Notes under the pieces: generated by a model
The model's database searches: none
Seen by the model: the letters and a program-made list of their open reading frames with translations, nothing else
Told to the model about the DNA's origin: nothing
In this document: positions 1 through 64,000 of the stretch, piece after piece
Numbering within the stretch: position 1 is the first letter of the stretch
Layout of the letters: the number at the start of each line of letters is the position of its first letter
Position numbers and translations under genes: made by a program
Source: a bacterium
GTDB taxonomy: Bacteria; Patescibacteriota; Microgenomatia; UBA10105; UBA927
Direction of reading: 5' to 3'
NCBI GenBank assembly: GCA_021817785.1
Contig: JAKAFY010000001.1
Location: forward strand, 26,446 to 90,445
Length of the DNA: 64,000 nucleotides

Positions 1-2209
1 TGATGACGGTATGCGTGCCTTGGGGCACTGCTACTGCGCGAAAATCAAAATCAGCACGCAGAAGTGTGACGGGCTTGCCGTCTACCGTTGCATGCCAGCC
101 GGGTGCGAACACGTCCGAAAGGAACAGGAGTTTAGGAGTCGTCGCGTCCGTCCGGATCGTTACGGCATTGGGAAAATATGCGCTGATCGTCGCTTCCCCT
201 GCCCCGGCGCGAGGCTCAATATCCGGCTTCTGCTCTAATACAAGCGTCTCCCTGCGGTCGAATCCCGGGGAAAATAATGTGTTCAGTATCTGCTGATCCC
301 CCGTGACGACCCGGTAATCGGAGGCCAAAAACGCCCGCGGGAACGCAGCGGTGTTTTCAAACACTTCATACGTATTGTCTTTCCATATCGACCGGTACGA
401 GGGGAAATTCCAAAACGGGTATGCCCACGGGAACCGTCCGTCGCTTAGTTTATGGACAAGATAGCGCACCCCAAGCAGCCTGTTGATATCTTCCGCATAC
501 ACACCGTGTTTATTGAGCGTCACGACGGAGTGTTCCAAATTGCCGATCGTGCCGTTGGTCGCGGCCGAAATAAACTGACCATACCGCTTCTGGAATACGG
601 CATCGTATCCTTCCAGATTCGGTATGCCGAACGCGGATGTCACTTCATTGCCGAGATTTCCTGCTATCCGGGCATACGTAGGTTTCACCGTTGCCGTCAA
701 AAACGATAGAACCGGAGCCTCCGGATAGACGTATTCTTTGGGGTCAAACGGCATCCATTTAGCAGCATACCGGTACATGTCAAACGCTGTAACCAGTATG
801 AGGATAAACAGAAGAAACGGTCGCAGACGTTTCGGAGTAAAAAATCCGATGAGTACCACTCCTGCCGATCCCGCAACCAATACCACCGGCAGATAGGAAT
901 TCCGTACGGCCACGATAAGTTTTACGGCGGGCAACGGATGTCCGACGCGCAGCCAAGCCAACAAACCCACGCCGAACACCGCTATACATCCCGCCCAGAA
1001 AAACACCGAACGGCGGATGGGCTTTTGCCATGCTGCGCGCACTTCGTCCGTTCCTATTGCGGAAAGCACCGCCAGACAGAAGCTTACCAGTATGATGATC
1101 CGGGAAGCGGAACTCGTGGAAAGCACCGGAATACGGAGCGCGTACATAAGGTCGTTTAAAGGGGTGGGTACCGCCAGCATAAGAAACAGCAGTGCGGCTC
1201 CCGCAAAAAACAGGACGTGCCGGCTCCGGCGTTTGTATACGATGGCAAAAAAGGCAAGGAGCAACGGGGCGACCCCGATAAAACTCGCCCATTCTGCATA
1301 GTGGCCGAACCAATCATTCCGGGTTACCGGATTGCCGAAAAAATCAGGAGCGAACAGCGTGACAAGATACGACCAAGGGATGATCTCCCCTTTCCCGAAC
1401 GAACTGCTCCTTCCGGACGCTTCGTAGGAAGATAACGCCGGAAATATCTGTGGTGCCGCAATACTTACCCCGGCAAAAATGAACACAAAAAGCAAACCGG
1501 CGGATGTGTTCCGGGGCGATATCCGCCAGAGATAGGTCACATAGAAAAGCGCACACAGCAACACATACACGCTTATCTGAAAATGACCGGACAAGAGAGA
1601 AAGGGCAACGCCCAGAGACACAAGCGGTCCCGCCCACCGTTTCCCCTCCGTGTATCGGTTTGCCGCATAGAGGATAAGCGGCAGATACAGCGCCGCATAC
1701 CCCAGTGTGCCGTATGCCATCCATACCGTCATGAAGCCGCAAAACATAAACGAGACGCTGCCGATTACGCTAGCGGCCCGGGAACGCGCGAGACTGCGCA
1801 AAAACAGATACATAAAAAGTCCTGCGAGTAACGGCTGAAGCAAAATCATCAGGCTCCAGGCATGAATTTCCGGAAGGATGAAAAACAACAGATTCACCGG
1901 AGAGAATACGGCACTCTGGTAATTGCCGGCGTGCGCGGTTCCGGAAAAACTGTACGGATTCCAAAGCGGCACCTCTCCCTGCCGCCACGAGCTGATCGTG
2001 ACCCGTTTCCACGGGTATATTTGCGTAATCACGTCCGGCATGGCATTGTTTTTTACCGGCATGCCATGCGTCGTGCTCCATGGCGCAAAAAACGTCACCA
2101 GGTACGTCGAGGGAAATGGCACACGGTGCTTCACGATATACGGTGAAGCAAAGAGGAGCCAGACGCCGATAATACATCCTACTGCCCAACTGGAACGTAT
2201 ATATTTCAT
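1..2209 (-). CDS. YfhO-like polytopic membrane protein (GT-C-like glycosyltransferase), C-terminally truncated at window edge
   Basis: ATG at 2209 forms an ATGA overlap with the TGA of the upstream GT2 gene. Hand translation of the minus strand gives MKYIRSSWAVGCIIGVWLLFASPYIVKHRVPFPSTYLVTFFAPWSTTHGMPVKNNAMPDVITQIYPWKRVTISSWRQGEVPLWNPYSFSGTAHAGNYQSAVFSPVNLLFF... with no stop down to position 1. The WNPYxFSG/NYQSAVF motif is typical of the YfhO family. The ORF is absent from the supplied track because it has no in-window stop. The three listed minus ORFs 780..1313, 1344..1742 and 1770..2189 are a different, stop-interrupted frame. Confidence 0.7.
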   Translation of the reverse strand, partial: MKYIRSSWAVGCIIGVWLLFASPYIVKHRVPFPSTYLVTFFAPWSTTHGMPVKNNAMPDVITQIYPWKRVTISSWRQGEVPLWNPYSFSGTAHAGNYQSAVFSPVNLLFFILPEIHAWSLMILLQPLLAGLFMYLFLRSLARSRAASVIGSVSFMFCGFMTVWMAYGTLGYAALYLPLILYAANRYTEGKRWAGPLVSLGVALSLLSGHFQISVYVLLCALFYVTYLWRISPRNTSAGLLFVFIFAGVSIAAPQIFPALSSYEASGRSSSFGKGEIIPWSYLVTLFAPDFFGNPVTRNDWFGHYAEWASFIGVAPLLLAFFAIVYKRRSRHVLFFAGAALLFLMLAVPTPLNDLMYALRIPVLSTSSASRIIILVSFCLAVLSAIGTDEVRAAWQKPIRRSVFFWAGCIAVFGVGLLAWLRVGHPLPAVKLIVAVRNSYLPVVLVAGSAGVVLIGFFTPKRLRPFLLFILILVTAFDMYRYAAKWMPFDPKEYVYPEAPVLSFLTATVKPTYARIAGNLGNEVTSAFGIPNLEGYDAVFQKRYGQFISAATNGTIGNLEHSVVTLNKHGVYAEDINRLLGVRYLVHKLSDGRFPWAYPFWNFPSYRSIWKDNTYEVFENTAAFPRAFLASDYRVVTGDQQILNTLFSPGFDRRETLVLEQKPDIEPRAGAGEATISAYFPNAVTIRTDATTPKLLFLSDVFAPGWHATVDGKPVTLLRADFDFRAVAVPQGTHTVI

Positions 2210-3000
2210 ATCAGGGTTTTTTCGTGTTCGTGTGTATCCTCTACTGATTTCCGGTTTTGCAATTCCCAAAGTTTGGCATACGTGATAAACAGACTGAATG
2301 CCTGGTATATGCTCTCCACCCAACCCACCGTACCGGCTCTCCATCCCCCCTGACGGAAATAGGAATTTCCGAAACCGGTTATTGCCACCCGCAAAAGGCG
2401 CCACCAGGATATACTCGGGTGCCCGGCGTGCAACCTGAGAAGCGCTTCGGTTTCCGACCAGTCATTCGTCTTTCTGACCATTTCCTCCAGGCTCCGGTGG
2501 GTATCATGGATCAGTTCCCCGGGCAAATCCCCGATCGCGCCGTCCGTTACCGCAGTTTCATGCAGTTCTCCCTTCCATCCCTTGAGTGCGGTACGCCGGA
2601 ATAGCCGGAGCATCCGTTCGTTTCCCGGCCACCGCTGGCCCAGATAATAATTGGTACGGCACAAACGGTAGCTTGTCGGCTTTTGCTGCGACCATGTGTC
2701 TATGGCCCGGCGTATTTCCCGCGCCAGAGGGGCGCTTACCACCTCATCGGCATCGACATAGAGAAGCCACTCGCCTGTTGCCCGTTTGGCGGCAGCATTC
2801 CGAAGCTCTGCAAAATCCCCCATCGAAAATATGGCGATATGTGCCCCGTGCGCACGGGATACCGCCACGGTTTCATCCGTTGAGCCGTTATCGGCTACCA
2901 GCACCTCATCGCAGAATGCGAGCGCATCGATGCAGGTAGCGATACGCATCGCTTCATTTTTGGCAATGATGATAGCACTAAGCGAATTTTTTCGGTTCAT
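2206..3000 (-). CDS. glycosyltransferase family 2
   Basis: ORF 2206..3033. The likely start is MNRKNSLSAIIIAKNEAMRIATCIDALAFCDEVLVADNGSTDETV (ATG at 3000). GT2 DxD/NGSTD-type N-terminus. Confidence 0.8.
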   Translation of the reverse strand: MNRKNSLSAIIIAKNEAMRIATCIDALAFCDEVLVADNGSTDETVAVSRAHGAHIAIFSMGDFAELRNAAAKRATGEWLLYVDADEVVSAPLAREIRRAIDTWSQQKPTSYRLCRTNYYLGQRWPGNERMLRLFRRTALKGWKGELHETAVTDGAIGDLPGELIHDTHRSLEEMVRKTNDWSETEALLRLHAGHPSISWWRLLRVAITGFGNSYFRQGGWRAGTVGWVESIYQAFSLFITYAKLWELQNRKSVEDTHEHEKTLI

Positions 3001-3898
3001 ATTGTTTTCCCCATTTCCCGAGCATCGCATCACGGATCGCCTGTTTTTTTACCGCGCTCCCGAACCATAAAAACCGCATGCTTTCCCGTATGAGCGCAAT
3101 TTTCGTACGCATCGGCGCGTACCGCATGCCGACCAACAGTCTGTTCCGGGTTATATAGTATTCATGCAGCATATTGCCTGCCCCGCCGGTAGAGCCGGCA
3201 TTGACATGCCAGACAACGGATCGCGGGTAATACACGAGCGTATACCCCCGGGCTTTTGCCCGCAGGCAATAATCCAGATCTTCAAGATAGAGATAAAAAT
3301 GTTCATCCAGAAACCCCACGGATTCCGCAACTGACCGGCGGATCATCATGGAACACCCGGTGATAAACGGTGTTTGTTCCACGGTGTCATACTGTCCGTG
3401 ATCCACTTCATCCACTCCCTTATGACTGGCATACATATTGTCCCAATCCACCAGCCCTCCGGCATACCAGAACACGTTTCCTCGTTCTGACGCACTATAC
3501 CGGTCGTGATGGTACTCGTGACCAGGGGCAAAATATATTTTCGATCCGGCAACTCCCACCGCTTTGTCATCAAATGCGGCCACCAACGACAGCGCATCAG
3601 GGTGTACCAGGGTATCGTTATTCAGTAGCCAAATAAAATCCGCCCCATGCTCCAGTGCATAGTTCATGCCGGCGTTATTGCCTCCCGTAAACCCCAGGTT
3701 GTGTTTCAACGCGATGCAATGGACCCACGGATAGTGGTTTCGTAACACGGAAACCGAGTCGTTGGTGGAACCGTTATCGACAACCACCGTCGTAAGCGTC
3801 ACCCCGCGCTTTTTCAGTTTCATGACGGAATCCAGACATCGGGCGGTGTCCGCTATTCCGTTCCAGTTCACGATGACGATCGCGACATGTTTTGGCAT
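2978..3898 (-). CDS. glycosyltransferase family 2 (rhamnosyl/galactosyl-transferase-like)
   Basis: MPKHVAIVIVNWNGIADTARCLDSVMKLK...VVVDNGSTNDSV, 306 aa. Typical GT2 A-type fold motifs. Confidence 0.8.
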   Translation of the reverse strand: MPKHVAIVIVNWNGIADTARCLDSVMKLKKRGVTLTTVVVDNGSTNDSVSVLRNHYPWVHCIALKHNLGFTGGNNAGMNYALEHGADFIWLLNNDTLVHPDALSLVAAFDDKAVGVAGSKIYFAPGHEYHHDRYSASERGNVFWYAGGLVDWDNMYASHKGVDEVDHGQYDTVEQTPFITGCSMMIRRSVAESVGFLDEHFYLYLEDLDYCLRAKARGYTLVYYPRSVVWHVNAGSTGGAGNMLHEYYITRNRLLVGMRYAPMRTKIALIRESMRFLWFGSAVKKQAIRDAMLGKWGKQYEPKKFA

Positions 3899-3899
3899 A

Positions 3900-4514
3900 T
3901 TAATAGGTAATAATTTTTATCCGTGCGTTGTCTATGTACGCCTCTGCCCGTATGGTGGACTGCGCCATCACGATATACCGCTTATTACCGGGATCCAATG
4001 TTATCACGGCGCTCTGATGGCTGGAGGTATTGGATTCTGTTTGCAGCTGGCTCCCCCATACGTCATGTCCGTCGGTTGCATTAAATAACTTTACGTGCAT
4101 CCACCCAATACCCACAGGAATCCTAAGATAGGATTCAAACGTTACCTGTTTGATTTTGGGATACAGCGACGTATCGATCGTCGCTTCCGCTCCGGGTATT
4201 GCTTCCCATTGGTCATTTTTGGTGGTACCGCTCCCCAACGGGACATAATATTCCTTCGGCGACGTATCGGCCTGCACCGGTGCGACGGACGGCGTCACGG
4301 CAGCAGCCGGATGATCCGTGAGTTTTGCGGTGATCAGACCGGCCATAACCGGCGTGCATGCCGCGGGGCATGCCGAGGGTGCCTCCACCGATATCGGAAC
4401 TGCCGGAGCAGTGTCGGACGCTTTCCCAAAAACGACGATATCGAGAAATACCGTGTTCGTCACGACAAACAACAGCGCTGTCGCTATAAGCAATGTGTTA
4501 AATCGACCGTCCAT
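3900..4514 (-). CDS. hypothetical membrane-anchored/secreted protein
   Basis: 204 aa with an N-terminal hydrophobic helix (LLIATALLFVVTNTVFL), then Ala/Pro/Thr-rich linker and a beta-rich C-terminal domain. No recognizable family. Embedded in the glycosylation operon. Confidence 0.5.
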   Translation of the reverse strand: MDGRFNTLLIATALLFVVTNTVFLDIVVFGKASDTAPAVPISVEAPSACPAACTPVMAGLITAKLTDHPAAAVTPSVAPVQADTSPKEYYVPLGSGTTKNDQWEAIPGAEATIDTSLYPKIKQVTFESYLRIPVGIGWMHVKLFNATDGHDVWGSQLQTESNTSSHQSAVITLDPGNKRYIVMAQSTIRAEAYIDNARIKIITY

Positions 4515-5409
4515 ATCGTCGGAGCAATTTGTACCAGACCTTCAGAACCGGATTTGTCGTATTGGTCATTTTTGACGTTATTTTCCAGTAGGCAACTTCT
4601 CCTCCGGACCGGTCAAACTCTTTCAACACGGAGGACAGCGGCATGTTCTGTTCGGGAAACCGTTCCCGCTCCCAAAGCTTGGCAAATATGATAAACGAAT
4701 AAAACGACTGCAGTATCGAAAGCACCAGACCGTGCAGTCCGTCTTTATACCCGGATTGCGCGAAGTATATTTTCAGAAAATCGGACACGGGAAAACGGAT
4801 TGCGTCCGGCCAGGTTACCCGGTATTTTGCATTGACATACTTTTGCACTTCGTTTTCTATATAGATCACCTGCATTTTTTCCAGATACTGCGCTATGGAA
4901 TCATAATTGTGATGGATATAGGGCGATAGCAGCGTCGCCGTGGGACCGGTGACCGCGATATATTCATGAACGTGTTTTTGCGGGAACGACCCTTTCCCTC
5001 TGCGGAACAGTCGCAATTGCCGATCCGGCCACCACAAACCGTGCTGGATCCAACGCCCGAAAATTATGTTTTTCCGGGGAATCCAAAATCCTGAAATATC
5101 CGAGGATACCGACCGTAACCTGGTGCGAATCTCTTTGGCCAGTTCGTCCGTGACTTCTTCATCGTCATCCAGGTTCAGGATCCATTCCGACGTGGCCTTT
5201 GTGAATCCGAAATTTTTATTGACGTTGAGCATCAGATTATTCGGCTTACTATAGACATGGGGAGTATATTTCTGGGCCACCGTCACCGTATCATCGGTGG
5301 AACCGGAATCCACGACGATAAGCTCATCGGCGAGCGACCGGACCGAAGCCAACGTACGTGCCAGGCTTTTTGACCTGTTATGAGTAGATATGACAACGCT
5401 TAGGCTCAT
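4498..5409 (-). CDS. glycosyltransferase family 2
   Basis: MSLSVVISTHNRSKSLARTLASVRSLADELIVVDSGSTDDT. ATGA overlap with upstream wzx stop. Confidence 0.8.
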   Translation of the reverse strand: MSLSVVISTHNRSKSLARTLASVRSLADELIVVDSGSTDDTVTVAQKYTPHVYSKPNNLMLNVNKNFGFTKATSEWILNLDDDEEVTDELAKEIRTRLRSVSSDISGFWIPRKNIIFGRWIQHGLWWPDRQLRLFRRGKGSFPQKHVHEYIAVTGPTATLLSPYIHHNYDSIAQYLEKMQVIYIENEVQKYVNAKYRVTWPDAIRFPVSDFLKIYFAQSGYKDGLHGLVLSILQSFYSFIIFAKLWERERFPEQNMPLSSVLKEFDRSGGEVAYWKITSKMTNTTNPVLKVWYKLLRRYGRSI

Positions 5410-6854
5410 GGTAATTTACGCAGTGACCGGATAAATCCCTGTATCCGCGCACGGTCAAGCACATATACCGTCACTGCATAAAGTATAACACCCGACGCCC
5501 CCGTAACACCCAACAACGGGATTGTCCGCGGCGTATGGGGAAGAACCAGCAGGTACCACAGGCCCTGTACGACGATCCCTGCTACTGCACTCCATATCTG
5601 TTCCCAAAACGAAAACGGGACGATCTTTTTTACCTCGACCAGCACCCAGATGATCGTCAGCGATATGACGCAGAGGGCTATGGCTACTCCGTTATATCCG
5701 AACAATTTTAGTCCGATCAGGGAAAATACCCAGGTAAGGAGCGTCCACAACACCATAAAAAACAACGTCGTCTTTATCTTCCCTACCGCATTTAATGCGT
5801 TGGTAAGCGGCGTCGTCAGTCCGGCCACTGCCGCCGTGACGACAAAAAAGTAAAACGAGGTCAGCGCCGGATTCCATTTTGCGTATTTGGGGATGATGTC
5901 CACCATCGGATGTACAAAAAACAGCAATCCCATGGAAATTGGGAGCATCGTAAGCGCCAGGCCGTAAATCGTTTTTTCTATCGCTTTGCGCAGGAGATTG
6001 ACGTCATGCTGCAGGCGGGCAAACGCCGGGAATGTCACCCGGATGATGCTGTCCATGATAAGCCGCAGCGGCACCTCTGCCCATTTTTTGGCCCATCCGA
6101 TGTATCCTACCTGGGCAAAAGGCAGGGCTTTCCCCAAAAATATGGTAAATAAGTCATCTTTGAGGAGAGCCAGAAAGGAATTCATCTGGAACGGCACGCC
6201 GAACCGCAACAGGCGGTGCAGCACGTCTTTTGAAAATCCGATGGATATCTTCCACGGACGGATCATATAAATAGTCGTAAGTCCTATGATCCCGCGCGCC
6301 AGCACGCCCCAGGTAAAGCTGGTAATCCCGAATCCCCGCCATGCCAGATAGACCGTTACCACATAGAACCCGAGCGTTTCCGCGATCGTCGGGATCACTA
6401 ATTTATCAAACTGCAATTCCCGCTCCAGAAGGATGGACGGAATAGTTTTCAGCGAGGAAAGGAAAAACGATACGATGAGTGCGCGAAACAGCCAGGTTCC
6501 GGCATCGTTGAGATGGTAGAAATGAGACACAAAACTGGAGCCGATGAACGAAATGATGACCAGGATAACGACCAGAATCTGCTGGATGGTAAATGTCGTC
6601 GTGACTTCGGCATCCGTCAGCGGTTCTTTCTTTTGGACCAACGCCGCTGCCAACCCGATATCAGAAAAATATCCCAAAAACGAAATGACGGCGGACACGA
6701 CATAATACACGCCGAAAATAGACGGAGTTAAAAGAAGCGTCAGCAAAAACGTCGCGGTAAAAGCGATAATCTGCAAAAGAAATGTCCGCGTCGTCAAGGC
6801 GACGATGCCCCGGATCGACCGTTTTTTCAGTGTCGCTATATCAATGTCTTGCAT
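5406..6854 (-). CDS. wzx: Wzx-type oligosaccharide flippase (MOP superfamily polysaccharide biosynthesis protein)
   Basis: 482 aa with about 12-14 predicted TM helices. N-terminus KRSIRGIVALTTRTFLLQIIAFTATFLLTLLLTPSIFGVYYVVSAVISF is typical of the Polysacc_synt/Wzx family. Confidence 0.75.
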   Translation of the reverse strand: MQDIDIATLKKRSIRGIVALTTRTFLLQIIAFTATFLLTLLLTPSIFGVYYVVSAVISFLGYFSDIGLAAALVQKKEPLTDAEVTTTFTIQQILVVILVIISFIGSSFVSHFYHLNDAGTWLFRALIVSFFLSSLKTIPSILLERELQFDKLVIPTIAETLGFYVVTVYLAWRGFGITSFTWGVLARGIIGLTTIYMIRPWKISIGFSKDVLHRLLRFGVPFQMNSFLALLKDDLFTIFLGKALPFAQVGYIGWAKKWAEVPLRLIMDSIIRVTFPAFARLQHDVNLLRKAIEKTIYGLALTMLPISMGLLFFVHPMVDIIPKYAKWNPALTSFYFFVVTAAVAGLTTPLTNALNAVGKIKTTLFFMVLWTLLTWVFSLIGLKLFGYNGVAIALCVISLTIIWVLVEVKKIVPFSFWEQIWSAVAGIVVQGLWYLLVLPHTPRTIPLLGVTGASGVILYAVTVYVLDRARIQGFIRSLRKLP

Positions 6855-7590
6855 AGGATTTATTTCTCCATGGCCGCGTTACAAAAAGCCGCCACAGTCC
6901 TTTGAGATCGCCAATCGCCGTCCGCATGACCCGGACCGTCGATCCGGGATTGTCGATCCATGTCACCGGTTCTTCATAGATCCTCAGTCCCTGCTTTTCC
7001 CCGACGAGCAGCAGTTCGGAATCAAAAAACCATTCGTTATCCACTATATCAGGAATAAGTTCATTCACCACACGCCGGGTTACCGCCTTAAACCCGCACT
7101 GCGCGTCGGTAAAATGGACAAAAAAGAACAGTTTGATAAGCATGATGTATCCTTTTGACGTGATGTTGCGCATCAGCCCCCTGCCGTAGACACGTGAGCC
7201 TTTTGTGTTGCGGCTGCCGATCGCTATATCGAATCCGCGTTCCAGTGCATGGAGAAGCGGCGGAAAATGCTGTAAATCCGTAGAAAGGTCTATGTCCATA
7301 TAGGCGACATACTCATCCCGGCATCTGCTCCATACGTACTTTACCGCCCGACCCCGCCCTTTTTCCGAAAGATGTACGAACGAAACGCCGGTGTGTGCGG
7401 CGGCAATTTTTTTGGCGATGGCGAGTGTGCCATCCGTTGATGCGTTGTCAGCGATCGTCACGTGCCACGAAAAGTCCGTAAGGTGCTTGGACAAAAATCC
7501 CACGAGGGTCGCAACGCTTTGCATAAGTTCGCGTTCTTCGTTATACACCGGCAAAACGATATTAACCCTTGGTTTTTCTTTGTTTGACAT
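6841..7590 (-). CDS. polyprenol-phosphate sugar synthase (DPM1/GtrB-like GT2)
   Basis: Likely start MSNKEKPRVNIVLPVYNEERELMQSV...TIADNASTDGT...DIDLSTD...QCGFKA. This matches the dolichol-phosphate mannosyltransferase-like motif set. Confidence 0.8.
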   Translation of the reverse strand: MSNKEKPRVNIVLPVYNEERELMQSVATLVGFLSKHLTDFSWHVTIADNASTDGTLAIAKKIAAAHTGVSFVHLSEKGRGRAVKYVWSRCRDEYVAYMDIDLSTDLQHFPPLLHALERGFDIAIGSRNTKGSRVYGRGLMRNITSKGYIMLIKLFFFVHFTDAQCGFKAVTRRVVNELIPDIVDNEWFFDSELLLVGEKQGLRIYEEPVTWIDNPGSTVRVMRTAIGDLKGLWRLFVTRPWRNKSYARH

Positions 7591-9229
7591 AGATATACAA
7601 CAGCAATACAAACGAAACTCCAGATATAATATTCCCGAGTATCCGTACGGGAGTATCGGTGAATTTCGCCGTGATCACCGACTGCCCCGGTCCAATTTCG
7701 AGCGTCGGCAAACCGGCGGTAATACCAGGGCGCACTTCCGTGCCGTTTATGTAATATTTCCACCCCGGAAAATACGCGATGTTTATCCGTACAAGCGCCG
7801 ACGACGTAGATTCGACAACAGACTGGTTTTCAACGGCAGTCGCGCTGATCGGCGTTACGGAAATCGGCTGACGTGACTCTATTGTATCAGATACCACGTG
7901 GGACTCGGTTACGGGGCGCACTATGGCTTTCGGCAGGTATTCATCGGATATCTTTGACGCGCGCCAGCGGATGTCCCGGGACGACTCAAACGACCCTGAC
8001 GCCGGCGTATACAGATATTGCGGAACAAACCATTTTGTATTCATGCCGATCACTGCGGCGATGGCGCCAATGGTCACTACGGTCCGCCACAAAGGATGCC
8101 GGATAAGCGTTACGACAACGCCGGAAAGGGCCGCAAGTCCGAACAGGGCAAGCGCCAAAAACCGCCACGGGTACTGCAGATATGCAAACATCGGCAGTAT
8201 CCGCCACACCTCCAGGGAGAATTGGAGCGTGAGAAATATACCGATCACCGTGCTGAGGAACGCGACAAAAAGAAACCTCCGGTTTATTTTCTTTAGCGCA
8301 CCGGTCATCCACGCCAGTATGGCCACGAGCGCGAGTATGATGTGTATCTTTCCTATCATAAATGACAGACCGTCATTCAAACATCCGGGCGCGGATCCGC
8401 CGAATCCCCAGGCAGAACTCCAAAGCTGCACCATGCAGACGAAATGATCCGCATAATTAGCGGTGGCACTGACCTGGGCCGCCACATCGGTAAAACGCAT
8501 TTCCGAAAGTGCGGGCAACCAGAAAAACGAAGCCATGCCCAAACCGAGCAGGATCCACCGGAGATGCGCTGTATATTCTTTCTTGGCCGCATCGCGGCGG
8601 AATACTCGGACCAACCAGTATATGGCAAGTCCTATTCCCAAAAATACCGTCGTGGCATACCCCAAAAGGGTATGGGAAAGGATACTCCCGAAAAGGCCTA
8701 CGGCACCGGCGACCATAGCCCGGCGCTCACGCCCGCGGACGCCGTTCCATACGAGTGCGTACAGAATAAGCGGCCAAAACAGCAACTCCCAGTACTCGCC
8801 GACCGCACCGCGGACATATATCTGTACCGCATGATACGGCGCAAAAAGATACAATACTGCGGAAAGCGCTGCTGCCTGCCAACCGACCAGGGAAAACAAA
8901 ACGGCATATACTGCCGCGGCCGGAAGCACCATGCCGAGTCCGAACATTATTTTGGTCGATGTAAGGGCCGGAACCCCCAGTGCGTAAAAAAGCCCTCCGA
9001 CATAGTACGGCAACGGGCCGTAGAAATTGTAGATGGGGTACCCGTATCCGTATCCCAAATCCGCTACCCACCGCACGGGGAACTGACCTTCCTTGAGCAC
9101 CCTGCCCATCTCCACCACGCGCTCGACCTGCGTATTATCATGCATCGGGAAATATCCCCGGGATACCAGCGGCCGCCAGGCAACATAAGACAAAAGCAGT
9201 ATGCAGACCAATGGCAACAGGCGTTTCAT
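7562..9229 (-). CDS. polytopic membrane protein, YfhO/GT-C-like putative glycosyltransferase (paralog B)
   Basis: 555 aa with many TM helices. N-terminal MHDNTQVERVVEMGRVLKEGQFPVRWVADLGYGYGYPIYNFYGPLPYY loop motif is shared with the adjacent paralog. C-terminal ~130 aa is soluble and beta-rich. Confidence 0.75.
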   Translation of the reverse strand: MKRLLPLVCILLLSYVAWRPLVSRGYFPMHDNTQVERVVEMGRVLKEGQFPVRWVADLGYGYGYPIYNFYGPLPYYVGGLFYALGVPALTSTKIMFGLGMVLPAAAVYAVLFSLVGWQAAALSAVLYLFAPYHAVQIYVRGAVGEYWELLFWPLILYALVWNGVRGRERRAMVAGAVGLFGSILSHTLLGYATTVFLGIGLAIYWLVRVFRRDAAKKEYTAHLRWILLGLGMASFFWLPALSEMRFTDVAAQVSATANYADHFVCMVQLWSSAWGFGGSAPGCLNDGLSFMIGKIHIILALVAILAWMTGALKKINRRFLFVAFLSTVIGIFLTLQFSLEVWRILPMFAYLQYPWRFLALALFGLAALSGVVVTLIRHPLWRTVVTIGAIAAVIGMNTKWFVPQYLYTPASGSFESSRDIRWRASKISDEYLPKAIVRPVTESHVVSDTIESRQPISVTPISATAVENQSVVESTSSALVRINIAYFPGWKYYINGTEVRPGITAGLPTLEIGPGQSVITAKFTDTPVRILGNIISGVSFVLLLYIYVKQRKTKG

Positions 9230-9233
9230 ATCG

Positions 9234-10757
9234 TTATGCGGCTAAACGCTTCAGAACTATTCCGTAGACAATCAGGCTGACGACAGAAACGATATCGGCC
9301 ATAAACCGTTCCGGAGTTTCCCGGAATACCGCCACAATCTGATGAACGCCGGGAGGCACGGTGATCCGCATGAATCCGAATGGATTCTGATGGTCGATGG
9401 GCGTCAATACGCCGTCTATGGTCACCCCCCAACCGGGATAGTACAGTTTGTTGATCTGGAGTACGCTTGTTTCTTTTACCCATGCGGTCGTCTTGATGGC
9501 TTCTTTCGGAAATATGCGCATGCTCAAATTTGCATCGCCGCTGATGACGTCGATGGTGTCCAGAGTACGCTGCTTCGATATTTCCGACACCCACCGGGGC
9601 ATGTATTCATTGGCTACCGTGGTCGTCCCTTCGTTGGTCGTGTAATACCCGAGCGGCTGTTGGACAAACGTTATGGATTTTTCGGCGGACATGACCGGGA
9701 TGATCCACAACGCCGCAAGTATCAGAAGAAAAAGGACCCGTTTCCTCCCCGAAAGCGCCTCCGCCGTCCGCGAAACTACCCACGGTCCCAATAACACCGG
9801 CAGGACGAGAAACCGGTACGGGAACTGGACCAGTTTAGAAAGCACCGGCATCTGCCATAGGACAGCGCTTACCGGAAGCGCTAACGCGTATCCCAGCGCG
9901 ATCAATACGATAAGCGTCATATCAAACATGCGGTGTTTGCTCTTTAATCCCAATGCCAACGCGACGCACAAAAGCGTCGGTATCCCCAACAATACGGCCT
10001 GCGGAAGCGTTATGAAATATTGCGACGGATCGGAAACGGTCACGTTCTGAAATTGCACCAACGACTGTTCAAATATGGCAGGTGCCCAGAAAAATGCGGA
10101 CAGCCCGATACCGAGTGCCATGTGCCAGATATATCGCGCAGGCTTGGGTTGCGTCAGAAGAATCACGCCAAAGGCGGAACCAAACAGCAGCGCGGTCGTA
10201 TTGTGCGAAACGATAAGAAATGCATATGCCAACGGCATCAGCCAATGCAAACCTGTGGATAGGCTGAGCATCAGTACAGCGGCCGGCAGCATGGCCAATA
10301 TCTCTCCTACCGAACCGCGATGATACATGTCATACAGCACGTACGGCGCAAAAAGAAAGCTCATGGCTCCCACAAAGCTGTTTTGCGCGCCAAACCTCCG
10401 GCGCAGTGCAAAAAATATCCCGACCGCACTTCCCGCGACCGACACGCCCAGGATAACTTTTACGGCGTTGGGGAACGAAATACCGGCAAGATGCAGCAAT
10501 GAGCCGATGTACAAAAATCCGGGATACAGAAAATTCGATACCGGATACCCGTAACTGTTATTGAGCCGCCCGATGAACCGGACGGGAAACTGGCCGGAAG
10601 ACAGGCTCTGATAAAATGCGGACAACCGGATAATCATCCATCCGCCGTCATCGGATACAAAAAATCCTGGGTGAAAAAGCGGCCAGAGCACCAACAGCGA
10701 GGCTGCTACGACAGCCACTACCCATCCCCAGGGGACGCCGGTATGTTTTTTACTCAT
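9234..10757 (-). CDS. polytopic membrane protein, YfhO/GT-C-like putative glycosyltransferase (paralog A)
   Basis: Start MSKKHTGVPWGW with ATG at 10757 forming an ATGA overlap with the upstream stop. The motif FYQSLSSGQFPVRFIGRLNNSYGYPVSNFLYPGFLY is paralogous to 7562..9229. Confidence 0.75.
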   Translation of the reverse strand: MSKKHTGVPWGWVVAVVAASLLVLWPLFHPGFFVSDDGGWMIIRLSAFYQSLSSGQFPVRFIGRLNNSYGYPVSNFLYPGFLYIGSLLHLAGISFPNAVKVILGVSVAGSAVGIFFALRRRFGAQNSFVGAMSFLFAPYVLYDMYHRGSVGEILAMLPAAVLMLSLSTGLHWLMPLAYAFLIVSHNTTALLFGSAFGVILLTQPKPARYIWHMALGIGLSAFFWAPAIFEQSLVQFQNVTVSDPSQYFITLPQAVLLGIPTLLCVALALGLKSKHRMFDMTLIVLIALGYALALPVSAVLWQMPVLSKLVQFPYRFLVLPVLLGPWVVSRTAEALSGRKRVLFLLILAALWIIPVMSAEKSITFVQQPLGYYTTNEGTTTVANEYMPRWVSEISKQRTLDTIDVISGDANLSMRIFPKEAIKTTAWVKETSVLQINKLYYPGWGVTIDGVLTPIDHQNPFGFMRITVPPGVHQIVAVFRETPERFMADIVSVVSLIVYGIVLKRLAA

Positions 10758-12277
10758 AACGCTTGAACACGTGGCGCCGTCACACGATAAAACCGAAGCT
10801 TCCGATCCGTACGGTTTCCTTTTTGGTACTCCCCGATGAGTGCCAGAGGCCATCCGGCGGGAGCCACCTGTGATTCATTCAGGATAAGATATGTTGGTCT
10901 GGACAGCGCTTCTTCCTGTATGCTGTCGGGTATCACGTTCGGCAAGGGCCAGATTCCTTTTATTTTTATATTCGGATTATCCACAAGATATATCTCGATG
11001 GAATACGGCATAAGCCCGAATGTCCCTTCCGTGTATACGTTTATCTTTTCGTGACGCACCTGTTCCCGAAGATACGACACTACTTCCGGCACGCCGCCGC
11101 CTGCCGGCCAGTCATTCATATACTGATATTGGTCGGATAACGGGATGGGTGCTGCGATCGGATTGGTGACGATCATATACGAGGTCATGGCAGCGGGACT
11201 AAGGAGGAGCACGACGAGCGCCAACCGGACCAGGGGGCGTTTGATCATATCCCACAGTTCCATGAAACTTTCCGCAGCCACAAGCAGCAGCGGGATAGTC
11301 ATAAACAAGGTAAACCGCGGATACAATATCTTGGCAAAGTTTGCCAGGGCGGCAAACGGCATCGCCCACCAGACATACAGCAGCCACCGCTCCCTCGCTT
11401 TTCCCCACCGGGTAAACAGCGGTACCAGGGTGACGACAAATACCGGCAGGGTGAGATAATTTCTCAGCCAGTCAAACATGCCCTTGAGGTTTCCCGCAAA
11501 AAAACGGAACGGCTGGTTAAGCCATTCCCGCGGGCTGAATATAAAGACGTTGTCTTTCTGCGAAACGATGTGAAAAAACGGGGATAACCGCAATACGCTA
11601 TAAAACACCTGGGACAGCACTGCCGAAACGATGACCAGTCCAGCCCATCGTGCCAGCCGGTTGAATCTGTGTTCTTTGCGCCAGTCAAACAGGATGAGGG
11701 TCAACGGCATCGCGTACAAGCTCAAAAAACCGGAACTTTTGTTGAGCATGCCGCACCCTAACACCATACCGAGGAGAAGCGCTATATCAAGCCGGACTTT
11801 CCGCACCAGAAGCACGGCCAGATACAGGCTCCAGACGGAAAACAGGGAGACCATGGAGTCATAAATCGCCATGCGGTCGTACCAAAGCGTAAACGGAATG
11901 ATCACGTATAATACGCCGGTAAACCATGACACCCGCCTGTCTCGAAAAAGTTCCCACGAAAGCACGCATACGCCGATAAGCGTACCGATCCCGGCCACCA
12001 CGGATGTCAACCGCCCCACGAACAGTGGGTCTACGCCTTTGAGTACTTTGAGTAACACCATCATGACCCAGGTAAACATCGGCTGTTTTCCGTCGGTCAG
12101 CGATATGAAGCGCCAATTGGGATCCCGCATCCCGATTTGCGACCAGCGGATGTAGATGGCTTCATCGGTAAATATAGGTAACTTCGTCAGATTCAGGAGC
12201 CGGGTAACAGCATACAGCGCGATAAGCGCTCCGAAACCAAGCAGTATGCCCCACCAAAACCGCTTTTTGTTTGCCAT
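10754..12277 (-). CDS. ArnT/PMT-family (GT39/GT83-like) membrane glycosyltransferase
   Basis: Likely start MANKKRFWWGILLGFGAL at ATG 12277, with GGAG 5 nt upstream and a TATAAT-like box. The motif LPIFTDEAIYIRWSQ is the conserved DE loop of polyprenol-phosphate-dependent GT-C enzymes. 507 aa with about 12 TM. Confidence 0.8.
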   Translation of the reverse strand: MANKKRFWWGILLGFGALIALYAVTRLLNLTKLPIFTDEAIYIRWSQIGMRDPNWRFISLTDGKQPMFTWVMMVLLKVLKGVDPLFVGRLTSVVAGIGTLIGVCVLSWELFRDRRVSWFTGVLYVIIPFTLWYDRMAIYDSMVSLFSVWSLYLAVLLVRKVRLDIALLLGMVLGCGMLNKSSGFLSLYAMPLTLILFDWRKEHRFNRLARWAGLVIVSAVLSQVFYSVLRLSPFFHIVSQKDNVFIFSPREWLNQPFRFFAGNLKGMFDWLRNYLTLPVFVVTLVPLFTRWGKARERWLLYVWWAMPFAALANFAKILYPRFTLFMTIPLLLVAAESFMELWDMIKRPLVRLALVVLLLSPAAMTSYMIVTNPIAAPIPLSDQYQYMNDWPAGGGVPEVVSYLREQVRHEKINVYTEGTFGLMPYSIEIYLVDNPNIKIKGIWPLPNVIPDSIQEEALSRPTYLILNESQVAPAGWPLALIGEYQKGNRTDRKLRFYRVTAPRVQAL

Positions 12278-12334
12278 ACTCCGATTATATCGAAAAACGT
12301 GAAATCTTGCTCGTGTAAATATGCTACACTGAAA

Positions 12335-12667
12335 ATGATGCAGATCGGATTCCATCATATTTATCACCGGAAAAACTCCCGGCAGCAACCGTACACCGTT
12401 TCCCATACGGGGCTGGCCGGTTTATTTGACAAATCGGCCTTTATCATGGGAGTTGTCTCGGTCGCGGCAAACCTTCCCCAGCTCATCGCCGTCTGGACGC
12501 GCCCGAATATCTCCGGCGTATCCGTCATCTCGTGGATCGGATTTTTTCTGGGGTCGGTATTCTGGCTTGCCTACGGCCTGGTCCACAAGGCCAAACCGAT
12601 TATCGTCATGAACGGCATGCTTATCGTGGTGCAGGGACTTGTCGTCGTGGGGCTGTTGCGGCACTGA
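12335..12667 (+). CDS. SemiSWEET / PQ-loop family small sugar transporter
   Basis: ORF 12299..12667 starts on GTG; the internal ATG at 12335 is more plausible. About 110 aa with 3 TM. FIMGVVSVAANLPQLIAVWTRPNISGVSVISWIGFF contains the PQ motif at the end of TM1. It is the only plus-strand gene in the 22-kb cluster and its 3' end overlaps the convergent gene by 47 nt. Confidence 0.6.
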   Translation: MMQIGFHHIYHRKNSRQQPYTVSHTGLAGLFDKSAFIMGVVSVAANLPQLIAVWTRPNISGVSVISWIGFFLGSVFWLAYGLVHKAKPIIVMNGMLIVVQGLVVVGLLRH

Positions 12668-13790
12668 CGGGCAACAGCGCGGACAGCAATGCGAGCGCGA
12701 CTCCGGCCAAGATACACGGACTTTTCCACCACTGTTCGGTCGCGTTATACTCACCAAAATACAGATACGGGGCATAGCTTACGAGCAAACCGAAAGAAAC
12801 GATGGCGGCAAATCTGGTGAGTTTGGTATGTATCGGAAGTACCGCCACAAACGGCACGATCCATACCCAGTACCAGGGCAAAAATTCTCGCTTCAAAAGG
12901 ACCAGACCCAGGACGACAAACATGGCAATCACCATCCAATGGATGCTTCGCCGAAGAAGCAGTACGGGGATCAGAACGATCGTGACTGTCTTGGCTGCGA
13001 TAGAAAACGCAAGCCACAGCCATGCGGACCAGCGGTCTTTTGACACATACGCCCATACGGCAAGCATCGCAAAAGCGGAAAGTACCACGTCGTTATGTGC
13101 GCTGACTAAAGATTCGGCAAGGATAAGCGGATTTAATGCAAATACAGCAAGCCCGAGTGCGGCGTTTCCGGCATCCGTTTTTTCCACGACCTTTCCTACC
13201 GCCCACGCACACAACAGATACCACCCCGCAACCATGCCTTTCATCGCAAACAGCGTCGGCACAAAATACCCGAATCCCAGAATATACGGCACGAGCGTCA
13301 TGCCGATCCAGAGCGGCGCATATGCGGTGGTCAGATGCGTCCAGCGCATGAAATTCGTCCAGGGATCCACCCCGGAAAACAACAGTGGCGTTACGACATA
13401 GGGGTTTTGGTGATATACCAGCACCGTTTTCGCCGTAAACATATAGTTAAAAAAATCATAGGAAAATGCCGCGGGGTAGGAAAACACGACGATCGCAGCG
13501 ACCAAAAAGACAATACGCCACACATCCCTTTGGTTGAGCGTATTCCGCTTCACGGCGGATAACACCATGCCGTACAGGGCAAACAGCAGGAAAAGTATGC
13601 CGATATACATGCCGGCGGCAAGCGGCCGCTGATAATACCCGACGTGCTGGAATGCTTTTTCTACTGTCTGGACGACGCTCGATCTGGACAGCGTCAAATT
13701 CAGATCGACCTGCGTATAGCTAAATAACAATAACGCAATCGAAGCGGCGATGTATCCGAAAAAAATAATATGCTTCGTCTTCATATTCAT
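12621..13790 (-). CDS. polytopic membrane protein, possible GT-C fold glycosyltransferase (DUF2029-like)
   Basis: Likely start MNMKTKHIIFFGYIAASIALLLF. About 390 aa with about 11 TM helices and aromatic-rich periplasmic loops (YDFFNYMFTAKTVLVYHQNPY). Family assignment is tentative. Confidence 0.55.
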   Translation of the reverse strand: MNMKTKHIIFFGYIAASIALLLFSYTQVDLNLTLSRSSVVQTVEKAFQHVGYYQRPLAAGMYIGILFLLFALYGMVLSAVKRNTLNQRDVWRIVFLVAAIVVFSYPAAFSYDFFNYMFTAKTVLVYHQNPYVVTPLLFSGVDPWTNFMRWTHLTTAYAPLWIGMTLVPYILGFGYFVPTLFAMKGMVAGWYLLCAWAVGKVVEKTDAGNAALGLAVFALNPLILAESLVSAHNDVVLSAFAMLAVWAYVSKDRWSAWLWLAFSIAAKTVTIVLIPVLLLRRSIHWMVIAMFVVLGLVLLKREFLPWYWVWIVPFVAVLPIHTKLTRFAAIVSFGLLVSYAPYLYFGEYNATEQWWKSPCILAGVALALLSALLPVSAATAPRRQVPAPR

Positions 13791-13798
13791 GTACGGGG

Positions 13799-14548
13799 TT
13801 ACCTGTATTTCCCCCGCATCGCGTTCCAACGGATCAGCAGGATATCGCGGAGTCCCTGGAGAGAATCCTTGATCGGATTGACGCGCCGCGTTTCCACATA
13901 GTGCCATTCCACCGGGACCTCTTGAATCGAATACCCCAACTGTTTCGCCAAAAACAGCACCTCGATATCAAATCCCGCGGTCACCATGGCCCCCTGGGTT
14001 TTCTGCGGACGGCCGTATAAGCGGAGTTTGGAGAATATTTTTTTTGCGACGTTTGCTTCAAACGCTTTGAACCCGCACTGCGTGTCCGTAATGCCTTTGA
14101 GTCCCAAAAACAATCCCCTGAGGAACATAAATCCCCGCGCCATGATGATACGCGAGAACGGCGCGCCTTCACGGTTCCCGTTACGGGAGCCTATGACGAT
14201 ATTCTTTCCCCTGGCAAAATACGGCAGGAGTTTCTCCAGTTCCGCCATGGGAGTGGCCTGGTCAAGATCCGAAAACAACACGATCGATCCCTTGGCTGCC
14301 GCTACGCCGGAAACGACGGTGCCTGCTTTTCCCATGTGCGGGTTGTGGATGACGCGGAACCCGGCGTTTGCCCGTGCGAATGCTTCGAGAAGCGCCGGCG
14401 ATGCGTCTTTGGAACCGTCATCCACGATGATGACTTCCCACGTATATGTTTGCTGGGTAAGGTACCGGTTTACCTTCTCGAGCGCGCCCAACCGGATGTT
14501 GGTTTCTTCGTTATACGACGGGATGACGACGGATAGATACGGTTTCAT
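13799..14548 (-). CDS. polyprenol-phosphate mannose/glucose synthase (DPM1-like GT2)
   Basis: Start MKPYLSVVIPSYNEETNIRLGALEKVNRYL...IIVDDGSKDAS...DLDQATP...QCGFKAF. ATGA overlap with the upstream gene. Confidence 0.85.
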   Translation of the reverse strand: MKPYLSVVIPSYNEETNIRLGALEKVNRYLTQQTYTWEVIIVDDGSKDASPALLEAFARANAGFRVIHNPHMGKAGTVVSGVAAAKGSIVLFSDLDQATPMAELEKLLPYFARGKNIVIGSRNGNREGAPFSRIIMARGFMFLRGLFLGLKGITDTQCGFKAFEANVAKKIFSKLRLYGRPQKTQGAMVTAGFDIEVLFLAKQLGYSIQEVPVEWHYVETRRVNPIKDSLQGLRDILLIRWNAMRGKYR

Positions 14549-16113
14549 TTCATGGTTCCTTTGTAGTGAACGAGTTTGAATATCGTGACAAATGACACAT
14601 GCCACTGCCCCGCAATGTCCGCGCGCCCGAATCCCGCTATTTCCCACAACGAATCCCCGAGCGGTTTGCAGTCTGCTTTTTCACAAACGATGATAAGCTG
14701 GTCCGTCACGGTTTTGCGGTCGGGATCGACTGCCGTATTTTCTATCGTGACGGGCGCCCGTTTCCATAATTCAAAAAAGTATCGGTATGCATGGTCGGAA
14801 TTCCCTCCGGTCATCAGCGCGAAATTAAACGGTTTGCCGTCGGTTTTGGAAAGCGCTGCCGCGGCGATCGTACGCATCTGACCGAGCTGGTTATTCGGAG
14901 TGGACAAAAACGGCCTGCCCTGCCAGTTCAGATACAAAAGCCCAGACAAAAGGACGACGGCGATACCCGCGCCGATTTTTTTCGCGGACAGGAACCGCAG
15001 AACCAATGCCGTACACAAAAACGGCACCGCATAAAAGAGGCCGAAATAATAGTCATAAATGCCTTTTTTATAAAATCCGAACAACGTAAGCGGGACAAAG
15101 AACCAGATCAGCACCAACACCAATCCTTTCTGCCACCCGTCCGGATGTTTTTTGCGGATAAGCGACAGCGCAAAAACAAAGAGAGATGCCGCCATGACGG
15201 CAGTGACGGATGCGGGCCAGAGCCATGTCCCTATGCCGTGTATGTTCCCCAGCTGTTCCGGCGGAGGCAGACGGAATACCAGCCTGCCAAACACCCGGAA
15301 GGCAACGTCCGTGACCGTCGTCATAAACGACGACGATGCGCCGGTATCTTTCCCTTCCAGTACGAACCGCACGATAGAAATGGTGTTGGGAAATCCGTGC
15401 CGCACTTCAAACGCCAGAAACGGCGCGTATCCCACCAGAAACCCCGCAATACCCAGCGCGTAGTACCGCACCCAGGTCCATGCGCGTCCGTAGAGTAGGT
15501 ACCACACTCCCACGACCACAAAGAGAAAGAGAAAAAGGTAATGAAGCTGCAGCCCTATCCCCAAAATCACGCCGATCCAAAACAGCAGCCCAGGCTGTGT
15601 ATGAACGACGCTTTTCCACAAAAGATACATGAGAAGTACGGCAAAAAACGGCACGGGGTTGGGATTCCAGGATGACCGGGAATACGCGATGACCAGCGGA
15701 GACAATGCATACAGACCGGCAGCGGCAAGTCCCACCCAGGCATCAAACACATCGTGACCGAACCGGTAGACCAGATAAATCGTCGCTATGCCAAACAGCG
15801 CCACCATGACCGCCGCACCCGAAGGATCCAGCCGGAATAGCCACACAAACGGCAGCATGAAATAGTAGTAGATGGGTCCTAAGAAAAATCCGCCGACGGA
15901 CGCGTTCGGGCCAAGCAGCGTAAATTTGTGATTGACGATCATGTGGAGGATGACCAGCATGTCCCGCCCCTCATCCCCCAAAAACGTCATGTACTCGGAT
16001 ATCCTGTACAGACGAAGATACGACCCCACCGCGAGGATAACGGATAAAAGTGCCGTCGGGACGAACTGGCGCAAACGTTTATACCATTGCATAAAAGAAG
16101 ATGTATCGGACAA
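14545..16113 (-). CDS. ArnT/PMT-family (GT39/GT83-like) membrane glycosyltransferase
   Basis: 522 aa. N-terminal LRLYRISEYMTFLGDEGRDMLV carries the DE-containing first periplasmic loop typical of dolichyl/undecaprenyl-phosphate sugar transferases. Many TM helices. Confidence 0.8.
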   Translation of the reverse strand: MSDTSSFMQWYKRLRQFVPTALLSVILAVGSYLRLYRISEYMTFLGDEGRDMLVILHMIVNHKFTLLGPNASVGGFFLGPIYYYFMLPFVWLFRLDPSGAAVMVALFGIATIYLVYRFGHDVFDAWVGLAAAGLYALSPLVIAYSRSSWNPNPVPFFAVLLMYLLWKSVVHTQPGLLFWIGVILGIGLQLHYLFLFLFVVVGVWYLLYGRAWTWVRYYALGIAGFLVGYAPFLAFEVRHGFPNTISIVRFVLEGKDTGASSSFMTTVTDVAFRVFGRLVFRLPPPEQLGNIHGIGTWLWPASVTAVMAASLFVFALSLIRKKHPDGWQKGLVLVLIWFFVPLTLFGFYKKGIYDYYFGLFYAVPFLCTALVLRFLSAKKIGAGIAVVLLSGLLYLNWQGRPFLSTPNNQLGQMRTIAAAALSKTDGKPFNFALMTGGNSDHAYRYFFELWKRAPVTIENTAVDPDRKTVTDQLIIVCEKADCKPLGDSLWEIAGFGRADIAGQWHVSFVTIFKLVHYKGTMK

Positions 16114-16147
16114 CCGTATCTTTATCGAGTATAGCCCATTGGCCGGG

Positions 16148-17263
16148 TTATTTCTTCCATATTACCTTGGAATATATGACGTAATTCCATACCATGATGA
16201 AGGCGGTGCCGAGAAGAAAAAAGTCGAAATACCACCGGTCCCCGAACAGACGGACGCCGAGCGCTATGGTCCCCGTTTGTATCACAATCACCCCGAACGC
16301 ACTCGTCGCGTAAAAATGCAGCAATTTCGTAACGTATTGTCCGGCTCCGGAAATTTTTTTGTGGCGGAATGTCCAGAGATTATTTAAGTTATAGTTCGAA
16401 AATATGGCGACAGCCGCCCCCACCAGATTCGCGTACGTCGCCGACATATGTGCTTTGTGGAGCAGTACCAGTATGCCTGCGTTGAGGACAAATCCTATGC
16501 CTCCTACGACCAGGAATTTACCGAACGAACCGTGGATAAATTCTTCTATTCTCGCCAGGGCGATATATCTATAAATATTGAAAATATATTCCGCCGGGGC
16601 GATTTTGGAATGCCCGTACAACCGGTCCGTAAAATGAAACGGGATTTCGCGGACGATTGCGCCGTGATGGATCGATTTATGCAAAAACGCGATTTGGAAT
16701 ACGTAGCCGCTGTATTGTTCCATTTCCCGGTGCGTTGTGTCGTAAAAATGCCTGGTGTACGCGCGGTACCCGCCGGTCCAGTCGCGGACGTTGGGGTGCC
16801 AGAGTCCGAAGCGTACGATGTTGTTTCCGACGATGCTGTAAATTTTCCGTATGAGTCCCCAATTTTCCGGAATCGCGCCTCCGGGGATATACCGGCTGCC
16901 CACGGCAAACGTGGCGCCTTTTTCGATTGCTTCGAGCAACCGGGGGGCGACTGAAGGATCGTGGGACAAATCCGCATCGATCTGCAGCACGACGTCGGCA
17001 TGCATGTGCTCAAACGCTTCCGTCATACCCCGGAGGATCGCTTTGCCCAGGCCTTCTTTTTTTCCGGAGATGAGATAGACGTTTTTGTGCGTTTTCTGAT
17101 ACGCCTTGACGACGGTGGCCGTGCCGTCCGGAGAGGTATCGTCGACGACGAGGTAGGAAATGGTGTACGTTTGTTTCGTGCCAAACGCATCCGCTAATTT
17201 TGTCAGAAGGACGCGAATATTTTCTCGTTCGTTATACGTGGGAATGACAACGACAACATTCAT
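16148..17263 (-). CDS. polyprenol-phosphate mannose synthase (Ppm1/DPM1-like GT2) fused to C-terminal GtrA-like membrane domain
   Basis: MNVVVVIPTYNERENIRVLL...VVDDTSPDGT...QIDADLSHDP, followed by a 4-TM C-terminal GtrA-like segment (FLVVGGIGFVLNAGILVLL...WNYVIYSKVIWKK). Confidence 0.85.
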   Translation of the reverse strand: MNVVVVIPTYNERENIRVLLTKLADAFGTKQTYTISYLVVDDTSPDGTATVVKAYQKTHKNVYLISGKKEGLGKAILRGMTEAFEHMHADVVLQIDADLSHDPSVAPRLLEAIEKGATFAVGSRYIPGGAIPENWGLIRKIYSIVGNNIVRFGLWHPNVRDWTGGYRAYTRHFYDTTHREMEQYSGYVFQIAFLHKSIHHGAIVREIPFHFTDRLYGHSKIAPAEYIFNIYRYIALARIEEFIHGSFGKFLVVGGIGFVLNAGILVLLHKAHMSATYANLVGAAVAIFSNYNLNNLWTFRHKKISGAGQYVTKLLHFYATSAFGVIVIQTGTIALGVRLFGDRWYFDFFLLGTAFIMVWNYVIYSKVIWKK

Positions 17264-17277
17264 ACGGCCAATGTATT

Positions 17278-18234
17278 TTAGACCCGTTCTCTCCAGTAAT
17301 TGAGAAGGTCTGCGGCGGTCTTTTCAAACGCGATTTCTGGTGACCAGCCGGTTTTGGCCTTGAACTTGGATGCGTCACCGATCAGAATCGGGACATCCGA
17401 AGGTCGCATGCGCGCCGGATCCTGCTTTATTTCCACTTTTACTTTGCTCATGGCGAGCATCATGTTCAGGACGTCTGCGATTTTTATCGCTTTGCCGGTG
17501 GCAATATTGTACACTTCCCCGGGATCACACTTTTCGACGGCCAGGAGGTACGCGCGTACCATGTCCCGGACATCGGTATAGTCCCGCTGTGCTTCCAGGT
17601 TTCCGACGTAAATGACCGGCTCCTGTTTGCCTTTTTCTATAAGGGCGATCTGTTTGGCAAACGTGGATTCCGCAAACGTGTCTCCGCGGCGCGGCCCGGT
17701 GTGGTTAAATCCGCGGGTCCGGACGATTCGGGTTTTGTAGGATTCGAAATACTGGTATCCCAGATAATCCATCGCGAGTTTGGATACCGCATAGGGCGAT
17801 AACGGACGCAGCGGATTGGTTTCTTTTATCGGCACTTCGTTTTCATAGACCATGCCGTATTCTTCGGACGAACAGGCGATCTGGATGACCGGATCTATGC
17901 CGACCTGCCGCACTGCTTCGAATAAATTCGCGGATCCTACGATGTTGACCTCCAGCGTGACTGCCGGGGATCCCCAGGACGTCGGGACAAACGACTGGGC
18001 TGCCAGGTGGAAAATATAATCCGGCTTTATTTTATTGATCGTCGTATACAAACTGTGGCTATCCAGTAAATCCGCATCCTCTAAATGCAGTTTCCCTTTT
18101 ATGGACTCTATGTGGTCCATTTTGCTCCGCGGCCGGCACAAACCGGACACTTCCACGCCCTGGGAAAGCAGAAGTTCTGCCATATAACTGCCGACAAATC
18201 CGGCTATCCCCGTAATCAATGCTTTTTTTGCCAT
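17278..18234 (-). CDS. NAD-dependent sugar-nucleotide 4,6-dehydratase/reductase (GDP-mannose 4,6-dehydratase Gmd/Rmd-like)
   Basis: Start MAKKALITGIAGFVGSYMAELLLSQGVEVSGL with ATG at 18234 preceded by AGGAGG. Extended SDR motifs GxxGxxG, SSEEYG and YAVSK (YxxxK). Confidence 0.8.
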   Translation of the reverse strand: MAKKALITGIAGFVGSYMAELLLSQGVEVSGLCRPRSKMDHIESIKGKLHLEDADLLDSHSLYTTINKIKPDYIFHLAAQSFVPTSWGSPAVTLEVNIVGSANLFEAVRQVGIDPVIQIACSSEEYGMVYENEVPIKETNPLRPLSPYAVSKLAMDYLGYQYFESYKTRIVRTRGFNHTGPRRGDTFAESTFAKQIALIEKGKQEPVIYVGNLEAQRDYTDVRDMVRAYLLAVEKCDPGEVYNIATGKAIKIADVLNMMLAMSKVKVEIKQDPARMRPSDVPILIGDASKFKAKTGWSPEIAFEKTAADLLNYWRERV

Positions 18235-18306
18235 ATGCGTCCTCCTTAATAAATAATGACAGGGTCCCTCGATTACTCTCGGGATGATCACCAACATACG
18301 CGGTGA

Positions 18307-19602
18307 TCACATTCTTCCTATACCGTAATACATGAATCCCAAATTACGAACCACCGCAGGCTCGTAAATGTTTCTTCCATCAAATAATACCAGATTTTTC
18401 ATCCCTTTGGCTAGACGCACAAGGTCCAGTTGGCGGAATTCATTCCATTCGGTAATGACGGCGACGGCGTCGGCGTCTTTGGCAGCCTCGTATGCGTCTT
18501 TTGCGTAGACGACTGCTTTCGGAAGTTTCAGTTTGGCTTTTTCCGTGGCGATCGGGTCAAATACGGTCACACTGGCGCCTTTATCCAGAAGCGACGCGAT
18601 GATGTCCAAAGACGGCGCTTCGCGCATGTCATCCGTATCCGGCTTGAATGCCAGTCCCAATACCGCGATCCGTTTTCCTTTGAGGGAACCGAAATGCCGC
18701 ACCATTTTGGCCACGAAATTCTCCCGCGCTTCGTTGTTTACCTTATGTACGGCTTTGAGTAACGAAAAATCATATCCGTACTCCCCGGCTATGGCGATAA
18801 GTGCCTTGACGTCTTTAGGAAAACAGCTGCCGCCGTAGCCCACCCCGGGATACAGGAAACTGCGGCCGATCCGCTTGTCCAGACCTACCCCCTCGAGTAC
18901 CCGTTCCACATCCGCTCCCACTTTTTCGGCGAGAAACGAAATGGCGTTGGCAAACGATATTTTGGTAGCCAGCATGGAATTGGACGCATATTTGATCAGT
19001 TCCGCAGTTTCCACATTGCACAATACGTTTTTCCCGTCGATCGGTTTGTGGAGTTCTACCAATATGTCTCTCGCGCGGTCCGAATTGGTTCCGATGACGA
19101 CGCGGTCAGGGTGCATGGTGTCGGAAAGGCCGGTCCCTTCGCGCAAAAACTCAGGACACGACGCGATGGCAAACGACGACCCCTCGGGCTTGAATGTATT
19201 GACGATCTCGGATACTTTTTTCCCGGTCCCCGGGGGCACCGTACTTTTGGTCACCACGACTTTGTATCCCACCAGGGCTTTGCCGATTTCTTCCGCGGCG
19301 GCAAATACGCTGGTCAGATCCGCCTCCCCGTTGGGTTTCGACGGCGTACCCACGGCGATAAATACGACGTTTGAGGGGGCGACGGCTTCTTTATAATCCA
19401 GCGTAAAATGCAGCCTCCCTGCACCGATATTCCGTTGCACGAGTTCGGTAAGTCCCGGCTCGTAGATTAACGGGTCGCCTTTTTTCAATTTTTCAATTTT
19501 TTCTTTGGTGCGTCCTACGACCCATACGGTATTGCCCAAATCCGCAAACACCGCGGCGGTCACAAGTCCCACATATCCGTGTCCGATAAATGCAATAGTC
19601 AT
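18307..19602 (-). CDS. ugd: UDP-glucose 6-dehydrogenase
   Basis: Start MTIAFIGHGYVGLVTAAVFADLGNTVWVVGRTKEKIEKLKKGDPLIYEPGLTELV. Has the catalytic GGSCFPKD motif and a C-terminal UDP-binding domain. Confidence 0.85.
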   Translation of the reverse strand: MTIAFIGHGYVGLVTAAVFADLGNTVWVVGRTKEKIEKLKKGDPLIYEPGLTELVQRNIGAGRLHFTLDYKEAVAPSNVVFIAVGTPSKPNGEADLTSVFAAAEEIGKALVGYKVVVTKSTVPPGTGKKVSEIVNTFKPEGSSFAIASCPEFLREGTGLSDTMHPDRVVIGTNSDRARDILVELHKPIDGKNVLCNVETAELIKYASNSMLATKISFANAISFLAEKVGADVERVLEGVGLDKRIGRSFLYPGVGYGGSCFPKDVKALIAIAGEYGYDFSLLKAVHKVNNEARENFVAKMVRHFGSLKGKRIAVLGLAFKPDTDDMREAPSLDIIASLLDKGASVTVFDPIATEKAKLKLPKAVVYAKDAYEAAKDADAVAVITEWNEFRQLDLVRLAKGMKNLVLFDGRNIYEPAVVRNLGFMYYGIGRM

Positions 19603-19645
19603 AAGAAACTTAGTATACGAAAAAAATACACGCCTGTACAGGAGT

Positions 19646-20521
19646 CTATACCGTTTCCTGCCGGTGCACCTCGGCAACTCCCTCGGCAAAATCGTGCATG
19701 ACAACTCCGAGATCCGTAATTTTCCTGTTTTTCAGCACGGCGTATTGGGGTATGGGAGCGCGCCCCGAGAAATATTCGGAAAATGACGTCTCTTGTACTA
19801 AGGACGCATCGCATCCGTATATATTTGCTATCGTTTTGGCCGCTTCATACGGGGATATCCCGGTACTCGAAACGATGTGATAGATGCCCGATGCCTGCCG
19901 GGTCATAAGGGCGTCTACGGCACGCGCGATGTCATCCACAAACGTCGGAACGAATAATTGGTCGGCGGGGGCCGTCACCTGCTGCCCTGCCTGCAGGCGT
20001 TCCAGTATTTTATGGACGAAATCCTTTTTGCCTACCGGATGTGCGCGGTACGGATTGGCGATACGGATGACCAGCCCGTGGTCTCCCAGGCTTAGCACCC
20101 GTTTGGCTCCTTCGGATTTGGTCGTTGCATACCAGCCCTGCGGATGCGGCGTATCGTCTTCGCTGTATCCATCCTTTTTTGTTCCGTCAAATGCATAATC
20201 CGTATCCACATACAGCAGCCGTTTTCCCGTCTCCCGGCACGCGTCCGCGATATATTGGGTGGCAGTCACGTTTACCTTCCATGCGGCACTTTCTTCCCCA
20301 AGCGCCCGTTCCGCTTCCGCGCCCTGTACGTTGGTGTAGGCCGCAAGGTGCAGCACCCATGGGGCACTGGTTTCCGCCGTGATACGGGCGGTAATATCCG
20401 CTTTGTCGGTTATGTCTACGCCGTTTTCCAGACTGTAGTTTTCAAACGTGTATGAGGAAGACAACAGTTCTGTGACGCGGGATCCGACGAGTCCTGAAAG
20501 GCCAGTTCCCAGTAGTTTCAT
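19646..20521 (-). CDS. rmlD: dTDP-4-dehydrorhamnose reductase
   Basis: Start MKLLGTGLSGLVGSRV with ATG at 20521 forming an ATGA overlap with the rmlB stop. RmlD-like length (291 aa) with a YAxxK motif region. Confidence 0.75.
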   Translation of the reverse strand: MKLLGTGLSGLVGSRVTELLSSSYTFENYSLENGVDITDKADITARITAETSAPWVLHLAAYTNVQGAEAERALGEESAAWKVNVTATQYIADACRETGKRLLYVDTDYAFDGTKKDGYSEDDTPHPQGWYATTKSEGAKRVLSLGDHGLVIRIANPYRAHPVGKKDFVHKILERLQAGQQVTAPADQLFVPTFVDDIARAVDALMTRQASGIYHIVSSTGISPYEAAKTIANIYGCDASLVQETSFSEYFSGRAPIPQYAVLKNRKITDLGVVMHDFAEGVAEVHRQETV

Positions 20522-21534
20522 ACGGTGCCCTGATACTGCGTTGTATAGTAGGTCTGATACGCGCCTGATTTTACATCGCGCCACCACGGCTCGTTTGCCC
20601 GGTACCATTCGACCGTACGGGTGAGCCAGGTATCAAAGTCATGCTGCGGTTTCCATCCGAGGTCATTTTTGATCTTGGACCAGTCGACCGCATATCTTCG
20701 GTCATGGCCCAGGCGGTCTTTCACGAATTCGATGGAAGACTCGTCTTTCCCCATGAGGGAAATGATCTTTTTTACGATCGTTATATTATTGATATCTTCC
20801 GTGGTCCCCCCGACACAATAGGTTTCCCCGACTTTTCCGTCGGACAGTACGGCATCTATGGCGCGGCAGTGGTCCTCGACGTAGAGCCAGTCCCGGACGT
20901 TTAACCCGTCTCCGTACACCGGCACTTTTTTCCCTTCCACCAAATTCGTAATCACCAGCGGAATAAGTTTTTCCGGAAACTGGTACGGGCCGTAGTTGTT
21001 GGAGCAGTTGGTGATCGTCACCGGCAATCCAAAAGTGTGGTAATACGCCCGCACGAGATGATCCGAGCCCGCCTTGCTTGCGGAATACGGACTTCTGGGG
21101 TTATAGAGTGTTCGTTCACTAAATGTATCCGGAGTGCCCAGTTCCAGTGATCCGAACACTTCATCCGTCGATACATGATGAAACCGTCTGACTTTGGCTT
21201 TGAGCGCCGCATCCAACAGAACCTGCGTGCCCACGACATTGGTCATGACAAAAGGCGCCGCTTCCAGTATGGACCGGTCGACATGACTTTCGGCTGCAAA
21301 GTGTACCACGATGTCGATGCCGTCCATCACCGCACCGACTGCCTTCGCATCGCAGATATCCCCCTGCACGAAACGGTACTGCGGATTTTTTTCCACCGAT
21401 GTCAGATTGTTGAGGTTTCCGGCATACGTCAGCTTGTCAAAATTTACGACCGTATCCTCCGGGTGATGGGATAGCCAGTATATGATAAAGTTGGTTCCGA
21501 TAAATCCGGCTCCGCCGGTGACAAGTAATTTCAT
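20518..21534 (-). CDS. rmlB: dTDP-glucose 4,6-dehydratase
   Basis: Start MKLLVTGGAGFIGTNFIIYWLSHHPEDTVVNFDKLTYAGNLNNL, 338 aa. Classic RmlB signature including YSASKAGSDHLVRAY. Confidence 0.9.
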   Translation of the reverse strand: MKLLVTGGAGFIGTNFIIYWLSHHPEDTVVNFDKLTYAGNLNNLTSVEKNPQYRFVQGDICDAKAVGAVMDGIDIVVHFAAESHVDRSILEAAPFVMTNVVGTQVLLDAALKAKVRRFHHVSTDEVFGSLELGTPDTFSERTLYNPRSPYSASKAGSDHLVRAYYHTFGLPVTITNCSNNYGPYQFPEKLIPLVITNLVEGKKVPVYGDGLNVRDWLYVEDHCRAIDAVLSDGKVGETYCVGGTTEDINNITIVKKIISLMGKDESSIEFVKDRLGHDRRYAVDWSKIKNDLGWKPQHDFDTWLTRTVEWYRANEPWWRDVKSGAYQTYYTTQYQGTV

Positions 21535-21640
21535 AATGCATTCTGTTTGCGTTGTCCTGATGATGCGCGTCACTGCCAACCGTTACGTGTTGTCTGTGAA
21601 CTGTTATCTGTGAACTGTTGTATGTGAACTGTGAACTTCT

Positions 21641-22390
21641 TCACAGCAGTCCCTGCTTCACCCGCTCCGCCACCTGCATATTGGCAGCCAGTAACTCGTC
21701 ATGCGACGTCCCCGCGTCCACCCACCAGTCGATGACTTCGCACATCAGGGACTTTTCCTTAAGATACATGTTGTTTAAATCCGTGACTTCCAGCTGTCCC
21801 CGTGCGGACGGCGTAAGCGTGCGGACAAAGTCAAACACCCGGTGGTCATACAGATACACGCCGGTTTGGGCGATATCGCTTTTGGGTTTTTCCGGTTTTT
21901 CTTCTATGCTCAGCACTTTTCCTTCGCCATCCATTTCGATGACGCCGTATTGCCGGGCCTCGGTATCCCGCCGCACGCCAAAGACCATTGCGCCGCGCGT
22001 TTCCTTTTCAAGCTGCGCAGTAAACCGCTCGACGGATTTTTTGAGGTCGAATTTAAAGATGTTATCCCCCAATATCACCAGAAGCGGTTCATGGTGGGAA
22101 AATTCTTCCGCAAGCTTCATGGCGTCCGCAATGCCTCCGGTCGGATTATGCTGGATGGCATAATACAGACGCATATCGAATTCGTCTCCGGACTTTAACA
22201 GGTTCGCGAAATCCCCGACGTGGTCGCCGCTGGTAATAAGCAACGCTTCTTTCATCCCGGCCTGGCGCATCATCTCCAGGGGGTAGTAAATCATCGGCTT
22301 GTTATACACCGGCAACAGATGTTTATTCGTCACCCACGTCAGCGGGCGAAGTCTGGTGGCCAATCCTCCTGCAAGTACGACACCTTTCAT
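21641..22390 (-). CDS. rmlA: glucose-1-phosphate thymidylyltransferase (short form)
   Basis: Start MKGVVLAGGLATRLRPLTWVTNKHLLPVYNKPMIYYPLEMM with ATG at 22390 preceded by AAGGAG. 249 aa nucleotidyltransferase fold. Confidence 0.8.
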   Translation of the reverse strand: MKGVVLAGGLATRLRPLTWVTNKHLLPVYNKPMIYYPLEMMRQAGMKEALLITSGDHVGDFANLLKSGDEFDMRLYYAIQHNPTGGIADAMKLAEEFSHHEPLLVILGDNIFKFDLKKSVERFTAQLEKETRGAMVFGVRRDTEARQYGVIEMDGEGKVLSIEEKPEKPKSDIAQTGVYLYDHRVFDFVRTLTPSARGQLEVTDLNNMYLKEKSLMCEVIDWWVDAGTSHDELLAANMQVAERVKQGLL

Positions 22391-22410
22391 AGGTAGTAGC
22401 TCCTTTCTCT

Positions 22411-22659
22411 TTATACCGCCAGCGTCAACAGTAAAACGATGGCAATTGATCCAATGAGGACATATTCTATCACAACGTTTCGATGCAGGTCTCCCTGCAG
22501 GGCATGATGGATGATACCCCATGCGACATAAGCGATCGTCGTCACCAGTCCGGCCACCAGCTGCAATTGCGTGTTCCCTTTGGCATACCAAAAGGTCAAC
22601 GCTCCTCCGGCCAGGATACAAAGCAGGACGAATCCGTGAATCAGTTTATGGAATTTCAT
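22411..22659 (-). CDS. small membrane protein (2 TM), unknown function
   Basis: Start MKFHKLIHGFVLLCILAGGALTFWYAKG with ATG at 22659 forming an ATGA overlap with the upstream stop. Two hydrophobic helices. Confidence 0.4.
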   Translation of the reverse strand: MKFHKLIHGFVLLCILAGGALTFWYAKGNTQLQLVAGLVTTIAYVAWGIIHHALQGDLHRNVVIEYVLIGSIAIVLLLTLAV

Positions 22660-23594
22660 ATGAGTGACCCCCGCACCAGCGTCAATCCGCATACGAGTAT
22701 CGTGACCAAAAATAAGATATGGGCTATGTTATGCCCGACCAACCGCACGATCCGCCGCCGGGATACGACATACGCGTCGACTGCCAGCACACCGATAAGC
22801 AGCCCGATAAAGATATATCCTACCTGATGGGTGAGTCCCGAAATATTGACGAGCGGCGACATTTTCACACCCTGTACCAGGGCGGAAGGAGCAGTATCCA
22901 CAGGCTTTTGCTGTGACACGGCCATAGCAGGCGCCGAGGCCTGAGCCGTCGGCTCGTTGGGGACGACGGTCTTAGCCGGGAGGGGGGCGGCAGCCTGCAC
23001 CTTTGGGATTGCTGCAACAGGTGCTGCATTGGACGCACCGAACATCTGGACCACGAGCGTCGTTTCTTCCCCGTTTAACACGCCGTTTACCACGGCAAAT
23101 CCTATATCCCGGTATCCGGCTTTTACGATATTGGCTTTATGGGACGGCGATGCCATCCAGGCAGACACCACGCCGTCGCTTGTCTGGAAATTTTTGGCGA
23201 GGTTTTCCCCTGCGAGCGTATAGTGGTACCCCGCCCCGAGGATGAAATCCCACGGTGTTTTGCCCTGCGGGCTGTTATGCGCCCAATACCCGTTGGCAAA
23301 CATATCGGCCGCTTTTGCCGCCGCAGCCTGGGACAGGGTGCTGTTTAACGTAAGCGGCGACAGTCCCAGCTTTTCCCGTTCGGCATTCGTATCGGAAAGC
23401 AGCTGTTCGACCCGGATATCGGTGGCGTATCCTAATACGTCGGGCGCTTTATGGTTTAACACTTTGATACTCAGGTTAAAAATCCCGAGGATCAGGATAT
23501 AGGCCAGCAACGCTTCGTGATGCAGCGCTTTTGCCCGATGGTTATTGCCTTCATGGGGCACCAGATAATGATGGAGTATCCGAAATATATTCAT
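22656..23594 (-). CDS. CAP/SCP (PR-1-like) domain protein with N- and C-terminal TM segments
   Basis: Central region GYWAHNSPQGKTPWDFILGAGYHYTLAGENLAKNF...AWMASPSHKANIVKAGYRDIGFAV is a CAP-domain signature. Hydrophobic helices at both ends. An Ala/Pro-rich linker follows the CAP domain. Confidence 0.65.
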   Translation of the reverse strand: MNIFRILHHYLVPHEGNNHRAKALHHEALLAYILILGIFNLSIKVLNHKAPDVLGYATDIRVEQLLSDTNAEREKLGLSPLTLNSTLSQAAAAKAADMFANGYWAHNSPQGKTPWDFILGAGYHYTLAGENLAKNFQTSDGVVSAWMASPSHKANIVKAGYRDIGFAVVNGVLNGEETTLVVQMFGASNAAPVAAIPKVQAAAPLPAKTVVPNEPTAQASAPAMAVSQQKPVDTAPSALVQGVKMSPLVNISGLTHQVGYIFIGLLIGVLAVDAYVVSRRRIVRLVGHNIAHILFLVTILVCGLTLVRGSLI

Positions 23595-23649
23595 ATTCCA
23601 GCCTATATATCCATCATAGCCTACCGAAGGCGAAAAATGCCAGGCCCTA

Positions 23650-24252
23650 TTATGGGGTCGGCGTGGCTTCCTCGGAACCTAAGACGATGACGATCTGCGT
23701 CTCTTTGTCGGAGGAGCTCTTCGTGATGGAAAGAGAGCCCGTCCATGCGCCTTTCGTCACGGTTTCCGTGGTCGTATCTCCTGTGGTGAACGTCTGCTGG
23801 ACCGTCCACGTATTGGCAGCAAGCTGCGCTTTGTAATAGGAGGTGACGGCATCCGTCGCGTCAGGCGTGGACAGCGTCAGCCAAAATCCGTTGGACTTCC
23901 CTGCCTGGGCGCCGCTTAGGGAACTCGTGACTTTCGCACCGGGATACAGCGGAAATTCCTTCGGGAACGTATCCGGCACTTTGTTACTGCCGATATCGAC
24001 TTTGGATCCCGTCTTGGGATCGGTAAACGTCATTTTCCCGTTTTCCAGATCCTGCAGATTGGTCTTGACGCCGGTCCTGTTTTCGATCACTCCCTGGAGC
24101 ATTCCAAGCCCCACGCGTTTCGCAAAAAACCGCACGACAAGCGATATGGCAAGTCCTGCTACGACGATAAGGACCAGGCATCCGACGCCTACGAATACGA
24201 GGGGATTTGTTTTCTTTTTCTCTGCCTTTTGGGCAACTTTTGTGCTAGCCAT
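23650..24252 (-). CDS. hypothetical membrane-anchored protein
   Basis: 200 aa with Lys-rich N-terminus and one TM (LVFVGVGCLVLIVVAGLAISLVV), then a Thr/Ser-rich beta domain. No family recognized. Confidence 0.5.
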   Translation of the reverse strand: MASTKVAQKAEKKKTNPLVFVGVGCLVLIVVAGLAISLVVRFFAKRVGLGMLQGVIENRTGVKTNLQDLENGKMTFTDPKTGSKVDIGSNKVPDTFPKEFPLYPGAKVTSSLSGAQAGKSNGFWLTLSTPDATDAVTSYYKAQLAANTWTVQQTFTTGDTTTETVTKGAWTGSLSITKSSSDKETQIVIVLGSEEATPTP

Positions 24253-24409
24253 ATAAGTACTCCTTTTCTTAGTGACACTTAACGAATATATGAGTTTAGT
24301 GTCACTTAGACCCGCCGCTCAACCGTTCTTTGTGACGTGTACGAATAGTACTGAAAAGTCGCAAAGCAAAGTTAGGCGGACAGATATTTTTATACCTTTT
24401 ATAGTGGTA

Positions 24410-24730
24410 TCACGAATATATGGGCGTCGCAAGATCCCGTTTTCCGTTCACGGGGATATCCAGAAGCATGCCCAACGCGTTGGCGACCGTGCACCCCACT
24501 CGCAGCCCGGTAAACGAGCCGGGACCCAAAAACACGGAGATATCGGTAATATCCGAAAGCGCACGCGAGTGCTCGTGCAACAGTTCCCCGATAAGGGGCA
24601 GCAGCGTCTGGGACTTTAACATCCTGGACTCTTTCTTTTTTTCAAATGTCCCGCCGTCCACGGTGAGTGATACCCGTGCGGTATCTACGGCAGAAGTATC
24701 GATAAACAGTATGACCGGTGTATGGTTCAT
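24410..24730 (-). CDS. tsaB: tRNA threonylcarbamoyladenosine biosynthesis protein TsaB (short form)
   Basis: MNHTPVILFIDTSAVDTARVSLTVDGG...LLPLIGELLHEHSRALSDITDISVFLGPGSFTGLRVGCTVANALG, the YeaZ/TsaB N-terminal lobe. Only 106 aa. Confidence 0.7.
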   Translation of the reverse strand: MNHTPVILFIDTSAVDTARVSLTVDGGTFEKKKESRMLKSQTLLPLIGELLHEHSRALSDITDISVFLGPGSFTGLRVGCTVANALGMLLDIPVNGKRDLATPIYS

Positions 24731-24735
24731 GGCGA

Positions 24736-25329
24736 TTATCCGCTGTCTGAGCCGTCCAGCATCTGGCGGCTGTAGGTGAGTTCCAGCAATTTCTCCAGTA
24801 AATAAAACCGTGTGTACGATTGTTTTGCTGCATCCGATCCCATATGCCCTTCATTCTCGCGCAGTATCAGCGTTCCACCAAGGCGTTTCCATAAATACAG
24901 CCCCTGCTTTTCATCGCACCTCCACGGATCCGCACTTGAATTGATGATGATAATATCCCGCGCGTTTTGACCCATACGCTTCCAGTTATAGCGCTTTTTG
25001 AGCATCGGCTCAGTCGATTCCTTTTTGAGCCACCTGGAGTTGCCGAAAGCTGCGACAAAAATCGCTTTGTATACCGGAGACCTCAATTGTTCTAATACGC
25101 TGAGAAGCAACGCACCCCCGAGGGAGTGGCCGATAAGGATAGTTGATTCGGAAAATTTTCCGTGTTCGACCACATAGGGCAGCCAATTTGTAAGATCCGG
25201 TTTTTCCGGCACGGGCAACTGCGGCACCCATACACTATATCCGCGACCTTCCAGAAACCGCTGTATCGACGGATACCAAAACGATTTCGGCGTACTGTAC
25301 CCTCCGTGGAGAATAATGGCGTTTTTCAT
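24736..25329 (-). CDS. RBBP9/YdeN-family alpha/beta serine hydrolase
   Basis: MKNAIILHGGYSTPKSFWYPSIQRFLEGRGYSVWVPQLP...LIGHSLGGALLL (GHSxG nucleophile elbow)...DPW. Paralog of 40043..40585. Confidence 0.75.
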   Translation of the reverse strand: MKNAIILHGGYSTPKSFWYPSIQRFLEGRGYSVWVPQLPVPEKPDLTNWLPYVVEHGKFSESTILIGHSLGGALLLSVLEQLRSPVYKAIFVAAFGNSRWLKKESTEPMLKKRYNWKRMGQNARDIIIINSSADPWRCDEKQGLYLWKRLGGTLILRENEGHMGSDAAKQSYTRFYLLEKLLELTYSRQMLDGSDSG

Positions 25330-25907
25330 ACTACGATGGCCCCCTGCCGCACAATGGTATACGGCGTCACGCTACAATCAACGACGGTTGATGCTTGTTT
25401 GACGCTGCATGCTCCGGGGACGACGTAATCTACCAACTTCATAAGCTCGGGATCCAACTGTTCGAACGTATACGGTGTCGGGCTTCCGTGAAAGTTTGCC
25501 GACGGCCCCAGTACCGGTACACCCACCCCGCGGATAAGGGCCAGTGCCGTTTCGTGGTTTGGCTGGCGGACGCCGATCGTGTCTCCGCCGCCGCGGATAG
25601 GGGAGTGGATCAACTCTTTTTTACACCGGGCGATGATCGTGAGCGCTCCCGGCCAATATGTTTTCATAAAACGTCGCACAATATCATCAGGGGAGTCGAG
25701 GTAGGAGAGTGCCATGGGTTCCGAGTCAACCAGTACCGGCGTGGCCTGCGTCAGCGGCCGCTTGCGCAGTGCAAACAACCGATCGACGGATGCGGGGCGG
25801 TCTATCCGGCACCCTATGCCAAATGCGGTATCGGTGGGATATATGACAATTCCTCCGGACATAAGCACCCGGATTGCTTCGTTGATCTGTTCAGACGTAG
25901 CCTTCAT
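25326..25907 (-). CDS. tsaC: L-threonylcarbamoyladenylate synthase (YrdC/Sua5 domain)
   Basis: AIRVLMSGGIVIYPTDTAFGIGCRIDRPASVDRLFALRKRP...ALTIIARC...SANFHGSPTP, the YrdC-domain signature. Confidence 0.85.
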   Translation of the reverse strand: MKATSEQINEAIRVLMSGGIVIYPTDTAFGIGCRIDRPASVDRLFALRKRPLTQATPVLVDSEPMALSYLDSPDDIVRRFMKTYWPGALTIIARCKKELIHSPIRGGGDTIGVRQPNHETALALIRGVGVPVLGPSANFHGSPTPYTFEQLDPELMKLVDYVVPGACSVKQASTVVDCSVTPYTIVRQGAIVV

Positions 25908-25930
25908 ATAGTATGTATCTTATACGACGT

Positions 25931-26085
25931 TCGTTACTTTGTTACTTCGTTACTTTGTTACTTCGTTACTTTGTTACTTCGTTACTTTGTTACTTCGTTA
26001 CTTTGTTACTTCGTTACTTTGTTACTTCGTTACTTTGTTACTTCGTTACTTTGTTACTTTGTCAATTTGTCACTTTGTTAATTCC
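25931..26085. repeat. tandem repeat array, 16-bp unit TCGTTACTTTGTTACT (itself two 8-mers TYGTTACT), about 8 perfect 16-bp copies plus degenerate 8-mers
   Basis: Read directly: ...tcgttactttgttacttcgttactttgttact... x8, then ttgtcaatttgtcactttgttaatt. Lies between the tsaE stop (26070) and tsaC start (25907). The degenerate end overlaps the last tsaE codons. The period is not a multiple of 3. Confidence 0.85.
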
Positions 26086-26528
26086 ATCTCTATCGTATGA
26101 CTCCCATCGGGCAGCGCCGCAAATCGTATATCCACCCGTGTATCCGGCAACAGCATGCCTAACCGCTCCGGCCATTCGATCACGACATATGCGGCGGGAT
26201 CCGTACGCATTTCGTCAAACCCCAACGCTTCGATGTCTGATGTGCCCTGCACGCGGTACAAATCCATGTGATAGAGCATGCGCGTCGTTTTCGGAATACT
26301 ATAACGTCGCACAATAATAAAGGTAGGCGAGGGCAGGCGACTGGTTATGCCAAGTCCCCTGGCCAGGCCCTGGGTAAACGTCGTTTTTCCGCTGCCTAGT
26401 TCTCCCCACAGGCACAGGACCCGGGGCGCCTCTCCCCTCTTGTCTGCTAAAAGGGTATGTCCAAGCGTCTCGCCCAGCTTCTGAGTAGCTTCGGCGCTTT
26501 TTGTAATTGTGTGCAAAGGTAATACCAT
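26070..26528 (-). CDS. tsaE: tRNA threonylcarbamoyladenosine biosynthesis ATPase TsaE
   Basis: TITKSAEATQKLGETLGHTLLADKRGEAPRVLCLWGELGSGKTTFTQGLARGLG. Walker A in the YjeE/TsaE context. Confidence 0.85.
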   Translation of the reverse strand: MVLPLHTITKSAEATQKLGETLGHTLLADKRGEAPRVLCLWGELGSGKTTFTQGLARGLGITSRLPSPTFIIVRRYSIPKTTRMLYHMDLYRVQGTSDIEALGFDEMRTDPAAYVVIEWPERLGMLLPDTRVDIRFAALPDGSHTIEMELTK

Positions 26529-26860
26529 ATAAGTGCGGCTCCCGTGGCGTCAATTATAACATCGCGGACGGTCGGTTCGCGGCTTGGCGTAAATATCTGG
26601 TGTATTTCGTCGCTAGCCCCATAGCCAAATGCGATAAGAAACGCGATGATCCCCCACCACCGTTTGCGCTTGGGATATGTGGCGGCCATAGCGCGGTACG
26701 ACAGCGTAAACAGCGTCATATATTCTATAAGGTGCAGCATTTTGAAAAATGCGAAGTTGAGCCAGTATTCCGGGGCTACCCGTACGCTGTGTTGGCTCGA
26801 CAGCACGAAAATCGTCGTCATCCACAACAGAACCGGCAACCAGTATCCAAAAAATAGCAT
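26447..26860 (-). CDS. VanZ-like family membrane protein
   Basis: Likely start MLFFGYWLPVLLWMTTIFVLSS. DEIHQIFTPSREPTVRDVIIDATGAAL is a VanZ signature. ORF 26447..27019 has a non-protein-like N-terminal extension. The 3' end overlaps tsaE by 82 nt. Confidence 0.6.
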   Translation of the reverse strand: MLFFGYWLPVLLWMTTIFVLSSQHSVRVAPEYWLNFAFFKMLHLIEYMTLFTLSYRAMAATYPKRKRWWGIIAFLIAFGYGASDEIHQIFTPSREPTVRDVIIDATGAALIWYYLCTQLQKAPKLLRSWARRLDIPF

Positions 26861-26931
26861 TCTTTTTGATCTTGCTCCTTCGCCGTGCCCCGCGAAGCCT
26901 TGGCGGAGTAGGGGTGTTTTCGTTGTTTTCG

Positions 26932-27756
26932 TCATTCTCGTTTTATAATTTTTTTCCATACGTCTGTTTTCTGCCACGCGGTCGCAAACGAAAGCAATGC
27001 GAGTCCGCTGCCGATACACAAAAACGAAAAGACAAACGGCGATTGGCTGACCCGCGCGCCGCTTATGGTCGCCTCGTCGCTTGTCTCCGGTATCGCATCC
27101 GAGGTTTCCACACTCTCCGATGCGATTGCACTTCCCAGTATATCAGGATTTATTTGTTCCGTGGGTGACGGCGCGCCCGTCGATGACGGTGTCGCCGTGG
27201 GAGTGACGGATGGAGATGGTGTATGGGTAGCGGTGGGATTGGGCGTATTAGTAGGAGCAGTTGTAGTAGTCGGAACTGGCGTAGGCGTATGGGTAGGGCC
27301 GGTGATGGCAATAGTTACTTCCCCGCTCCACACCGAGGCGGAACTGCAGCTAGGCGTATACCGGCCTACCTTAAACAGATATTCTCCCGGGCCGTTGTAG
27401 TACGGGCTTGCCGTATCCGGCTTCACCTTCAATACCCCGCTCCAGGTCCCCTCTTTCGAAAGATCGGTTTGCAGGATTTTATAGTACTGGGTGCAGCTTC
27501 CTCCCGGCGCATTGGTCCACGTGCCGTCGTTACTCTGCGTATAGCCAAAGTAGCTTGATCCGCTGGGATAAAACGCCCCGCGCAGATAGGAGTCGGTGCT
27601 GCAGCTGGGGCAGGAAAACTGTACGGTGATTTCCGATTCCGCGTTTTCATCCAAAGTCGTAGGAACCGCGGAAAGCGAGAGCGTCTGCGTGCTCGCAGCA
27701 AGGACAAGCGGAACAAATAATTTCCCAATGACGCTGAACCATGGCAGATGGTTCAT
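26932..27756 (-). CDS. secreted surface protein with Pro/Thr-rich linker and C-terminal hydrophobic anchor
   Basis: Signal-peptide-like N-terminus (MNHLPWFSVIGKLFVPLVLAAS). Cys-containing beta domain. The linker ITGPTHTPTPVPTTTTAPTNTPNPTATHTPSPSVTPTATPSSTGAPSPT is low complexity. C-terminal FVFSFLCIGSGLALLSFATAW helix plus basic tail. Confidence 0.6.
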   Translation of the reverse strand: MNHLPWFSVIGKLFVPLVLAASTQTLSLSAVPTTLDENAESEITVQFSCPSCSTDSYLRGAFYPSGSSYFGYTQSNDGTWTNAPGGSCTQYYKILQTDLSKEGTWSGVLKVKPDTASPYYNGPGEYLFKVGRYTPSCSSASVWSGEVTIAITGPTHTPTPVPTTTTAPTNTPNPTATHTPSPSVTPTATPSSTGAPSPTEQINPDILGSAIASESVETSDAIPETSDEATISGARVSQSPFVFSFLCIGSGLALLSFATAWQKTDVWKKIIKRE

Positions 27757-27866
27757 TTGATATACCAGTGTACGGGATGTTTATGGAAAATTCTGTACGA
27801 TGGATTGCAGTACAGGTGTTGGGACGAAATCGGAACAACAATTAACGCTATCTTAAATTTTTGATT

Positions 27867-28508
27867 TTAGCCCTTAATTTGTTTCCTGAATTCATTCTTA
27901 ATATCAAGTATTAGCTTTTCATACTTATCTTTTACGGCTTTGTTTGTTTTAATAGTTGATTCTGCATCCTTTTTTGTGAATCCCAATTGCTGTGAGCTTT
28001 GAGGCGATGTGCTTCTGATATCAATAAGTTTCAGTTTTCCAAATCTAAATTGCTCAAATTGACTAAATAATTCCATTAATTTTTTGTAATGCGATTGTTC
28101 TATAAGTAGTGTATTCTCTTCAACAGCATTTTTCGTTAATCTTATCTGCTCAGAAAATGATGGGATTTTTTCAGGAGATGGGTTGTTCCAAAGCGCATCT
28201 GCCAGCTGTTTGGTTACCATTAAAATTTTCCAAAGATTATTATAGAGTTCAAATTGTTTTTCTGAGTATCTTAAAAAGAGTACTTTTGTTTTTTCCAATT
28301 CAGTTTTTGTTTTTTCTAGTTCGGTTTGATACTTATTTTTCAAATCTTCTAATCCTCGTTCATGTGAATTTTTATACTTTTCAAGTATCCCCTGAGAGAT
28401 AATTTCACCTAACCATTTTGCAATCGCAATAATTATTGCTCCAGCCCCAAAAGTGGAGATAAAAAATGCTGCCACGATATTAAATGCGCTTTGGAATGAT
28501 ACATTCAT
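27867..28508 (-). CDS. hypothetical protein, N-terminal TM plus coiled-coil (low-GC island gene A)
   Basis: ORF 27867..28541. Start at MNVSFQSAFNIVAAFFISTFGAGAIIIAIAKWLG (28508) avoids overlap with gene B. Lys/Glu-rich coiled-coil (ELEKTKTELEKTK). AT-rich codon usage unlike flanking genes. Confidence 0.5.
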   Translation of the reverse strand: MNVSFQSAFNIVAAFFISTFGAGAIIIAIAKWLGEIISQGILEKYKNSHERGLEDLKNKYQTELEKTKTELEKTKVLFLRYSEKQFELYNNLWKILMVTKQLADALWNNPSPEKIPSFSEQIRLTKNAVEENTLLIEQSHYKKLMELFSQFEQFRFGKLKLIDIRSTSPQSSQQLGFTKKDAESTIKTNKAVKDKYEKLILDIKNEFRKQIKG

Positions 28509-28510
28509 AA

Positions 28511-28867
28511 TTAATAATTTAGATTGTTTGCCCTTAACCAATCGTGTAGTTGATCGGGATCAACATTGTTAAACCCTAAATATCTGTTCTTAGTTAAATA
28601 TCCAATATGCTGCCCATTTAAATAAATTGCTGGGGGAGTACTTGTATAAGGGTTAAACGGACTTAATGAGGAATACTGACTTCCGTAGGTTCCATATTTG
28701 TTAAAAATTGATGTTGCGGAGTATTGATTCCCATAATATCCATAAGGGTTGGAAATTGATTCAGCATCAAAATTATTAAGCGAAAGTTTTCCAAGATATT
28801 GACCGTCATTAGCAAGTAAAAACGATTCATGGTTTTGAGCTTTTGCAAGGATTTGCTGAAATTCCAT
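28511..28867 (-). CDS. hypothetical protein with NPYG/Tyr-Gly-rich repeats (island gene B)
   Basis: 118 aa with SNPYGYYGNQYSATSIFNKYGTYGSQYSSLSPFNPYTSTPP repeat-like region. No family recognized. Confidence 0.45.
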   Translation of the reverse strand: MEFQQILAKAQNHESFLLANDGQYLGKLSLNNFDAESISNPYGYYGNQYSATSIFNKYGTYGSQYSSLSPFNPYTSTPPAIYLNGQHIGYLTKNRYLGFNNVDPDQLHDWLRANNLNY

Positions 28868-28885
28868 ATAATAATTTTTAAAACG

Positions 28886-29578
28886 CTAAGCCATCTCTTT
28901 ATCGTATTTTTGGGTTAATAATTCAGCTTCTATCCAGTGAGTTGTTAATTTTATCAATTCTTTTAGATTACTTATGTCTTTATCTGTCCAAGTTCGATAG
29001 TAATGAACCTCATCGTTTCCTAGCCACGCCGCTCTCTCAGTACATTTTTTAATATTTGTATCATCTATCAGAGCTAAGACAGGTGCGAGTGTCTTATATT
29101 TTTTAATTTCCTCTGCTCGTTCAGGGTATTTTACAGATAGGTAATCTTTAACTAAGTACTCCAGACTCTTCCTATAGCCTCCACCACAAACCTCATCTAA
29201 ACCCATTGATTCTGCTATATAAGCTTGATTATATATTCTTCGAAATTTAGGCGACGTCATGTTAATTTCATTAGGAAATTCAATTGGTTTAAAATACTCA
29301 GGGACTCCAACCTGGGCCAATGTAAAATAATCGCCATGACGTCCCACCTTGGAATAATATGCAATAAAATATCTCTTACATTCGTTGCGAGAACACTTAA
29401 AAACAACTTCAACTATTTCGTCATAGTCCCATAACGCACCCAAATTTTGAGAATTCTTAAATATTGGACTTGTTGGTTTTCCACACCTCCCGCAGATATC
29501 AGGAAAGTCGTTTATCGTAATTGAACCACGACTTCCTTCATTAATCTCTAACGATATCAAAGATGTATCTCTAGCCAT
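28886..29578 (-). CDS. zinc-ribbon plus DUF4145-like domain protein (island gene C)
   Basis: 230 aa. N-terminal Cys4 (CGRCGKPTSP...CSRNECKRY). C-terminal ERAAWLGNDEVHYYRTW resembles the DUF4145 R-x-GN-x-x-H core. The assignment is tentative. Confidence 0.5.
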   Translation of the reverse strand: MARDTSLISLEINEGSRGSITINDFPDICGRCGKPTSPIFKNSQNLGALWDYDEIVEVVFKCSRNECKRYFIAYYSKVGRHGDYFTLAQVGVPEYFKPIEFPNEINMTSPKFRRIYNQAYIAESMGLDEVCGGGYRKSLEYLVKDYLSVKYPERAEEIKKYKTLAPVLALIDDTNIKKCTERAAWLGNDEVHYYRTWTDKDISNLKELIKLTTHWIEAELLTQKYDKEMA

Positions 29579-29777
29579 ATAATTAGCAACATCGTACCAC
29601 TACTTAACCTAAAGTCAATTGTTTTTAAGTAATGGTTTCGCGCCGCCGCGTTAATGCGAGTCAAGGGAGCGTTCGCGCACTCGTTCAATCCTTCACATCC
29701 GTGAAAGACATCAACCCGCCACGCTGATTAGTTTTACACCTCGTCCCATAGGCTACCTCGTCCAAGTTTATTAGTTC

Positions 29778-29798
29778 GCACCCCCGGTGTGTGGGCAG
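29778..29798. repeat. GC-rich palindromic element copy 1 (variant CGCACCCCCGGTGTGTGGGCA)
   Basis: Read in the divergent C/D intergenic region. Shares the GCAC..CC..GG..GGTGTG..GGG core with copies 2-4 but has the central CCGGGGG inverted to CCCCCGG. Confidence 0.5.
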
Positions 29799-29869
29799 AT
29801 AACTCCCATAGAGGTCATATTGTTAGCAGATGAAAAGATGTAATTTAGAGCGTATAATTGCCCTTTACT

Positions 29870-30502
29870 ATGAATTACGAACGTATTTTGCCTCATACAA
29901 CCGAACGGGAGATTGTTCGTGAAGCTGCTTCCAAGAGTCCATTACATTTGGTTTTCGCGGGCGCATCAAGTACAGGAAAAACAACAATGATGGAGATATT
30001 GAGTACGCAGATTGGAGTACCAACCATACCGGAAACGGCACGCTCAATCATAAAAGAACAGGGTTGGAAACGTGAAGACTTAGACAATGCCGCCACACTG
30101 TATGATCTTCAGCAGCGGATTGTAACCAAACAGTACGAACAAGAAATTGTGCTCGCACACGTACCACATTGTTCTGATCGAAGTATCTTTGATCCCCTAG
30201 TGTACGCAGAAATGTATCTCGGGCTGGAAGCGATGGAAAAACTCAAACAGATGCCGGAATATTCCGGGATAGATACCATATATAAAAATGCGCTATTTAT
30301 CGTTATCGAACCAAACGAACGCACATTTCGTAATGATGGGGTTCGGATTTTACCGGATATTCAATTCGCACGGGAATTTAATAACCGCATTAAACGGATT
30401 TTAGAGGACTATAAATTGCCCTACATAGAAATACACTCGGCCTCTATACACGAGCGCGAGGAGGAAATCTATAGAAAGCTGGCACAAAAACTTCTTTTGT
30501 GA
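29870..30502 (+). CDS. P-loop NTPase (AAA_28/NadR-like ATPase or kinase) (island gene D)
   Basis: ORF 29858..30502 starts on TTG inside a TATAAT box; ATG at 29870 (MNYERIL) is more likely. Walker A LVFAGASSTGKTTMMEIL and a Walker B-like LFIVIEPNE. Confidence 0.6.
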   Translation: MNYERILPHTTEREIVREAASKSPLHLVFAGASSTGKTTMMEILSTQIGVPTIPETARSIIKEQGWKREDLDNAATLYDLQQRIVTKQYEQEIVLAHVPHCSDRSIFDPLVYAEMYLGLEAMEKLKQMPEYSGIDTIYKNALFIVIEPNERTFRNDGVRILPDIQFAREFNNRIKRILEDYKLPYIEIHSASIHEREEEIYRKLAQKLLL

Positions 30503-30510
30503 GCTTGTTT

Positions 30511-30532
30511 CGTACACCGGGGGTGTGGGTGA
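30511..30532. repeat. GC-rich palindromic element copy 2 (CGTACACCGGGGGTGTGGGTGA)
   Basis: Nine nt after the stop of island gene D. Stem CACACC / GGTGTG around GGG. Confidence 0.7.
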
Positions 30533-30547
30533 ATAGTTTCTTCATTT

Positions 30548-30964
30548 TTGACTTATAATAATTTCCGGTGTACTATTTGTCCGATGGCACGCGTATATCA
30601 CACCGGCGGAAAAGAAGATACTATAATCGGATTTACAGCTGTCGAGTTTAACGCTAATAATCACACCCTCCGAATAACAACTGACTCACCCAAATCCCTC
30701 GCCAACTGGATACGGAGAGACCTCCGTAGAGGTGATATATCTCTTTGGCTCGCATCCGAAGACAAAGCTGATTTAGCGTACACATCAGATATATTAAAAC
30801 GGCGGGTTATTACTCGTGATCGAGGTTCATTGGCATTTCGCCTACGGGAATCAGGGACGGCAAAAGTCACAATATACCCTTCACGAATGAGCCGGAAACA
30901 AATTAAACCCATTGAGTTACCTGTATTCGCAGAGTTATTTTTTAGACCGTCGCACGACGCCTGA
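30548..30964 (+). CDS. hypothetical protein (island gene E)
   Basis: 138 aa ORF with no recognizable motifs. Alternative start at MARVYHTGG (30584). Confidence 0.4.
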   Translation: MTYNNFRCTICPMARVYHTGGKEDTIIGFTAVEFNANNHTLRITTDSPKSLANWIRRDLRRGDISLWLASEDKADLAYTSDILKRRVITRDRGSLAFRLRESGTAKVTIYPSRMSRKQIKPIELPVFAELFFRPSHDA

Positions 30965-31016
30965 AGTTAGATACGTACAATCTTTATTACGCGTTCTCGA
31001 AAATGAACATCCACTA

Positions 31017-31424
31017 TTAGGCGGTGGTGCGTACCATTTTTTGGGGGAAATTTATCCCAAGAAAATAATCAGTAGGTTTATGTGACGCTAGGAGTGCTTT
31101 GATTTGATCCACAACCGGCAGTTTTAATGACTTAATATCAAATGGCGTTCTCATGTCTAAGTGGATGCTGGCAAACGACATCGGGTGAAGCAGATCCGCA
31201 GCATCAGCGGTTAATGTTTCTAACAGCGGGCGTTCTTGAGACTTGGCCATCAATGTAACGTTAACGTATTTATGTACTTGATACGGCTTTACTACTTTCC
31301 AGCCTTTTGAGTGCGCTACGCGATCTTCGGTGGTTCTAAACAGTAAATCTCCCTTCTGGTTCATTTCAAGAGAGGCTTCTTTAATCATGGAAGAAATTAT
31401 ACCTATTTTTGAAGAAAATGTCAA
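31017..31424 (-). CDS. hypothetical protein (island gene F)
   Basis: 135 aa ORF. Possible internal start MIKEASLEMNQ. No recognizable motifs. Confidence 0.4.
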   Translation of the reverse strand: MTFSSKIGIISSMIKEASLEMNQKGDLLFRTTEDRVAHSKGWKVVKPYQVHKYVNVTLMAKSQERPLLETLTADAADLLHPMSFASIHLDMRTPFDIKSLKLPVVDQIKALLASHKPTDYFLGINFPQKMVRTTA

Positions 31425-31442
31425 CTATAGGCTATATATTTT

Positions 31443-31497
31443 ACGCACACCGGGGGTGTGGGTGAGTAGGCATTACATCGACAGCCGGTCGACTTCG
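31443..31497. repeat. direct repeat copy 3: palindromic element ACGCACACCGGGGGTGTGGGTGA plus a duplicated gene 3' end (..ACATCGACAGCCGGTCGACTTCG)
   Basis: About 52-bp repeat nearly identical to 31813..31864. Its minus-strand reading gives ..HEVDRLSM-stop, a remnant of the C-terminal codons (..FEVDRLSI-stop) of the gene at 31840..33042. Confidence 0.75.
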
Positions 31498-31557
31498 TGA
31501 AAATTTCATTCTTACAAAAGCCCAGCGTGTGAGGTTGATCATTTCGAACAGGAACTA

Positions 31558-31770
31558 TTAATGACCTCCAAACGGCCAATGTAATCCCTTTTTTCTAGTT
31601 TTCTGTTCATTCTTCTTCCAATCTTCGCCCGTTTCACCAAATGGATGACATGGCATAGGACACACAACACTTCCACCAGGAATTTTATCCAGATTTGGTT
31701 TTTTGACCTTTAATTTAGTTCCGTCACCCCAATCTACTTCTTTTACTTTAGTTTCGTTTTTACCACCCAT
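31558..31770 (-). CDS. hypothetical small protein (island gene G)
   Basis: ORF 31558..31818. Likely start MGGKNETKVKEVDWG (31770). Lys-rich with a CPMPCHPFG motif. Flanked by the ~52-bp direct repeats. Confidence 0.35.
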   Translation of the reverse strand: MGGKNETKVKEVDWGDGTKLKVKKPNLDKIPGGSVVCPMPCHPFGETGEDWKKNEQKTRKKGLHWPFGGH

Positions 31771-31812
31771 AAGAAGAGAGATTATAACAGAATTAGTTAT
31801 TAAACAAAAATA

Positions 31813-31864
31813 ACGCACACCGGGGGCATGGGTGAAAAATTATATTGACAGCCGGTCGACTTCG
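31813..31864. repeat. direct repeat copy 4: palindromic element ACGCACACCGGGGGCATGGGTGA plus the authentic 3' end of the C39-like peptidase gene
   Basis: Overlaps the stop codon (31840) of the PcsB-like gene. Same ~52-bp unit as copy 3. Confidence 0.75.
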
Positions 31865-33042
31865 AAGACGCTTCCCAGGGAATAGCTATCCGTAAACACT
31901 TTGTCGTGTCCCCCGTCCTGATAGGGATCGTTCATGATGTACTGGCCGTTGGAGTAGGATTTTATGACGACAAAGTGCGTATCAAATGGTCCATAATTAA
32001 TTCCAACAATAACTGGACCATCTTTAACCAAATCAGGACTTAATTTATATCCGACACTAAATCTATTAATAGTTACTCCCTTTACGCTTATAAAGCCTTT
32101 AAGTAACATTGCTGTTCCAACGGAAAAATTACTTGGATCAGATACGGCGATATCTAGTGGCTTAATATCGGTGCGTCCTAAATGACTTGCTACCATGGCA
32201 ACAGATGTAACAAGACATCCGACACGAGCAATACTACATGACCCATTACAATCGTTTCTCCCGTTTATTAATACATTCCCCCACTGGCTGTCCCGCTGGT
32301 TGTAATAGCATCCCCAACTATCGCAGTGCGTTTGTCCCGACAGCAATCCGCCGCCCTGGCTGGTCGCAAAGCTTGCAAATCCTGCCAGCTGCGCCCGCGC
32401 GGCAGCCAGTAAGCTCTGGTATTTGCTCTCGTCATTTTGGGTTTGGGACAGAAGCGACTGTTTCTCGCTTTTTTGCTGGGCCAGCAAATTGGTGCGCTGC
32501 ACGAGCTGTTTATTGAGCGCTTCCTGCTCTATGCGCTTTTTCTCCCGCATGTCTTTCCGGTCGTTATAGTCGTTTTGGGTAAGCTGCAGCTGTTTATACA
32601 GCTGGGTGTCTTCTTCCTGCAGTTGCATCAGGTACTTTGCCCTGGTAATCATCTCGGTAAAGTCGGAACTAAACAGCAGCCACCCGAACTGCGACGCGGT
32701 CGACCGTTTGTACGACTGCGGTATGCGGTACAGCACCATCTGCAGCCGTTGGGTTTTCAGATCCTCCAGCTTGCCGATTTCGCCGTCCAGCTGGTTTATC
32801 TCTCCGTCCAGCGCCGTAATTTTCCGTTTGGTATCGTCTATCTGCAGACTCGTCAGCGTAATCTGGGAATTGAGAAGCGTGATTTGTTTGGACAGGGTGT
32901 CTTTCTGTGTCTGCAGTCCCGCAATGGTTTGCTCCAGTGTTGCGATCGTCGTCTGCAAATCCGTCTGGGAATCCGCAAAAACCCTCACGGACACAAGCGT
33001 GAGTATAAAGACGATGACGCCGATCTGAAGAATTTTTTTCAT
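31840..33042 (-). CDS. secreted coiled-coil protein with C-terminal C39-like (papain-fold) cysteine peptidase domain; PcsB/EnvC-like FtsEX-associated hydrolase candidate
   Basis: 400 aa with signal peptide (MKKILQIGVIVFILTLVSVRVFA), a long Q/L-rich coiled-coil (aa 25-230), and a C-terminal domain. That domain carries HCDSWGCYYNQ...CSIARVGCLVTSVAMVASHLG...GINYGPFDTHFVVIKSY...NDPY, matching the Peptidase_C39_2 Cys/His arrangement. Sits immediately downstream of ftsX. Confidence 0.7.
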   Translation of the reverse strand: MKKILQIGVIVFILTLVSVRVFADSQTDLQTTIATLEQTIAGLQTQKDTLSKQITLLNSQITLTSLQIDDTKRKITALDGEINQLDGEIGKLEDLKTQRLQMVLYRIPQSYKRSTASQFGWLLFSSDFTEMITRAKYLMQLQEEDTQLYKQLQLTQNDYNDRKDMREKKRIEQEALNKQLVQRTNLLAQQKSEKQSLLSQTQNDESKYQSLLAAARAQLAGFASFATSQGGGLLSGQTHCDSWGCYYNQRDSQWGNVLINGRNDCNGSCSIARVGCLVTSVAMVASHLGRTDIKPLDIAVSDPSNFSVGTAMLLKGFISVKGVTINRFSVGYKLSPDLVKDGPVIVGINYGPFDTHFVVIKSYSNGQYIMNDPYQDGGHDKVFTDSYSLGSVFEVDRLSI

Positions 33043-33064
33043 ACGGGCGCGTACGTAGATATGG

Positions 33065-33958
33065 TTACTTTAAGTAACGGATAAGTGCGGTCCAGCTCCC
33101 CACGGCGCCGAGAATAAATCCCAATACCACGGTGCTCACAAAAAATCCGAATGCGGACAGCAAGAACACGGGGCTTACGAGACTGGCAAACAGCAGGTGA
33201 AGCATGGGAATCATGCCCAAAAATCCGTACAACAACGGCCGCATCCACGCGATAACGCCGATCAAAATGAGAGACGCGATAGCCGCGCCCACGGCGCCAT
33301 AGGTGCCGCCCTCTACGATAAACGGCGCGCGTATGGTCCACGGCGACGCACCGACGAGTGTCAGAATTTCTATCTCATCGCGTTTGAGCGCTACCTTCAT
33401 CGCGATTACCGTCCCGATGATAAGCAGCGAATCTATGGCCAGAAGCAGTGCCAATGTGCCGCCCACCAGGCGGATAGCATTGGTCCAGTTGAGTAGCGAC
33501 TCTACCACATCGCGCTGGTAGACCACTTCATCCACTCCCTCGCTTCCCTGGATAAGCGGCGTCAACTGCGAAAGATACTGCGGGTCGGTCGCAGACACTT
33601 CGAGGGAGGCGGGCAATATGTCCGCCGTCACCATCTCGAGAAGCAGCGGATCGTTTTTGTTTTGCTGCTGGTAGATGGACAGTGCCTCGTCTTTGGAAAT
33701 AAATTTCGTGGAGGCGACTTTGCCGGTGGCTTCCAGTTTCTTTTTCAGCGCATCCGCTTCCACCTGCCCTGCTTTCGGCGTAAAAAAGACGGTAATCTGG
33801 GGCTTTCCTTCAAAAAATCCCAGGATGGAGACCGAGGCCATGCTTGCCAGGAAAAATACGCCGCCGACCAGAAACGTCAGGAACATAGTAAGCGTCGCTG
33901 CCAAGGCCTGGTTGGGAGATCTGCGGATATGGGTGCGTACTTCTCTAATGAGCGGCAT
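33065..33958 (-). CDS. ftsX: cell division ABC transporter permease FtsX
   Basis: 297 aa with N-terminal TM, a large extracytoplasmic loop and 3 C-terminal TM helices. Position after ftsE. Confidence 0.85.
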   Translation of the reverse strand: MPLIREVRTHIRRSPNQALAATLTMFLTFLVGGVFFLASMASVSILGFFEGKPQITVFFTPKAGQVEADALKKKLEATGKVASTKFISKDEALSIYQQQNKNDPLLLEMVTADILPASLEVSATDPQYLSQLTPLIQGSEGVDEVVYQRDVVESLLNWTNAIRLVGGTLALLLAIDSLLIIGTVIAMKVALKRDEIEILTLVGASPWTIRAPFIVEGGTYGAVGAAIASLILIGVIAWMRPLLYGFLGMIPMLHLLFASLVSPVFLLSAFGFFVSTVVLGFILGAVGSWTALIRYLK

Positions 33959-34676
33959 CGTGTTTCCCTCCTTTGGGTTCTTTTTTCTCGTGTTTGGTCA
34001 GATGATAATGTCCTTTTTCCTCGTCGCGGACGACATGTCCGTGTTCTATGGTGATCGTACGGCGTTTCAGCCGGTTGACGACGTCCGCATTATGGCTGGC
34101 GACGATGACGGTCGTGCCCAGGCGGTTTATTTCTTCCAGTATGTCGATGATGCCCCAGGACGTTTCCGGGTCCAGGTTGCCCGTCGGTTCGTCGGCAAGC
34201 AGCATTTTCGGACCGCCCACGATTGCGCGTGCGATACTCACCCGTTGCATCTCCCCGGCAGAAAGCTGTATGGGGAACACGTCTTTTTTATCCAAAAGGC
34301 CGACCAGTTCCAGGACGTTTTTCACGCCGTCCGGTATGTCTTTGACGGGTTTGCCCAGAATTTCCAGCACCATCGCCACATTTTCGTAGACGGTGCGGTC
34401 CATAAGCAGTTTGAAATCCTGAAATACGATACCCACTTTGCGCCGCAGCAGATGGATGTTTTTGGGCGTTAACTTTTTCAGGTCGTATTCATCGATCACG
34501 ATATTACCCGAGGTAGGCAAAAGGTCGCGGATGAGCAGACGCAGGATAGTCGTTTTGCCGGAGCCGGATGGGCCGATAAGGAACACAAATTCACCATCCG
34601 GTATTTCTACGGACAGGTCAACGATTCCCGGAATTTTCCCCGGATAAAATTTGGAGACGTCAGTAAAGCGAATCAT
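33945..34676 (-). CDS. ftsE: cell division ATP-binding protein FtsE
   Basis: GPSGSGKTT Walker A, LSAGEMQRVSIARA signature and [11 protein letters not shown] Walker B. MIRFTDVSKFYPG N-terminus typical of FtsE. Confidence 0.9.
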   Translation of the reverse strand: MIRFTDVSKFYPGKIPGIVDLSVEIPDGEFVFLIGPSGSGKTTILRLLIRDLLPTSGNIVIDEYDLKKLTPKNIHLLRRKVGIVFQDFKLLMDRTVYENVAMVLEILGKPVKDIPDGVKNVLELVGLLDKKDVFPIQLSAGEMQRVSIARAIVGGPKMLLADEPTGNLDPETSWGIIDILEEINRLGTTVIVASHNADVVNRLKRRTITIEHGHVVRDEEKGHYHLTKHEKKEPKGGKHDAAH

Positions 34677-34700
34677 CCCAGATACCAGATACCAATACCG

Positions 34701-35228
34701 TTACTGTACTTCCAGCCGCTCGACATCCATAAGCCATGGAGCCTTGAGGGCCTGTAACGTAGCGCCGCACACTTTTACTTTCAGGCCGACGTATTGATCG
34801 AGGTCGATGATGGAAGAGATAAGGTACGCCGTCTGCGACGGGCCGCCCGGACGGGTGAGATGGTGTGTCCCCTCTCCGTCTATGCCGCCTTTGTCGAGCG
34901 TGCCGACCGGACAGTTGGTAAACTTGGATGCATCCTGCACTCCGGCTACCTTTGCCGGATTGCCCGCCGTGCCGGTGGTGACGACCATGGCAGCGCCGGA
35001 CGTGCTTTTATGCGACAGGATATAGCCGGTCCCCAACCCGAAAAGTATAAGGACGACATATACTGCCAAAATGACCATGGAATTCTGTTTCATCTGCTGT
35101 ACGGGATGTTTGGCGTCGCGCGCATCGATCGGACGGACAAGCTCGCTGGGTTGTGTATTCATAGATAGTTCGGCGGGGTCCGTTGTGGGACGCACCGGTT
35201 TCGGTTTCATATCTTTTCTCATTATCAC
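34701..35228 (-). CDS. hypothetical membrane-anchored protein
   Basis: 175 aa with basic N-terminus and one TM (MVILAVYVVLILFGLGTGYIL), then a soluble domain. Located between prfB and ftsE. Confidence 0.5.
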   Translation of the reverse strand: MIMRKDMKPKPVRPTTDPAELSMNTQPSELVRPIDARDAKHPVQQMKQNSMVILAVYVVLILFGLGTGYILSHKSTSGAAMVVTTGTAGNPAKVAGVQDASKFTNCPVGTLDKGGIDGEGTHHLTRPGGPSQTAYLISSIIDLDQYVGLKVKVCGATLQALKAPWLMDVERLEVQ

Positions 35229-35231
35229 GGC

Positions 35232-36242
35232 TTACGAATATTTTTTCAAGTATGCGAGTATAAAGTCTTCGAGATTCCCGTCCAGCACGCTTTCGGTGTC
35301 GGATGTTTCGTATTCCGTACGCAGGTCTTTGACCATGTGGTACGGGTGCAGCACGTAGGAGCGGATCTGGTTACCCCAGCCCGGCGTTTTGTATACGCCG
35401 CGCAAATCTTTCTGCTGCGCGATACGCTTCTGATTTTCCATTTCCCATAGTTTGGCCCGCAGCATTTTCAGCGCGAACTCGCGGTTCTGCCCCTGGTACC
35501 GCTGCGCCTGGCTGGCGACGATGATGCCGGTAGGCTTATGCTTCAAGCGCACGGCGGTAGAAACCTTGTTGACGTTTTGGCCGCCTTTGCCGCCGCTCCG
35601 ATAAAATTCCCATTCCAGGTCTTCTTCGCGTATGTCCGATCCTGCGTCTTCTTCGATGATCGGCAGCACTTCCACCATGGCAAACGACGTCTGACGCAGT
35701 TTGTCCGCATTAAACGGAGACTGGCGCACGAGGCGGTGCACCCCGGCTTCTGCTTTGAGGAATCCGAATGCGTACCGGCCCGTCACTTCAAACGTAATGC
35801 TTTTTATGCCTGCTTCGTCTCCCGGCGTATAGTCCATTTCTTCCGCTTTCCAGCCTTTGATTTCTATATAGCGCGTGTACATGCGATAGAGCATCTGCGT
35901 CCAGTCCATGGCTTCCGTCCCACCCTGGCCGGCGTGGAGTGCGATGATGGCGTTTCCTTTGTCATACGGCCCCGAAAGATAGAGTGCAAATTCCAGCCGG
36001 GTGATTTCTTTGGCAAGTGCCGCTTCATCGCCAAGCTCGACCATGAGCTCAAACTCTTCCCCTTCGGCAAGTTCCTTTTGCAGGGAAGAAAGTTCCTGCA
36101 TCTTTTTGGCGGCGCGTTCGGGCTCTTTCCAAAAATCCTCATGCATGGTTTCGGCTTCCAGTTCGCGGATGTCGTGGCGCATGCCGTCCAGGTTCAGTTT
36201 CGCAAGCAATTCTGCTGCACGTGCTTTCAGTGCTTCATCCAT
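35232..36242 (-). CDS. prfB: peptide chain release factor 2
   Basis: SPF tripeptide (RQSPFNAD) and GGQ ([11 protein letters not shown]). Uninterrupted ORF, with no programmed +1 frameshift site (no CTTTGAC) upstream. Confidence 0.9.
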
Positions 36243-36261
36243 GGAAGTATTGTACCATGCG

Positions 36262-37011
36262 TCACGCTTTCCCGAGGAAATGCTGGACGATTGGGATAAG
36301 AAGCGTCCCTAAAATGAGTAACGTGATCTGCATCAGGGACGTGGTTCCTTTGCGTTTGGTGAGAAGTTCCGGGATCAGGTCGCTGGACGCAATATAGATA
36401 AAGTTTCCGGCCGCAAACGGCAGCATGTATTGCTCGACCACGCGGTATTGGGTGGCGGCATACAGAAGAAGCAGCGTCCCGGCTACCGCAGTCAGTGCGG
36501 AATAAAAATTATACGTGAGCGCTTTTTTGTGGGAAAATCCTCCGTGAATAAGTACCAGAAAATCACTTAATTCGTGCGGAATTTCGTGGGCGATGATGGC
36601 AAGCGTCGTCGTAATCCCGATCGGAATGGACGCGATATATGCGGCGCCTATGACCGCTCCGTCGGTAAAGTTATGGATCCCGTCGCCGATGAGGGTAAGG
36701 TATGCCACCGGTTTCTCTTCTTCGTGTTCATGATCGCCGTCGATATGGTGGTGCCAGGAAATCAGCTTTTCCAGACAAAAAAACGACACGATACCGACCA
36801 AAATCCAGGTGTACGTCGCCCCTCCCAGCCGGTCTATGCTTTCGGGTATGAGGTCCAAAAACGCGCCCCCCAGCAATACCCCGGAAGAAAACGCCAATGA
36901 ATACGTGATAATTTCTTCCAGTACCTGTTTTTTAAACCGCACGAGCGACGCGCCCAGCAGGGAGAGCAAACTGACGATCGTCACGGATAACAGGGCCAAC
37001 CAAACGTTCAT
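36262..37011 (-). CDS. ZIP-family zinc/metal transporter (ZupT-like)
   Basis: Likely start [15 protein letters not shown]. His-rich loop [18 protein letters not shown] and HEIPHE motifs of ZIP transporters. ORF 36262..37200 has a non-protein-like N-terminal extension. Confidence 0.8.
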
Positions 37012-37025
37012 GTGCGTGTATTGTA

Positions 37026-37412
37026 TCACTGTTTTGTAGCACTCGGTGTCGCGCAAAGGATTTGCTGCAGTTCCGCTTTCTGACTGTCCGGCAGGGTGTT
37101 CACCTGTCCCACGATCTGTTTGACCACCTGGGAGACGACTGCCTGGGAAGCGGACTGGGCGATACTGGAAACGATTGCGTTCCCCTGGGCCACTGCCCAA
37201 TCCTGTACGTTTATGGGTGTGGTCGGTTGATTATCGGTAACGCCCAGTACGTCTGCTGCCTGTTTCCCGAGCGGCGTTTGCTCTACCGCCTGGCGCACCT
37301 GAGAAAGTGCCGCAGGGCTTGGCTTGCTGGTGAGTTTGGGCCACAACAGACTGGCGACGGAAATCGCCACAGCAGCTCCCACGGCGGCAAACAAAAACTG
37401 AAGTGCGGACAT
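37026..37412 (-). CDS. hypothetical small secreted/membrane protein
   Basis: Start MSALQFLFAAVGAAVAISVASLLWPKL with ATG at 37412 and TATAAT-like plus AGGGG upstream. Gln/Ala/Val-rich. ORF 37026..37772 extends spuriously antisense to ruvC. Confidence 0.45.
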   Translation of the reverse strand: MSALQFLFAAVGAAVAISVASLLWPKLTSKPSPAALSQVRQAVEQTPLGKQAADVLGVTDNQPTTPINVQDWAVAQGNAIVSSIAQSASQAVVSQVVKQIVGQVNTLPDSQKAELQQILCATPSATKQ

Positions 37413-37473
37413 ACCCCTATTATAGCGGCATATATAGAATTGCGCATCGCGCTCATGGTATAACAGGTACGGT

Positions 37474-37974
37474 ATGATTCGTATATTAGGCATAGATCCG
37501 GGGACGGCACGGGTGGGCTGGGGCATGATCGAAGAAAACTTCGGCAGAATCACCACATTACAATACGGCTGTATTACCACGGAAAAAGACGAACTGGCAG
37601 AACGGCGGCTTTCCGTCATTTTCCACTCGCTTACGAAATTGCTTACGGTACTTCGTCCCGACTGCGTCAGTGTCGAGGATTTGTTTTTTGCCACCAATGC
37701 CAAGACGGCGATCGCGGTAGGCCAGGCCCGCGGCGTCATACTGTTGGCTGCATCCGAGCGGCATATTCCCATAGCCTCCTATAGCCCCGTTGCCGTCAAA
37801 AAAGCCATCTGCGGCACGGGTACCGCCCCCAAAGAACAGGTAGGGAAAATGATTACGAAACTGTTGCGCTTAAAAGAAATTCCCAAGCCGGACGACACGG
37901 CCGACGCGCTCGCTATAGCCGCTACCCATGCGTATTCGTATAAACTAAAAGCAGAGATGCAAAAACCCCGCTAA
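37474..37974 (+). CDS. ruvC: Holliday junction resolvase RuvC
   Basis: MIRILGIDPGTARVGWGMIEE...VEDLFF...DALAIAATHA, RuvC catalytic motifs. Confidence 0.9.
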   Translation: MIRILGIDPGTARVGWGMIEENFGRITTLQYGCITTEKDELAERRLSVIFHSLTKLLTVLRPDCVSVEDLFFATNAKTAIAVGQARGVILLAASERHIPIASYSPVAVKKAICGTGTAPKEQVGKMITKLLRLKEIPKPDDTADALAIAATHAYSYKLKAEMQKPR

Positions 37975-37997
37975 TCTGCTACGCTCTAGGGCACTAT

Positions 37998-38567
37998 ATG
38001 ATCGCGCAGTTAACCGGCACCATCGCAAGCGAGCATGGATATAACCCCATCATTATCGACGTCCATGGCGTAGGCTACAGTGTGCATGTCCCCGGCCGCA
38101 TCGCGCACCAGGTACAAAAAGGACAATCCGTCGTCATGCACATCCATACCCACGTCCGGGAAGATGCGCTGGACCTTTTCGGCTTTGTATCCCGCGATGA
38201 GCTTTCGATGTTTAACCTGCTCCTGACCGTATCCGGGGTAGGACCTAAAACCGCGCTCGGCGTCATGGACCACGAAGCGTCCCATATACGCCGCGCTATA
38301 GAAAAAGGAGACGTGGACTTTTTTACGTCGGTGCCCCGTCTTGGGAAAAAGAACGCGCAAAAAATCATTATCGAGCTCCGCTCCAAACTGACCGGAGTCA
38401 CCGGCGATCTGCCGGATGACGGGGAGGGAGAAACCAAGGAGTTGGCCGACGCATTGCTTTCCATGGGATTTGACCGCACGGAAATACGCAACGTCATGAA
38501 AAAATTGCCGGACGGCACGCTGGAAGTAAAACTCCGCCACGCGCTCAAATATTTGGGAAAAACATAA
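37998..38567 (+). CDS. ruvA: Holliday junction branch migration protein RuvA
   Basis: MIAQLTGTI...LFGF...ELSMFNLLLTVSGVGPKTALGV, RuvA HhH domain. Confidence 0.9.
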   Translation: MIAQLTGTIASEHGYNPIIIDVHGVGYSVHVPGRIAHQVQKGQSVVMHIHTHVREDALDLFGFVSRDELSMFNLLLTVSGVGPKTALGVMDHEASHIRRAIEKGDVDFFTSVPRLGKKNAQKIIIELRSKLTGVTGDLPDDGEGETKELADALLSMGFDRTEIRNVMKKLPDGTLEVKLRHALKYLGKT

Positions 38568-38570
38568 TGT

Positions 38571-39605
38571 ATGGCCAAAAAAAATGATTTCATAGACCCG
38601 CTCGTAAACGCCGTCACTCCCGAGGAACAAAATCTCCTGGTGTCGCTTCGCGCCGGCGACTGGTCGGAATTCGCCGGACAGATCGGCGTCAAAAAGGCGC
38701 TGCACATCGCCATCGCGGCGGCCAAAAAACGCAAAGAACCCATGGAACATATCCTGCTCTATGGCCCGCCGGGACTTGGCAAAACCACACTTGCACACAT
38801 CATCGGCAAAGAACTGGGAGTCAATGTCCGGGTCACGAGCGGCCCTGCCATCGAGCGAAGCGGCGACCTGGCTGCCATCCTGACGAATTTGGAACCCAAC
38901 GATATTTTATTTATTGATGAAATCCACAGGCTGAATAAAGTCGTCGAAGAAACCCTGTATCCTGCGATGGAAGACTATGCGCTGGATATCGTCATCGGCA
39001 AAGGCCCGTCGGCACGGTCCGTGCGGCTGGACCTTCCCCCGTTTACGATCATCGGCGCCACCACCCGGGCGGGTTTGCTTTCCAGCCCCATGCGGGACCG
39101 GTTCGGGCTTATCTCCCGGCTGGAATTTTACTCCCCTGTTGAAGTCGAAGAGATACTGGAACGGGCAGCCAAAAAGTTGCAGGTAAAAATGGATGCGGTC
39201 GCCAAAAAAGAACTGGCAAAGCGAAGCAGGGGTACCCCGCGTATCGCGCTCCGGCTTTTAAAGCGCGTCCGGGATGTGGCCCAGGTAGAAGGAGAAGGAG
39301 TGATCACCGTGCCGATTCTCGACCGGTCGCTTTCGCTCTTTGAAGTAGACGGTATGGGGCTAGACCGCTCGGACCGGAGACTGCTTACCCTCATGATCGA
39401 CAAATTTGACGGCGGACCCGTGGGTATCGAGACATTGGCGGCGGCTCTTGCCGAAGATATGGGCACGGTAGAAGAGGTATTGGAGCCGTATCTTATGCAG
39501 ATCGGGTTTCTGAAACGCACACCCCGCGGCCGGCAGGTCACCCAGGCGGCATTTACCCACATGGGCAAAGTTCCGACCAAAAAACAGCAGGAAGAATTGT
39601 TCTGA
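38571..39605 (+). CDS. ruvB: Holliday junction branch migration ATPase RuvB
   Basis: [23 protein letters not shown]...[12 protein letters not shown]...[18 protein letters not shown]. Confidence 0.95.
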
Positions 39606-39659
39606 TATACTATACGCATGGTTGAATTGGGAAATTCGCACGAACACGCGCCGTTTAAG

Positions 39660-40037
39660 ATGGCATATATCGGCATCAAATTTCATCCCGACGGCAGCAA
39701 CTCCGAAAAGATCCGATCCATCAAACAAGCCGTACAGGATGCCGGCATCACTCCCTACGCGTTTGTAGAAGAAACCAATACCCACGCATCGCCACAGGAA
39801 ATGATGGCAAAGGATATGCAAAAAATGGACGAGTGCGATGTGCTTGTGCTCGATGCGTCAGAGCCGTCTATAGGGCTAGGCATAGAAGCTCAATATGCGT
39901 TCGGCAAAAAACCTATTATCACGATCGCAGAGGAAGGGTCTACCGTATCGGATTCCATAAAAGGAATATCCGACCGCTTTTTGGAATACAAAAACGAGAA
40001 TGATCTGAAAGAAAAATTGAAAGAGGCATTACAGTAA
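39660..40037 (+). CDS. nucleoside 2-deoxyribosyltransferase-like protein
   Basis: Start MAYIGIKFHPDGSN. CDVLVLDASEPSIGLGIEAQYAFGKKPIITIAE matches the PF05014 core (D-x-G-T/S-x-x-E-x-G-y-A-x-x-x-g-K-p). Confidence 0.55.
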   Translation: MAYIGIKFHPDGSNSEKIRSIKQAVQDAGITPYAFVEETNTHASPQEMMAKDMQKMDECDVLVLDASEPSIGLGIEAQYAFGKKPIITIAEEGSTVSDSIKGISDRFLEYKNENDLKEKLKEALQ

Positions 40038-40042
40038 CCTCT

Positions 40043-40585
40043 TTATTCTATCAACTTCAGTAAAAGAGGAAATTCTTTATATGGCTGATGCATGGCGTTA
40101 GAACCCATATGCCCTTCGCCGTGACGGATGATGAGCGTTCCGCCAAATGTGTCAAACAACTTTCTTCCCTGTGTATCGTCACACCCCCATGGGTCGTTGT
40201 CGGAATTTATGAAGATCAAATCTTCGCAATGTGACGTAATTTTTTCCGCATCATATGCCTCTTTTAGGATAGGCTGCTGGTCCGATTTGAGCGGTGTCAT
40301 AAATCCCGCTATGAATATGGCCCGTTTTATCCTGACATGTATGGATTCCAACACGGATAATATGATCGCCGCGCCACTGGAATGACCAACGATTACCGTT
40401 TCGTCCGTAAACACTCCGTGTTGCAAAATAAAGGGAAGCTGAATCTTCAAATCCGGCGTATCCGCTCCGGGCAGTTGCGGCGTCCACACGTCCCACTGTT
40501 TTGTCCGCAACGTATTTGTAATCCAGGGATACCACAATTGATCAGGAGTAGCACTTTGCCCGTGGAGGATGATCGCGTTCTTCAT
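40043..40585 (-). CDS. RBBP9/YdeN-family alpha/beta serine hydrolase (paralog)
   Basis: MKNAIILHGQSATPDQLWYPWITNTLRTKQWDVWTPQLP...VGHSSGAAIIL...DPWGCDD. Same architecture as 24736..25329. Confidence 0.75.
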   Translation of the reverse strand: MKNAIILHGQSATPDQLWYPWITNTLRTKQWDVWTPQLPGADTPDLKIQLPFILQHGVFTDETVIVGHSSGAAIILSVLESIHVRIKRAIFIAGFMTPLKSDQQPILKEAYDAEKITSHCEDLIFINSDNDPWGCDDTQGRKLFDTFGGTLIIRHGEGHMGSNAMHQPYKEFPLLLKLIE

Positions 40586-40651
40586 GTTGCCATTATATAG
40601 AGAGATTACCTGAAGTTCAAAAGAATACGGATCTTATCGGAGAAATCATGT

Positions 40652-41518
40652 TTACAGCGAAGACCAATCGGACTGGTGCTCGAAGAGGGCGTCATGCATT
40701 TCCCAGAATTTTCCCTGGTCGGATGCGCATGCCGCTGCTTCCGCGGATTTCTGTGCGCGCGGGTGGATACTTACCAGCGGAAAATATTTGTACGCTAACA
40801 CTACTTTGTCCCCGTATTCTTTTTCCACCTGCTTGATCGTGGGATACGCCTGTTCGCAGTATGGGCACTGGAAATCCGAAAATTCCACGATCGTTACCGG
40901 AGCTCCCGCTTTCCCCCGTATATGCGCATCCCCGATGGATACGGCACGCGGCTTCGGGTCAAAGGCTCCCTGTTTGGCAGCGGCCTGCAGGTTCTGGGAA
41001 TAATCCGCCGGGTTGTCAGAACCCGTACCGGCTAATTCCTTATCGATAATTTCCTTAAAACTTTCAAACGGAAATGCGCCGCCCAACAGTCGGCCGTTGA
41101 TGAAAAACGCCGGCGTACCGTTTACTCCGGCTGCGTTTCCTTCGGCGACATCTTTAGCAATCACTGGCGCTTTGGACCCGCTGTTCATGCACGTTATCAG
41201 TTTGTTGCTGTCTGCTTTTGCAAATTTGGCCATCGCTGCCATGGCATCTTCAAATGATTTGTATTTGGCAGCAGGAGCTCCCGGAGCTGCTGCCGTTGGC
41301 GCGGAACCGTTTTTCTCCAGGTATTGCACTTTGGTATACAAAGTCCCCAGCAAAAACGATGCGATACACAGTAATACGACGAGGATAATGATGCTTACCG
41401 GCATTTTATACGGGGTAGCCATCGTTTGGACCGGAGCATATGAAACCGGCGCTGCTGCCGGAGGCGGCATCATCGGCGCGGATAGCTCTGCGGTTTTTGT
41501 TTTCTTTGCTCTCGGCAT
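40652..41518 (-). CDS. membrane-anchored DsbA-like thiol-disulfide oxidoreductase with apparently permuted domain order
   Basis: ORF 40652..41602; likely start MPRAKKTK (41518). One TM (VSIIILVVLLCIASFLLGTL). GVNGTPAFFINGRLLGGAFPFESF (cis-Pro strand, normally C-terminal) comes before VTIVEFSDFQCPYCEQAYPTIK (CxxC, normally N-terminal) and QGKFWEMHDALFEHQ. The protein then ends. Confidence 0.6.
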   Translation of the reverse strand: MPRAKKTKTAELSAPMMPPPAAAPVSYAPVQTMATPYKMPVSIIILVVLLCIASFLLGTLYTKVQYLEKNGSAPTAAAPGAPAAKYKSFEDAMAAMAKFAKADSNKLITCMNSGSKAPVIAKDVAEGNAAGVNGTPAFFINGRLLGGAFPFESFKEIIDKELAGTGSDNPADYSQNLQAAAKQGAFDPKPRAVSIGDAHIRGKAGAPVTIVEFSDFQCPYCEQAYPTIKQVEKEYGDKVVLAYKYFPLVSIHPRAQKSAEAAACASDQGKFWEMHDALFEHQSDWSSL

Positions 41519-41633
41519 ACACCATATAATAAAGGACTGTTTTCCCACATGCAATATCTCAAAATGTTTCCGGCATGCCGGAATTGTAATGTAATCGATC
41601 ACGGACGCGTGATAACCGTGTTATACTTTGGCT

Positions 41634-42665
41634 ATGAAGTCGTTTCTTTTCCGGTTTTGGAAATGGATTGCAGTCGGAACTATTTTCGTCATCGCGCTTT
41701 TCGGATGGACGCGCTACAACAGTGCCAAACAAACCGCATCGCTTATCGGCACGGCGAAAGTGGCGCGAATGGATTTTGTCAAAGCCATATCCTCGTCCGG
41801 AAAAACTGCTGATGATACGTCGGTAGACCTGAAATTCCAGACCTCCGGCAAACTCGCGTGGGTCGGGGTCAAAGAAGGAGACGCCGTCCGCAAAGGCCAG
41901 GTCATCGCGTCGCTGGACCAGCGGGAAGTCCAGAAAACGCTTCAGAAAGACCTCAATACGTATATGACCCAGCGCTGGACATTTGACCAGACGCATCAGG
42001 ATAACCAGGGACAGATCGTCACGGATGCGCTGAAGCGAATACTTGATAAATCGCAATTTGCGCTGGACAACACCGTGCTGGACGTCGAACTTCAAAACCT
42101 TGCGATAGAATTTTCCAACCTCACCTCCCCCATAGACGGCATCGTCACTCATATCGATACGCCGGTCGCGGGCGTAAACATAACACCCGCTGCCGCGGTA
42201 TTTACCGTCGCCGACCCCAAAAGCCTGGTGTTTACCGCCAATGTGGATGAAACGGATGTCGGCAGCCTGTCCCTGGGACAGCCGGCCACCATCACGCTGG
42301 ACGCGTTTCCCGAAGCCACGTTTTCCGGAAAAGTATCGTATATCTCGTATTCTTCCGAACTTTCCAGCGGAGGGGCTACCGTATTTCCCGTCAAAGTACT
42401 TTTCGACGCGCCCGCAAACCTCCGTATCGGACTAAACGGCGATATATCGATCATCGTGGACCGCCAGACGGATGTACTTACCATCCCTACGTCTGCCATA
42501 CGCGAAGATACCAGCGCCACGTACGTCTATCGGAAAACAAAAACGGGATATCAGAAAACCGCGGTGACATTGGGCGCACGAAACGATACGGACGCCGTCG
42601 TTACCTCGGGACTTTCCAACGGAGACAGCGTCGTAATCAAAGGGTTCAGCAGTATTCCAAAATGA
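41634..42665 (+). CDS. efflux transporter periplasmic adaptor subunit (HlyD/MacA family)
   Basis: ORF 41628..42665 starts on TTG; ATG at 41634 (MKSFLF). N-terminal TM. Lipoyl/beta-barrel motifs (GKLAWVGVKEGDAVRKGQVIASLD). Confidence 0.8.
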   Translation: MKSFLFRFWKWIAVGTIFVIALFGWTRYNSAKQTASLIGTAKVARMDFVKAISSSGKTADDTSVDLKFQTSGKLAWVGVKEGDAVRKGQVIASLDQREVQKTLQKDLNTYMTQRWTFDQTHQDNQGQIVTDALKRILDKSQFALDNTVLDVELQNLAIEFSNLTSPIDGIVTHIDTPVAGVNITPAAAVFTVADPKSLVFTANVDETDVGSLSLGQPATITLDAFPEATFSGKVSYISYSSELSSGGATVFPVKVLFDAPANLRIGLNGDISIIVDRQTDVLTIPTSAIREDTSATYVYRKTKTGYQKTAVTLGARNDTDAVVTSGLSNGDSVVIKGFSSIPK

Positions 42666-43357
42666 CAGACCTGCTCCGGCTTTCCGGTATTTCCAAAGCA
42701 TACGAAATGGATGGGGTGACGTTCCAGGCTCTGGATAACGTCTCGCTGTCTATCCAGAAAGGGGAATTTGTCGCTATCATGGGTCCGTCCGGCAGCGGTA
42801 AATCGACGCTCATGCATATCGTGGGCTGTCTGGACCGGCCCACATCAGGCCACGTCATCATCGAAGACCGCGATATCTCTACCGCCAGCGACCGCGAACT
42901 TGCCGCTATCCGCAACACCCATATAGGATTTGTATTCCAGCAGTTCAATCTTCTCCGCAAAACGAGTGCGCTGACCAATGTGGAACTTCCCATGGTCTAT
43001 GCCAATGTGGCCCCGAAAGTCCGTCATGACCGCGCGGTTGCCATGCTTGCTGAGGTGGGATTGTCGGAAAAAATGAACAATTATCCTTCCCAACTCTCCG
43101 GAGGGCAGCAGCAGCGCGTGGCTATAGCGCGTGCTCTGGTCACCAATCCCAGTATTATTTTGGCGGATGAGCCGACCGGCAATCTGGACAGCAAATCCGG
43201 CAAAGACATCATGGCAATTTTCGAGCATCTCCATGCGGCGGGCGGCACCATCGTACTCGTCACGCATGACGAGTCGGTTGCCCGGCATGCGAAACGGATC
43301 GTACGGATAGCTGACGGTAAAATTTTATCGGATAGCGGAAAACGGAAACGGATATGA
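42662..43357 (+). CDS. ABC transporter ATP-binding protein (MacB/LolD type)
   Basis: [27 protein letters not shown] and [11 protein letters not shown]. Confidence 0.9.
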
Positions 43358-44547
43358 ATTTTTTGGAATACATCACATTAGCGCTTACGTCGCTTCGGAC
43401 GAACAAAGTCCGGTCGCTTCTTACCATGCTCGGTATCATCATCGGCGTAGCTTCCGTCATCCTGCTGGTGTCCATTGGTTCCGGACTACAAGCATTTATC
43501 ACCCAGCAATTTGCGAGTTTAGGAGCCAACACGCTTTTCGTACTCCCCGGCAAAGTGGATTTGCGGAGCGGCGGCCCTGCGACCCCGGTATCCAAATTCG
43601 AAATATCGGATATCTACGACATCCTCCACGAAAGCGAATACGTGCGACTGGCAGTTCCCGGCGTCATCCAACAGGCGACCCTGACGGCCAAAGGCAATAC
43701 CGCGTCCGAGCAGATCGCGGGGATATGGGAGGATTATTTTAAAATCGCATCCTATGAGGCAAATTACGGCGACATCATCCGTCAGACCGACGTCGAGCGC
43801 ACGCGCAAAGTCATCGTATTGGGCGCTACCGCGGCTAAAGACCTGTTCGGCGATACCGATCCGGTGGGACAAACGGTGACGCTGGGAGACGTGCGGTATA
43901 TCGTCAAAGGGGTACTGGTAGCCAAAGGCGGCGGGGGCGGACTGGGGTCGGACATCGACCAGCGCGCGTTTATCCCCTACACGACGGCGCTCCGGCAGTT
44001 TAACCTGACCCGGCCGTACGCCATATTTATACAGACGACGGATGCCAAAACCGTGGCCCAGGCCGCGGAAGACGTGAAGCGTATCCTGCTTAAACGCTTG
44101 AAACCCGATGACTTCACCGTCCTGCAACAAACCGAACTGTTAAATACCATAACCCAATTTCTGAGTGTGATTACCGTCGCCCTCGGGGGGATCGCCGCCA
44201 TATCGCTGCTTGTCGGAGGCATCGGCATTATGAATATCATGCTGGTATCGGTCACCGAGCGCACCCGCGAAATAGGACTACGGAAAGCGGTAGGCGGAAC
44301 ATCGCAGGATATCTTGATCCAGTTTCTTATCGAAGCGATTATTCTAAGTCTCGTCGGCGGACTGTTAGGCATAGCCATCGGCTCCCTGGGGGCATACGCC
44401 ATGCATTCGTTTATTCAGACCCAGGTGACGGCCTGGTCCGTGGGACTTGCCGCGGGATTTTCCACACTGATCGGCGTCATTTTCGGAGTAGCCCCTGCCA
44501 TACGGGCGGCAAAACTCGATCCTATCGAAGCATTGCGGTACGAATAA
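43354..44547 (+). CDS. ABC transporter permease (MacB/FtsX-like fold)
   Basis: [36 protein letters not shown], a large periplasmic domain and 3 C-terminal TM. Confidence 0.85.
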
Positions 44548-44559
44548 TGGGATGACAGG

Positions 44560-47097
44560 TCACTGCACGATTTTCAAAGACTTCACGATTTCAAACCACG
44601 CCACGCTGACGACGGATGCCACGGCCACCAGTCCGATGTCGCCGATAGGCAATGCGCCGAAGTGAAAAAGTCCCCGTAAAAACGGCTGGTATAAAATACC
44701 GAACACCGCTACAATTGCTCCGACCATCACGGACCACAATGCGGTATTTCTGCGTGTGAGAATGGTAAAAAAGTTCTCCCGCCAGGATAAATTGATGACG
44801 ATAAGCAGCAGATCCGCCAGCACGAGTGCCAGAAAAGCCACAGCGCGTGTTTCCGTTTCGCTGGCTCCTGAATGCATGACGTAGAGGATGAGTGCTACCA
44901 CCGCACCCAAAATCCCGATTCCCTGCAGTGCGGAGACGCCCACCATACGCATATCAAACAGCCGTTGCCGGAGCGGCCTGGGCGGCCGTTTCATGATCTG
45001 TTCGTCTTCGGGCTCCGCTTCGAATACCGTAGAACAGGACGGGTCGATGATAAGTTCCAAAAAGGCGATGTGGGCGGGAAGCAATATGATCGGCAAACGG
45101 AAAAGCGGCATAAGCAGCGACAATCCGGCGATGGGCAAATGCACGGCGATCGTATACCCCATGGCGCGTTTGAGATTGTCGTAGATCCGCCGCCCTAACC
45201 GCACTGCCGACACGATCGACGAAAAATCGTCATTTAACAGTACCAATGCCGACGCCTCGCGGGCCACATCGGTACCCCGCTCCCCCATGGCTATGCCGAT
45301 GTGTGCGGATTTCAGCGCCGGCGCATCGTTTACCCCGTCGCCTGTCATGGCGACGATGTCCCCGTTTGCCTTGAGCGCATTAACGATGGCCAGTTTTTGT
45401 TCCGGCATGATGCGGGCGAATACATTGGTCACCCGTATGCGTTCGCGGAGCGTTTCCTCCGTCATGTGCGCCAGTTCCGTGCCGGTAATGACGGCGTTGG
45501 GATTGGCAAATCCCGCTTCTCCGGCTATCCACGATGCGGTACCCGGATAATCTCCGGTTATCATGATGACCCGCATCCCGGCATCATACGTTTCCCGGAT
45601 TGCCGCGGGGACGCTACTTCTTACCGGATCCAAAAATCCTAACAATCCCATAAACTCGAAACGGAACCGGTGCTGGTTTTCCGGAAGAATTTTTTTGGTA
45701 AATGATGCTTTGGCTACCCCAAGCACCCGCAGACCCCGTTTGGATAATTCTTCGATGCGGGACAGCAATATATCGCGGTCATGTTTGGACATGTGGCATA
45801 GTTCCGCGATCGCTTCCGGAGCTCCTTTTGCAGCCACGACATACGACGAGGAATCCGGGGATTTCCAGACATGGGAAAGCGCCAATAATTTTTCCGATAA
45901 CGGATATTCCCGGACAATCGTCCATTTGTCGTGCAGATGCTCCGTACCGGACAGATATTCCACTCCCACCCGACGGATATCTTTTTCGATCGGGTCATAG
46001 GGATCCCGCTGGCTTGCCAGCACCGCATATTCCAATAACCGGTGATACGACTCGGACAACGGCGCGGATGCGGATGTCGTGACTTCCCGGTACGACGTGC
46101 GGTCGGCTAGGGTAACAAGCGTCATTTTATTTTGCGTCAGCGTCCCGGTTTTATCGACGCACAAAACGGTAGCCGCACCCAGCGTCTCTATGGCTGCGGC
46201 CCTGCGGGTCAGCACTTTCCGTTTGGAAATCCGCCATGCGCCCAGGGTAAGAAACACCAGCAATACGACCGGAAACTCTTCGGGAAGCAATGCCATGGAA
46301 AGCGTGAGTCCGGCGAGAAGACCCTGCAACAGCGTGCCGCGCATGACGCTATATACGACGGCCACCAGCACGCAGAGCGCCAGTCCTCCGATGGTTGCGA
46401 TACGCACGATATGTGCCGTTTCTTTATGGAGCAGGGTGTCTTCTTCGTGGACGGCGCTTAATGCTTTGCCGATTTTTCCCATCTCCGTACGTATCCCGGT
46501 ATGGATGACCCGGGCGACCCCGCGGCCTGCCACCACCATGGTGCCCGAGTAGATGTACGGCAATCCGTCTCCACCCGGGCGGGCGGATTTGTCTTCTTTG
46601 CGCCACACCGTCTTCCTCACCGGAACGGATTCTCCCGTCAGGAGCGACTCGTCTACCGACAAATTTTCCTGCTCCAGTAATACGGCATCCGCAGGCACCC
46701 TGTCCCCTTCGCGCAAAACGATAATGTCGTCGCATACTACCTCGCGGCCGGATATCCGCAGTCTGATGCCGCCCCGTATGACGAGCGCCCTGGGGCTTGC
46801 CAGATTCCGAAGTGCTTCAAGTGTGCGCTCTGTCTTGTGTTCCTGATACAGGGTTATGCCGATGACGACGAACACAAACGAAAGCAGCATAAGCGCGTCT
46901 TTCGGTTCGCCCAATATAAAATACAATCCGCCGGTACCCAAAAGGAGAAGCAGCATCGGCTCCGACAAGACGCGCAAAAAGATTGCGAAGACGCTTTGTT
47001 TCCGCTGGGACGGAAGTTCATTGGGGCCGTCCCGAAGGAGACGCTTCTCAACTTCTTCGTTTGTGAGTCCTTGTATGACGGGTAAATGTGTTGTCAT
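44560..47097 (-). CDS. cation-transporting P-type ATPase (P2/P3-type, Ca2+/Mg2+-ATPase-like)
   Basis: 845 aa. CVDKTGTLTQNKM phosphorylation motif, TGDGVNDAPALK hinge and about 10 TM. Confidence 0.9.
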   Translation of the reverse strand: MTTHLPVIQGLTNEEVEKRLLRDGPNELPSQRKQSVFAIFLRVLSEPMLLLLLGTGGLYFILGEPKDALMLLSFVFVVIGITLYQEHKTERTLEALRNLASPRALVIRGGIRLRISGREVVCDDIIVLREGDRVPADAVLLEQENLSVDESLLTGESVPVRKTVWRKEDKSARPGGDGLPYIYSGTMVVAGRGVARVIHTGIRTEMGKIGKALSAVHEEDTLLHKETAHIVRIATIGGLALCVLVAVVYSVMRGTLLQGLLAGLTLSMALLPEEFPVVLLVFLTLGAWRISKRKVLTRRAAAIETLGAATVLCVDKTGTLTQNKMTLVTLADRTSYREVTTSASAPLSESYHRLLEYAVLASQRDPYDPIEKDIRRVGVEYLSGTEHLHDKWTIVREYPLSEKLLALSHVWKSPDSSSYVVAAKGAPEAIAELCHMSKHDRDILLSRIEELSKRGLRVLGVAKASFTKKILPENQHRFRFEFMGLLGFLDPVRSSVPAAIRETYDAGMRVIMITGDYPGTASWIAGEAGFANPNAVITGTELAHMTEETLRERIRVTNVFARIMPEQKLAIVNALKANGDIVAMTGDGVNDAPALKSAHIGIAMGERGTDVAREASALVLLNDDFSSIVSAVRLGRRIYDNLKRAMGYTIAVHLPIAGLSLLMPLFRLPIILLPAHIAFLELIIDPSCSTVFEAEPEDEQIMKRPPRPLRQRLFDMRMVGVSALQGIGILGAVVALILYVMHSGASETETRAVAFLALVLADLLLIVINLSWRENFFTILTRRNTALWSVMVGAIVAVFGILYQPFLRGLFHFGALPIGDIGLVAVASVVSVAWFEIVKSLKIVQ

Positions 47098-47204
47098 GGC
47101 GAAGTACCAGTATACGAAATATCCGGCGCGACAATCTGTACACTTTCGTACACATTTTCATAGTACCGCATTTCCTGCGTAGACGCTCTGTATATGACGG
47201 AGGT

Positions 47205-48557
47205 TCAGACGGATGCCAATACGCGGGTAAGAACATCGATAACCCGTACCATTTCTTCGGGTGACTCCAGCCCCGGGGATATACGGAGAAATATGTTTTC
47301 AAAGGGACTGCGCGGAGACCATGTGTATACACGCGTTACCGGAGTGCCGAATGTGCTCCCGGCAAGAAGCGGGACATGGCTCTTTTTGGCTTCACGGACC
47401 ACAGATTGCATTACTGCTCTATACGTGCGGTATGACGCTCCGGGGAATTCTATGGCGACAAACGCACCGGTATACCCTATCCGTTTGGCCGTACGAAATC
47501 CCGCATGCGACGCCAAACCGGGATAGCTTGCGCGGACATGCGGCAGGGAGGAAATTGCGCGAGCGATTTCTGCCGCATTTGTTGCTAACCTCTGAAGATA
47601 ACCCGCATGAACTTTTTTGTTCGGGGAAGGCATGGTAGCCGCCGCTGCTTCCGATATATTTACTCCGGCATGGTCGCGCACGCGATAGATCGTATCTGCC
47701 GGTATGCCGTGTGCCCACAGTATGCCCCCTGTCGTCCGATCCAACCCGAACTGATGAAATTTATTGAGACTCTCATATGCCATCAGCGATACGTTCCGCG
47801 CAAGATATGCGTGGGCCGGCATCCGGAAATGTTCCATAGATACGCATGTCGTATCGATCACCATATCGACATGATGCCTAAGTTTCCCCGCAAACGCATA
47901 AATGCGCGAAACATCCGCAACAGTCATGGAGGGGTCGTTTGCCAGAAGATCAAAAAATATGGCATGGGGCGCGATATCTGCGAGTGCGGCCGGCGATGCT
48001 TCATCAAATATGGTTATACGGTCATCAGGAAACATCATGTGCAAAAGTTCCTGATTTTCGAAATAGCTGTGCCGGCCCACGGCAATGCGATAGGTATCCG
48101 GCAACCGCTGCCGGACGACAAGCGCTGCAACCGTAAGCGCCGCCATGCCGCTCGTCGTAGCAAACGCGGTGGGAGCACCGAACAAACGGGGTATGTATTC
48201 GCGTACATATGCTTTTTCATATGCGATTCCTACGGGGTGCTGGTCCCGTTTATAGTCATTTATATTTGCGAGAATTTTTCCCTGTTCGTCTCCGACTTCG
48301 TTTGCGTACGATGCATCAAACGCGGGCGACTGCCAATGATCCGCGGTAAGTGTTCCCCCGAGCTGACCATATAAAACATGACAGTGCTGGAATACCCCGT
48401 GCCATGCGCCGATATCGGCCGGTTCGTTCCGCTGTACACATTCCCGAAGCGTTTGAAATTCGCGTACTAGCTGCGATGCATTCCGTTTTTTCCGGAGCTT
48501 TTGCGCGGCATCGTCGACAAGATACAGAAGGATTTGATTTTGCACATCCATACGCAC
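47205..48557 (-). CDS. PLP-dependent enzyme, Cys/Met-metabolism family (cystathionine gamma-synthase/lyase-like)
   Basis: AFATTSGMAALTVA and ESLNKFHQFGLDRTTGGIL resemble the SGMAA and SxTKYxGGHSD PLP-lysine region. The N-terminal ~60 aa extension is atypical. Confidence 0.6.
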   Translation of the reverse strand: MRMDVQNQILLYLVDDAAQKLRKKRNASQLVREFQTLRECVQRNEPADIGAWHGVFQHCHVLYGQLGGTLTADHWQSPAFDASYANEVGDEQGKILANINDYKRDQHPVGIAYEKAYVREYIPRLFGAPTAFATTSGMAALTVAALVVRQRLPDTYRIAVGRHSYFENQELLHMMFPDDRITIFDEASPAALADIAPHAIFFDLLANDPSMTVADVSRIYAFAGKLRHHVDMVIDTTCVSMEHFRMPAHAYLARNVSLMAYESLNKFHQFGLDRTTGGILWAHGIPADTIYRVRDHAGVNISEAAAATMPSPNKKVHAGYLQRLATNAAEIARAISSLPHVRASYPGLASHAGFRTAKRIGYTGAFVAIEFPGASYRTYRAVMQSVVREAKKSHVPLLAGSTFGTPVTRVYTWSPRSPFENIFLRISPGLESPEEMVRVIDVLTRVLASV

Positions 48558-48577
48558 ACCATTATATAATATGTCTC

Positions 48578-49285
48578 ATGGAAAACCCCGTACGCATCAC
48601 CATTACCGCCGGCATGGACGGAGATGAATATACAGGGATCGAAGCCGCACGCGTGGTAGAGAAAAAGTACCGGACCCAAAAAAATATCGTCGTCCTCCCG
48701 CTCATAAACGAAGCAGGATACAAACATCACACCAGCTGGTCGCCAATTGATAACAAATATCCCAAATTTGTTTTTCCCGGCTCACATCGCGGCACCCACA
48801 CAGCACAACGTATGTATGAGTTGTTTGAAACATATATCAAACACACGGACCTTTGGATAGATCTGCACGGCGGAGCGACCAATGAAATACTTACCCCGTT
48901 TCTCTGGCTCTACCGGAGCAGGCATCGGGATATCCGGGCTATACACCAACGGGTGATCGAAACCACGAGTGCGCCCATCGTCGTCTATGACCGGCATCCG
49001 TTTATGAATTATTCTGCGCTGTTAGACAAGCTGCATATCGCCCATATCCTGATGGAATGCGGGGATCAGGGGACAGCGCGGAAAGAGGATGTGCGTGCGC
49101 TGATTACCTGGGTAGATGAAATCATACACCCCACTGCGACTACACACCGAAATCCTCTGGTCTACACATCAGTACGCTATGTGTTTGATGTAAACAAACG
49201 AATCGAAAACGGTCAGCTTTTGTGGAAACGCACGGATACGGATATACCCAGAGGTGAGGTAGCGGCGGCGTATGCGCTGCGGTAA
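48578..49285 (+). CDS. succinylglutamate desuccinylase/aspartoacylase (AstE/AspA) family zinc hydrolase
   Basis: Start MENPVRITITAGMDGDEYTGIEAARVV with ATG at 48578 after TATAAT...DLHGG. Divergent from the PLP-enzyme gene. Confidence 0.65.
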   Translation: MENPVRITITAGMDGDEYTGIEAARVVEKKYRTQKNIVVLPLINEAGYKHHTSWSPIDNKYPKFVFPGSHRGTHTAQRMYELFETYIKHTDLWIDLHGGATNEILTPFLWLYRSRHRDIRAIHQRVIETTSAPIVVYDRHPFMNYSALLDKLHIAHILMECGDQGTARKEDVRALITWVDEIIHPTATTHRNPLVYTSVRYVFDVNKRIENGQLLWKRTDTDIPRGEVAAAYALR

Positions 49286-49286
49286 C

Positions 49287-50396
49287 TTACTCTTTACACC
49301 CGGTCCCAAGTCCTCCGACGCAATCTTCTGCGGGCGGCTTCCCCCGCTCCGGACACTTGAGCGAATAGATACACGCATCATCGGCGACACTCTGGATTTC
49401 CTGTGCTACCGGGGTTTGGTCGCTGCCGACGATGACCAGCAGACGGTCCAAATCTTTGGGTTCGTATGAATCATACGGCGTCACTTCTTTCCCGTTTACA
49501 TAGAGTGTCACCTTTTTTCCGGAAAAGCTTAGCTTCAAGGAATCAAATAAGTCTTTTAACGTGACGCCCTGTTTGTGGATATGGATAAGGTCTCCTTTTC
49601 CGTCATGGAAATGGATAAACTCGTTCAGGTCCTTCCCGTCTTTGGACTGGTATATGGCCTGGGTGAAGTCTATGGGTTTGCCGTCCAGGACGACCTTTAT
49701 GTTGGCATGCGCATGATAGGACTCTGCAGGAGTAATGTTCGGAGTTGGCGCCTTTGCTATGGCGGCTTTCACCAATGCCTCAAAGTCTGCAAGACTTCCG
49801 GGATTTTCCAGCTTTATGCCATCAAGATAAAATGTCGGGGTCGCATTCACGCCCAGGGAATTGCCGTCCTGCGTATCCCGGTCCACGATGTTTTTGATTT
49901 CCGCGCTGTCCAGATCTTTGGTAAATGTAGGGACATCCAACCCGATATCTTTGGCGTAGCCCAAAATGTATTTTCGCGCATCAGTCCCTTCCGACCACTC
50001 CGCTTGCTTCTCGTACAGCATGTTGTGCATTTCCCAGTATTTGCCCTGTTTGCCCGCAGCCTGCGCGGCATCCGCGGCAATGGGTGCGTTGGGATGCATG
50101 GGAAGCGGAAATTCGCGGAACACATACGTTAACGAACTTTTGAAATCCGACAGCACCTGCTTCACCAGCGGGTGATACGCGCCGCAGGCCGGACACTGAT
50201 AGTCCCCGAACTCGACGAGCGTGACCGTCGCGGACGTCGTGGATATTTTATAACTATCGGGACGGATAAGCAGGGACATATCGGCTTTTTGGGGAGTTCC
50301 GGCGGATGAATTCCCGCTCAGAAAAAACAATGCGCCGCCGATGATGGCGACGGTAGCTACGATGATACCGACGAACAGCTTGGTTTCATCACTCAT
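49287..50396 (-). CDS. membrane-anchored DsbA-like thiol-disulfide oxidoreductase with ~170-aa C-terminal extension
   Basis: TM (LFVGIIVATVAIIGGALFF), VTLVEFGDYQCPACG (CxxC), GKYWEMHNMLYEKQ and GVNATPTFYLDG in canonical order. The extra C-terminal domain ends in a Cys-rich tail (CIYSLKCPERGKPPAEDCVGGLGTGC). Confidence 0.75.
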   Translation of the reverse strand: MSDETKLFVGIIVATVAIIGGALFFLSGNSSAGTPQKADMSLLIRPDSYKISTTSATVTLVEFGDYQCPACGAYHPLVKQVLSDFKSSLTYVFREFPLPMHPNAPIAADAAQAAGKQGKYWEMHNMLYEKQAEWSEGTDARKYILGYAKDIGLDVPTFTKDLDSAEIKNIVDRDTQDGNSLGVNATPTFYLDGIKLENPGSLADFEALVKAAIAKAPTPNITPAESYHAHANIKVVLDGKPIDFTQAIYQSKDGKDLNEFIHFHDGKGDLIHIHKQGVTLKDLFDSLKLSFSGKKVTLYVNGKEVTPYDSYEPKDLDRLLVIVGSDQTPVAQEIQSVADDACIYSLKCPERGKPPAEDCVGGLGTGCKE

Positions 50397-50440
50397 ATAT
50401 GTCAGCGATTATAGTACACCTTCCCGGTCTCACCAAGGGA

Positions 50441-50923
50441 TCAATATAATTTCGCTTTTTCCGGTTTTCCGATCTTTACATAATACTGCTTCCACAGCGA
50501 CGCGGATTGTTCCTTAAGGTCGGCGTATGGCGCTTCGGTGACCGTCATGGCACCAAAAAATCCATCAAACTCCGGCGTATGCTTTAAATCGGCCATGCCG
50601 GCTTTCTGCGGATCGATCATGGCAAAGTGCACGTCGGATATATTCGTCCGTGCGATAAAGAAACTGCACGCGCAGCAGGGCTCAGCGGAACTGATAAGCA
50701 TAAATTTCCTATGCGGATCTAGAAGCGTATTGATATCCATCTTCCGGAGACACTGTATTTCGGCATGGGCGCTGATATCGCGGGTGGAAAAATTTTCGTT
50801 TTGTCCTTCGGCGACAACGGTGCCGGATTCGTCAATGATGAGCGACCCGATCGGATAGTTCCCGGAGTCGAGTGCCTGCCGCGCTAATACAATTGTTTTT
50901 TCCAGATAATCCCGTGTATTCAT
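50441..50923 (-). CDS. CMP/dCMP-type zinc deaminase (tRNA adenosine deaminase TadA-like)
   Basis: ORF 50441..50971 begins on GTG overlapping secA. ATG at 50923 (MNTRDYLEK) forms an ATGA overlap with the secA stop. HAEIQCLRK and PCCACS zinc-binding motifs. Confidence 0.7.
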   Translation of the reverse strand: MNTRDYLEKTIVLARQALDSGNYPIGSLIIDESGTVVAEGQNENFSTRDISAHAEIQCLRKMDINTLLDPHRKFMLISSAEPCCACSFFIARTNISDVHFAMIDPQKAGMADLKHTPEFDGFFGAMTVTEAPYADLKEQSASLWKQYYVKIGKPEKAKLY

Positions 50924-53616
50924 TGCGTCTGCGGATAATGACACTTCTTCCACTTTTTTCCGCTGCCGCACCAGCAGGGGTCATTGCGGCCCAGGGAAGA
51001 ATTTTTGACCACCGGCGTAGGTGTGCCGGATGCTTCTGCGGCATTTGTATGCATATGTTTGGCTGCTTGGGACAACGCCGTTTCCTGGGGGATGACGGGA
51101 GCCGATGCCACCTGCTGTGCCGCCGGATTCTGCTGCACCTGTACTTTAAATATCCGATGGGCGATCTCGCTGTCTATCCCGGCTACTAATTGTTCGAACA
51201 TGGTAAATGCTTCATTTTTATACTCGACGAGCGGATCGCGCTGCCCGTAGCCTCTGAGCCCGATTCCCTCGCGCAGATCATCTATGGCATCCAGGTGGTC
51301 CATCCAGAGATTATCGATGACCTGCAGACTCACCCATCGCTCCACCTGCCGCATGATATCCGGGGTCACCTGCGTTTCCCGCTGGGCGTACACGTCGGCT
51401 ACTATCTTGGCAAGAAAATCGGTGATATCTGCCGGATTATGCAGCTGTTCGACCTGTTTTAACAACTGCTGCTGGGACGCTTCGTCAAACGGGATAATGG
51501 AAACAAACTCCGTCACGATTTTCGCCCTGTCTATGACTTCATTTTCCGGGCTGTAGACTGCGACGATATTTCCCACCTCGCCGGTTATTTTTTTGATAAT
51601 CGCGTCCTTTTGGTTTTCCCCTTCCAGAATTTTTCTTCTGCGGCGGTAGATGATTTCGCGGTGCTTATTGAGGACGTCATCGTATTCCACCAGATGCTTC
51701 CGGCTGTCAAAGTGGAATCCCTCGACTTTCGTCTGCGCCTGCTCCAACGCGCGGCTGACCATAGCGTGTTCGAGCGGCACTTCCTCCGGAAGTTTGAAAA
51801 TCGTCATGAGCTTGGATACCTGGTCTCCGCCGAACAAACGCATGATTTCGTCTTCCAGCGATACGTAGAAACGGCTGGCCCCGGGGTCTCCCTGACGGCC
51901 GCTACGGCCACGCAGCTGATTGTCTATGCGCCGGGATTCGTGCCGCTCCGTGCCGATGACATACAACCCGCCTGCCGCCACCACCTCATCATGGCGCTTC
52001 TGCCATGCGGCCATATCTTTTTTCCACTCGGATTCCGTTTTATACTCCCATTTTTCCTTTTTGGATCCGCCGAGGATAATGTCCACACCTCGGCCCGCCA
52101 TGTTGGTAGCTACCGTAATAGCCCCTTTCTTTCCGGCTTCGGTAATGATCATGGCTTCCTTGAGATGATTTTTGGCGTTTAATACCTGGTGTGGGATGCC
52201 TTTGTGGGTGAGTAAATCGCTTATGATTTCGTTCTTATCTATCGAGGTCGTGCCTACCAGTACCGGCTGCCCTTTTTTGTAGTGCTCGATGATGTCTTCT
52301 GCCACAGCCGTGTATTTGGCGCGGGTGGTTTTGTATACCATATCCGCGTAGTCCGCACGTGCCAGCGGCCGGTGCGTCGGGATGATGAGTACGTCGAGGT
52401 TATAGATTTTTTTGAATTCTTCGGCTTCGGTTGCCGCCGTACCCGTCATGCCGCCGAGTTTCTCGTACATACGGAAATAGTTTTGCAGAGATACGGTGGC
52501 CAAGGTGCGGCTTTCCTGCTGGATTGCGACGCCTTCTTTGGCCTCTATAGCCTGGTGGATGCCTTCGCTGAATCTCCTGCCGGTAAGCAAGCGTCCGGTA
52601 AACTCGTCAACGATGACCACCTGCCCGTCTTTGACGATGTAATCTTTCTCCCGGTGAAACAGCGCCCGGGCTTTCAGCGCTGCTTCTATGTGGTGTACAG
52701 TTTCAAAACTGGTTTCGTAGATATTGCCCAAGCCCAGCATTTTCTCCACTTTGAGTATGCCGTGATCGGTCAGGTGCGCGGTGCGCAGTTTTTCGTCTAT
52801 CATGTAATCCGTTTCGGCGGTAAGTTTTTCCACTATTTTGGCGTAATCATAATATTTGTGCGTGGCCTCTGCCGCAGGCGCGGAAATGATGTGCGGCGTA
52901 CGTGCCTCATCGATGAGAATCGAGTCTACCTCGTCGATGATGGCATAGTGATATTCGCGCTGGACCAGCTGGCTCATGTCGCTTGCCATGTTGTCCCGTA
53001 GATAGTCAAAACCGAATTCGGAGTTTATGCCATAGGTAATATCGGCAAGATATGCCTCCCTGCGGCTTACCGGTTTGAGATGTTCGAGCCTCCAGTCGTT
53101 TGCCGTGGGATTTACATAGTCAGGATCATAGACAAATGACTGTTCTCCGATGATGGCCGATACGGACAAACCCAGCATGTGGTATATGCGTCCCATCCAG
53201 CCGGCATCGCGCCGGGCCAGATAATCGTTTACGGTCACCAAATGGGCGCCCCTCCCGGTGAGCGCGTTGAGGTACAGCGCCGGAGTCGCGGACAACGTCT
53301 TTCCTTCTCCGGTTTTTTGCTCGGCCACCTTCCCCTGATGGAGCGCGATAGCAGCGATAAGCTGTACGTCGTAGTGGCGTTCGCCGATGGTACGGAATGC
53401 CGCTTCCCGGACCAATGCGTATGCTTCCGGTAATAGGTCATCGAGCGTTTGCCCGGCGGCTAACCGTTCCTTGAATTCTGCCGTCTTTTTGGCAAAATCC
53501 GTATCTTTCAGGAGCTTGACGTCCGCGTCCTGCGCATTGATACGCTCGACGATAGCGCGCAATCTGGTAATCTCTTTTTCGTTCGTATCCAAAAGCTTCG
53601 AGAGGAATTTAAACAT
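50920..53616 (-). CDS. secA: preprotein translocase ATPase SecA
   Basis: 898 aa with DEAD-motor motifs and a C-terminal zinc finger CWCGSGKKWKKCH. Confidence 0.95.
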   Translation of the reverse strand: MFKFLSKLLDTNEKEITRLRAIVERINAQDADVKLLKDTDFAKKTAEFKERLAAGQTLDDLLPEAYALVREAAFRTIGERHYDVQLIAAIALHQGKVAEQKTGEGKTLSATPALYLNALTGRGAHLVTVNDYLARRDAGWMGRIYHMLGLSVSAIIGEQSFVYDPDYVNPTANDWRLEHLKPVSRREAYLADITYGINSEFGFDYLRDNMASDMSQLVQREYHYAIIDEVDSILIDEARTPHIISAPAAEATHKYYDYAKIVEKLTAETDYMIDEKLRTAHLTDHGILKVEKMLGLGNIYETSFETVHHIEAALKARALFHREKDYIVKDGQVVIVDEFTGRLLTGRRFSEGIHQAIEAKEGVAIQQESRTLATVSLQNYFRMYEKLGGMTGTAATEAEEFKKIYNLDVLIIPTHRPLARADYADMVYKTTRAKYTAVAEDIIEHYKKGQPVLVGTTSIDKNEIISDLLTHKGIPHQVLNAKNHLKEAMIITEAGKKGAITVATNMAGRGVDIILGGSKKEKWEYKTESEWKKDMAAWQKRHDEVVAAGGLYVIGTERHESRRIDNQLRGRSGRQGDPGASRFYVSLEDEIMRLFGGDQVSKLMTIFKLPEEVPLEHAMVSRALEQAQTKVEGFHFDSRKHLVEYDDVLNKHREIIYRRRRKILEGENQKDAIIKKITGEVGNIVAVYSPENEVIDRAKIVTEFVSIIPFDEASQQQLLKQVEQLHNPADITDFLAKIVADVYAQRETQVTPDIMRQVERWVSLQVIDNLWMDHLDAIDDLREGIGLRGYGQRDPLVEYKNEAFTMFEQLVAGIDSEIAHRIFKVQVQQNPAAQQVASAPVIPQETALSQAAKHMHTNAAEASGTPTPVVKNSSLGRNDPCWCGSGKKWKKCHYPQTQ

Positions 53617-53644
53617 GAGACCCTTATTTTATCATACCCAAGTC

Positions 53645-54283
53645 TTATCGGGCGAGGAAAAACCGGTTGTACGGCAGGTCAGCCCGGGAGACACGGGAAA
53701 ATTGTTTTTTCAGTATCGTGTAAAGACCTTCTGATCGTTGTTCAAACGCGCCGTCGTGCAGAAAATTGAAAAGAACCGACCCCCCAGGCGTTATGCGCGC
53801 GCGCAGATGTCGTACAAATTGTTCTGAGGATTCAAACTCTGGGATCATTCGGCCGATATACAAATCAACGATGATGAGATCGTATTTCTTCCTGTCCTTT
53901 TGGACGTATTCCGACGCATCAGAGGTGACAAGCTTCAATGGTGTAATACCCGATAGTCCAAAATATTTCCGACCTATGGCGATGATCCGTTCATCTATAT
54001 CCACTCCCGTAAGCGATGCCCCGGGATACCGCGCGTGAAGCATATGGATGACCGATCCGCCGCCTACGCCCAAGACCAGGATGGTTTGTACCCTGGTCAC
54101 CTCCGGAAGCTCCACGTGCGAAAACGCGTACATCCAGAAGCCTTCGATCATCGGCCCGGATTGCTGGATACCGTTCACCAACAGTTTTTTCCTGCCGTTT
54201 TCCATCACCACGCGGATATCCCTATTATACGGAGACGATGCACGGGTGATCGTCCGGGGAAAAAGATAAGAAAGCCAGTTCAT
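53645..54283 (-). CDS. class I SAM-dependent methyltransferase, spermidine synthase-like
   Basis: ILVLGVGGGSVIHMLHARYPGASLTGVDIDERIIAIGRKYF and DLIIVDLY, a Rossmann MTase/aminopropyltransferase-like fold. Confidence 0.6.
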   Translation of the reverse strand: MNWLSYLFPRTITRASSPYNRDIRVVMENGRKKLLVNGIQQSGPMIEGFWMYAFSHVELPEVTRVQTILVLGVGGGSVIHMLHARYPGASLTGVDIDERIIAIGRKYFGLSGITPLKLVTSDASEYVQKDRKKYDLIIVDLYIGRMIPEFESSEQFVRHLRARITPGGSVLFNFLHDGAFEQRSEGLYTILKKQFSRVSRADLPYNRFFLAR

Positions 54284-55608
54284 CGGCGTATTTCTTTTTT
54301 GCCAACCAGTGGCTGCAAAACCTCCGGAATACGTATGGACCCATCCGCCTGCTGATAATTTTCCAGTATGGCGATGAGAATCCGCGGGGATGCGATCGCC
54401 GTATTATTGAGCGTATGGACGTATTTTGTCGACCCGTCTTTTGCTTTATACCGGATTTTCAGCCGACGTGACTGAAAGTCGCCCATAAATGAATTTGACA
54501 TGGTTTCTCCGTAATTTCCATATCCTGAGCCTGCCGAAGGACGCCCGGGCATCCACGTTTCCACGTCATACTTTTTTACCTGCGGCTCCCCCATATCTCC
54601 GGTGCACATCAAAAGTACCCGGTATGGGAGTCCCAGATCCTGCAATATTTCCTCTGAATTCGCCAACAACTCTTCATGGAGAGTAAGGGAAGTACTCGTT
54701 TCCGCTGGCGCCACAATTACTTGTTCAATTTTGTTAAATTGGTGCACTCTGTAGACCCCTTTGGTATCTTTGCCGTAACTGCCCGCCTCCCTGCGGTAAC
54801 AGGACGAAAACGCGACAAATTTTTTCGGTAAATCTTTTTCAAGAAGCATCTCGTCTGCAAAATATGAGGTCACCGGCACTTCTGCCGTCCCGGCAAGATA
54901 CATATCATCTTTTTCGAGATGATACACTTCATCCCGCCCCCATGGCAGCTGTGCATTCCCAAACAACGTAAACTCTTTGACGATGCTTGGTGCGATCAAC
55001 GGAGTATATCCTTTGGCCACCAGTTTCTGAAACGCATAAAACATCACGGCAAATTCAAGCATGGCTGCTTCATTTTTCAGAAAATAGGCGCGGAATCCGC
55101 CGACTTTCGCACCCCGATCAAAATCGATAAGGTCCAATGACCGTGCAAGCTCTATATGATCTTTTGGAACGAAATCAAACTCAGGAATCTTTCCAACTTT
55201 TTTTACCTCGACGTTATCATGCTCATCTTTTCCGATAGGCACCGACGCGTCCGGCACATTGGGGACGGTAAGCATAAGCAGATTAAACTGCTCTTCCGTC
55301 GCCCGCGTTTCGTCTTCCAGCGCCTTGAGCTCCCCCTCCGGATGACTGAATTGCCGTACCGCTTCATCGACAGCCTTTTGTTTCTTTTCCTTATCCGCAC
55401 GATCCTCCGGAGATAGTTGTTGTATCGCTTGCTTTATGGCGTCGTTTACTTTGTTCTTCTCCGACTTCATGGCATCCCGCTTCTCGATAAGCTCCCGCCG
55501 CTTCTCATCGAGCCGCAGCAGTGCATCCCAATCTACCTCGCGATTTTTGTTTTTCGCAGCGGTTTTGCAAAGTTCCAGATTTTCCCGAATAAATTTTATA
55601 TCCAGCAT
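54280..55608 (-). CDS. serS: seryl-tRNA synthetase
   Basis: Start MLDIKFIRENLE. N-terminal coiled-coil arm and class II motifs (FRREAGSYGKDTKGVYRVHQF, GSGYGNYGE). Confidence 0.9.
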   Translation of the reverse strand: MLDIKFIRENLELCKTAAKNKNREVDWDALLRLDEKRRELIEKRDAMKSEKNKVNDAIKQAIQQLSPEDRADKEKKQKAVDEAVRQFSHPEGELKALEDETRATEEQFNLLMLTVPNVPDASVPIGKDEHDNVEVKKVGKIPEFDFVPKDHIELARSLDLIDFDRGAKVGGFRAYFLKNEAAMLEFAVMFYAFQKLVAKGYTPLIAPSIVKEFTLFGNAQLPWGRDEVYHLEKDDMYLAGTAEVPVTSYFADEMLLEKDLPKKFVAFSSCYRREAGSYGKDTKGVYRVHQFNKIEQVIVAPAETSTSLTLHEELLANSEEILQDLGLPYRVLLMCTGDMGEPQVKKYDVETWMPGRPSAGSGYGNYGETMSNSFMGDFQSRRLKIRYKAKDGSTKYVHTLNNTAIASPRILIAILENYQQADGSIRIPEVLQPLVGKKEIRR

Positions 55609-55768
55609 ACCGAGTAGTGAAATTTCGACCATTGCGTTTTACGCTTTGGGAAATTCCCTCTTCCTTTCTATCGCAATCGCATTCAATATATTTCCGGGTA
55701 ATCAATTTCTTATGCAATGACACCAAAGCGTGTCGAAATTCTACTACCCGGATAGTTGTAGAATACGG

Positions 55769-56416
55769 CTAAAGTGCATGGTTTGCAAGGTTAGACCGTA
55801 AGCCCTCTAAATGTTTTGTATCGTTTACCGCACTCACCTTTACTTCATCGCCTTTAAGATATATCGTTGTGATGGCCGCGGGCTGAAGTTCTATATTCCA
55901 CATCTTATCAGGGTCCATCGCAAGCAAATCTACCAATAGCGACCGGATAATATTATCATGGGTCACTACTACAGTAGTACCGTAAACAGCCGGCAGTAGT
56001 TCGTTCCACCAGTCCATTGTGCGCATCCTGGTCTGTGCAAATGTTTCCCCGCCGGGAAATGCCGCCTGAGACGGAGCACTTTGCCATAACGCATATTCTC
56101 TGGTCCAGCGGTCACGTATCGCTCCAATAGCATTCCCTTCCCAATCACCATGGTTTGTTTCAATAATTTTAGGCTCTACTTCCACCGATACTTCGGCATG
56201 CCACTTTGCTATAGCGTCCGCCGTCTGCCGCGTACGCGTTAAAGGACTCGTAATAAGTCGGTCTATCTGTATATCACGTAACCGATCGCCCAACGCATTG
56301 GCTTGCCTTTGCCCCAACTCCGATAACGGCGTGTCATAGGTTTGTCCCTGATATATGCCCTCGGTATTTGCTACCGATTCGCCATGACGCACCAAATACA
56401 GCATTTTTTCGACCAT
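55769..56416 (-). CDS. histidine phosphatase family protein (phosphoglycerate mutase/CobC-like)
   Basis: LYLVRHGESVANTEGIYQG...SPLTRTRQTA. RHG catalytic motif. Confidence 0.8.
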   Translation of the reverse strand: MVEKMLYLVRHGESVANTEGIYQGQTYDTPLSELGQRQANALGDRLRDIQIDRLITSPLTRTRQTADAIAKWHAEVSVEVEPKIIETNHGDWEGNAIGAIRDRWTREYALWQSAPSQAAFPGGETFAQTRMRTMDWWNELLPAVYGTTVVVTHDNIIRSLLVDLLAMDPDKMWNIELQPAAITTIYLKGDEVKVSAVNDTKHLEGLRSNLANHAL

Positions 56417-56660
56417 AAAAAAACACCTCCTTTTCTTTTTGAAAAGACGAGGTGTTCTCGTGGTGCCACTTTTCTTTGGTATATCGTTGCCGATATACGC
56501 TTCGTCACTTCTCCGCCAGTTGGCGACAAAGCGACTATTCTGTAACGGGAACTCCCGGATTTTCTTCGATACTCCTGTTGTAGTACTTTCGAAAATCGGC
56601 TCTACCGAGGGAATGTTCGGTATATAACGCCTGTATGTACTTGTTAACGTTCATATATTA
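56417..56660 (-). promoter_or_regulatory. structured ~240-nt 5' leader ending in a terminator/anti-SD hairpin directly abutting the start codon (riboswitch- or attenuator-like)
   Basis: The minus-strand RNA ends ...ACACCUCGUCUUUUCAAAAAGAAAAGGAGGUGUUUUUUUAUG. About 13 bp of stem (ACACCUC/GAGGUGU plus CUUUUC/GAAAAG) sequesters GGAGG. A U7 tract follows, then AUG. There is no room for a separate promoter between hairpin and start. Confidence 0.45.
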
Positions 56661-57311
56661 TCACGATTTTCTGCCTTCCACAACATCCCGTACTGCAAAA
56701 TGCGCTTCCGCAAACGGCAACGCCAGACGGAACACCACGAAAAATACCGCGGCGTTTATGTACATAAGTACCGCCCGCTGCAGGCCAAAGAGAGCAAACG
56801 TCAGGATACCGAGTACGGTATCCATAAGCAGAAAAAACTTGGGGGCGGATATGCGGCTGAATTTTCGGACAATCGGCATGATCGAACTGTAGCTGCCGAA
56901 ACTATAGCCGTTCGCCATAACAAGCGCGATAGCCAGCGCCGCCGAAGTGCCTTGGGTGATAGTAAAAAACATGTAGGAAACGAGCGGTTCGTGCGCTACC
57001 TGCTGGATATGGAGGAAATTTTTTGACGAATCGATAAAAAACGAAACCAGCACGTACCCGTACACCCCACGCAACCCGGCAGTTTTTCCCGCGATCACAA
57101 ACGAGAGGAGTAATACTATCGTGTTTGCGATAAGCAGCGTCATACCGACCGGGAAATGAAGGACATAATTGATATCCAGTGCGTATCCCGGAAACCCACC
57201 GCTTACCAGCCGATACCGCCATGAGAGATAGTTTATAGACAGTCCCAACAAGATGATGCCAAAGGATGATATGACCAACCGGTATAGTTCACGTACTATT
57301 TTTTTGTTCAT
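56661..57311 (-). CDS. YitT-family (DUF161) membrane protein
   Basis: 216 aa with 5-6 TM. SFGIILLGLSINYLSWRYRLVSGGFPGYAL is a YitT N-terminal signature. Confidence 0.7.
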   Translation of the reverse strand: MNKKIVRELYRLVISSFGIILLGLSINYLSWRYRLVSGGFPGYALDINYVLHFPVGMTLLIANTIVLLLSFVIAGKTAGLRGVYGYVLVSFFIDSSKNFLHIQQVAHEPLVSYMFFTITQGTSAALAIALVMANGYSFGSYSSIMPIVRKFSRISAPKFFLLMDTVLGILTFALFGLQRAVLMYINAAVFFVVFRLALPFAEAHFAVRDVVEGRKS

Positions 57312-57922
57312 GATTGTAGCGTCTGGAAATAGAGCTTTATCCGCTCGACGGCGTGTTTTCTGTGATTATACCTGTCCGTTTCTTCTGCGGTCATTATGTT
57401 TTGGTCATAGTACTTTCCTATGGTCGGTAAAAAAAGAATCGAGCGGTATGGGAATCCTTCCGACCGAGCGGTCGACGGTGCAAGAGGCACAATGCCGCGC
57501 ACTTTATCTTCGGCCGTAGCCAGTACCTTGCCGTCGGCAGATACGAGCACCAATACGAGCCGGAGTTGCGCCTGGCGTTTCGTAAGCGGTATATCTTTCA
57601 TCCGTTCAAACGCATAGGCGATAAGTTCCGCATCCGTGCTCTCCCGATTTTTGTGTACCCACCTATGGGAATGGATCCCCGGCTCGCCGCCAAGTGCATC
57701 TATCTCAAATCCCCCATCATCGGCCAGCGTCATAAGACCGGATTTTTTTGCGTAATACCTGGCTTTTAAAACCGCGTTTTCTTCAAATGTGTTCCCTGTT
57801 TCTTCTACGCTGTCCGTGATGCAGACATCCTTGAGACTTACCAGATCGAGCGGCACGTCGGAAAGGAATTTCCGTATCTCGGCGAGTTTTCCGGGGTTGG
57901 TAGTAGCGATAAGTAATTTCAT
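57308..57922 (-). CDS. rdgB: non-canonical purine NTP pyrophosphatase (RdgB/HAM1)
   Basis: MKLLIATTNPGKLAEIRKFL...ETGNTFEENAVLKARY. Confidence 0.85.
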   Translation of the reverse strand: MKLLIATTNPGKLAEIRKFLSDVPLDLVSLKDVCITDSVEETGNTFEENAVLKARYYAKKSGLMTLADDGGFEIDALGGEPGIHSHRWVHKNRESTDAELIAYAFERMKDIPLTKRQAQLRLVLVLVSADGKVLATAEDKVRGIVPLAPSTARSEGFPYRSILFLPTIGKYYDQNIMTAEETDRYNHRKHAVERIKLYFQTLQS

Positions 57923-57980
57923 AAAGCTCAAATATCAAAATCCAAATGACAAACCAAATCTAAAATCCAAATCGTCAGAC

Positions 57981-58349
57981 TTATTTATTCAGAATAGCAG
58001 AGAAAATCAAAACCAGCTCATGCACTTCTTTCCATAGTAGCCGACACGTCTCTACGCCCTGCGGTACCGCTTTAGATATCATGCGTAGCCAGTGCATCGT
58101 TTCTTTACTTTCCTTCTTGCACAACGCTATCTTAAATCGAAAATCCTTTTTAGAATCAGCGGCATCAGCTTCCATGTAGTTTGCCCCAATACTTGTCGCT
58201 GACCGGACAAGTTGGTTGATGAGCGGAGAATTTATTGGCGAAGCCGGGACAGTGCTGGCAAATTCGATAACGCGCTCGCCGAATACGGCCGTTCGTTCCT
58301 GTAAATCATACTTTTTTGAGGGCTTTGAACTTTGAGCTTGATTTGTCAT
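57981..58349 (-). CDS. four-helix-bundle protein (23S rRNA intervening-sequence protein family, TIGR02436-like)
   Basis: Start MTNQAQSSKPSKKYDLQERTAVFGERVIEFASTVP...SIGANYMEADAADSKKDFRFKIALCKKESKETMHWLRMI. Confidence 0.7.
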   Translation of the reverse strand: MTNQAQSSKPSKKYDLQERTAVFGERVIEFASTVPASPINSPLINQLVRSATSIGANYMEADAADSKKDFRFKIALCKKESKETMHWLRMISKAVPQGVETCRLLWKEVHELVLIFSAILNK

Positions 58350-58372
58350 TTGAGCGTTGACCTTTGAGCGTA

Positions 58373-58975
58373 TTATAATCCGAGTTCTTCGTGATGGTCC
58401 TGCATGGTCTTCAGCGTGAGGGCAATAAAATCTGCAAGCGGAATGTGCAGCTTTTCTTCGCATTGGGCGATCTGTTCACGTTCTACCGCAGCGGCAAATG
58501 CCTTTTGTTTCCATTTCTTTAACACTGCCTCTACGGTCACCTGTTGTAATCGACTCTTTCCTTGCCCCTCCGAAGCTTCATGCGAAGGGAGGTCGGGACG
58601 AACAAGCGCAACAGCGACGATAAAGCCAGTCAATTCATCGACAGTCTCCAACGCCCATTCCATATCTCCTTCGAGCTCTGCCAGATGCGTGAGTTTTCGG
58701 TTATGCGACATCATGGCATGAACAATAGGCCCATCTGTTTCCCCCGTATCATTAAGCCACGCAAGCGTGTGCTTGGTGTGCATATCCGGCGTGTCTTTGG
58801 TTTCTTCCCAGTCTGCGTCGTGGAGAAGCCCCAATGTCTCCCACATATCGGGGTTTCCCCCCAGCTTTTCTGCCAGCGCCCGCATGGCAAATCCTACCGC
58901 ATACATGTGCCGGCGGAGATTCTGGTTTTGGGTGTGTGCGTGGAGCAAATCGAGTGCCTGATTCTTCGTGATCAT
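58373..58975 (-). CDS. HD-domain phosphohydrolase (YqeK/HDIG-like)
   Basis: Start MITKNQALDLLHAHTQNQNLRRHMYAVGFAMRALAEKLGG...LGLLHDADWE (H...HD...D). Confidence 0.65.
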   Translation of the reverse strand: MITKNQALDLLHAHTQNQNLRRHMYAVGFAMRALAEKLGGNPDMWETLGLLHDADWEETKDTPDMHTKHTLAWLNDTGETDGPIVHAMMSHNRKLTHLAELEGDMEWALETVDELTGFIVAVALVRPDLPSHEASEGQGKSRLQQVTVEAVLKKWKQKAFAAAVEREQIAQCEEKLHIPLADFIALTLKTMQDHHEELGL

Positions 58976-58979
58976 GGAT

Positions 58980-60914
58980 TTATTTAAAAAGTGAAAATTT
59001 CTTGGTAAACTCACGAAGCTCGTCTGTTTTTCCAAACAGACAGATACCGAAATAATCAAGTTCAGCCTCCGGTGTTTCACCGGTTTTGCGGACCTGATCC
59101 GCCGATGTACCGACGGTCATCGTACTCGTAAAGTCGGTGAATATAATACCGCGTTTTTTTGCTTCTTCACGCACTGATCTGATTTGTTTTGCGTTATCTG
59201 CTTTCAATACGATAAACGGGAAGTGGGAAATATTTGGATGCACTCCCCCCTCTTTATCTTTATATTGCAAAAAGCACATATCTTTGGCTTTCTCAAATCC
59301 TCCGGCCAAACCGGCCGTCATGTGACCCAGGGCATTCATCAATCTGCCCGCTTCGACATCGTCTCGCAGAATTGCGATAAACCGCATACTCTTTTCATCC
59401 GGCAACGAAGTGGCCTTGACTGCTACCGGAGCTACGTCAACACCTGTCATTTTCTCCGGTCTAAGTGTGGGAAATGGGATCACTTCTTTAATCGATCGTG
59501 CGTCGGTAAGAAGCATCACGAACCGGTCGATACCTATGGCTATCCCGCACGTCGGAGGAAATCCGTGTTCGATCGCGGTGAGATAATCGTAGTCCGTCTG
59601 ATGCGCTTCATCGAAGCCTGCTTTTTCCCGTTCTTTTTCGTCGATAAACCGTTTGCGTAAATCTATCGGGTCGTTCAACTCCGTATAGTTGTTGCCGAGT
59701 TCGGAGCCAAACGCAAACATTTCGAACCGTTGGGTAAACCGCGGGTCCGCACATTTTTTGGCCAATGGCGAAATTTCTATCGGATAGTCATAGATAATCG
59801 TCGGCTGGATAAGTTTTTCCTCCACTGCTTCTTCAAACAGGAATGCGATACATTCTCCGATATGCTGCATTTTTTTCAATTCCGCGAATTTATGTTCGGC
59901 TATGCCTTCTACTTTTTGTATTGCGGCTTTCGCCTCGGCCAGCGTCTTCCACGATAGTGCATCGACCCCGGTAAATTCTTTGATGGCTTCCACGACTTTG
60001 TACCTGCTCCAGGGGCGTTTTACGTTCATCTCCACACCCTGATACATAAATTTCGTGGTTCCCAATACTTTGAGCGCTGTGTACTCAAAAATTTCTTCGA
60101 TGATATCCATGCCATAGGAATAATCCTCATACGCAATTTGCGCTTCAAACATCGTAAATTCCGGATTATGATCATGATCCACTCCTTCATTCCGGAATAC
60201 TTTTGTGATTTCAAACACTTTATCAAATCCACCGACGATCATCCGTTTCAAATACATTTCATCGGAAATCCTAAGATAAAAATTTGCATCGAGTTCGTTG
60301 TGGTGGGTAGAAAACGGCCTGGCAAATCCGCCGCCATAGACCGGCTGCAATGTCGGGGTTTCCACTTCCAGAAATCCGCGGTCCGTCAGAAAATCCCGCA
60401 CGCTATCTATAATCTTGCTTCGCAGTTGCAACCGATGTTTTACGTCTTCATTGAGTATCGTATCCAGATACCGTTTGCGGTACCGTTCCTCTACATCCTT
60501 CAATCCATGCCATTGATCAGGAAGAGGCAAAAGTGTTTTCGTAAGCAGCTGGAAGTCACTCGCAAAGACAGACACTTCACCCGCCTGCGTTTTGCCAATC
60601 ATGCCCTGCACGGCAATAAAATCAGCAATATCGAGAAGCGGAATAAGGGAAAATGCGGCGGCAGTACACGAGTCGGCTTTGAGCACCACCTGAATGTGCC
60701 CTGATTCGTCCTGCATGTCGACGAAATAGATTTTTCCGTGTCCGCGCATACCGACGATACGTCCGGTGATCGCCACTTCTTTTGCATCCATCTCACGAGC
60801 TTGTCCGATGGTTTGGTCGCGGCGCACGCTAGAGGGATATGGGTCTATCCCCTGCTTTTTTAACGCTTCAAGCTTTTCCAACCGAGCCTTTTTCAGATCA
60901 TCTATGGTTGCCAT
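58980..60914 (-). CDS. lysS: lysyl-tRNA synthetase (class II) with ~150-aa C-terminal DUF2000-like extension
   Basis: Start MATIDDLKKARLEKLE. OB anticodon-binding domain plus class II motifs through GIAIGIDRFVMLLTDARSIKEVIPFPTLRP. An extra domain follows: KSMRFIAILRDDVEAGRLMNALGHMTAGLAGG...FPFIVLKADNAKQIR... Confidence 0.85.
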   Translation of the reverse strand: MATIDDLKKARLEKLEALKKQGIDPYPSSVRRDQTIGQAREMDAKEVAITGRIVGMRGHGKIYFVDMQDESGHIQVVLKADSCTAAAFSLIPLLDIADFIAVQGMIGKTQAGEVSVFASDFQLLTKTLLPLPDQWHGLKDVEERYRKRYLDTILNEDVKHRLQLRSKIIDSVRDFLTDRGFLEVETPTLQPVYGGGFARPFSTHHNELDANFYLRISDEMYLKRMIVGGFDKVFEITKVFRNEGVDHDHNPEFTMFEAQIAYEDYSYGMDIIEEIFEYTALKVLGTTKFMYQGVEMNVKRPWSRYKVVEAIKEFTGVDALSWKTLAEAKAAIQKVEGIAEHKFAELKKMQHIGECIAFLFEEAVEEKLIQPTIIYDYPIEISPLAKKCADPRFTQRFEMFAFGSELGNNYTELNDPIDLRKRFIDEKEREKAGFDEAHQTDYDYLTAIEHGFPPTCGIAIGIDRFVMLLTDARSIKEVIPFPTLRPEKMTGVDVAPVAVKATSLPDEKSMRFIAILRDDVEAGRLMNALGHMTAGLAGGFEKAKDMCFLQYKDKEGGVHPNISHFPFIVLKADNAKQIRSVREEAKKRGIIFTDFTSTMTVGTSADQVRKTGETPEAELDYFGICLFGKTDELREFTKKFSLFK

Positions 60915-60961
60915 ATATGTATTATATACATCCACCTTCGCCAAGGCTACGGTGGACACAG

Positions 60962-60992
60962 AAAACCCCGCTCGTCGGCGGGGTTATTTTTT
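60962..60992. terminator. bidirectional rho-independent terminator (greA 3' end)
   Basis: AACCCCGC-TCGTCG-GCGGGGTT hairpin with T6 on the plus strand and U4C on the minus strand. Confidence 0.55.
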
Positions 60993-61005
60993 ATATCAGC
61001 TGATC

Positions 61006-61470
61006 TTACTCTATGTGTAAGATCTTGTAGAGGATTTTACCCGCCGGGGCTTCTACCTCTACTTTGTCGCCGACCTTCTTGCCAAGCAATGCTTTGCCAA
61101 GTGGCGACTCATGGGAGATTTTTTTACTCATGGGATCCGCTTCCCACTCGCCGACGATGGTAAATTCTTCTTTTTTGCCGTTGATGTGGAGCGTGACTTT
61201 GCATCCCAAATCTATCTGGCCTTTGGAGTGGCTGCTGATGACTTTTACGCCGTGCAATATTTCCTCCAGCTCGAGTATGCGTCCGTCGATGAACGCCAGC
61301 GCCTGTTTGGCGTCGGTGTATTCGCTGTTTTCGGACAGATCTCCCTGCTCGCGGGCGTTGGCAAGGCGTTCCACAGCTACCGGGCGTTTTGTGCTCACCA
61401 GGTCCTCATACTCGGCCTTGAGCGTCGCCAGTCCTTCTTTGGTCAACATGACATTATGATTGGTATCCAT
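61006..61470 (-). CDS. greA: transcription elongation factor GreA
   Basis: Start MDTNHNVMLTKEGLATLKAEYEDLV...NAREQGDLSENSEYTDAKQ. Confidence 0.85.
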   Translation of the reverse strand: MDTNHNVMLTKEGLATLKAEYEDLVSTKRPVAVERLANAREQGDLSENSEYTDAKQALAFIDGRILELEEILHGVKVISSHSKGQIDLGCKVTLHINGKKEEFTIVGEWEADPMSKKISHESPLGKALLGKKVGDKVEVEAPAGKILYKILHIE

Positions 61471-61695
61471 ATATTCAGTAAAAAAAGCCTCCCCAGGAGC
61501 ATATATATTCCGGGGAGACACTACGTTATAAATTCATCGGGTACGCGTTTAGGCGTACCAACCAGCTAGAATTCTCTCAAACTTATATACCCTTGTCAAG
61601 TCCCGATAGCCTCAAAAAATGGCTATCGTGGATGCACGATCCCGGCTTCGCCGAGGATCGGCACGCATATATAATATTTGATAAAATACAATGTA

Positions 61696-61947
61696 ATGTT
61701 CTTTGTTTATATACTTAAATCGATTAAGTCAGGAACTTATTACATAGGATGCACAAACGATATCGAGAGAAGATTAAAAGAGCATAATTCAGGTATTAGC
61801 ATCTACACAAAAACCGATAAACCATGGAAATTATGTTACAATGAAGCGTTCAATTCGTTATCGGAAGCAAGAAAAAGAGAAAATCAAATTAAATCGTGGA
61901 AAAAACGTAAAGCGATTGAGAAATTAATACAGGCCCCCATCGTCTAG
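61696..61947 (+). CDS. GIY-YIG nuclease-family small protein (UPF0213-like)
   Basis: MFFVYILKSIKSGTYYIGCTNDIERRLKEHNSG. AT-rich. The last 5 codons overlap the tRNA-Glu 5' end. Confidence 0.6.
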   Translation: MFFVYILKSIKSGTYYIGCTNDIERRLKEHNSGISIYTKTDKPWKLCYNEAFNSLSEARKRENQIKSWKKRKAIEKLIQAPIV

Positions 61948-62006
61948 CGGCCTAGGACGGTTCCTTCTCAAGGAACAAATCGTCGGTCCGAATCCGACTG
62001 GGGGTA
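61933..62006 (+). tRNA. tRNA-Glu (anticodon CUC)
   Basis: Hand-folded cloverleaf: acceptor GCCCCCA/TGGGGGT, D-stem GTCT/GGAC, anticodon stem GTTCC/GGAAC with loop TTCTCAA (anticodon CTC), T-stem GTCGG/CCGAC with loop TCCGAAT, discriminator A. Confidence 0.8.
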
Positions 62007-62014
62007 CATACAAT

Positions 62015-62046
62015 AAATCGCTTGGCAATGCCGAGCGATTTTTTGT
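62015..62046 (+). terminator. rho-independent terminator after tRNA-Glu
   Basis: AATCGCTTGGC-AAT-GCCGAGCGATT hairpin followed by TTTTTTG. Confidence 0.55.
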
Positions 62047-62405
62047 ATACGCCAGACGGTGAGGAACGACCAACGGTGCGTCGACTGGTTCGTTAGCGAG
62101 CTAATTCTGATTGGCGAGCTTACGAACCATCGATCCTCGAAGGGGAAATCCGACTGGAGGCGAACCGCGTACGGTGCGCGCCGCTTTGAACGAAGTGAAA
62201 AGCAAGTACTCTCGGAGTAAATCCGACATGGCTATCGTGTTGAATCATCAATCTGTCAACACCCGGTGTTGGTAAAGCTAAAATTTGGAGTATGAATTAT
62301 GGCCAACTCAAGGCTAATTCCAAATGTATAAATAGTACGATTTTGTAAAATAGATTACATCGGAATATAACAGTTAATGATATATTATAAGACACTTAAG
62401 TCATC

Positions 62406-62639
62406 ATGGTTATGTGTTTAAAACGGATTGAAAAAAATAATGCAATTGATGCATTGGAAAAGGCCCTTGAAGCTCACGCGGCAGCGTATCAGGCCGGAGG
62501 ATGGGGAGCCTTATCCCCATACGCACAAAAATTGCATGAGCTAGATGAGATAGCATTTCGATCAGCACGCGCTCCAAAAGGTGGTAAGCAAGCTCGACTT
62601 TTGCGTGGATACCAAGAGGTGCGCCGTCGATTCTTCTAA
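62406..62639 (+). CDS. hypothetical small protein
   Basis: 77 aa ORF in the AT-rich region downstream of the tRNA. No motifs. Confidence 0.3.
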   Translation: MVMCLKRIEKNNAIDALEKALEAHAAAYQAGGWGALSPYAQKLHELDEIAFRSARAPKGGKQARLLRGYQEVRRRFF

Positions 62640-62708
62640 TGCCATTTTGGCTTCTACTTCCACGGACATCAGACGAAGATCACACAACATCCAATTCCGT
62701 TGGCATCT

Positions 62709-63347
62709 CTATACGTTTGAATCTTTATTGGATTCCAGAATATAATTTGCTAATTCTTTTCTACTCCATAACTCTACATTTAATTTATTTGATACGTATT
62801 CAGCATTTTTCGTAAAGCTGCTATTTGTTATGACAAGGGCATGGTCACAGTTAAACATCGCCTTTGCAGCAACTAGCTTTTCTACTGCCGTATTGTCTAC
62901 GTGCTCATGTTGTCGATAGCGTTTGGCTTGCACCGCAGTTTTTTGTCCATCCTTAGTAATTATCAAATCTGCACCATACTCGTTACCCGGATGTGACTGA
63001 GAAAAATGATCAACGGAATATCCTAATCTCTGAAACAGAATCACCAAGTATTTCTCAAATTGCTCACCCGTCATTTTGTCAATCTCTGGTAGCCCGGCTC
63101 GAAAGATTTTTAGTTGTTCATATATCTGATAAACAAAACCAATGATTACAAGCTCTGCAAGAAGAACTAGGAGGGCCCAGACCCATGCGGGAACAAACAC
63201 ATCGACATTTGGGATATATGCACCAGTTGTTGTAATACCGTGGTTCTTGGTAATAACAAGGAACCCGATATACCCGGCTAAAAGAGCTCCAAATTGATAC
63301 AATAAATTCTCTAACGAATATTTCGATCTACGCCTATAACTCATCAA
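62709..63347 (-). CDS. membrane-anchored Mrr_cat-type restriction endonuclease-like protein
   Basis: Two N-terminal TM helices, then GEQFEKYLVILFQRLGYSVDHFSQSHPGNEYGADLIITKDGQKTAVQAKRYRQHEHV (PD-(D/E)xK Mrr catalytic core). Confidence 0.65.
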   Translation of the reverse strand: MMSYRRRSKYSLENLLYQFGALLAGYIGFLVITKNHGITTTGAYIPNVDVFVPAWVWALLVLLAELVIIGFVYQIYEQLKIFRAGLPEIDKMTGEQFEKYLVILFQRLGYSVDHFSQSHPGNEYGADLIITKDGQKTAVQAKRYRQHEHVDNTAVEKLVAAKAMFNCDHALVITNSSFTKNAEYVSNKLNVELWSRKELANYILESNKDSNV

Positions 63348-63470
63348 TTACCACTATATACCGCAGTGAAAAAAAGTTCCAATTCGTTCCAAACTGATGT
63401 ACTACATACCATTCGGTCTACGGCTATAACGCAAATTTCACCCATACACTGAAGGCGCAGAGCTCCAGAA

Positions 63471-63812
63471 CTATGAAGATGTATGTACTCCCCTAGCGCC
63501 CATATACACCATGACCAACAACACAATTGCTTCTATATGATACCCATCCGGACGAAGAAGTCTTTGCATAAATGCGGTATTTTGATGAAAGACTACATGA
63601 AATACGACGGAAATGGGCAACGTAAACCACAGCCACGCTGTCCGGGAAACACGTACGGAGAATTTTGCAGCCAGTCGGGACAGGATCGGTGCCAAAATAT
63701 AGATCCCTATATAGGAGACGACGACATCAAAAATCGCATACGGACCAATCCGGAAGTGCCGCAGATATGTTATATCTATCACCCGTATAGTGTACCAGAT
63801 GCTTTCCTCCAC
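63471..63812 (-). CDS. hypothetical membrane protein
   Basis: 113 aa, hydrophobic. No motifs. Confidence 0.3.
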   Translation of the reverse strand: MEESIWYTIRVIDITYLRHFRIGPYAIFDVVVSYIGIYILAPILSRLAAKFSVRVSRTAWLWFTLPISVVFHVVFHQNTAFMQRLLRPDGYHIEAIVLLVMVYMGARGVHTSS

Positions 63813-63937
63813 AAGGGATACTAATCAATGTAAGTCTAAAATATTCTATTCAATCGCTTCCATATCATCGTGTATACAAAAATTTGTATTTTATATCACA
63901 CATTACTACACTGGATAATAGAAAGGGGTACCACGTT

Positions 63938-64000
63938 ATGAAATCATCATCTTCGCTTTCCAGACAAACGTTCGGCATGATGATCGGCCTCGGAGTCCAA
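63938..64000 (+). CDS. partial CDS start (MKSSSSLSRQTFGMMIGLGVQ...), function unknown
   Basis: ATG preceded by AAAGGGG. Runs off the window end. Confidence 0.3.
   Translation, partial: MKSSSSLSRQTFGMMIGLGVQ

Follow-up and report, generated by a model that had tools for sequence, protein, structure and literature searches.

A C39_2-type cysteine peptidase domain on an EnvC/PcsB-like coiled-coil stalk encoded next to ftsEX in an uncultured Gottesmanbacteria-like bacterium

Introduction

Cytoplasmic control over a dangerous wall-cutting enzyme is best understood for the FtsEX-gated hydrolases. In E. coli, V. cholerae and P. aeruginosa, the coiled-coil protein EnvC is bound by FtsEX and activates amidases through a LytM/M23 domain. 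PcsB of Streptococcus pneumoniae is an FtsEX-dependent coiled-coil protein with a CHAP hydrolase domain, and RipC of Actinobacteria and CwlO of Bacillus are FtsEX-activated coiled-coil proteins with NlpC/P60 endopeptidase domains, which follow the same architectural logic and presumably the same mechanotransmission. The extracellular domain of FtsX docks such coiled-coil partners in solved complexes. Three types of effector head were listed in a recent review, namely degenerate LytM, CHAP and NlpC/P60, and no account of an FtsEX-C39 architecture emerged from literature searches that paired FtsEX or FtsX with C39, Patescibacteria or CPR.

Here, a 64-kb stretch of DNA (the window) from an uncultured Gottesmanbacteria-like bacterium (Microgenomates, CPR) was analyzed. 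The original prediction for this locus was that ftsE and ftsX are followed by a gene for a coiled-coil, C39-like cysteine peptidase, fitting the FtsEX-effector paradigm with an unusual hydrolase module. The 400-aa product of this gene is termed the effector below, and it is probably an extracytoplasmic FtsEX effector whose C39_2 head cuts septal peptidoglycan.

Results

Organization of the ftsEX cluster

The predicted gene order was recovered at the same coordinates, and the domain profiles agreed with it (Table 1). Five minus-strand genes were packed with spacing of at most 24 nt; ftsX and ftsE overlapped by 14 nt and the effector ORF began 22 nt past ftsX. The order prfB-ftsE-ftsX is also that of the pneumococcal operon. 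Among related loci, prfB was found upstream of the cluster in 51 of 80 (about two thirds), and it was missing mostly where the upstream DNA was short. The hairpin behind the effector stop codon probably marks the end of the operon.

The motifs of FtsE, read from the translation, were intact (Walker A GPSGSGKT, signature LSAGEMQR and Walker B LLADEPT). The FtsX_ECD profile was matched over positions 2-96 of 96, which corresponds to a complete extracellular domain, and FtsX scored about 160 bits against all three NCBIfam FtsX models, under their cut-offs of 225-255. Its best solved relative was M. tuberculosis FtsX in the FtsEX-RipC complex (8idb_C, E = 2e-18).

Table 1. Features of the ftsEX locus and its surroundings (positions in the window)
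Feature	Position	Strand	Basis or remark
prfB, peptide chain release factor 2	35232..36242	-	PCRF and RF-1 domains; opens the tightly packed cluster
Gene of 175-aa bitopic membrane protein	34701..35228	-	directly upstream of ftsE
ftsE (ABC ATPase)	33945..34676	-	TIGR02673, 269 bits (cut-off 264.85)
ftsX	33065..33958	-	PF18075 FtsX_ECD (E = 7e-19) and PF02687 permease domain
Effector ORF, 400 aa	31840..33042	-	directly downstream of ftsX
Effector signal peptide, about aa 1-23	32964..33042	-	read from sequence
Effector coiled-coil stalk, aa 26-228	32358..32967	-	AlphaFold2 helices, heptads, EnvC/PcsB matches
Effector C39_2-type papain-fold cysteine peptidase domain, aa 232-400	31843..32349	-	PF13529
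Terminator-like hairpin right after effector stop codon	31811..31839	-	terminator scan match 31830-31816(-)
Low-GC island, about 4.1 kb	27757..31810		composition; absent from syntenic loci

The effector carries an export signal and an EnvC/PcsB-related stalk

The N-terminus of the effector, MKKILQIGVIVFILTLVSVRVFA/DS, has the form of a Sec signal peptide, as read from the sequence rather than from a predictor, with probable cleavage after VFA, and hydrophobic N-termini ending in A-Q/D were kept across the family. In the AlphaFold2 model, two antiparallel helices (aa 26-114 and 128-228) were connected through a tip around aa 115-127. Helix 1 showed a clean heptad pattern, in which Ile occupies a and Leu occupies d (3.5-period power matched by 0.55% of shuffles), though no significant 3.5-residue periodicity was found for helix 2 in the same analysis. 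The signal peptide and the coiled coil of about 200 aa that had been anticipated were thus both recovered. The conservation profile revealed that the tip and the base of the stalk were conserved, and that aa 191-240, covering the end of helix 2 and the linker, were unusually conserved, making this segment a candidate regulatory element.

The family profile matched EnvC (E = 4e-11) and PcsB (E = 2e-5) in the PDB, where E-values of coiled coils may be inflated by composition. The top three Foldseek hits of the effector model were 8tzl_E, 6tpi_A and 4cgk, with PcsB third-best. The NCBIfam models of EnvC (E = 1e-7) and PcsB (E = 1e-5) were matched in the stalk only, and the scores were below the equivalog cut-offs (NF008644, 31.1 bits against 270; NF046104, 24.9 bits against 450). 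Pfam CC_PcsB gave a weak match in the window effector (E = 0.012) and passed its cut-off in relatives, and family members are named "CwlO-like" in the JGI annotation. A composition artefact was rejected as the source of the EnvC and PcsB matches because compositionally adjusted BLASTP aligned the effector with M23-type proteins of the same operon slot at E = 2e-62. EnvC was the best sequence-profile and fold match of the stalk. Like the effector, it has a signal peptide, a hairpin of antiparallel coiled coil (about 200 aa) and a globular head at the C-terminus. Therefore, the effector combines an export signal with a long antiparallel coiled coil related to EnvC and PcsB.

The head is a conserved C39_2-type papain-fold domain

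The C-terminal domain matched Peptidase_C39_2, as the original prediction had proposed, with 29.9 bits (cut-off 24) at aa 246-374, covering profile positions 5-143 of 143, and most homologs bore PF13529 in precomputed annotation. Neither CHAP (PF05257) nor NlpC/P60 (PF00877) was matched by the head, and the C39 bacteriocin-processing peptidase profile (PF03412) reached 14 bits, under its cut-off of 22. When the head profile was run against a word index, it retrieved chiefly fragments and short CPR proteins of a single domain, none of them informatively named. Fold comparison was needed since the head profile gave only marginal matches to ComA in the PDB (peptidase-domain alignment at E = 1, with Cys276 uncovered). 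The nearest structure to the head was a cell-wall endoisopeptidase, and the closest known relatives of the head were Peptidase_C39_2, the C39 bacteriocin-processing peptidases and the C71 pseudomurein endoisopeptidase PeiR.

The cysteine that had been singled out as catalytic, Cys276, sits in the motif VGCLVTSVAMVASHLG, in which Gly275, Cys276, Leu277, Thr279 and Ser280 did not vary among 26 sequences and were conserved to 98% or more in a set of 111. In 111 sequences with identities of 44-80%, Gln249, Cys276, His356 and Asp372 were likewise conserved to 98% or more. These four are proposed as the catalytic residues, and Cys, His and Asp with an upstream Gln fit the papain-like fold of clan CA. 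Two extra cysteines of the head, Cys240 and Cys245, were invariant. The head thus appears to be a conserved and active papain-fold peptidase. An inactive regulatory module that activates a separate hydrolase, for which the degenerate LytM of EnvC is the precedent (PMC11627006), is highly improbable, because the putative catalytic residues have been kept across the 111 sequences. Degenerate activators typically lose such residues.

Linkage to ftsX and natural exchange of catalytic heads

The effector family comprised more than 1,250 sequences from 316 species genomes. The linkage of ftsEX and peptidase was conserved: in 73 of the 77 informative loci, the gene directly upstream of the effector gene, in the same orientation, was ftsX, and this adjacency persisted among proteins as little as 38% identical.

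Other Gottesmanbacteria encoded a coiled coil fused to Peptidase_M23 in the same syntenic slot. Residues 1-218 of the window effector were 48-52% identical to these proteins, and in sister genomes M23 and C39_2 heads were found in the same operon slot on stalks of 48-74% identity. In three genomes the C39-type and M23-type genes stood in tandem, and no M23-type paralog was present inside the 64-kb window. Catalytic heads have been naturally exchanged on one FtsX-partner stalk. Since the stalk is homologous to that of the EnvC-like M23 proteins in the same slot, C39_2 is an alternative head on a shared scaffold, and the swap indicates that stalk and head are separable modules with a junction near residue 218.

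The same data bear on whether the effector gene is merely a neighbor of ftsEX, encoding an independent secreted coiled-coil peptidase that attacks, for example, the walls of host or competitor cells. CPR bacteria are widely regarded as episymbionts, short stand-alone C39_2 relatives occur in CPR, the end of the effector gene is a recombination hot-spot, and in two of the 77 loci (L043 and L059) the effector was encoded away from ftsEX. However, the near-constant position behind ftsX, even at low identity, the specific resemblance of the stalk to EnvC and PcsB and its sharing with M23 proteins in the identical slot make such independence very unlikely, and an EnvC-type stalk would have no obvious role in a free toxin.

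A membrane protein encoded upstream of ftsE

The upstream protein (173-175 aa) crosses the membrane with a single TM helix. Its cytoplasmic tail is variable, and its extracellular C-terminal domain, which measures about 95 aa and includes a GWLMDVG motif, is conserved. Its gene adjoined ftsE in 67 of 80 loci, C39-type and M23-type alike. No significant Pfam or PDB sequence match was obtained, and only 356 cluster representatives among 1.84 billion were related to it. It is possibly an extra component of the CPR FtsEX module.

A low-GC island at the 3' end of the effector gene

The gene end abutted a low-GC insert, which confirmed the insertion site suggested earlier. The island (GC 0.32-0.43 against about 0.52) separated the effector gene from the next conserved gene (26932-27756) and contained about seven small ORFs of no known function and three further copies of the hairpin repeat. 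The hairpin unit after the effector stop belongs to repeat family D1, the repeats D1 and D2 were recorded for the island, and positions 31441-31497 duplicated the end of the effector gene with its terminator. The island was absent from the syntenic loci L003, L081 and L083. An assembly chimera was rejected because five independent assemblies carried the island. No integrase, transposase or defence-system family was matched by the island ORFs, the sole matches being an AAA_28 ATPase and a weak mad8 (E = 0.008).

Discussion

The locus in the window shares with the described FtsEX systems a coiled-coil partner, and differs from them in the head. EnvC ends in LytM, whereas the window effector ends in a papain-fold cysteine peptidase with intact putative catalytic residues, so the head probably cuts directly and not via amidases. 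PcsB is similar in having both the stalk and a clan-CA cysteine hydrolase head. The C39_2 peptidases that have been described consist of one domain (PMC10318531), whereas the window domain is fused to an EnvC-type stalk in an ftsEX operon; true C39 domains are N-terminal on an ABC exporter, whereas the window domain is C-terminal to a coiled coil without transporter fusion.

By analogy with these systems, the effector would be exported by Sec and freed from its signal peptide, and the tip of the antiparallel coiled coil would dock in the groove between two FtsX extracellular domains. FtsE would bind and hydrolyze ATP, and this would be relayed through FtsX and the stalk, so that a presumably autoinhibited C-terminal head is freed or positioned. 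The apparently competent C39_2 head would most likely cut stems or cross-links of septal peptidoglycan, and the daughter cells would separate. The best-studied relatives of the fold, ComA and PCAT1, cleave protein leader peptides and not peptidoglycan. An effector that docks on FtsEX but acts as a protease on another envelope protein, processing or activating for example a hydrolase, a pilin, an S-layer protein or a secreted pro-peptide, is conceivable but rather unlikely. Cleavage of septal peptidoglycan is the reading we prefer.

More tentatively, one FtsX-docking stalk may serve in Microgenomates as a chassis for interchangeable heads (M23, C39_2 or sometimes both), with C39_2 as a so far undescribed, fourth enzymatic type of division hydrolase gated by FtsEX and the 175-aa protein as a CPR-specific extra subunit or regulator. 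The choice of head could then track peptidoglycan chemistry or phage/host conflict.

The locus adds a C39_2 cysteine peptidase to the reviewed head types of FtsEX effectors, and the separable stalk and head offer a design rule for chimeric effectors. These results also place a large, unstudied protein family in a functional context and contribute to the picture of cell division in ultrasmall CPR bacteria.

Operon organization and linkage

Five minus-strand ORFs were arranged head to tail in the window, ending with a 400-aa ORF directly after ftsX, whose product is termed the effector. FtsE scored 269 bits, above the NCBIfam equivalog cut-off of 264.85 (TIGR02673), with intact Walker A, signature and Walker B motifs. 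FtsX carried a full-length FtsX_ECD (PF18075, E=7e-19) and a permease domain, and its closest solved structure was M. tuberculosis FtsX of the FtsEX-RipC complex. This layout and the domain matches confirmed the original observation of ftsE-ftsX followed by a coiled-coil C39-like peptidase gene, and the Cys-bearing motif VGCLVTSVAMVASHLG was present in the 400-aa protein as stated there.

Features of the ftsEX operon, the low-GC insert and related loci
Feature	Locus	Position	Strand	Remark
prfB	window	35232-36242	-	ORF
bitopic membrane protein (175-aa ORF)	window	34701-35228	-	between prfB and ftsE
bitopic membrane protein	L081	3937-4380		
bitopic membrane protein	L083	3867-4388		
ftsE	window	33945-34676	-	TIGR02673 match
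ftsX	window	33065-33958	-	14-nt overlap with ftsE
effector (400-aa ORF)	window	31840-33042	-	start 22 nt past ftsX
terminator-like hairpin	window	31830-31816	-	directly after effector stop codon
operon terminator hairpin copies	window	29774-29802, 30508-30536, 31441-31497, 31811-31864		
island ORFs	window	27867-31424		224-aa TM/coiled-coil, 118-aa, 230-aa Cys-rich, 214-aa AAA_28 P-loop ATPase, 138-aa, 135-aa proteins
274-aa protein	window	26932-27756	-	conserved gene position
duplicated effector gene 3' end	L001	6108-6195, 6248-6335		88 nt, direct
PIN-domain protein	L080	4573-4950		between ftsX and effector
PMT-like glycosyltransferase-type membrane protein	L061	3353-4894		between ftsX and effector
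coiled-coil + M23 paralog	L052	6258-7397		
coiled-coil + M23 paralog	L065	3570-4661		
coiled-coil + M23 paralog	L066	6065-7330		

When one genome per species was scanned, 316 encoded a relative, and the best 80 loci were fetched. The ftsEX-peptidase linkage was conserved: ftsX lay immediately 5' of the effector gene on the same strand in 73 of the 77 loci with sufficient upstream DNA, and ftsE was also found in 70. In two further loci (L080 and L061) an inserted gene separated ftsX from the effector, so this junction also tolerates insertions, and in the remaining two (L043 and L059) ftsEX was not nearby. Adjacency was kept down to 38% protein identity and is therefore under selection. Informative record titles were almost all of Microgenomates-type CPR (Gottesman-, Levy-, Roizman-, Woese- and Shapirobacteria). 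Many records of the operon (L002, L006, L011 and others) were titled "uncultured Gammaproteobacteria bacterium" and a few named other phyla (Acidiferrales, Methylomirabilota), which look like placeholder or mis-binned labels and not true taxonomy.

A bitopic membrane protein of 147-175 aa was encoded between prfB and ftsE in 67/80 loci, in C39-type and M23-type operons (named for the effector's C-terminal domain), with a variable tail, a single TM helix and a conserved extracellular domain of ~95 aa bearing a GWLMDVG motif. It gave no significant sequence match in Pfam or PDB, its family comprised only 356 cluster representatives among 1.84 billion proteins, and it may belong to the CPR FtsEX module as a component so far overlooked. 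After the effector, a gene for a 274-aa protein was the conserved neighbour in relatives L001, L052, L065, L081 and L083; its product begins with a signal-like N-terminus, continues through a domain containing Cys and a linker rich in Pro and Thr, and ends in a TM anchor. VanZ and TsaE come next.

Signal peptide and stalk

The N-terminus of the effector, MKKILQIGVIVFILTLVSVRVFA/DS, reads as a Sec signal peptide with no lipobox. The coiled coil anticipated before the catalytic head was recovered by AlphaFold2 (26-sequence alignment) as long helices 26-114 and 128-228 with a short tip between them, followed by a low-confidence linker (218-231) and a compact domain at pLDDT about 90. In helix 1 the heptad was clean (Ile at a, Leu at d), and just 0.55% of shuffles reached the hydrophobicity power of this helix at period 3.5; helix 2 was less regular and its periodicity test was not significant.

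The N-terminal part weakly matched EnvC (NF008644, E=1e-7), PcsB (NF046104, E=1e-5) and CC_PcsB. When the family profile was searched against all PDB sequences, E. coli EnvC ranked first (8hd0_E, E=4e-11; 6tpi_A, 2e-8), with V. cholerae EnvC (7e-7) and PcsB (4cgk, 2e-5) also matched; these matches spanned the whole stalk and ranked above generic coiled coils. The top three Foldseek matches of the full model were a chain of the V. cholerae FtsE/FtsX/EnvC complex, EnvC with the FtsX periplasmic domain, and PcsB. Mean column identity reached 0.65-0.80 over aa 191-240 (helix 2 end and linker), compared with 0.4-0.6 in the remaining stalk. Such conservation is not expected of a passive tether, and this segment is a candidate regulatory or autoinhibitory element.

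Catalytic head

The predicted papain-fold match was found: Peptidase_C39_2 covered aa 246-374 at 29.9 bits (Pfam threshold 24), and CHAP and NlpC/P60 were absent from the effector's Pfam matches at E<=0.1. Modelled alone, the head was very confident (pLDDT 93.2, pTM 0.90). Its fold comparison scored 12.2 with the pseudomurein endoisopeptidase PeiR (8z4h), 11.0 with the ComA C39 peptidase domain, 10.7 with PCAT1 and 10.5 with the B. anthracis C39-like protein 3erv, against 6.4 for NlpC/P60 (MepS), 6.4 for the putative phage lysin Ly7917, which we take to be CHAP-type, and 6.2 for the CHAP-type Gsp amidase. Among predicted viral structures, three matches were significant (a tail tape-measure protein, a cyanophage "lysozyme" and a "peptidase"), and a phage endolysin came next (E=0.013). 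The structure comparison, the missing CHAP and NlpC/P60 matches and the viral structures place the head in the C39/C71 branch of papain-fold peptidases, apart from the PcsB, CwlO and RipC heads.

Gln249, Cys276, His356 and Asp372 were conserved at >=98% among 111 full-length homologs, as were Cys240, Cys245 and the WGCYYNQRD motif. His356 and Asp372 stood opposite a conserved His and Asp, presumably the ComA catalytic pair, in a weak alignment (E=1) to the C39 peptidase domain of that protein; because this alignment begins past Cys276, that residue was assigned from its conservation and the Pfam match. An inactive activator is unlikely in view of these conserved catalytic residues. Like true C39 domains, the head could be a protease that processes proteins; wall-cutting enzymes such as PeiR are among its nearest structural relatives.

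Exchange of M23 and C39_2 heads

In L065 (Woesebacteria), a CC_PcsB + Peptidase_M23 protein came after ftsX and a coiled-coil + C39_2 protein came next; their stalks were 74% identical over 198 aa, with similarity ending at the stalk-head junction. In L052 and L066 the C39_2 gene preceded the M23 gene. A search with the M23 paralog returned about 1,186 relatives, with Gottesmanbacteria the source of many. The genomic context of two M23-type relatives was fully syntenic with the window (ruvBAC/other flanks, prfB, small membrane protein, ftsE, ftsX, coiled-coil + M23, then a 260-288-aa protein, (VanZ) and TsaE), differing only in the head of the post-ftsX gene. Residues 1-218 of the window protein were 48% and 52% identical to these two M23-type proteins (E=2e-62 and 5e-57), values that exclude a composition effect, and the stalks are, by sequence, homologous. 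As this identity stopped at residue 218 in one and the same slot, M23 and C39_2 heads have been swapped on a single scaffold.

In lysostaphin and LytM the HxxxD motif comes first. The M23 motifs of the coiled-coil + M23 paralogs were reversed (GxxGxSTGPHLHFE, then HTGxD, and a final LYxH), Pfam split the domain into two separate stretches, and it looks like a circular permutation.

Insertions at the effector gene 3' end

Between about 27.8 and 31.8 kb of the window, GC fell from about 0.52 to 0.32-0.43. In syntenic loci the 274-aa gene's homolog came right after the effector gene (gap about 170 nt in L003; directly consecutive in L081 and L083), so this ~4.1-kb stretch is an insert. It was present in five independent assemblies, which ruled out an assembly chimera. 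As originally proposed, the effector gene's 3' end is the insertion site: the insert abuts it and contains duplicates of the gene end and hairpin. Three further copies of the terminator hairpin CGCACACCGGGGGTGTGGGTGA lay in inter-ORF gaps of its right-hand half, the one at 31441-31497 including the effector gene's last eight codons and stop. These repeats look like serial, cassette-like insertions. No recombinase or integrase was found in the insert, and its ORFs had no significant match to defence-family or mobile-element profiles.

In L001 (Gottesmanbacteria), the duplicates of the gene end were 83% identical and encoded the same 28-aa C-terminus, all differences being synonymous, the signature of elements integrating into, and restoring, a gene's 3' end. 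This suggests that the integration hot-spot is also used in other lineages. A 196-aa ORF followed the duplicated gene end.

Proposed mechanism and novelty

The EnvC/PcsB-like stalk and ftsX adjacency supported the proposed fit to the FtsEX effector paradigm. Modelled on the solved EnvC, PcsB and RipC systems (reviewed in PMC11627006), the stalk tip of the secreted effector would dock in the groove of the FtsX ECD dimer, the ATP cycle of FtsE would compress or shift the stalk, and the head, freed from an autoinhibited position, would cut septal wall peptides, with peptidoglycan as the probable substrate. Given the conserved linkage and the stalk, the effector is unlikely to act independently of FtsEX, for instance on the wall of a host.

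Database names of the family were automatic ("C39 family peptidase", "CwlO-like", "hypothetical"), and full-text literature combining FtsEX/FtsX with C39, Patescibacteria or CPR yielded nothing relevant. A 2024 FtsEX review covers LytM, CHAP and NlpC/P60 heads (PMC11627006). A classification of papain-like peptidases presents C39_2 members as single-domain enzymes found near transporters, with no mention of FtsX (PMC10318531), whereas the C39_2 domain of the window is fused to a stalk and encoded after ftsX. Modular FtsEX effectors are already known and the concept is expected by specialists; the C39_2 head type and the natural head swap are new.

Follow-up and report, generated by a model that had tools for sequence, protein, structure and literature searches.

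The 244-nt intergenic gap at positions 56417-56660 of the window (the whole 64-kb stretch of DNA that was analysed), read on the minus strand between a YitT-family ORF and a His_Phos_1 ORF, very probably holds a tRNA-Ser-specific T-box that controls a phosphatase-serS operon in a Microgenomates (CPR/Patescibacteria) bacterium. The initial annotation had taken this region for a riboswitch-like leader with a loose resemblance to cobalamin riboswitches. That proposal is partly supported: it was right in kind, as the leader is conserved, structured and regulatory, with an Rfam T-box match and covarying homologous leaders, and it was wrong in ligand class and pathway.

The 5′ neighbour of the leader is a YitT-family membrane ORF (56661-57311, minus strand). 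In relatives, the gene at this place differs (Ham1, thymidylate synthase), and the leader stays with the phosphatase. A putative extended -10 promoter element (TGATAATAT) was read by eye at 56655-56663 (minus strand), from which transcription would start at about 56647-56650. Relatives have TTGACA-N17-TATAAT/TACAAT or TGnTAnnAT at an equal distance 5′ of the conserved 5′ segment UUAACAAGUAAAUAAAGGCG. The consensus promoter scanner made no call for the leader promoter because the -35 is poor. The complete 237-nt leader folds into a chain of hairpins with an energy of -78.9 kcal/mol (z = -6.2).

To which RNA family does the leader belong? In an Rfam scan of 55500-56900 with permissive filters (E <= 10), the only significant match was the T-box leader RF00230, at 56440-56636 on the minus strand, with 54.8 bits and an E value of 7e-11 in the local scan and 3e-9 for the whole window. 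No cobalamin or other metabolite riboswitch family was found at E <= 10 in the same interval. Thus, the Rfam scan that the initial annotation had suggested did match the leader, but to the T-box family instead of cobalamin. Matches to PyrR, GmglnB1, mir-515, SNORA14 and TCL6, with E values of 0.6-7, were taken as chance. The leader does not reach the RF00230 gathering score of 93 bits because most of Stem I is missing; in the alignment, 6 nt stand in for 72 consensus positions of Stem I. At gathering thresholds, Rfam reports only a tRNA-Glu in the whole window. Among relatives, six leaders score 43-63 bits with RF00230, and six others have no match at E <= 0.01; therefore, threshold-based annotation would not report the group.

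The phosphatase has homologues in Microgenomates (Gottesman-, Ames-, Woese- and Collierbacteria), and a genome scan for such homologues gave 79 loci, 41 of them Microgenomates. Homologous leaders, 132-230 nt long, lie 5′ of the phosphatase->serS pair at about 36 Microgenomates loci. The initial annotation had named a missing Rfam match and an unconserved leader as the outcome that would speak against it; what was found is a match and strong conservation in related genomes. R1, a covariance model of the decoding module built in this analysis, gave 36 matches at E < 0.01, all of them on the coding strand, 5′ of the phosphatase and in Microgenomates loci, and none at that threshold in 38 Chloroflexi, Actinobacteria or other loci with more distant phosphatase homologues. 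A strict T-box-core regular expression found only 14 leaders, as against about 36 by the covariance model, and its count was discarded. RNAalifold on raw MAFFT alignments confused the terminator with the antiterminator and missed Stem I because divergent leaders were misaligned, and it was replaced by module-wise alignment and the model. Leaders L035 and L036 carry an extra distal hairpin, which gives them a Class IV-like look.

The proposed structure is well matched by the variation among these leaders. In A5, an unfitted MAFFT alignment of 14 leaders of the window's clade, with the structure written from the window sequence, 92.3% of cells are paired, as against 37-51% with slid partners. 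Thirteen of the 24 pairs changed on both sides, and the score was 0.496 vs at most 0.158, with 0 of 500 shuffles as high. In the alignment A6, which holds 37 sequences, the corresponding values are 91.8% paired vs 35-46% slid, 21 of 24 pairs double-changed, and a score of 0.595 vs at most 0.136.

Stem I (56598-56631, minus strand), placed by the Rfam alignment and covariation, is cut down to 34 nt: a basal helix of 3 bp (GGC/GCC) is followed, across an asymmetric internal loop at the place of the K-turn, by an upper helix of 5 bp (UACCG/CGGUA), which is capped by the apical loop. At this length, Stem I lacks the distal interdigitated T-loop platform for tRNA-elbow stacking. The upper helix is 100% paired in A5, where four of its five pairs covary, and 98% paired in A6, where all five do. 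Its variants are ACCG/CGGU, GGUUG/CAACC, AUCG/CGAU, CCUG/CAGG and GCCG/CGGC. At the K-turn position, the window's clade has GGC-GUUAUA / GA-GCC, that is, UA opposite GA and not tandem GA/GA, and the divergent leaders L015, L012, L025 and L005 have the canonical GUU-GA / GA.

The apical specifier loop AACAUUCCCU (56608-56617, minus strand) is 10 nt long in the window, as against 7-10 nt in relatives, and it carries the specifier codon UCC (Ser) at 56612-56610. UCC is present in all of the approximately 36 homologous Stem I loops. The base after UCC is A in most lineages; in the window's clade it is C, not the canonical purine. The amino acid specified in Stem I matches the regulated gene, since UCC is a Ser codon and serS is in the operon. 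It is very unlikely that another codon is read. The window's loop does hold UUC (Phe) and CCC in addition to UCC within UUCCCU, and CCC, like the CCA of other clades, is a Pro codon. The base before UCC, however, may be U, A or C, and UUC is therefore excluded as the specifier; it is lost in L027 (AAUCCAA), L030 (CAUCCAA) and L037 (CCUCCAA). A CCN reading would place a variable, often pyrimidine base 3′ of the codon, whereas UCC is mostly followed by A. Moreover, bacterial tRNA-Phe and tRNA-Pro have A73, against the UGGC of the antiterminator bulge, and the regulated synthetase is SerRS.

Stem II (56558-56597, minus strand) is present and conserved in all homologous leaders. Its lower helix, of 7 bp, and its upper helix, of 5 bp, are separated by a purine-rich internal loop (GAAA / CGAA) at the place of the S-turn. 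Covariation places it in both alignments: compensatory changes affect five of the seven lower-helix pairs in A5 and all seven in A6, and four of five in the upper helix. C53, G54, A56, A57, A78, A79 and G80 (227-nt leader numbering, alignment A3) are invariant in the clade. [quoted passage not shown] Stem IIA is 96-100% paired in A5 and A6, and the combination of the last loop base with the AG[A/C] position, which makes the pseudoknot pair, is U-A in 16 cases, G-C in 13 and other in 3.

An extra, variable linker hairpin (56504-56535, minus strand) is seen in the MFE fold and in alignment A3; in L010, L040 and L088, which are shorter leaders, its counterpart is the one hairpin that resembles Stem III. 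Stem III (GUAUAUCG-GCAA-CGAUAUAC; 56479-56498, minus strand) shows changes on both sides in seven of its eight pairs in the unfitted A3, and it stands between conserved purines, AAG before it and AAAG after it. The strings GAAAAUCC, UCCCG, ACAG and GCCAACUGGCGGAG, in which the initial annotation saw a likeness to cobalamin-riboswitch elements, are all present, but they are not such elements; they belong to the Stem II 3′ strand, the Stem IIA/B pseudoknot and the extra hairpin.

The antiterminator (56441-56474, minus strand) was placed by the Rfam alignment, folding energy and pairing across A3. It consists of helix A1 of 6 bp (GAAAAG/CUUUUC), a 7-nt bulge, UGGCACC (56468-56462), and helix A2 of 5 bp (ACGAG/CUCGU). 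The T-box 14-mer AAAGUGGCACCACG (56472-56459, minus strand), which is the core of the Rfam match, agrees with the T-box consensus AGGGUGGNACCGCG (PMC11297988) at 11 of 14 positions. The bulge has UGGC in 34 of the 36 homologous leaders and UGGU in the other two. The discriminator base of bacterial tRNA-Ser is G73, and UGGC therefore suits its G73-C-C-A 3′ end. From the invariant UCC, the UGGC bulge and the presence of serS in the operon, we predict that the leader responds to a tRNA-Ser that reads UCC. Neither the window nor the 41 loci yielded a tRNA-Ser gene (tRNA-Glu only); we assume that the host tRNA-Ser has the anticodon GGA and G73. The energy of the antiterminator is -8.5 kcal/mol when folded and -7.0 when the structure is evaluated directly. 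Across the 15 leaders of A3, 99-100% of its helix cells are paired, and L022 and L015 differ by compensatory changes. In most divergent lineages, no antiterminator came out of a search for a rigid coaxial A1-bulge-A2 stack. Since there is little variation within the clade, A1, A2 and the terminator rest more on conservation and thermodynamics than on covariation.

The intrinsic terminator (56417-56456, minus strand) was placed by folding and by pairing in 15 leaders. As the initial annotation had claimed, a hairpin is followed by U7 and then by the start codon, with the stem at 56456-56422, U7 at 56423-56417 and AUG at 56416-56414 on the minus strand, where the sequence reads ...ACACCUCGUCUUUUCAAAAAGAAAAGGAGGUGUUUUUUUAUG. 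Its claim of a single GGAGG also holds: the Shine-Dalgarno (SD) sequence at 56426-56430 (minus strand) is the one occurrence in 56401-56670, and every base of it is paired within the 3′ strand of the terminator hairpin, 9 nt before the AUG. The true start is the AUG directly after the U-run and not further downstream, a possibility that had been raised, as homologues start at the same aligned position (MVENVV.., MAKIYLVRH..) and close homologues of the phosphatase do not have the internal Met. The hairpin has an energy of -15.0 kcal/mol (z = -4.3), a value matched by one in 200 shuffles; when the extension is included, the energy is -20.3 kcal/mol, and none of 200 shuffles did as well. It is 95% paired across the 15 leaders. 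A simple terminator scanner did not list the hairpin at 56456-56422 because of a 2-nt bulge in its stem. The terminator (-15 to -20.3 kcal/mol) is more stable than the antiterminator (-7 to -8.5 kcal/mol), and the segment 56456-56441 is common to the antiterminator 3′ half and the terminator 5′ strand, so that the two are mutually exclusive. The initial annotation had reasoned that an alternative upstream structure must block formation of the hairpin, and the T-box antiterminator with its UGGCACC bulge is that structure.

Might the hairpin simply be the constitutive terminator of the upstream YitT-family gene, with the rest of the region a non-regulatory structured UTR? The hairpin and U7 do lie 3′ of the YitT ORF on the same strand. 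They are, however, 240 nt past its stop codon and abut the next start codon; the upstream gene differs in relatives, and yet the leader is conserved with the phosphatase; and in a plain terminator the T-box sequence, the specifier loop and the covarying helices would serve no purpose. We find such a reading scarcely credible.

Another question is whether this T-box acts only at translation, with the hairpin sequestering the SD as in the Class III leaders of actinobacterial ileS and with an incidental U-run. Classes with a short Stem I are said to act mostly on translation (PMC10482949, PMC11297988), and here GGAGG is fully paired close to the AUG. Against this, a stable GC-containing hairpin with an immediate U7 is a canonical intrinsic terminator, and a hairpin with at least five U ends 31 of the 36 homologous leaders, including L005, L016, L025, L028 and L038, which have the hairpin and U-run with no SD in the hairpin. 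In other clades, the hairpin sequences are unrelated. Transcription attenuation would therefore be the conserved output, and a purely translational mode is unlikely. The SD-in-terminator arrangement is found in the window's clade and in L018, L020, L024 and L026, and not in all lineages. Where the terminator 3′ strand holds GGAGG and the U-run is followed by the AUG, transcripts that escape termination but take up the terminator fold would not be translated either, and a combined transcriptional and translational effect is a more economical explanation than translation alone. The U-run is absent in three leaders, L027, L031 and L039, which may be translational variants.

The first regulated gene (55769-56416, minus strand) encodes a 215-aa protein of the histidine-phosphatase superfamily (PF00300, 182.1 bits, cutoff 21.7) with an RHG/RHxES catalytic motif, of which R10, H11, E13 and S14 are invariant in 48 homologues. 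The second operon gene is serS, for seryl-tRNA synthetase (54280-55632, minus strand; TIGR00414, 466 bits), with its true start likely at 55608 (MLDIKF...). In 38 of the 41 Microgenomates loci, serS lies directly 3′ of the phosphatase, and the remaining three end at the contig end; the same order is found in L082-L088. In none of the Chloroflexi, Actinobacteria or other loci does serS have this place. The phosphatase-serS order also holds in six more contigs, from closer relatives, where only 15 nt lie between the genes. In this genome, the two genes are separated by a 160-nt structured insertion, and co-transcription of serS is therefore less certain here than in relatives with the 15-nt gap. 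No repeats of the spacer between the two genes turned up in a search.

The initial annotation called the phosphatase CobC-like and linked it to the B12 pathway. Like a cobalamin riboswitch with CobC, the locus has a long structured leader with a terminator 5′ of a histidine-phosphatase gene, and the CobC model TIGR03162 is the top NCBIfam match by score. Its 141.1 bits, however, lie below the equivalog cutoff of 162.9, and the best PDB match is PspA 4IJ5 of Hydrogenobacter thermophilus (E 3.8e-25, residues 6-203), ahead of PhoE and CobC. The operon partner across relatives is serS, and no cobalamin genes were seen in the annotated 27.8-64 kb of the window. Since no metabolite riboswitch model of Rfam matches at E <= 10 and T-box parts account for every conserved element, we give next to no credence to the idea that a riboswitch for cobalamin, or for another small molecule, governs an alpha-ribazole phosphatase of the CobC type.

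What, then, might the phosphatase do in a serine operon? It shares with PspA 4IJ5 the His_Phos_1 fold and the RHxES catalytic motif. On the other hand, it is only about 35% identical to PspA, and its score with the PspA model NF045917, 123.8 bits, is far from the equivalog cutoff of 350; neither serA nor serC was seen in the annotated 27.8-64 kb, and such organisms are thought to have little amino-acid biosynthesis. It may work like PspA without being an equivalog member, with phosphoserine as the presumed substrate. Because of the Ser T-box and the lineage-wide serS linkage, phosphoserine phosphatase is the best inference, and we hold the chances to be about even that the protein is a PspA-like, metal-independent phosphoserine phosphatase rather than CobC. 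Phosphoserine phosphatases of the His_Phos_1 type have been documented or proposed from genome context, as for the "SerB2" of gut Firmicutes (PMC9026213), which, as here, was assigned by its association with serine genes.

From the established T-box paradigm, applied to the sequence and comparative data, we infer the following mechanism for the tRNA-Ser T-box. When seryl-tRNA is plentiful, the charged tRNA could not stabilise the antiterminator; the terminator would then form, and RNA polymerase would stop at U7 just 5′ of the AUG. In any read-through RNA, GGAGG would be sequestered. When uncharged tRNA-Ser(GGA) accumulates, its anticodon would pair with UCC, and this pairing would be clamped by the purine loop of Stem II because Stem I is without an elbow-binding platform. 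The free tRNA 3′-GCCA would pair with UGGC, the antiterminator would be stabilised, and the operon would be transcribed and translated. The operon would raise the capacity for serine charging through SerRS and, most likely, the supply of serine as well.

How does this leader relate to known T-boxes? Four classes are recognized. [quoted passage not shown] The long Stem I with a distal platform defines Classes I and II and is absent from III and IV (PMC10482949). The natural comparison is thus with the Class III T-boxes of Nocardia farcinica and Mycobacterium tuberculosis ileS (TBDB "class II/translational"). The leader resembles them in its short Stem I with no double T-loop and with an apical specifier, and in its Stem II purine-rich loop, IIA/B pseudoknot, Stem III and a bulge suited to pairing with the tRNA 3′ end (PMC10482949, PMC7583486). 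It differs in its specificity, Ser (UCC/UGGC) vs Ile (AUC/UGGU); in its host, a CPR Microgenomates bacterium vs Actinobacteria; in the size of its apical loop, 10 nt (7-10 in relatives) vs 5-6; in its end, a U7 intrinsic terminator that also buries the SD vs an SD sequestrator alone; and in its first regulated gene, a phosphatase and not a synthetase.

A second comparison is with the Class I Ser T-boxes of Firmicutes, of which Ser(UCC) cases are known on serS, serA and serC (PMC8002221). With these the leader would share its tRNA-Ser effector, a transcription antitermination logic that involves a U-run, and a regulon for charging and supplying serine, as well as, in several cases, the codon UCC (PMC8002221). 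Unlike them, the leader is without about 70 nt of Stem I, and it scores 54.8 bits where the gathering threshold is 93. Judged from sequence and comparison, the leader is a Ser-specific Class III-type T-box, terminator-ended and SD-sequestering, in a CPR host; that is, the family is known, and the host, specificity and cargo are notable.

Leaders of this kind are not confined to the phosphatase-serS operon. In TBDB, the truncated-Stem-I model was searched only in Actinobacteria (PMC7778990). Our specifier-independent pattern scan of metagenomes gave at least 80 loci; it is not CPR-specific and serves as a comparison set, not a census. Among the matches listed, R1 matched 45 of 80 metagenome loci, and it also matches high-GC, AUC-bearing metagenome leaders that resemble Class III. 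Also among the matches listed, compact Stem I hairpins stand 5′ of LeuRS-, PheS-, ValRS-, IleRS-, TrpRS- and SerRS-like ORFs, the codon fitting the ORF in every case, and one with the Leu codon CUC stands 5′ of an IlvD-like ORF; several of the listed leaders have clear terminators. Short-Stem-I terminator T-boxes are therefore not unique to the phosphatase-serS operon or to CPR. The TrpRS locus L109, which is Microgenomates by its nearest named homologues, has the specifier UGG, the bulge UGGC and a hairpin with a U-run, so the design would be used on at least one other synthetase gene in that group. These examples lower the architectural novelty of the leader and raise the possibility of a CPR T-box regulon. 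Tentatively, we suggest that platform-less, terminating mini T-boxes might extend across Microgenomates (on phosphatase-serS, at least trpS, and probably ileS and valS, whose leaders have the same Stem I base), together with a dedicated phosphoserine phosphatase, an idea that is possible rather than probable at this point.

In place of a speculative B12 riboswitch, the locus now has a well-supported and testable mechanism, and the leader provides a functional handle on a conserved "hypothetical" phosphatase tied to serS across the lineage. With it, Class III, which has been studied until now on actinobacterial ileS alone, gains Ser-specific, terminator-ended cases, and such very compact natural tRNA sensors (132-230 nt) could interest engineers of T-box devices. 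A full-text literature search found no paper joining T-boxes with CPR/Patescibacteria; its coverage is incomplete, and this is no proof of absence. A 2024 perspective describes CPR regulatory mechanisms as virtually unknown. The T-box system would reach the Candidate Phyla Radiation in a form that lies under the Rfam gathering threshold. If the wider suggestion is true, CPR mini T-boxes would join the small number of regulators identified in these reduced genomes, and presumed amino-acid auxotrophs would make or salvage serine under tRNA-charging control.

The inferred transcript of the predicted serine-specific T-box leader (56417-56660, reverse strand) begins with a segment of about 16 nt, UUAACAAGUA(A/C)AUA(A/C)A, which is kept across the clade despite its position 5′ of Stem I. 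It lies at 56632-56650 (reverse strand), with its equivalent at the same position in relatives, and only its last few bases resemble the 5′ end of the Rfam consensus.

The leaders upstream of homologous phosphatases in relatives are not all built alike. Two loci, L035 (529-1207) and L036 (1803-2501), have a Class IV-like Stem I, with one more hairpin at its distal end, and their T-box is located about 480-510 nt upstream of the phosphatase; in L035, the interval holds a small ORF (≤100 aa) as well as another structured region. In three other loci, L039, L029, and L031, the leader is without a clean U-run and the phosphatase ORF is extended at its N-terminal end (MEEDL...); the AUGGAAG of this ORF could pair with a CUUCC located towards the 3′ end of the T-box. 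These three may represent a translational variant of the phosphatase leader, in which the start codon would be sequestered.

In the window, the phosphatase stop is separated from the likely serS start (MLDIKF) by a spacer of 160 nt (55609-55768, reverse strand), versus about 15 nt in the closest relatives. The spacer is predicted to be strongly structured (-49.2 kcal/mol, z = -4.5), and its match to the relative's locus L082 covers the first 17 nt only. No Rfam match was found for it, nor was a second copy found in the window or in the relatives' loci. Some 145 nt of the spacer appear to be an insertion specific to this lineage.

Phosphatase aside, the only candidate amino-acid-metabolism enzyme in the 27.8-64 kb part of the window is a 450-aa ORF (47205-48557, reverse strand) that matches Cys/Met-metabolism PLP enzymes weakly (46 bits). 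The 23S rRNA intervening-sequence protein family (PF05635) is represented by a stand-alone ORF (57981-58463, reverse strand) that lies between the Ham1 and HD-domain genes, outside any rRNA gene. A class II lysyl/aspartyl-type tRNA synthetase of 659 aa (58980-60959, reverse strand) has a C-terminal DUF2000 domain (121 bits), to which its relatives add a B3_4 domain; no T-box lies upstream of this ORF in the window.

Among the metagenome matches listed, compact Stem I T-boxes precede other aminoacyl-tRNA synthetase and amino-acid genes, with specifier codons that match the gene (UGG, AUC, GUC, CUC, and UUC) and, in many, hairpin and U-run terminators. The genes are TrpRS in L109, IleRS-like in L155 and L101, and ValRS-like in L111, with further synthetase or amino-acid genes in L141, L135, L157, L131, and L096. 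Among homologues of the L109 TrpRS, many TrpRS proteins of Microgenomates are fusions, either with B3_4 (PF03483; about 555-570 aa in all) or with an editing domain of the YbaK/aminoacyl-tRNA type (PF04073; about 485-490 aa). By protein similarity, L109 itself comes from Microgenomates, and L155, L101, and L111 share a CPR-style Stem I base (GCGUUAUUAG...GAGC). These leaders suggest a T-box regulon in the CPR that is wider than the phosphatase-serS operon.

What the first reader, a model, noticed from the sequence alone, without database searches (positions are those of the whole stretch)
58980..59440. LysRS fused to a C-terminal DUF2000-like domain
After the class II core, which ends near ...EVIPFPTLRP, the protein continues for ~150 aa. 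The extension begins SMRFIAILRDDVEAGRLMNALGHMTAGLAGG, matching the start of DUF2000 (a small, usually standalone domain with a PTH2-like fold). A tRNA- or aminoacyl-ester-binding fold fused to LysRS could act as a deacylase or editing factor, or as a tRNA-handoff module.
Basis: partly seen in the sequence, partly recalled or inferred. Interest (0 to 1): 0.5.

Follow-up and report, generated by a model that had tools for sequence, protein, structure and literature searches.

The report
LysRS with tethered PTH2-like hydrolase domain
A lysyl-tRNA synthetase from a tiny-genome (Patescibacteria) bacterium carries an extra C-terminal DUF2000 domain with the fold of a peptidyl-tRNA hydrolase, and since this link recurs in other lineages the domain probably hydrolyses wrongly acylated or blocked tRNA-Lys, a step ordinary LysRS lacks.

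Summary

The fusion is real and recurrent:
- It is in frame in 7 of 80 species-level genomes carrying this DUF2000 subfamily, and lysS is the adjacent separate gene in 2 more.
- It occurs in Gottesman-, Peri-/Peregrini- and Dojkabacteria.
- At least two unrelated DUF2000 lineages are involved.

Close relatives of this LysRS carry other C-terminal modules in mixed combinations: a PheRS-type B3/4 domain, and an HD hydrolase. In this window the HD hydrolase is the next gene, 4 nt downstream. On Legionella plasmids, free DUF2000 sits in a cassette with the tRNA-editing genes YbaK and AlaX.

Best reading (about 0.5): a tethered tRNA-ester hydrolase that clears mis-acylated or N-blocked tRNA-Lys. 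Catalysis and substrate are inferred, not shown. No paper in the library mentions DUF2000. I rate it a new variant of a known kind, of moderate to high interest.

The parts
58980..60914 (-). lysS-DUF2000 fusion gene. ATG at 60914, TAA stop at 58982-58980, 644 aa. The mechanical ORF extends to GTG 60959 (659 aa), and residue numbers below use that ORF numbering.
60543..60776 (-). OB-fold anticodon-binding domain of LysRS (ORF residues 62-139)
   Evidence: PF01336, E 3.4e-14
59463..60494 (-). Class II catalytic core (ORF residues 156-499). Motif 2 ...VFRNEG... and motif 3 ...GIGIDRFVMLL... are intact.
   Evidence: PF00152, E 5.9e-86. TIGR00499 above cut-off; alignment to 1BBU, 3A74 and 9JKL.
59406..59450 (-). 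Linker MTGVDVAPVAVKATS (ORF residues 504-518). It has no homologue in canonical LysRS or in free DUF2000 proteins and is predicted disordered.
   Evidence: sequence. (E. coli LysS ends at residue 503). (free proteins begin at ..LPDE..). (pLDDT <50 over residues 482-504 of the 644-aa model). In other fusions the linker differs in length and is low-complexity.
58983..59405 (-). Complete DUF2000 domain (ORF residues 519-659; Pfam match 525-659) with a PTH2-like alpha/beta fold. The family's near-invariant residues are present: N542, H546, Y566, D568, S578, F610, M614, G643, T652, S656.
58373..58975 (-). HD-domain (HDIG-type) phosphohydrolase gene. It starts 4 nt after the lysS-DUF2000 stop (TAA ATCC ATG) with no terminator between. 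The same protein is fused to the LysRS C-terminus in 29 of the 120 closest LysRS, and to LysRS-DUF2000 in P0019.
60964..60985 (-). Terminator-like hairpin after greA. It marks the upstream boundary of the lysS transcription unit.

Best explanation
The gene encodes a working class II lysyl-tRNA synthetase from a Gottesmanbacteria-type (Patescibacteria) genome. A complete, formerly free-standing DUF2000 protein has been joined to its C-terminus through a short flexible linker. DUF2000 is a divergent relative of the PTH2 peptidyl-tRNA hydrolase fold.

Most likely it is a hydrolase for the ester bond at the 3' end of tRNA, and LysRS concentrates it on tRNA-Lys. While the anticodon stays held by the OB domain of the dimeric synthetase, the tethered domain can reach the acceptor end. 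There it would remove an acyl group that should not be present. That group could be a non-cognate amino acid that LysRS has transferred (post-transfer editing, which canonical LysRS lacks). It could instead be an N-blocked or peptidyl-lysyl group (PTH-like recycling). Either way the tRNA can be recharged at once. The HD phosphohydrolase encoded 4 nt downstream, and fused in relatives, belongs to the same LysRS-centred clean-up module.

Shown here: the fusion, the fold, the recurrence and the gene associations.
Inferred: catalytic activity, substrate and action in cis.
Rough split within this explanation: editing of mis-acylated tRNA-Lys about 0.3, N-blocked or peptidyl-tRNA-Lys about 0.2.

For: Selection on a site. 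N19, H23, D45, M91, G120 and T129 (domain numbering) are kept in nearly all free and all fused copies.

Recurrent linkage to LysRS. LysRS is the commonest fusion partner among 458 family representatives, with 5 separate 50%-identity clusters. Of 80 GTDB loci, 7 are fused in frame and 2 have lysS as the adjacent separate gene; no other neighbour recurs. In Peribacteria the fused LysRS cores are only 35-38% identical to this one. A second group of fused DUF2000 domains (P0119 type) is only 27-34% identical to this domain, and its nearest free relatives are archaeal.

Company it keeps. A PheRS-beta B3/4 (editing-domain) homologue is found in the same LysRS tails, as LysRS-B3/4-DUF2000 in 6 proteins. 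The Legionella plasmid cassette DUF2000-YbaK/EbsC (PF04073, E 7.5e-24)-AlaX-like (PF07973) occurs in 18 records. In a Woesearchaeota genome, DUF2000 lies directly after ribosomal protein S7.

The need. [quoted passage not shown] LysRS errors are known substrates of free-standing ProXp-ST editing factors (PMC7373986). Pth deficiency in E. coli is limited by Lys-tRNA-Lys (title of Heurgue-Hamard 1996, seen in the reference list of PMC9973355).
Against: - No activity has ever been shown for any DUF2000 protein; no paper in the library mentions the family.
- The domain fails the PTH2 Pfam threshold (12.2 bits against 23).
- The PTH2 catalytic Asp86/Thr90 region could not be mapped with confidence.
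- The solved member 2GAX lacks the family's conserved His.
- The full-length model is too poor (pTM 0.49) to show that the domain reaches the LysRS active site.
- Most copies of this DUF2000 subfamily (71 of 80 loci) are free-standing with unrelated neighbours. Some family members are fused to non-tRNA enzymes: a fatty-acid desaturase, a Cys/Met PLP enzyme and an aldehyde dehydrogenase fragment. The family's activity therefore need not be tRNA-directed.
- Architectures are scattered on the LysRS tree and close relatives (89% identical core) lack the domain, so it is dispensable.
- The Legionella cassette is one mobile element and counts as one event.
Confidence: 0.5

Rival explanations
1. Small-molecule clean-up or sensing domain. 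DUF2000 would hydrolyse or bind a low-molecular-weight aminoacyl compound made by LysRS, not tRNA. Candidates are the homocysteine thiolactone, homoserine lactone or ornithine lactam released by pre-transfer editing, or lysyl-adenylate or Ap4A-type products.
For: - The PTH2 fold is a carboxylic-ester hydrolase fold.
- Class II LysRS makes these cyclic by-products and Ap4A (PMC7373986; PMC5370406).
- DUF2000 is fused to a Cys/Met-metabolism PLP enzyme (P0353) and to other metabolic enzymes.
- Free copies sit next to an M20 amidohydrolase, a LysE-family amino-acid exporter, an EamA exporter and a glyoxalase-like gene.
- The partner HD hydrolase is weakly nearest to YqeK-type Ap4A hydrolases and uncharacterised HD hydrolases, which fits a by-product disposal theme.
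Against: - The strongest non-LysRS association is with two tRNA-deacylase genes, YbaK and AlaX.
- The domain shares LysRS tails with a B3/4 tRNA-editing-type domain.
- The metabolic fusions are single clusters each, against 5 or more LysRS clusters.
- A diffusible by-product would not obviously need a covalent tether.
Confidence: 0.2
2. Non-catalytic tRNA-binding or hand-off appendage. The PTH2-like fold would only grip the acceptor arm, raising the affinity of LysRS for tRNA-Lys or protecting and channelling Lys-tRNA-Lys. This would resemble the general tRNA-binding extensions of other synthetases.
For: - Appended tRNA-binding domains are common in synthetases (general knowledge).
- The window's domain is mildly basic (pI 8.6, against 5.3 for the core).
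- The solved family member 2GAX lacks the conserved His, so catalysis is not guaranteed across the family.
- The PTH2 catalytic Asp could not be mapped.
Against: - Near-invariant polar residues (N19, H23, D45, S55, T129) are kept across free and fused copies down to about 30% identity, which looks like an active or ligand site, not a generic RNA surface.
- Free copies have a median pI of about 7.
- An independent, highly conserved 140-aa free-standing form spread across phyla argues for a self-contained activity.
Confidence: 0.15
3. Functionally meaningless fusion. In compact Patescibacteria genomes, neighbouring genes with tiny spacers are easily joined by loss of a stop codon, and the two halves would work independently.
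For: - Fused and split forms coexist: L025 and L062 have lysS then a stop then DUF2000.
- The neighbouring HD gene is likewise fused or split among close relatives.
- Architectures are interleaved on the LysRS tree.
- The linker looks like a read-through spacer.
Against: - DUF2000 first has to land next to lysS. That happened in 9 of 80 loci, in lineages whose LysRS are only 35-50% identical, and with two unrelated DUF2000 lineages. No other neighbour recurs.
- All fused copies keep the family's conserved residues.
Confidence: 0.05

Closest known systems
PTH2 (archaeal/eukaryotic peptidyl-tRNA hydrolase 2; PF01981; e.g. 1XTY, 1WN2, 1Q7S)
   Different: Below the Pfam threshold for PF01981. It has its own conserved set (N19, Y43, D45, S55, F87, M91, T129, K131-F-S-L) and an inserted beta-hairpin (domain residues 41-54) that PTH2 lacks. 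No equivalent of PTH2 Asp86/Thr90 could be fixed. No activity is known.
DUF2000 / Atu0240 (PDB 2GAX), free-standing proteins of about 140 aa
   Different: Here it is covalently joined to LysRS. The group of fused copies that includes the window has R532 and (all but two of them) D534, where free copies usually have N and K. 2GAX itself is a divergent member: 16-19% identical, with Phe in place of the conserved His.
Cis and trans tRNA-editing modules (ProRS INS with YbaK/ProXp; AlaRS editing domain with AlaX; PheRS-beta B3/4)
   Same: Same evolutionary pattern: one hydrolase-type module occurs both free-standing and fused to a synthetase. DUF2000 is co-operonic with YbaK and AlaX homologues on Legionella plasmids and shares LysRS tails with a B3/4 homologue. 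LysRS errors are already known to be cleared by free ProXp-ST factors (PMC7373986).
   Different: The fold differs from every described editing domain (my knowledge of the field, not tested here). LysRS is not known to have any cis post-transfer editing domain (PMC5370406). Deacylase activity is untested.
LysX (MprF-LysRS fusion of mycobacteria; NF002821)
   Same: Another natural LysRS fusion in which the added module is thought to use the product Lys-tRNA-Lys directly. The window's core aligns to the LysRS part of the LysX model.
   Different: In LysX the partner is an N-terminal membrane lysyl-phosphatidylglycerol synthase. Here it is a C-terminal soluble PTH2-like domain, and the window scores below the LysX cut-off (486 against 742 bits).
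YqeK-type HD Ap4A hydrolases and YpgQ-like HD hydrolases (comparison for the downstream HD partner only)
   Same: The H...HD...H metal-site motif is intact. The best profile hits in the PDB are 3DJB, 3DTO and 3B57 (uncharacterised HD hydrolases) and 2OGI, 8JJA, 2O08 and 8WMY (symmetrical bis(5'-nucleosyl)-tetraphosphatases).
   Different: E-values are marginal (2e-4 to 1e-2) and cover mainly the motif region. There is no NCBIfam YqeK hit. Substrate unknown.

Membership tests
Class II lysyl-tRNA synthetase (lysS_bact, TIGR00499) | Equivalog HMM score above the curated cut-off over the full model | tested here: met
   538.8 bits against a cut-off of 427.6, model positions 4-496 of 496
Class II lysyl-tRNA synthetase (lysS_bact, TIGR00499) | N-terminal OB anticodon-binding domain plus class II core with motifs 2 and 3 and the lysine-binding Glu (E. 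coli E240, E278, E428) | tested here: met
   PF01336 and PF00152. FRNEG and GIGIDR are read in the sequence. E240, E278 and E428 equivalents are conserved, but Y280 is Gln and F426 is Tyr.
Class II lysyl-tRNA synthetase (lysS_bact, TIGR00499) | Lysylation of tRNA-Lys | not testable with these tools
   Needs an enzyme assay
DUF2000 (PF09391) | Full-length match above the Pfam gathering score | tested here: met
   121.4 bits against 25; model positions 1-133 of 133
DUF2000 (PF09391) | Fold of the solved member Atu0240 (2GAX) | tested here: met
DUF2000 (PF09391) | Family-wide near-invariant residues (N19, H23, Y43, S55, L62, F87, M91, G120, T129, S133) | tested here: met
   All are present in the window's domain
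PTH2 peptidyl-tRNA hydrolase (PF01981) | Match to the family HMM above the gathering score | tested here: not met
   12.2 bits, E 0.22, against a cut-off of 23. Only sub-threshold hits in 21 of 66 DUF2000 proteins.
PTH2 peptidyl-tRNA hydrolase (PF01981) | PTH2 fold | tested here: met
PTH2 peptidyl-tRNA hydrolase (PF01981) | Residues invariant in the five aligned PTH2 structures. K18 and D86 of the S. solfataricus enzyme were reported as critical (my recollection of Fromant et al. 2005, not verified here). | tested here: inconclusive
   hhalign pairs R9, D11, G17, K18 and H25 with R532, D534, G538, R539 and H546. The D86/T90 region aligns across a 5-residue insertion and is unreliable.
PTH2 peptidyl-tRNA hydrolase (PF01981) | Hydrolysis of N-acyl-aminoacyl-tRNA | not testable with these tools
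   Needs an enzyme assay or pth(ts) complementation
Synthetase-linked tRNA-editing (deacylase) modules, as a functional class | Occurs both fused to a synthetase and as a free-standing homologue | tested here: met
   7 fused, 2 adjacent and 71 free among 80 loci; 5 fused clusters among the representatives
Synthetase-linked tRNA-editing (deacylase) modules, as a functional class | Homology to a fold with demonstrated aminoacyl-tRNA deacylase activity (CP1, INS/YbaK, AlaX/N2, B3/4, DTD) | tested here: not met
   The only structural relatives are 2GAX and PTH2. PTH2 acts on N-blocked aminoacyl-tRNA.
Synthetase-linked tRNA-editing (deacylase) modules, as a functional class | Genomic association with known editing factors | tested here: met
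   DUF2000-YbaK-AlaX cassette. B3/4 in the same polypeptide. The cassette counts as one evolutionary event.
Synthetase-linked tRNA-editing (deacylase) modules, as a functional class | Deacylation of mis-acylated tRNA | not testable with these tools
   Needs an enzyme assay

The most novel reading that the evidence does not exclude
DUF2000 is an unrecognised family of PTH2-fold tRNA-ester hydrolases (aminoacyl- or N-acyl-aminoacyl-tRNA deacylases). Patescibacteria have recruited it at least twice as the first cis hydrolytic proofreading or recycling domain of a lysyl-tRNA synthetase. It would be one of three interchangeable modules (B3/4, DUF2000, HD) that turn the LysRS C-terminus into a quality-control hub. 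The highly conserved free-standing form spread across Patescibacteria, DPANN archaea, some Gammaproteobacteria and Legionella plasmids would be a new trans-editing or tRNA-recycling factor.
Probability: 0.35. Interest if true: 0.75.

Novelty: new variant of a known kind. Interest (0 to 1): 0.62.

Why it matters
Class II LysRS is a textbook case of a synthetase without a post-transfer editing site. It mischarges tRNA-Lys with several amino acids and cannot deacylate the products (PMC5370406). A natural LysRS with a tethered ester-hydrolase fold, and sister enzymes with a PheRS-type B3/4 domain, would show how that gap is closed in organisms with minimal genomes that live on scavenged amino acids.

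It also gives the first concrete, cheaply testable functional hypothesis for DUF2000. This family has had a crystal structure since 2006 and, in the library searched here, no literature at all. The hypothesis would extend the PTH2 fold from ribosome-drop-off recycling to synthetase-coupled quality control.

The high conservation of the free-standing form (62-85% identity across bacterial phyla and archaea), and its presence in a plasmid cassette with YbaK and AlaX, suggest a mobile translation-protection function. That may be relevant to amino-acid analogue or tRNA-targeting toxins.

Tried and rejected
1. Full-length AF2 model to see whether the domain docks on the LysRS active site. The model was poor (pLDDT 71, pTM 0.49, parts of the core <50), so it only supports a disordered linker.
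2. Foldseek against afdb50 was not available.
3. Literature searches for DUF2000, PF09391, Atu0240, LysRS-PTH2 fusion and Patescibacteria synthetase fusions found nothing relevant. Powers et al. 2005 on Pth2 is not held, so the PTH2 catalytic-residue statement rests on my memory.
4. An HMM of DUF2000 against PDB sequences reaches only 2GAX, not PTH2. The PTH2 link needed fold search and hhalign.
5. A search for conserved neighbours of the 71 free-standing copies found none apart from HD and lysS. Contexts in Mangrovibacter and Shewanella are uninformative.
6. There is no homologue in E. coli genomes or in phages.
7. No Pth1 (E. coli Pth query), YbaK or AlaX homologue occurs in the window or in the fetched loci other than the Legionella plasmid loci the YbaK and AlaX queries came from. 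A 64-kb window says nothing about the genome, so the idea that DUF2000 replaces Pth1 could not be tested.
8. LysRS active-site substitutions (Y280Q, F426Y) were considered as a sign of relaxed specificity tied to the add-on domains. This was rejected as a correlate because plain and extended LysRS of the clade share them.
9. Domain pI as a test for tRNA binding was not discriminating.
10. Counts of fused against free copies from the search for homologous proteins domain queries were discarded. Those searches never return the long fused proteins, not even the 100%-identical P0001.
11. P0397 looked like a free relative of the second fused group. It is a fusion truncated by a 100-N scaffold gap.
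12. HD identity: there is no PDB hit by single sequence and only marginal profile hits.
Full report
**1. What is in the sequence**

The minus-strand ORF 58980..60959 is a single open frame of 659 aa. Pfam finds three domains:
- an OB anticodon-binding domain (residues 62-139);
- the class II D/K/N catalytic core (156-499, E 5.9e-86);
- at the very end, DUF2000 (PF09391) covering model positions 1-133 of 133 (residues 525-659, E 3.2e-35).

NCBIfam's lysS equivalog scores 538.8 bits against a cut-off of 427.6. The DNA across the junction reads straight through...EVIPFPTLRPEK-MTGVDVAPVAVKATS-LPDEKSMRFIAIL.... E. coli LysS (1BBU) ends exactly opposite ...RPEK, so the extension starts where a canonical LysRS stops.

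The real start is almost certainly ATG 60914, giving 644 aa. The GTG at 60959 lies in the tail of a terminator-like hairpin after greA (60964-60985), and the identical database protein P0001 is 644 aa.

**2. The fusion is real, and its organism**

The closest LysRS proteins come from Candidatus Gottesmanbacteria and other Patescibacteria. P0001 (100% identical) and nine further proteins at 72-87% identity carry the same in-frame LysRS-DUF2000 arrangement in independent assemblies. One of them lies on a 1.2-Mb Gottesmanbacteria contig. Synteny is conserved there and in the window: greA, lysS-DUF2000, HD, ham1, serS.

**3. What the extension is**

The DUF2000 part is 68-77% identical to free-standing 142-148-aa proteins found all over Patescibacteria. 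The similarity begins at their N-terminal 'LPDE'. A whole gene has therefore been joined through a 15-residue spacer.

At sequence level:
- 21 of 66 diverse DUF2000 proteins give sub-threshold hits to PF01981 (PTH2), while every other family is hit by a single member.
- A profile-profile alignment with five solved PTH2 sequences is colinear over 112 columns (E 0.0017). It pairs PTH2-invariant R9, D11, G17, K18 and H25 with window R532, D534, G538, R539 and H546.
- The region of PTH2 Asp86/Thr90 aligns across an insertion and cannot be trusted.

DUF2000 has its own near-invariant set (N19, H23, Y43, S55, L62, F87, M91, G120, T129, S133 in domain numbering). All of these are present here and nearly all are present in every fused copy. 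The 'PTH2-like fold' is therefore tested and holds. Membership of the PTH2 family proper is not met.

**4. Distribution of the fusion**

I searched 1.84 billion 50%-identity representatives and found 458 DUF2000 proteins (E <= 1e-3). Among the best 150, LysRS is the commonest partner, with five separate clusters including a Dojkabacteria protein. The other fusions are single cases: a fatty-acid desaturase, a Cys/Met PLP enzyme, an aldehyde-dehydrogenase fragment, and tandem DUF2000 copies.

A scan of one genome per GTDB species returned 80 loci of this conserved subfamily (62-85% identity). They come from more than a dozen Patescibacteria lineages, two cultured Gammaproteobacteria, Bdellovibrionota and Woesearchaeota. 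Among these 80 loci:
- 7 are fused in frame to LysRS (Gottesmanbacteria, Peribacteria, Peregrinibacteria);
- 2 have lysS as the immediately preceding separate gene (Daviesbacteria and one other);
- 71 lie elsewhere, and no other neighbour recurs.

The Peribacteria LysRS cores are only 35-38% identical to this one, while their DUF2000 domains are 63-67% identical. Fused copies sit at several places among free ones on a rough DUF2000 tree.

A second set of fused domains (P0015, P0019, P0039, P0092, P0103, P0113, P0115, P0119) is only 27-34% identical to the window's domain. Its nearest free relatives are archaeal, at 52-55% identity. An apparent free member of that set is a fusion broken by a scaffold gap. 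At least two, and probably more, independent fusions are the simplest reading.

**5. The wider pattern: a modular LysRS tail**

Among the 120 closest LysRS proteins:

| Architecture | Count |
|---|---|
| Plain LysRS | 64 |
| LysRS-HD | 29 |
| LysRS-DUF2000 | 11 |
| LysRS-B3/4 (PF03483, the PheRS-beta editing-domain family) | 9 |
| LysRS-B3/4-DUF2000 | 6 |
| LysRS-DUF2000-HD (P0019) | 1 |

These architectures are interleaved on the LysRS tree. LysRS proteins with 87-89% identical cores differ in their tails.

The fused HD domain is the same protein that the window encodes as the next gene. The lysS stop TAA is followed by ATCC and then the ATG at 58975, with no terminator-like site between. The HD gene also follows DUF2000 in 7 of the 9 lysS-linked GTDB loci. 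Its H...HD...H motif is intact. The nearest solved relatives, at marginal E-values, are uncharacterised HD hydrolases and YqeK-type symmetrical Ap4A hydrolases.

**6. Independent associations of free DUF2000**

- On Legionella conjugative plasmids (18 records, essentially one cassette) the order is XRE regulator | DUF2000, YbaK/EbsC (PF04073, E 7.5e-24), AlaX-like (PF07973). So DUF2000 lies in line with two known families of aminoacyl-tRNA deacylases.
- In a Woesearchaeota genome, DUF2000 directly follows ribosomal protein S7.
- Other single contexts point to amino-acid handling: an M20 hydrolase, a LysE-family exporter and an EamA exporter.

**7. How it most likely works**

Established background:
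- E. coli class II LysRS removes homocysteine, homoserine and ornithine by cyclisation in its active site. [quoted passage not shown]
- Free-standing ProXp-ST factors clear Ser/Thr errors of LysRS, among other synthetases (PMC7373986).
- Loss of Pth in E. coli is limited by Lys-tRNA-Lys (title of Heurgue-Hamard et al. 1996, seen in the reference list of PMC9973355).

Against this background, several findings all fit a tethered tRNA-ester hydrolase acting on the acceptor end of tRNA-Lys: a domain with an ester-hydrolase fold and a conserved polar site, flexibly tethered to LysRS, recurrently and independently linked to it, sharing tails with a B3/4 editing-type domain, and elsewhere co-operonic with YbaK and AlaX. 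The removed group would be either a non-cognate amino acid (editing) or an N-blocked or peptidyl group (PTH-like recycling).

The steps shown here are the architecture, fold, conservation and associations. The inferred steps are catalysis, the substrate and action in cis. I put this at about 0.5 overall.

**8. Rivals**

- A small-molecule function, such as hydrolysis of the thiolactone, lactone or lactam by-products or of aminoacyl-adenylate or Ap4A-type products. It is supported by the Cys/Met-enzyme fusion, the exporter and amidohydrolase neighbours and the HD partner. About 0.2.
- A non-catalytic tRNA-binding appendage. About 0.15.
- A meaningless read-through fusion in a compact genome. 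About 0.05. The recurrence with unrelated LysRS and DUF2000 lineages weakens it.

The full-length model was too poor to show docking. The Pth1 content of the genome could not be examined.

**9. Novelty**

No paper in the 8-million-paper library contains 'DUF2000', 'PF09391' or 'Atu0240', and searches for LysRS fusions of this kind found nothing. The fused proteins are present in public databases, simply named 'lysine--tRNA ligase'.

A synthetase with an appended hydrolytic module is a known kind of thing. New here are a PTH2-fold module, its attachment to LysRS, and its place in a three-module interchangeable set. I therefore rate it a new variant of a known kind, with interest 0.62.

Noticed in passing
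window 58373-58975 (-); P0018, P0020, P0095 and others; P0019: The HD-domain gene 4 nt downstream of lysS-DUF2000 is fused to the LysRS C-terminus in 29 of the 120 closest LysRS proteins, and to LysRS-DUF2000 in one (P0019, 853 aa). Its best solved relatives, at marginal E-values, include YqeK-type Ap4A hydrolases. That is suggestive, because LysRS is a major Ap4A producer.
   Followed up: partly
P0006, P0039, P0092, P0103, P0113, P0115 (LysRS-B3/4-DUF2000); P0016, P0036, P0046 and others (LysRS-B3/4): Fifteen close LysRS relatives carry a PheRS-beta-type B3/4 domain (PF03483, COG3382-like) C-terminal to the core. An editing-type domain on a LysRS appears undescribed and deserves its own study.
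   Followed up: partly
L093 5977-7585 (Legionella pneumophila Paris plasmid pLPP); L096: A cassette of XRE regulator | DUF2000, YbaK/EbsC, AlaX-like lies amid GNAT acetyltransferases and phosphotransferases. It is present in 18 Legionella plasmid records at 90-100% nucleotide identity.
   Followed up: yes
L013-L092, e.g. L078 Mangrovibacter phragmitis, L086 Shewanella indica, L066 and L083 Woesearchaeota: One DUF2000 subfamily keeps 62-85% identity across many Patescibacteria lineages, cultured Gammaproteobacteria, Bdellovibrionota and DPANN archaea. This is far more conserved than the LysRS cores it is fused to (35-38% identical). It implies very strong constraint, recent horizontal spread, or both.
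   Followed up: partly
window ORF residues 274 and 425 (codons at 60140-60138 and 59687-59685): The lysine-pocket residues equivalent to E. coli LysS Y280 and F426 are Gln and Tyr here and in nearly the whole Gottesmanbacteria LysRS clade, plain and extended alike. From memory, these two positions govern discrimination against the analogue AEC in E. coli.
   Followed up: partly
window 60912-60930 (-): A perfect TATAAT (60926-60921) ends 7 nt before the A of the lysS ATG (60914), with no Shine-Dalgarno-like sequence between. The lysS mRNA may be leaderless. No -35 element was found by the scan.
   Followed up: no
window 57981-58463 (-): A 23S-rRNA-intervening-sequence-type four-helix-bundle gene (PF05635) sits between the HD gene and ham1. 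It is absent from the same position in the related loci L010 and L011, so it is a lineage-specific insertion.
   Followed up: no
L014, L062 (and other contigs titled 'uncultured Gammaproteobacteria'): MAG contigs labelled Gammaproteobacteria carry Patescibacteria-type lysS (77% and 49% identical to the window's core) and the lysS-DUF2000-HD arrangement. The taxonomic labels are probably wrong.
   Followed up: no
L098 about 4230-4340: A 100-N scaffold gap with duplicated flanks (NLKEIIAFPT on both sides) splits a LysRS-DUF2000 fusion. As a result the database holds a spurious 173-aa 'free' DUF2000 (P0397).
   Followed up: yes
(tool behaviour): the search for homologous proteins with a 136-141-aa domain query returns only short proteins. 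The 100%-identical fused proteins (P0001, P0119) are not listed, so its hit lists cannot be used to count fused against free copies.
   Followed up: yes
L099 136-1218 (Woesearchaeota): A free DUF2000 gene lies 58 nt after ribosomal protein S7 on the same strand, with eIF-1A nearby. This is a translation-gene context in an archaeon.
   Followed up: no
window 61933-62007 (+) and 62709-63347 (-): A tRNA-Glu(CUC) gene and an Mrr-type restriction endonuclease gene lie just upstream of greA. They are unrelated to the finding.
   Followed up: no
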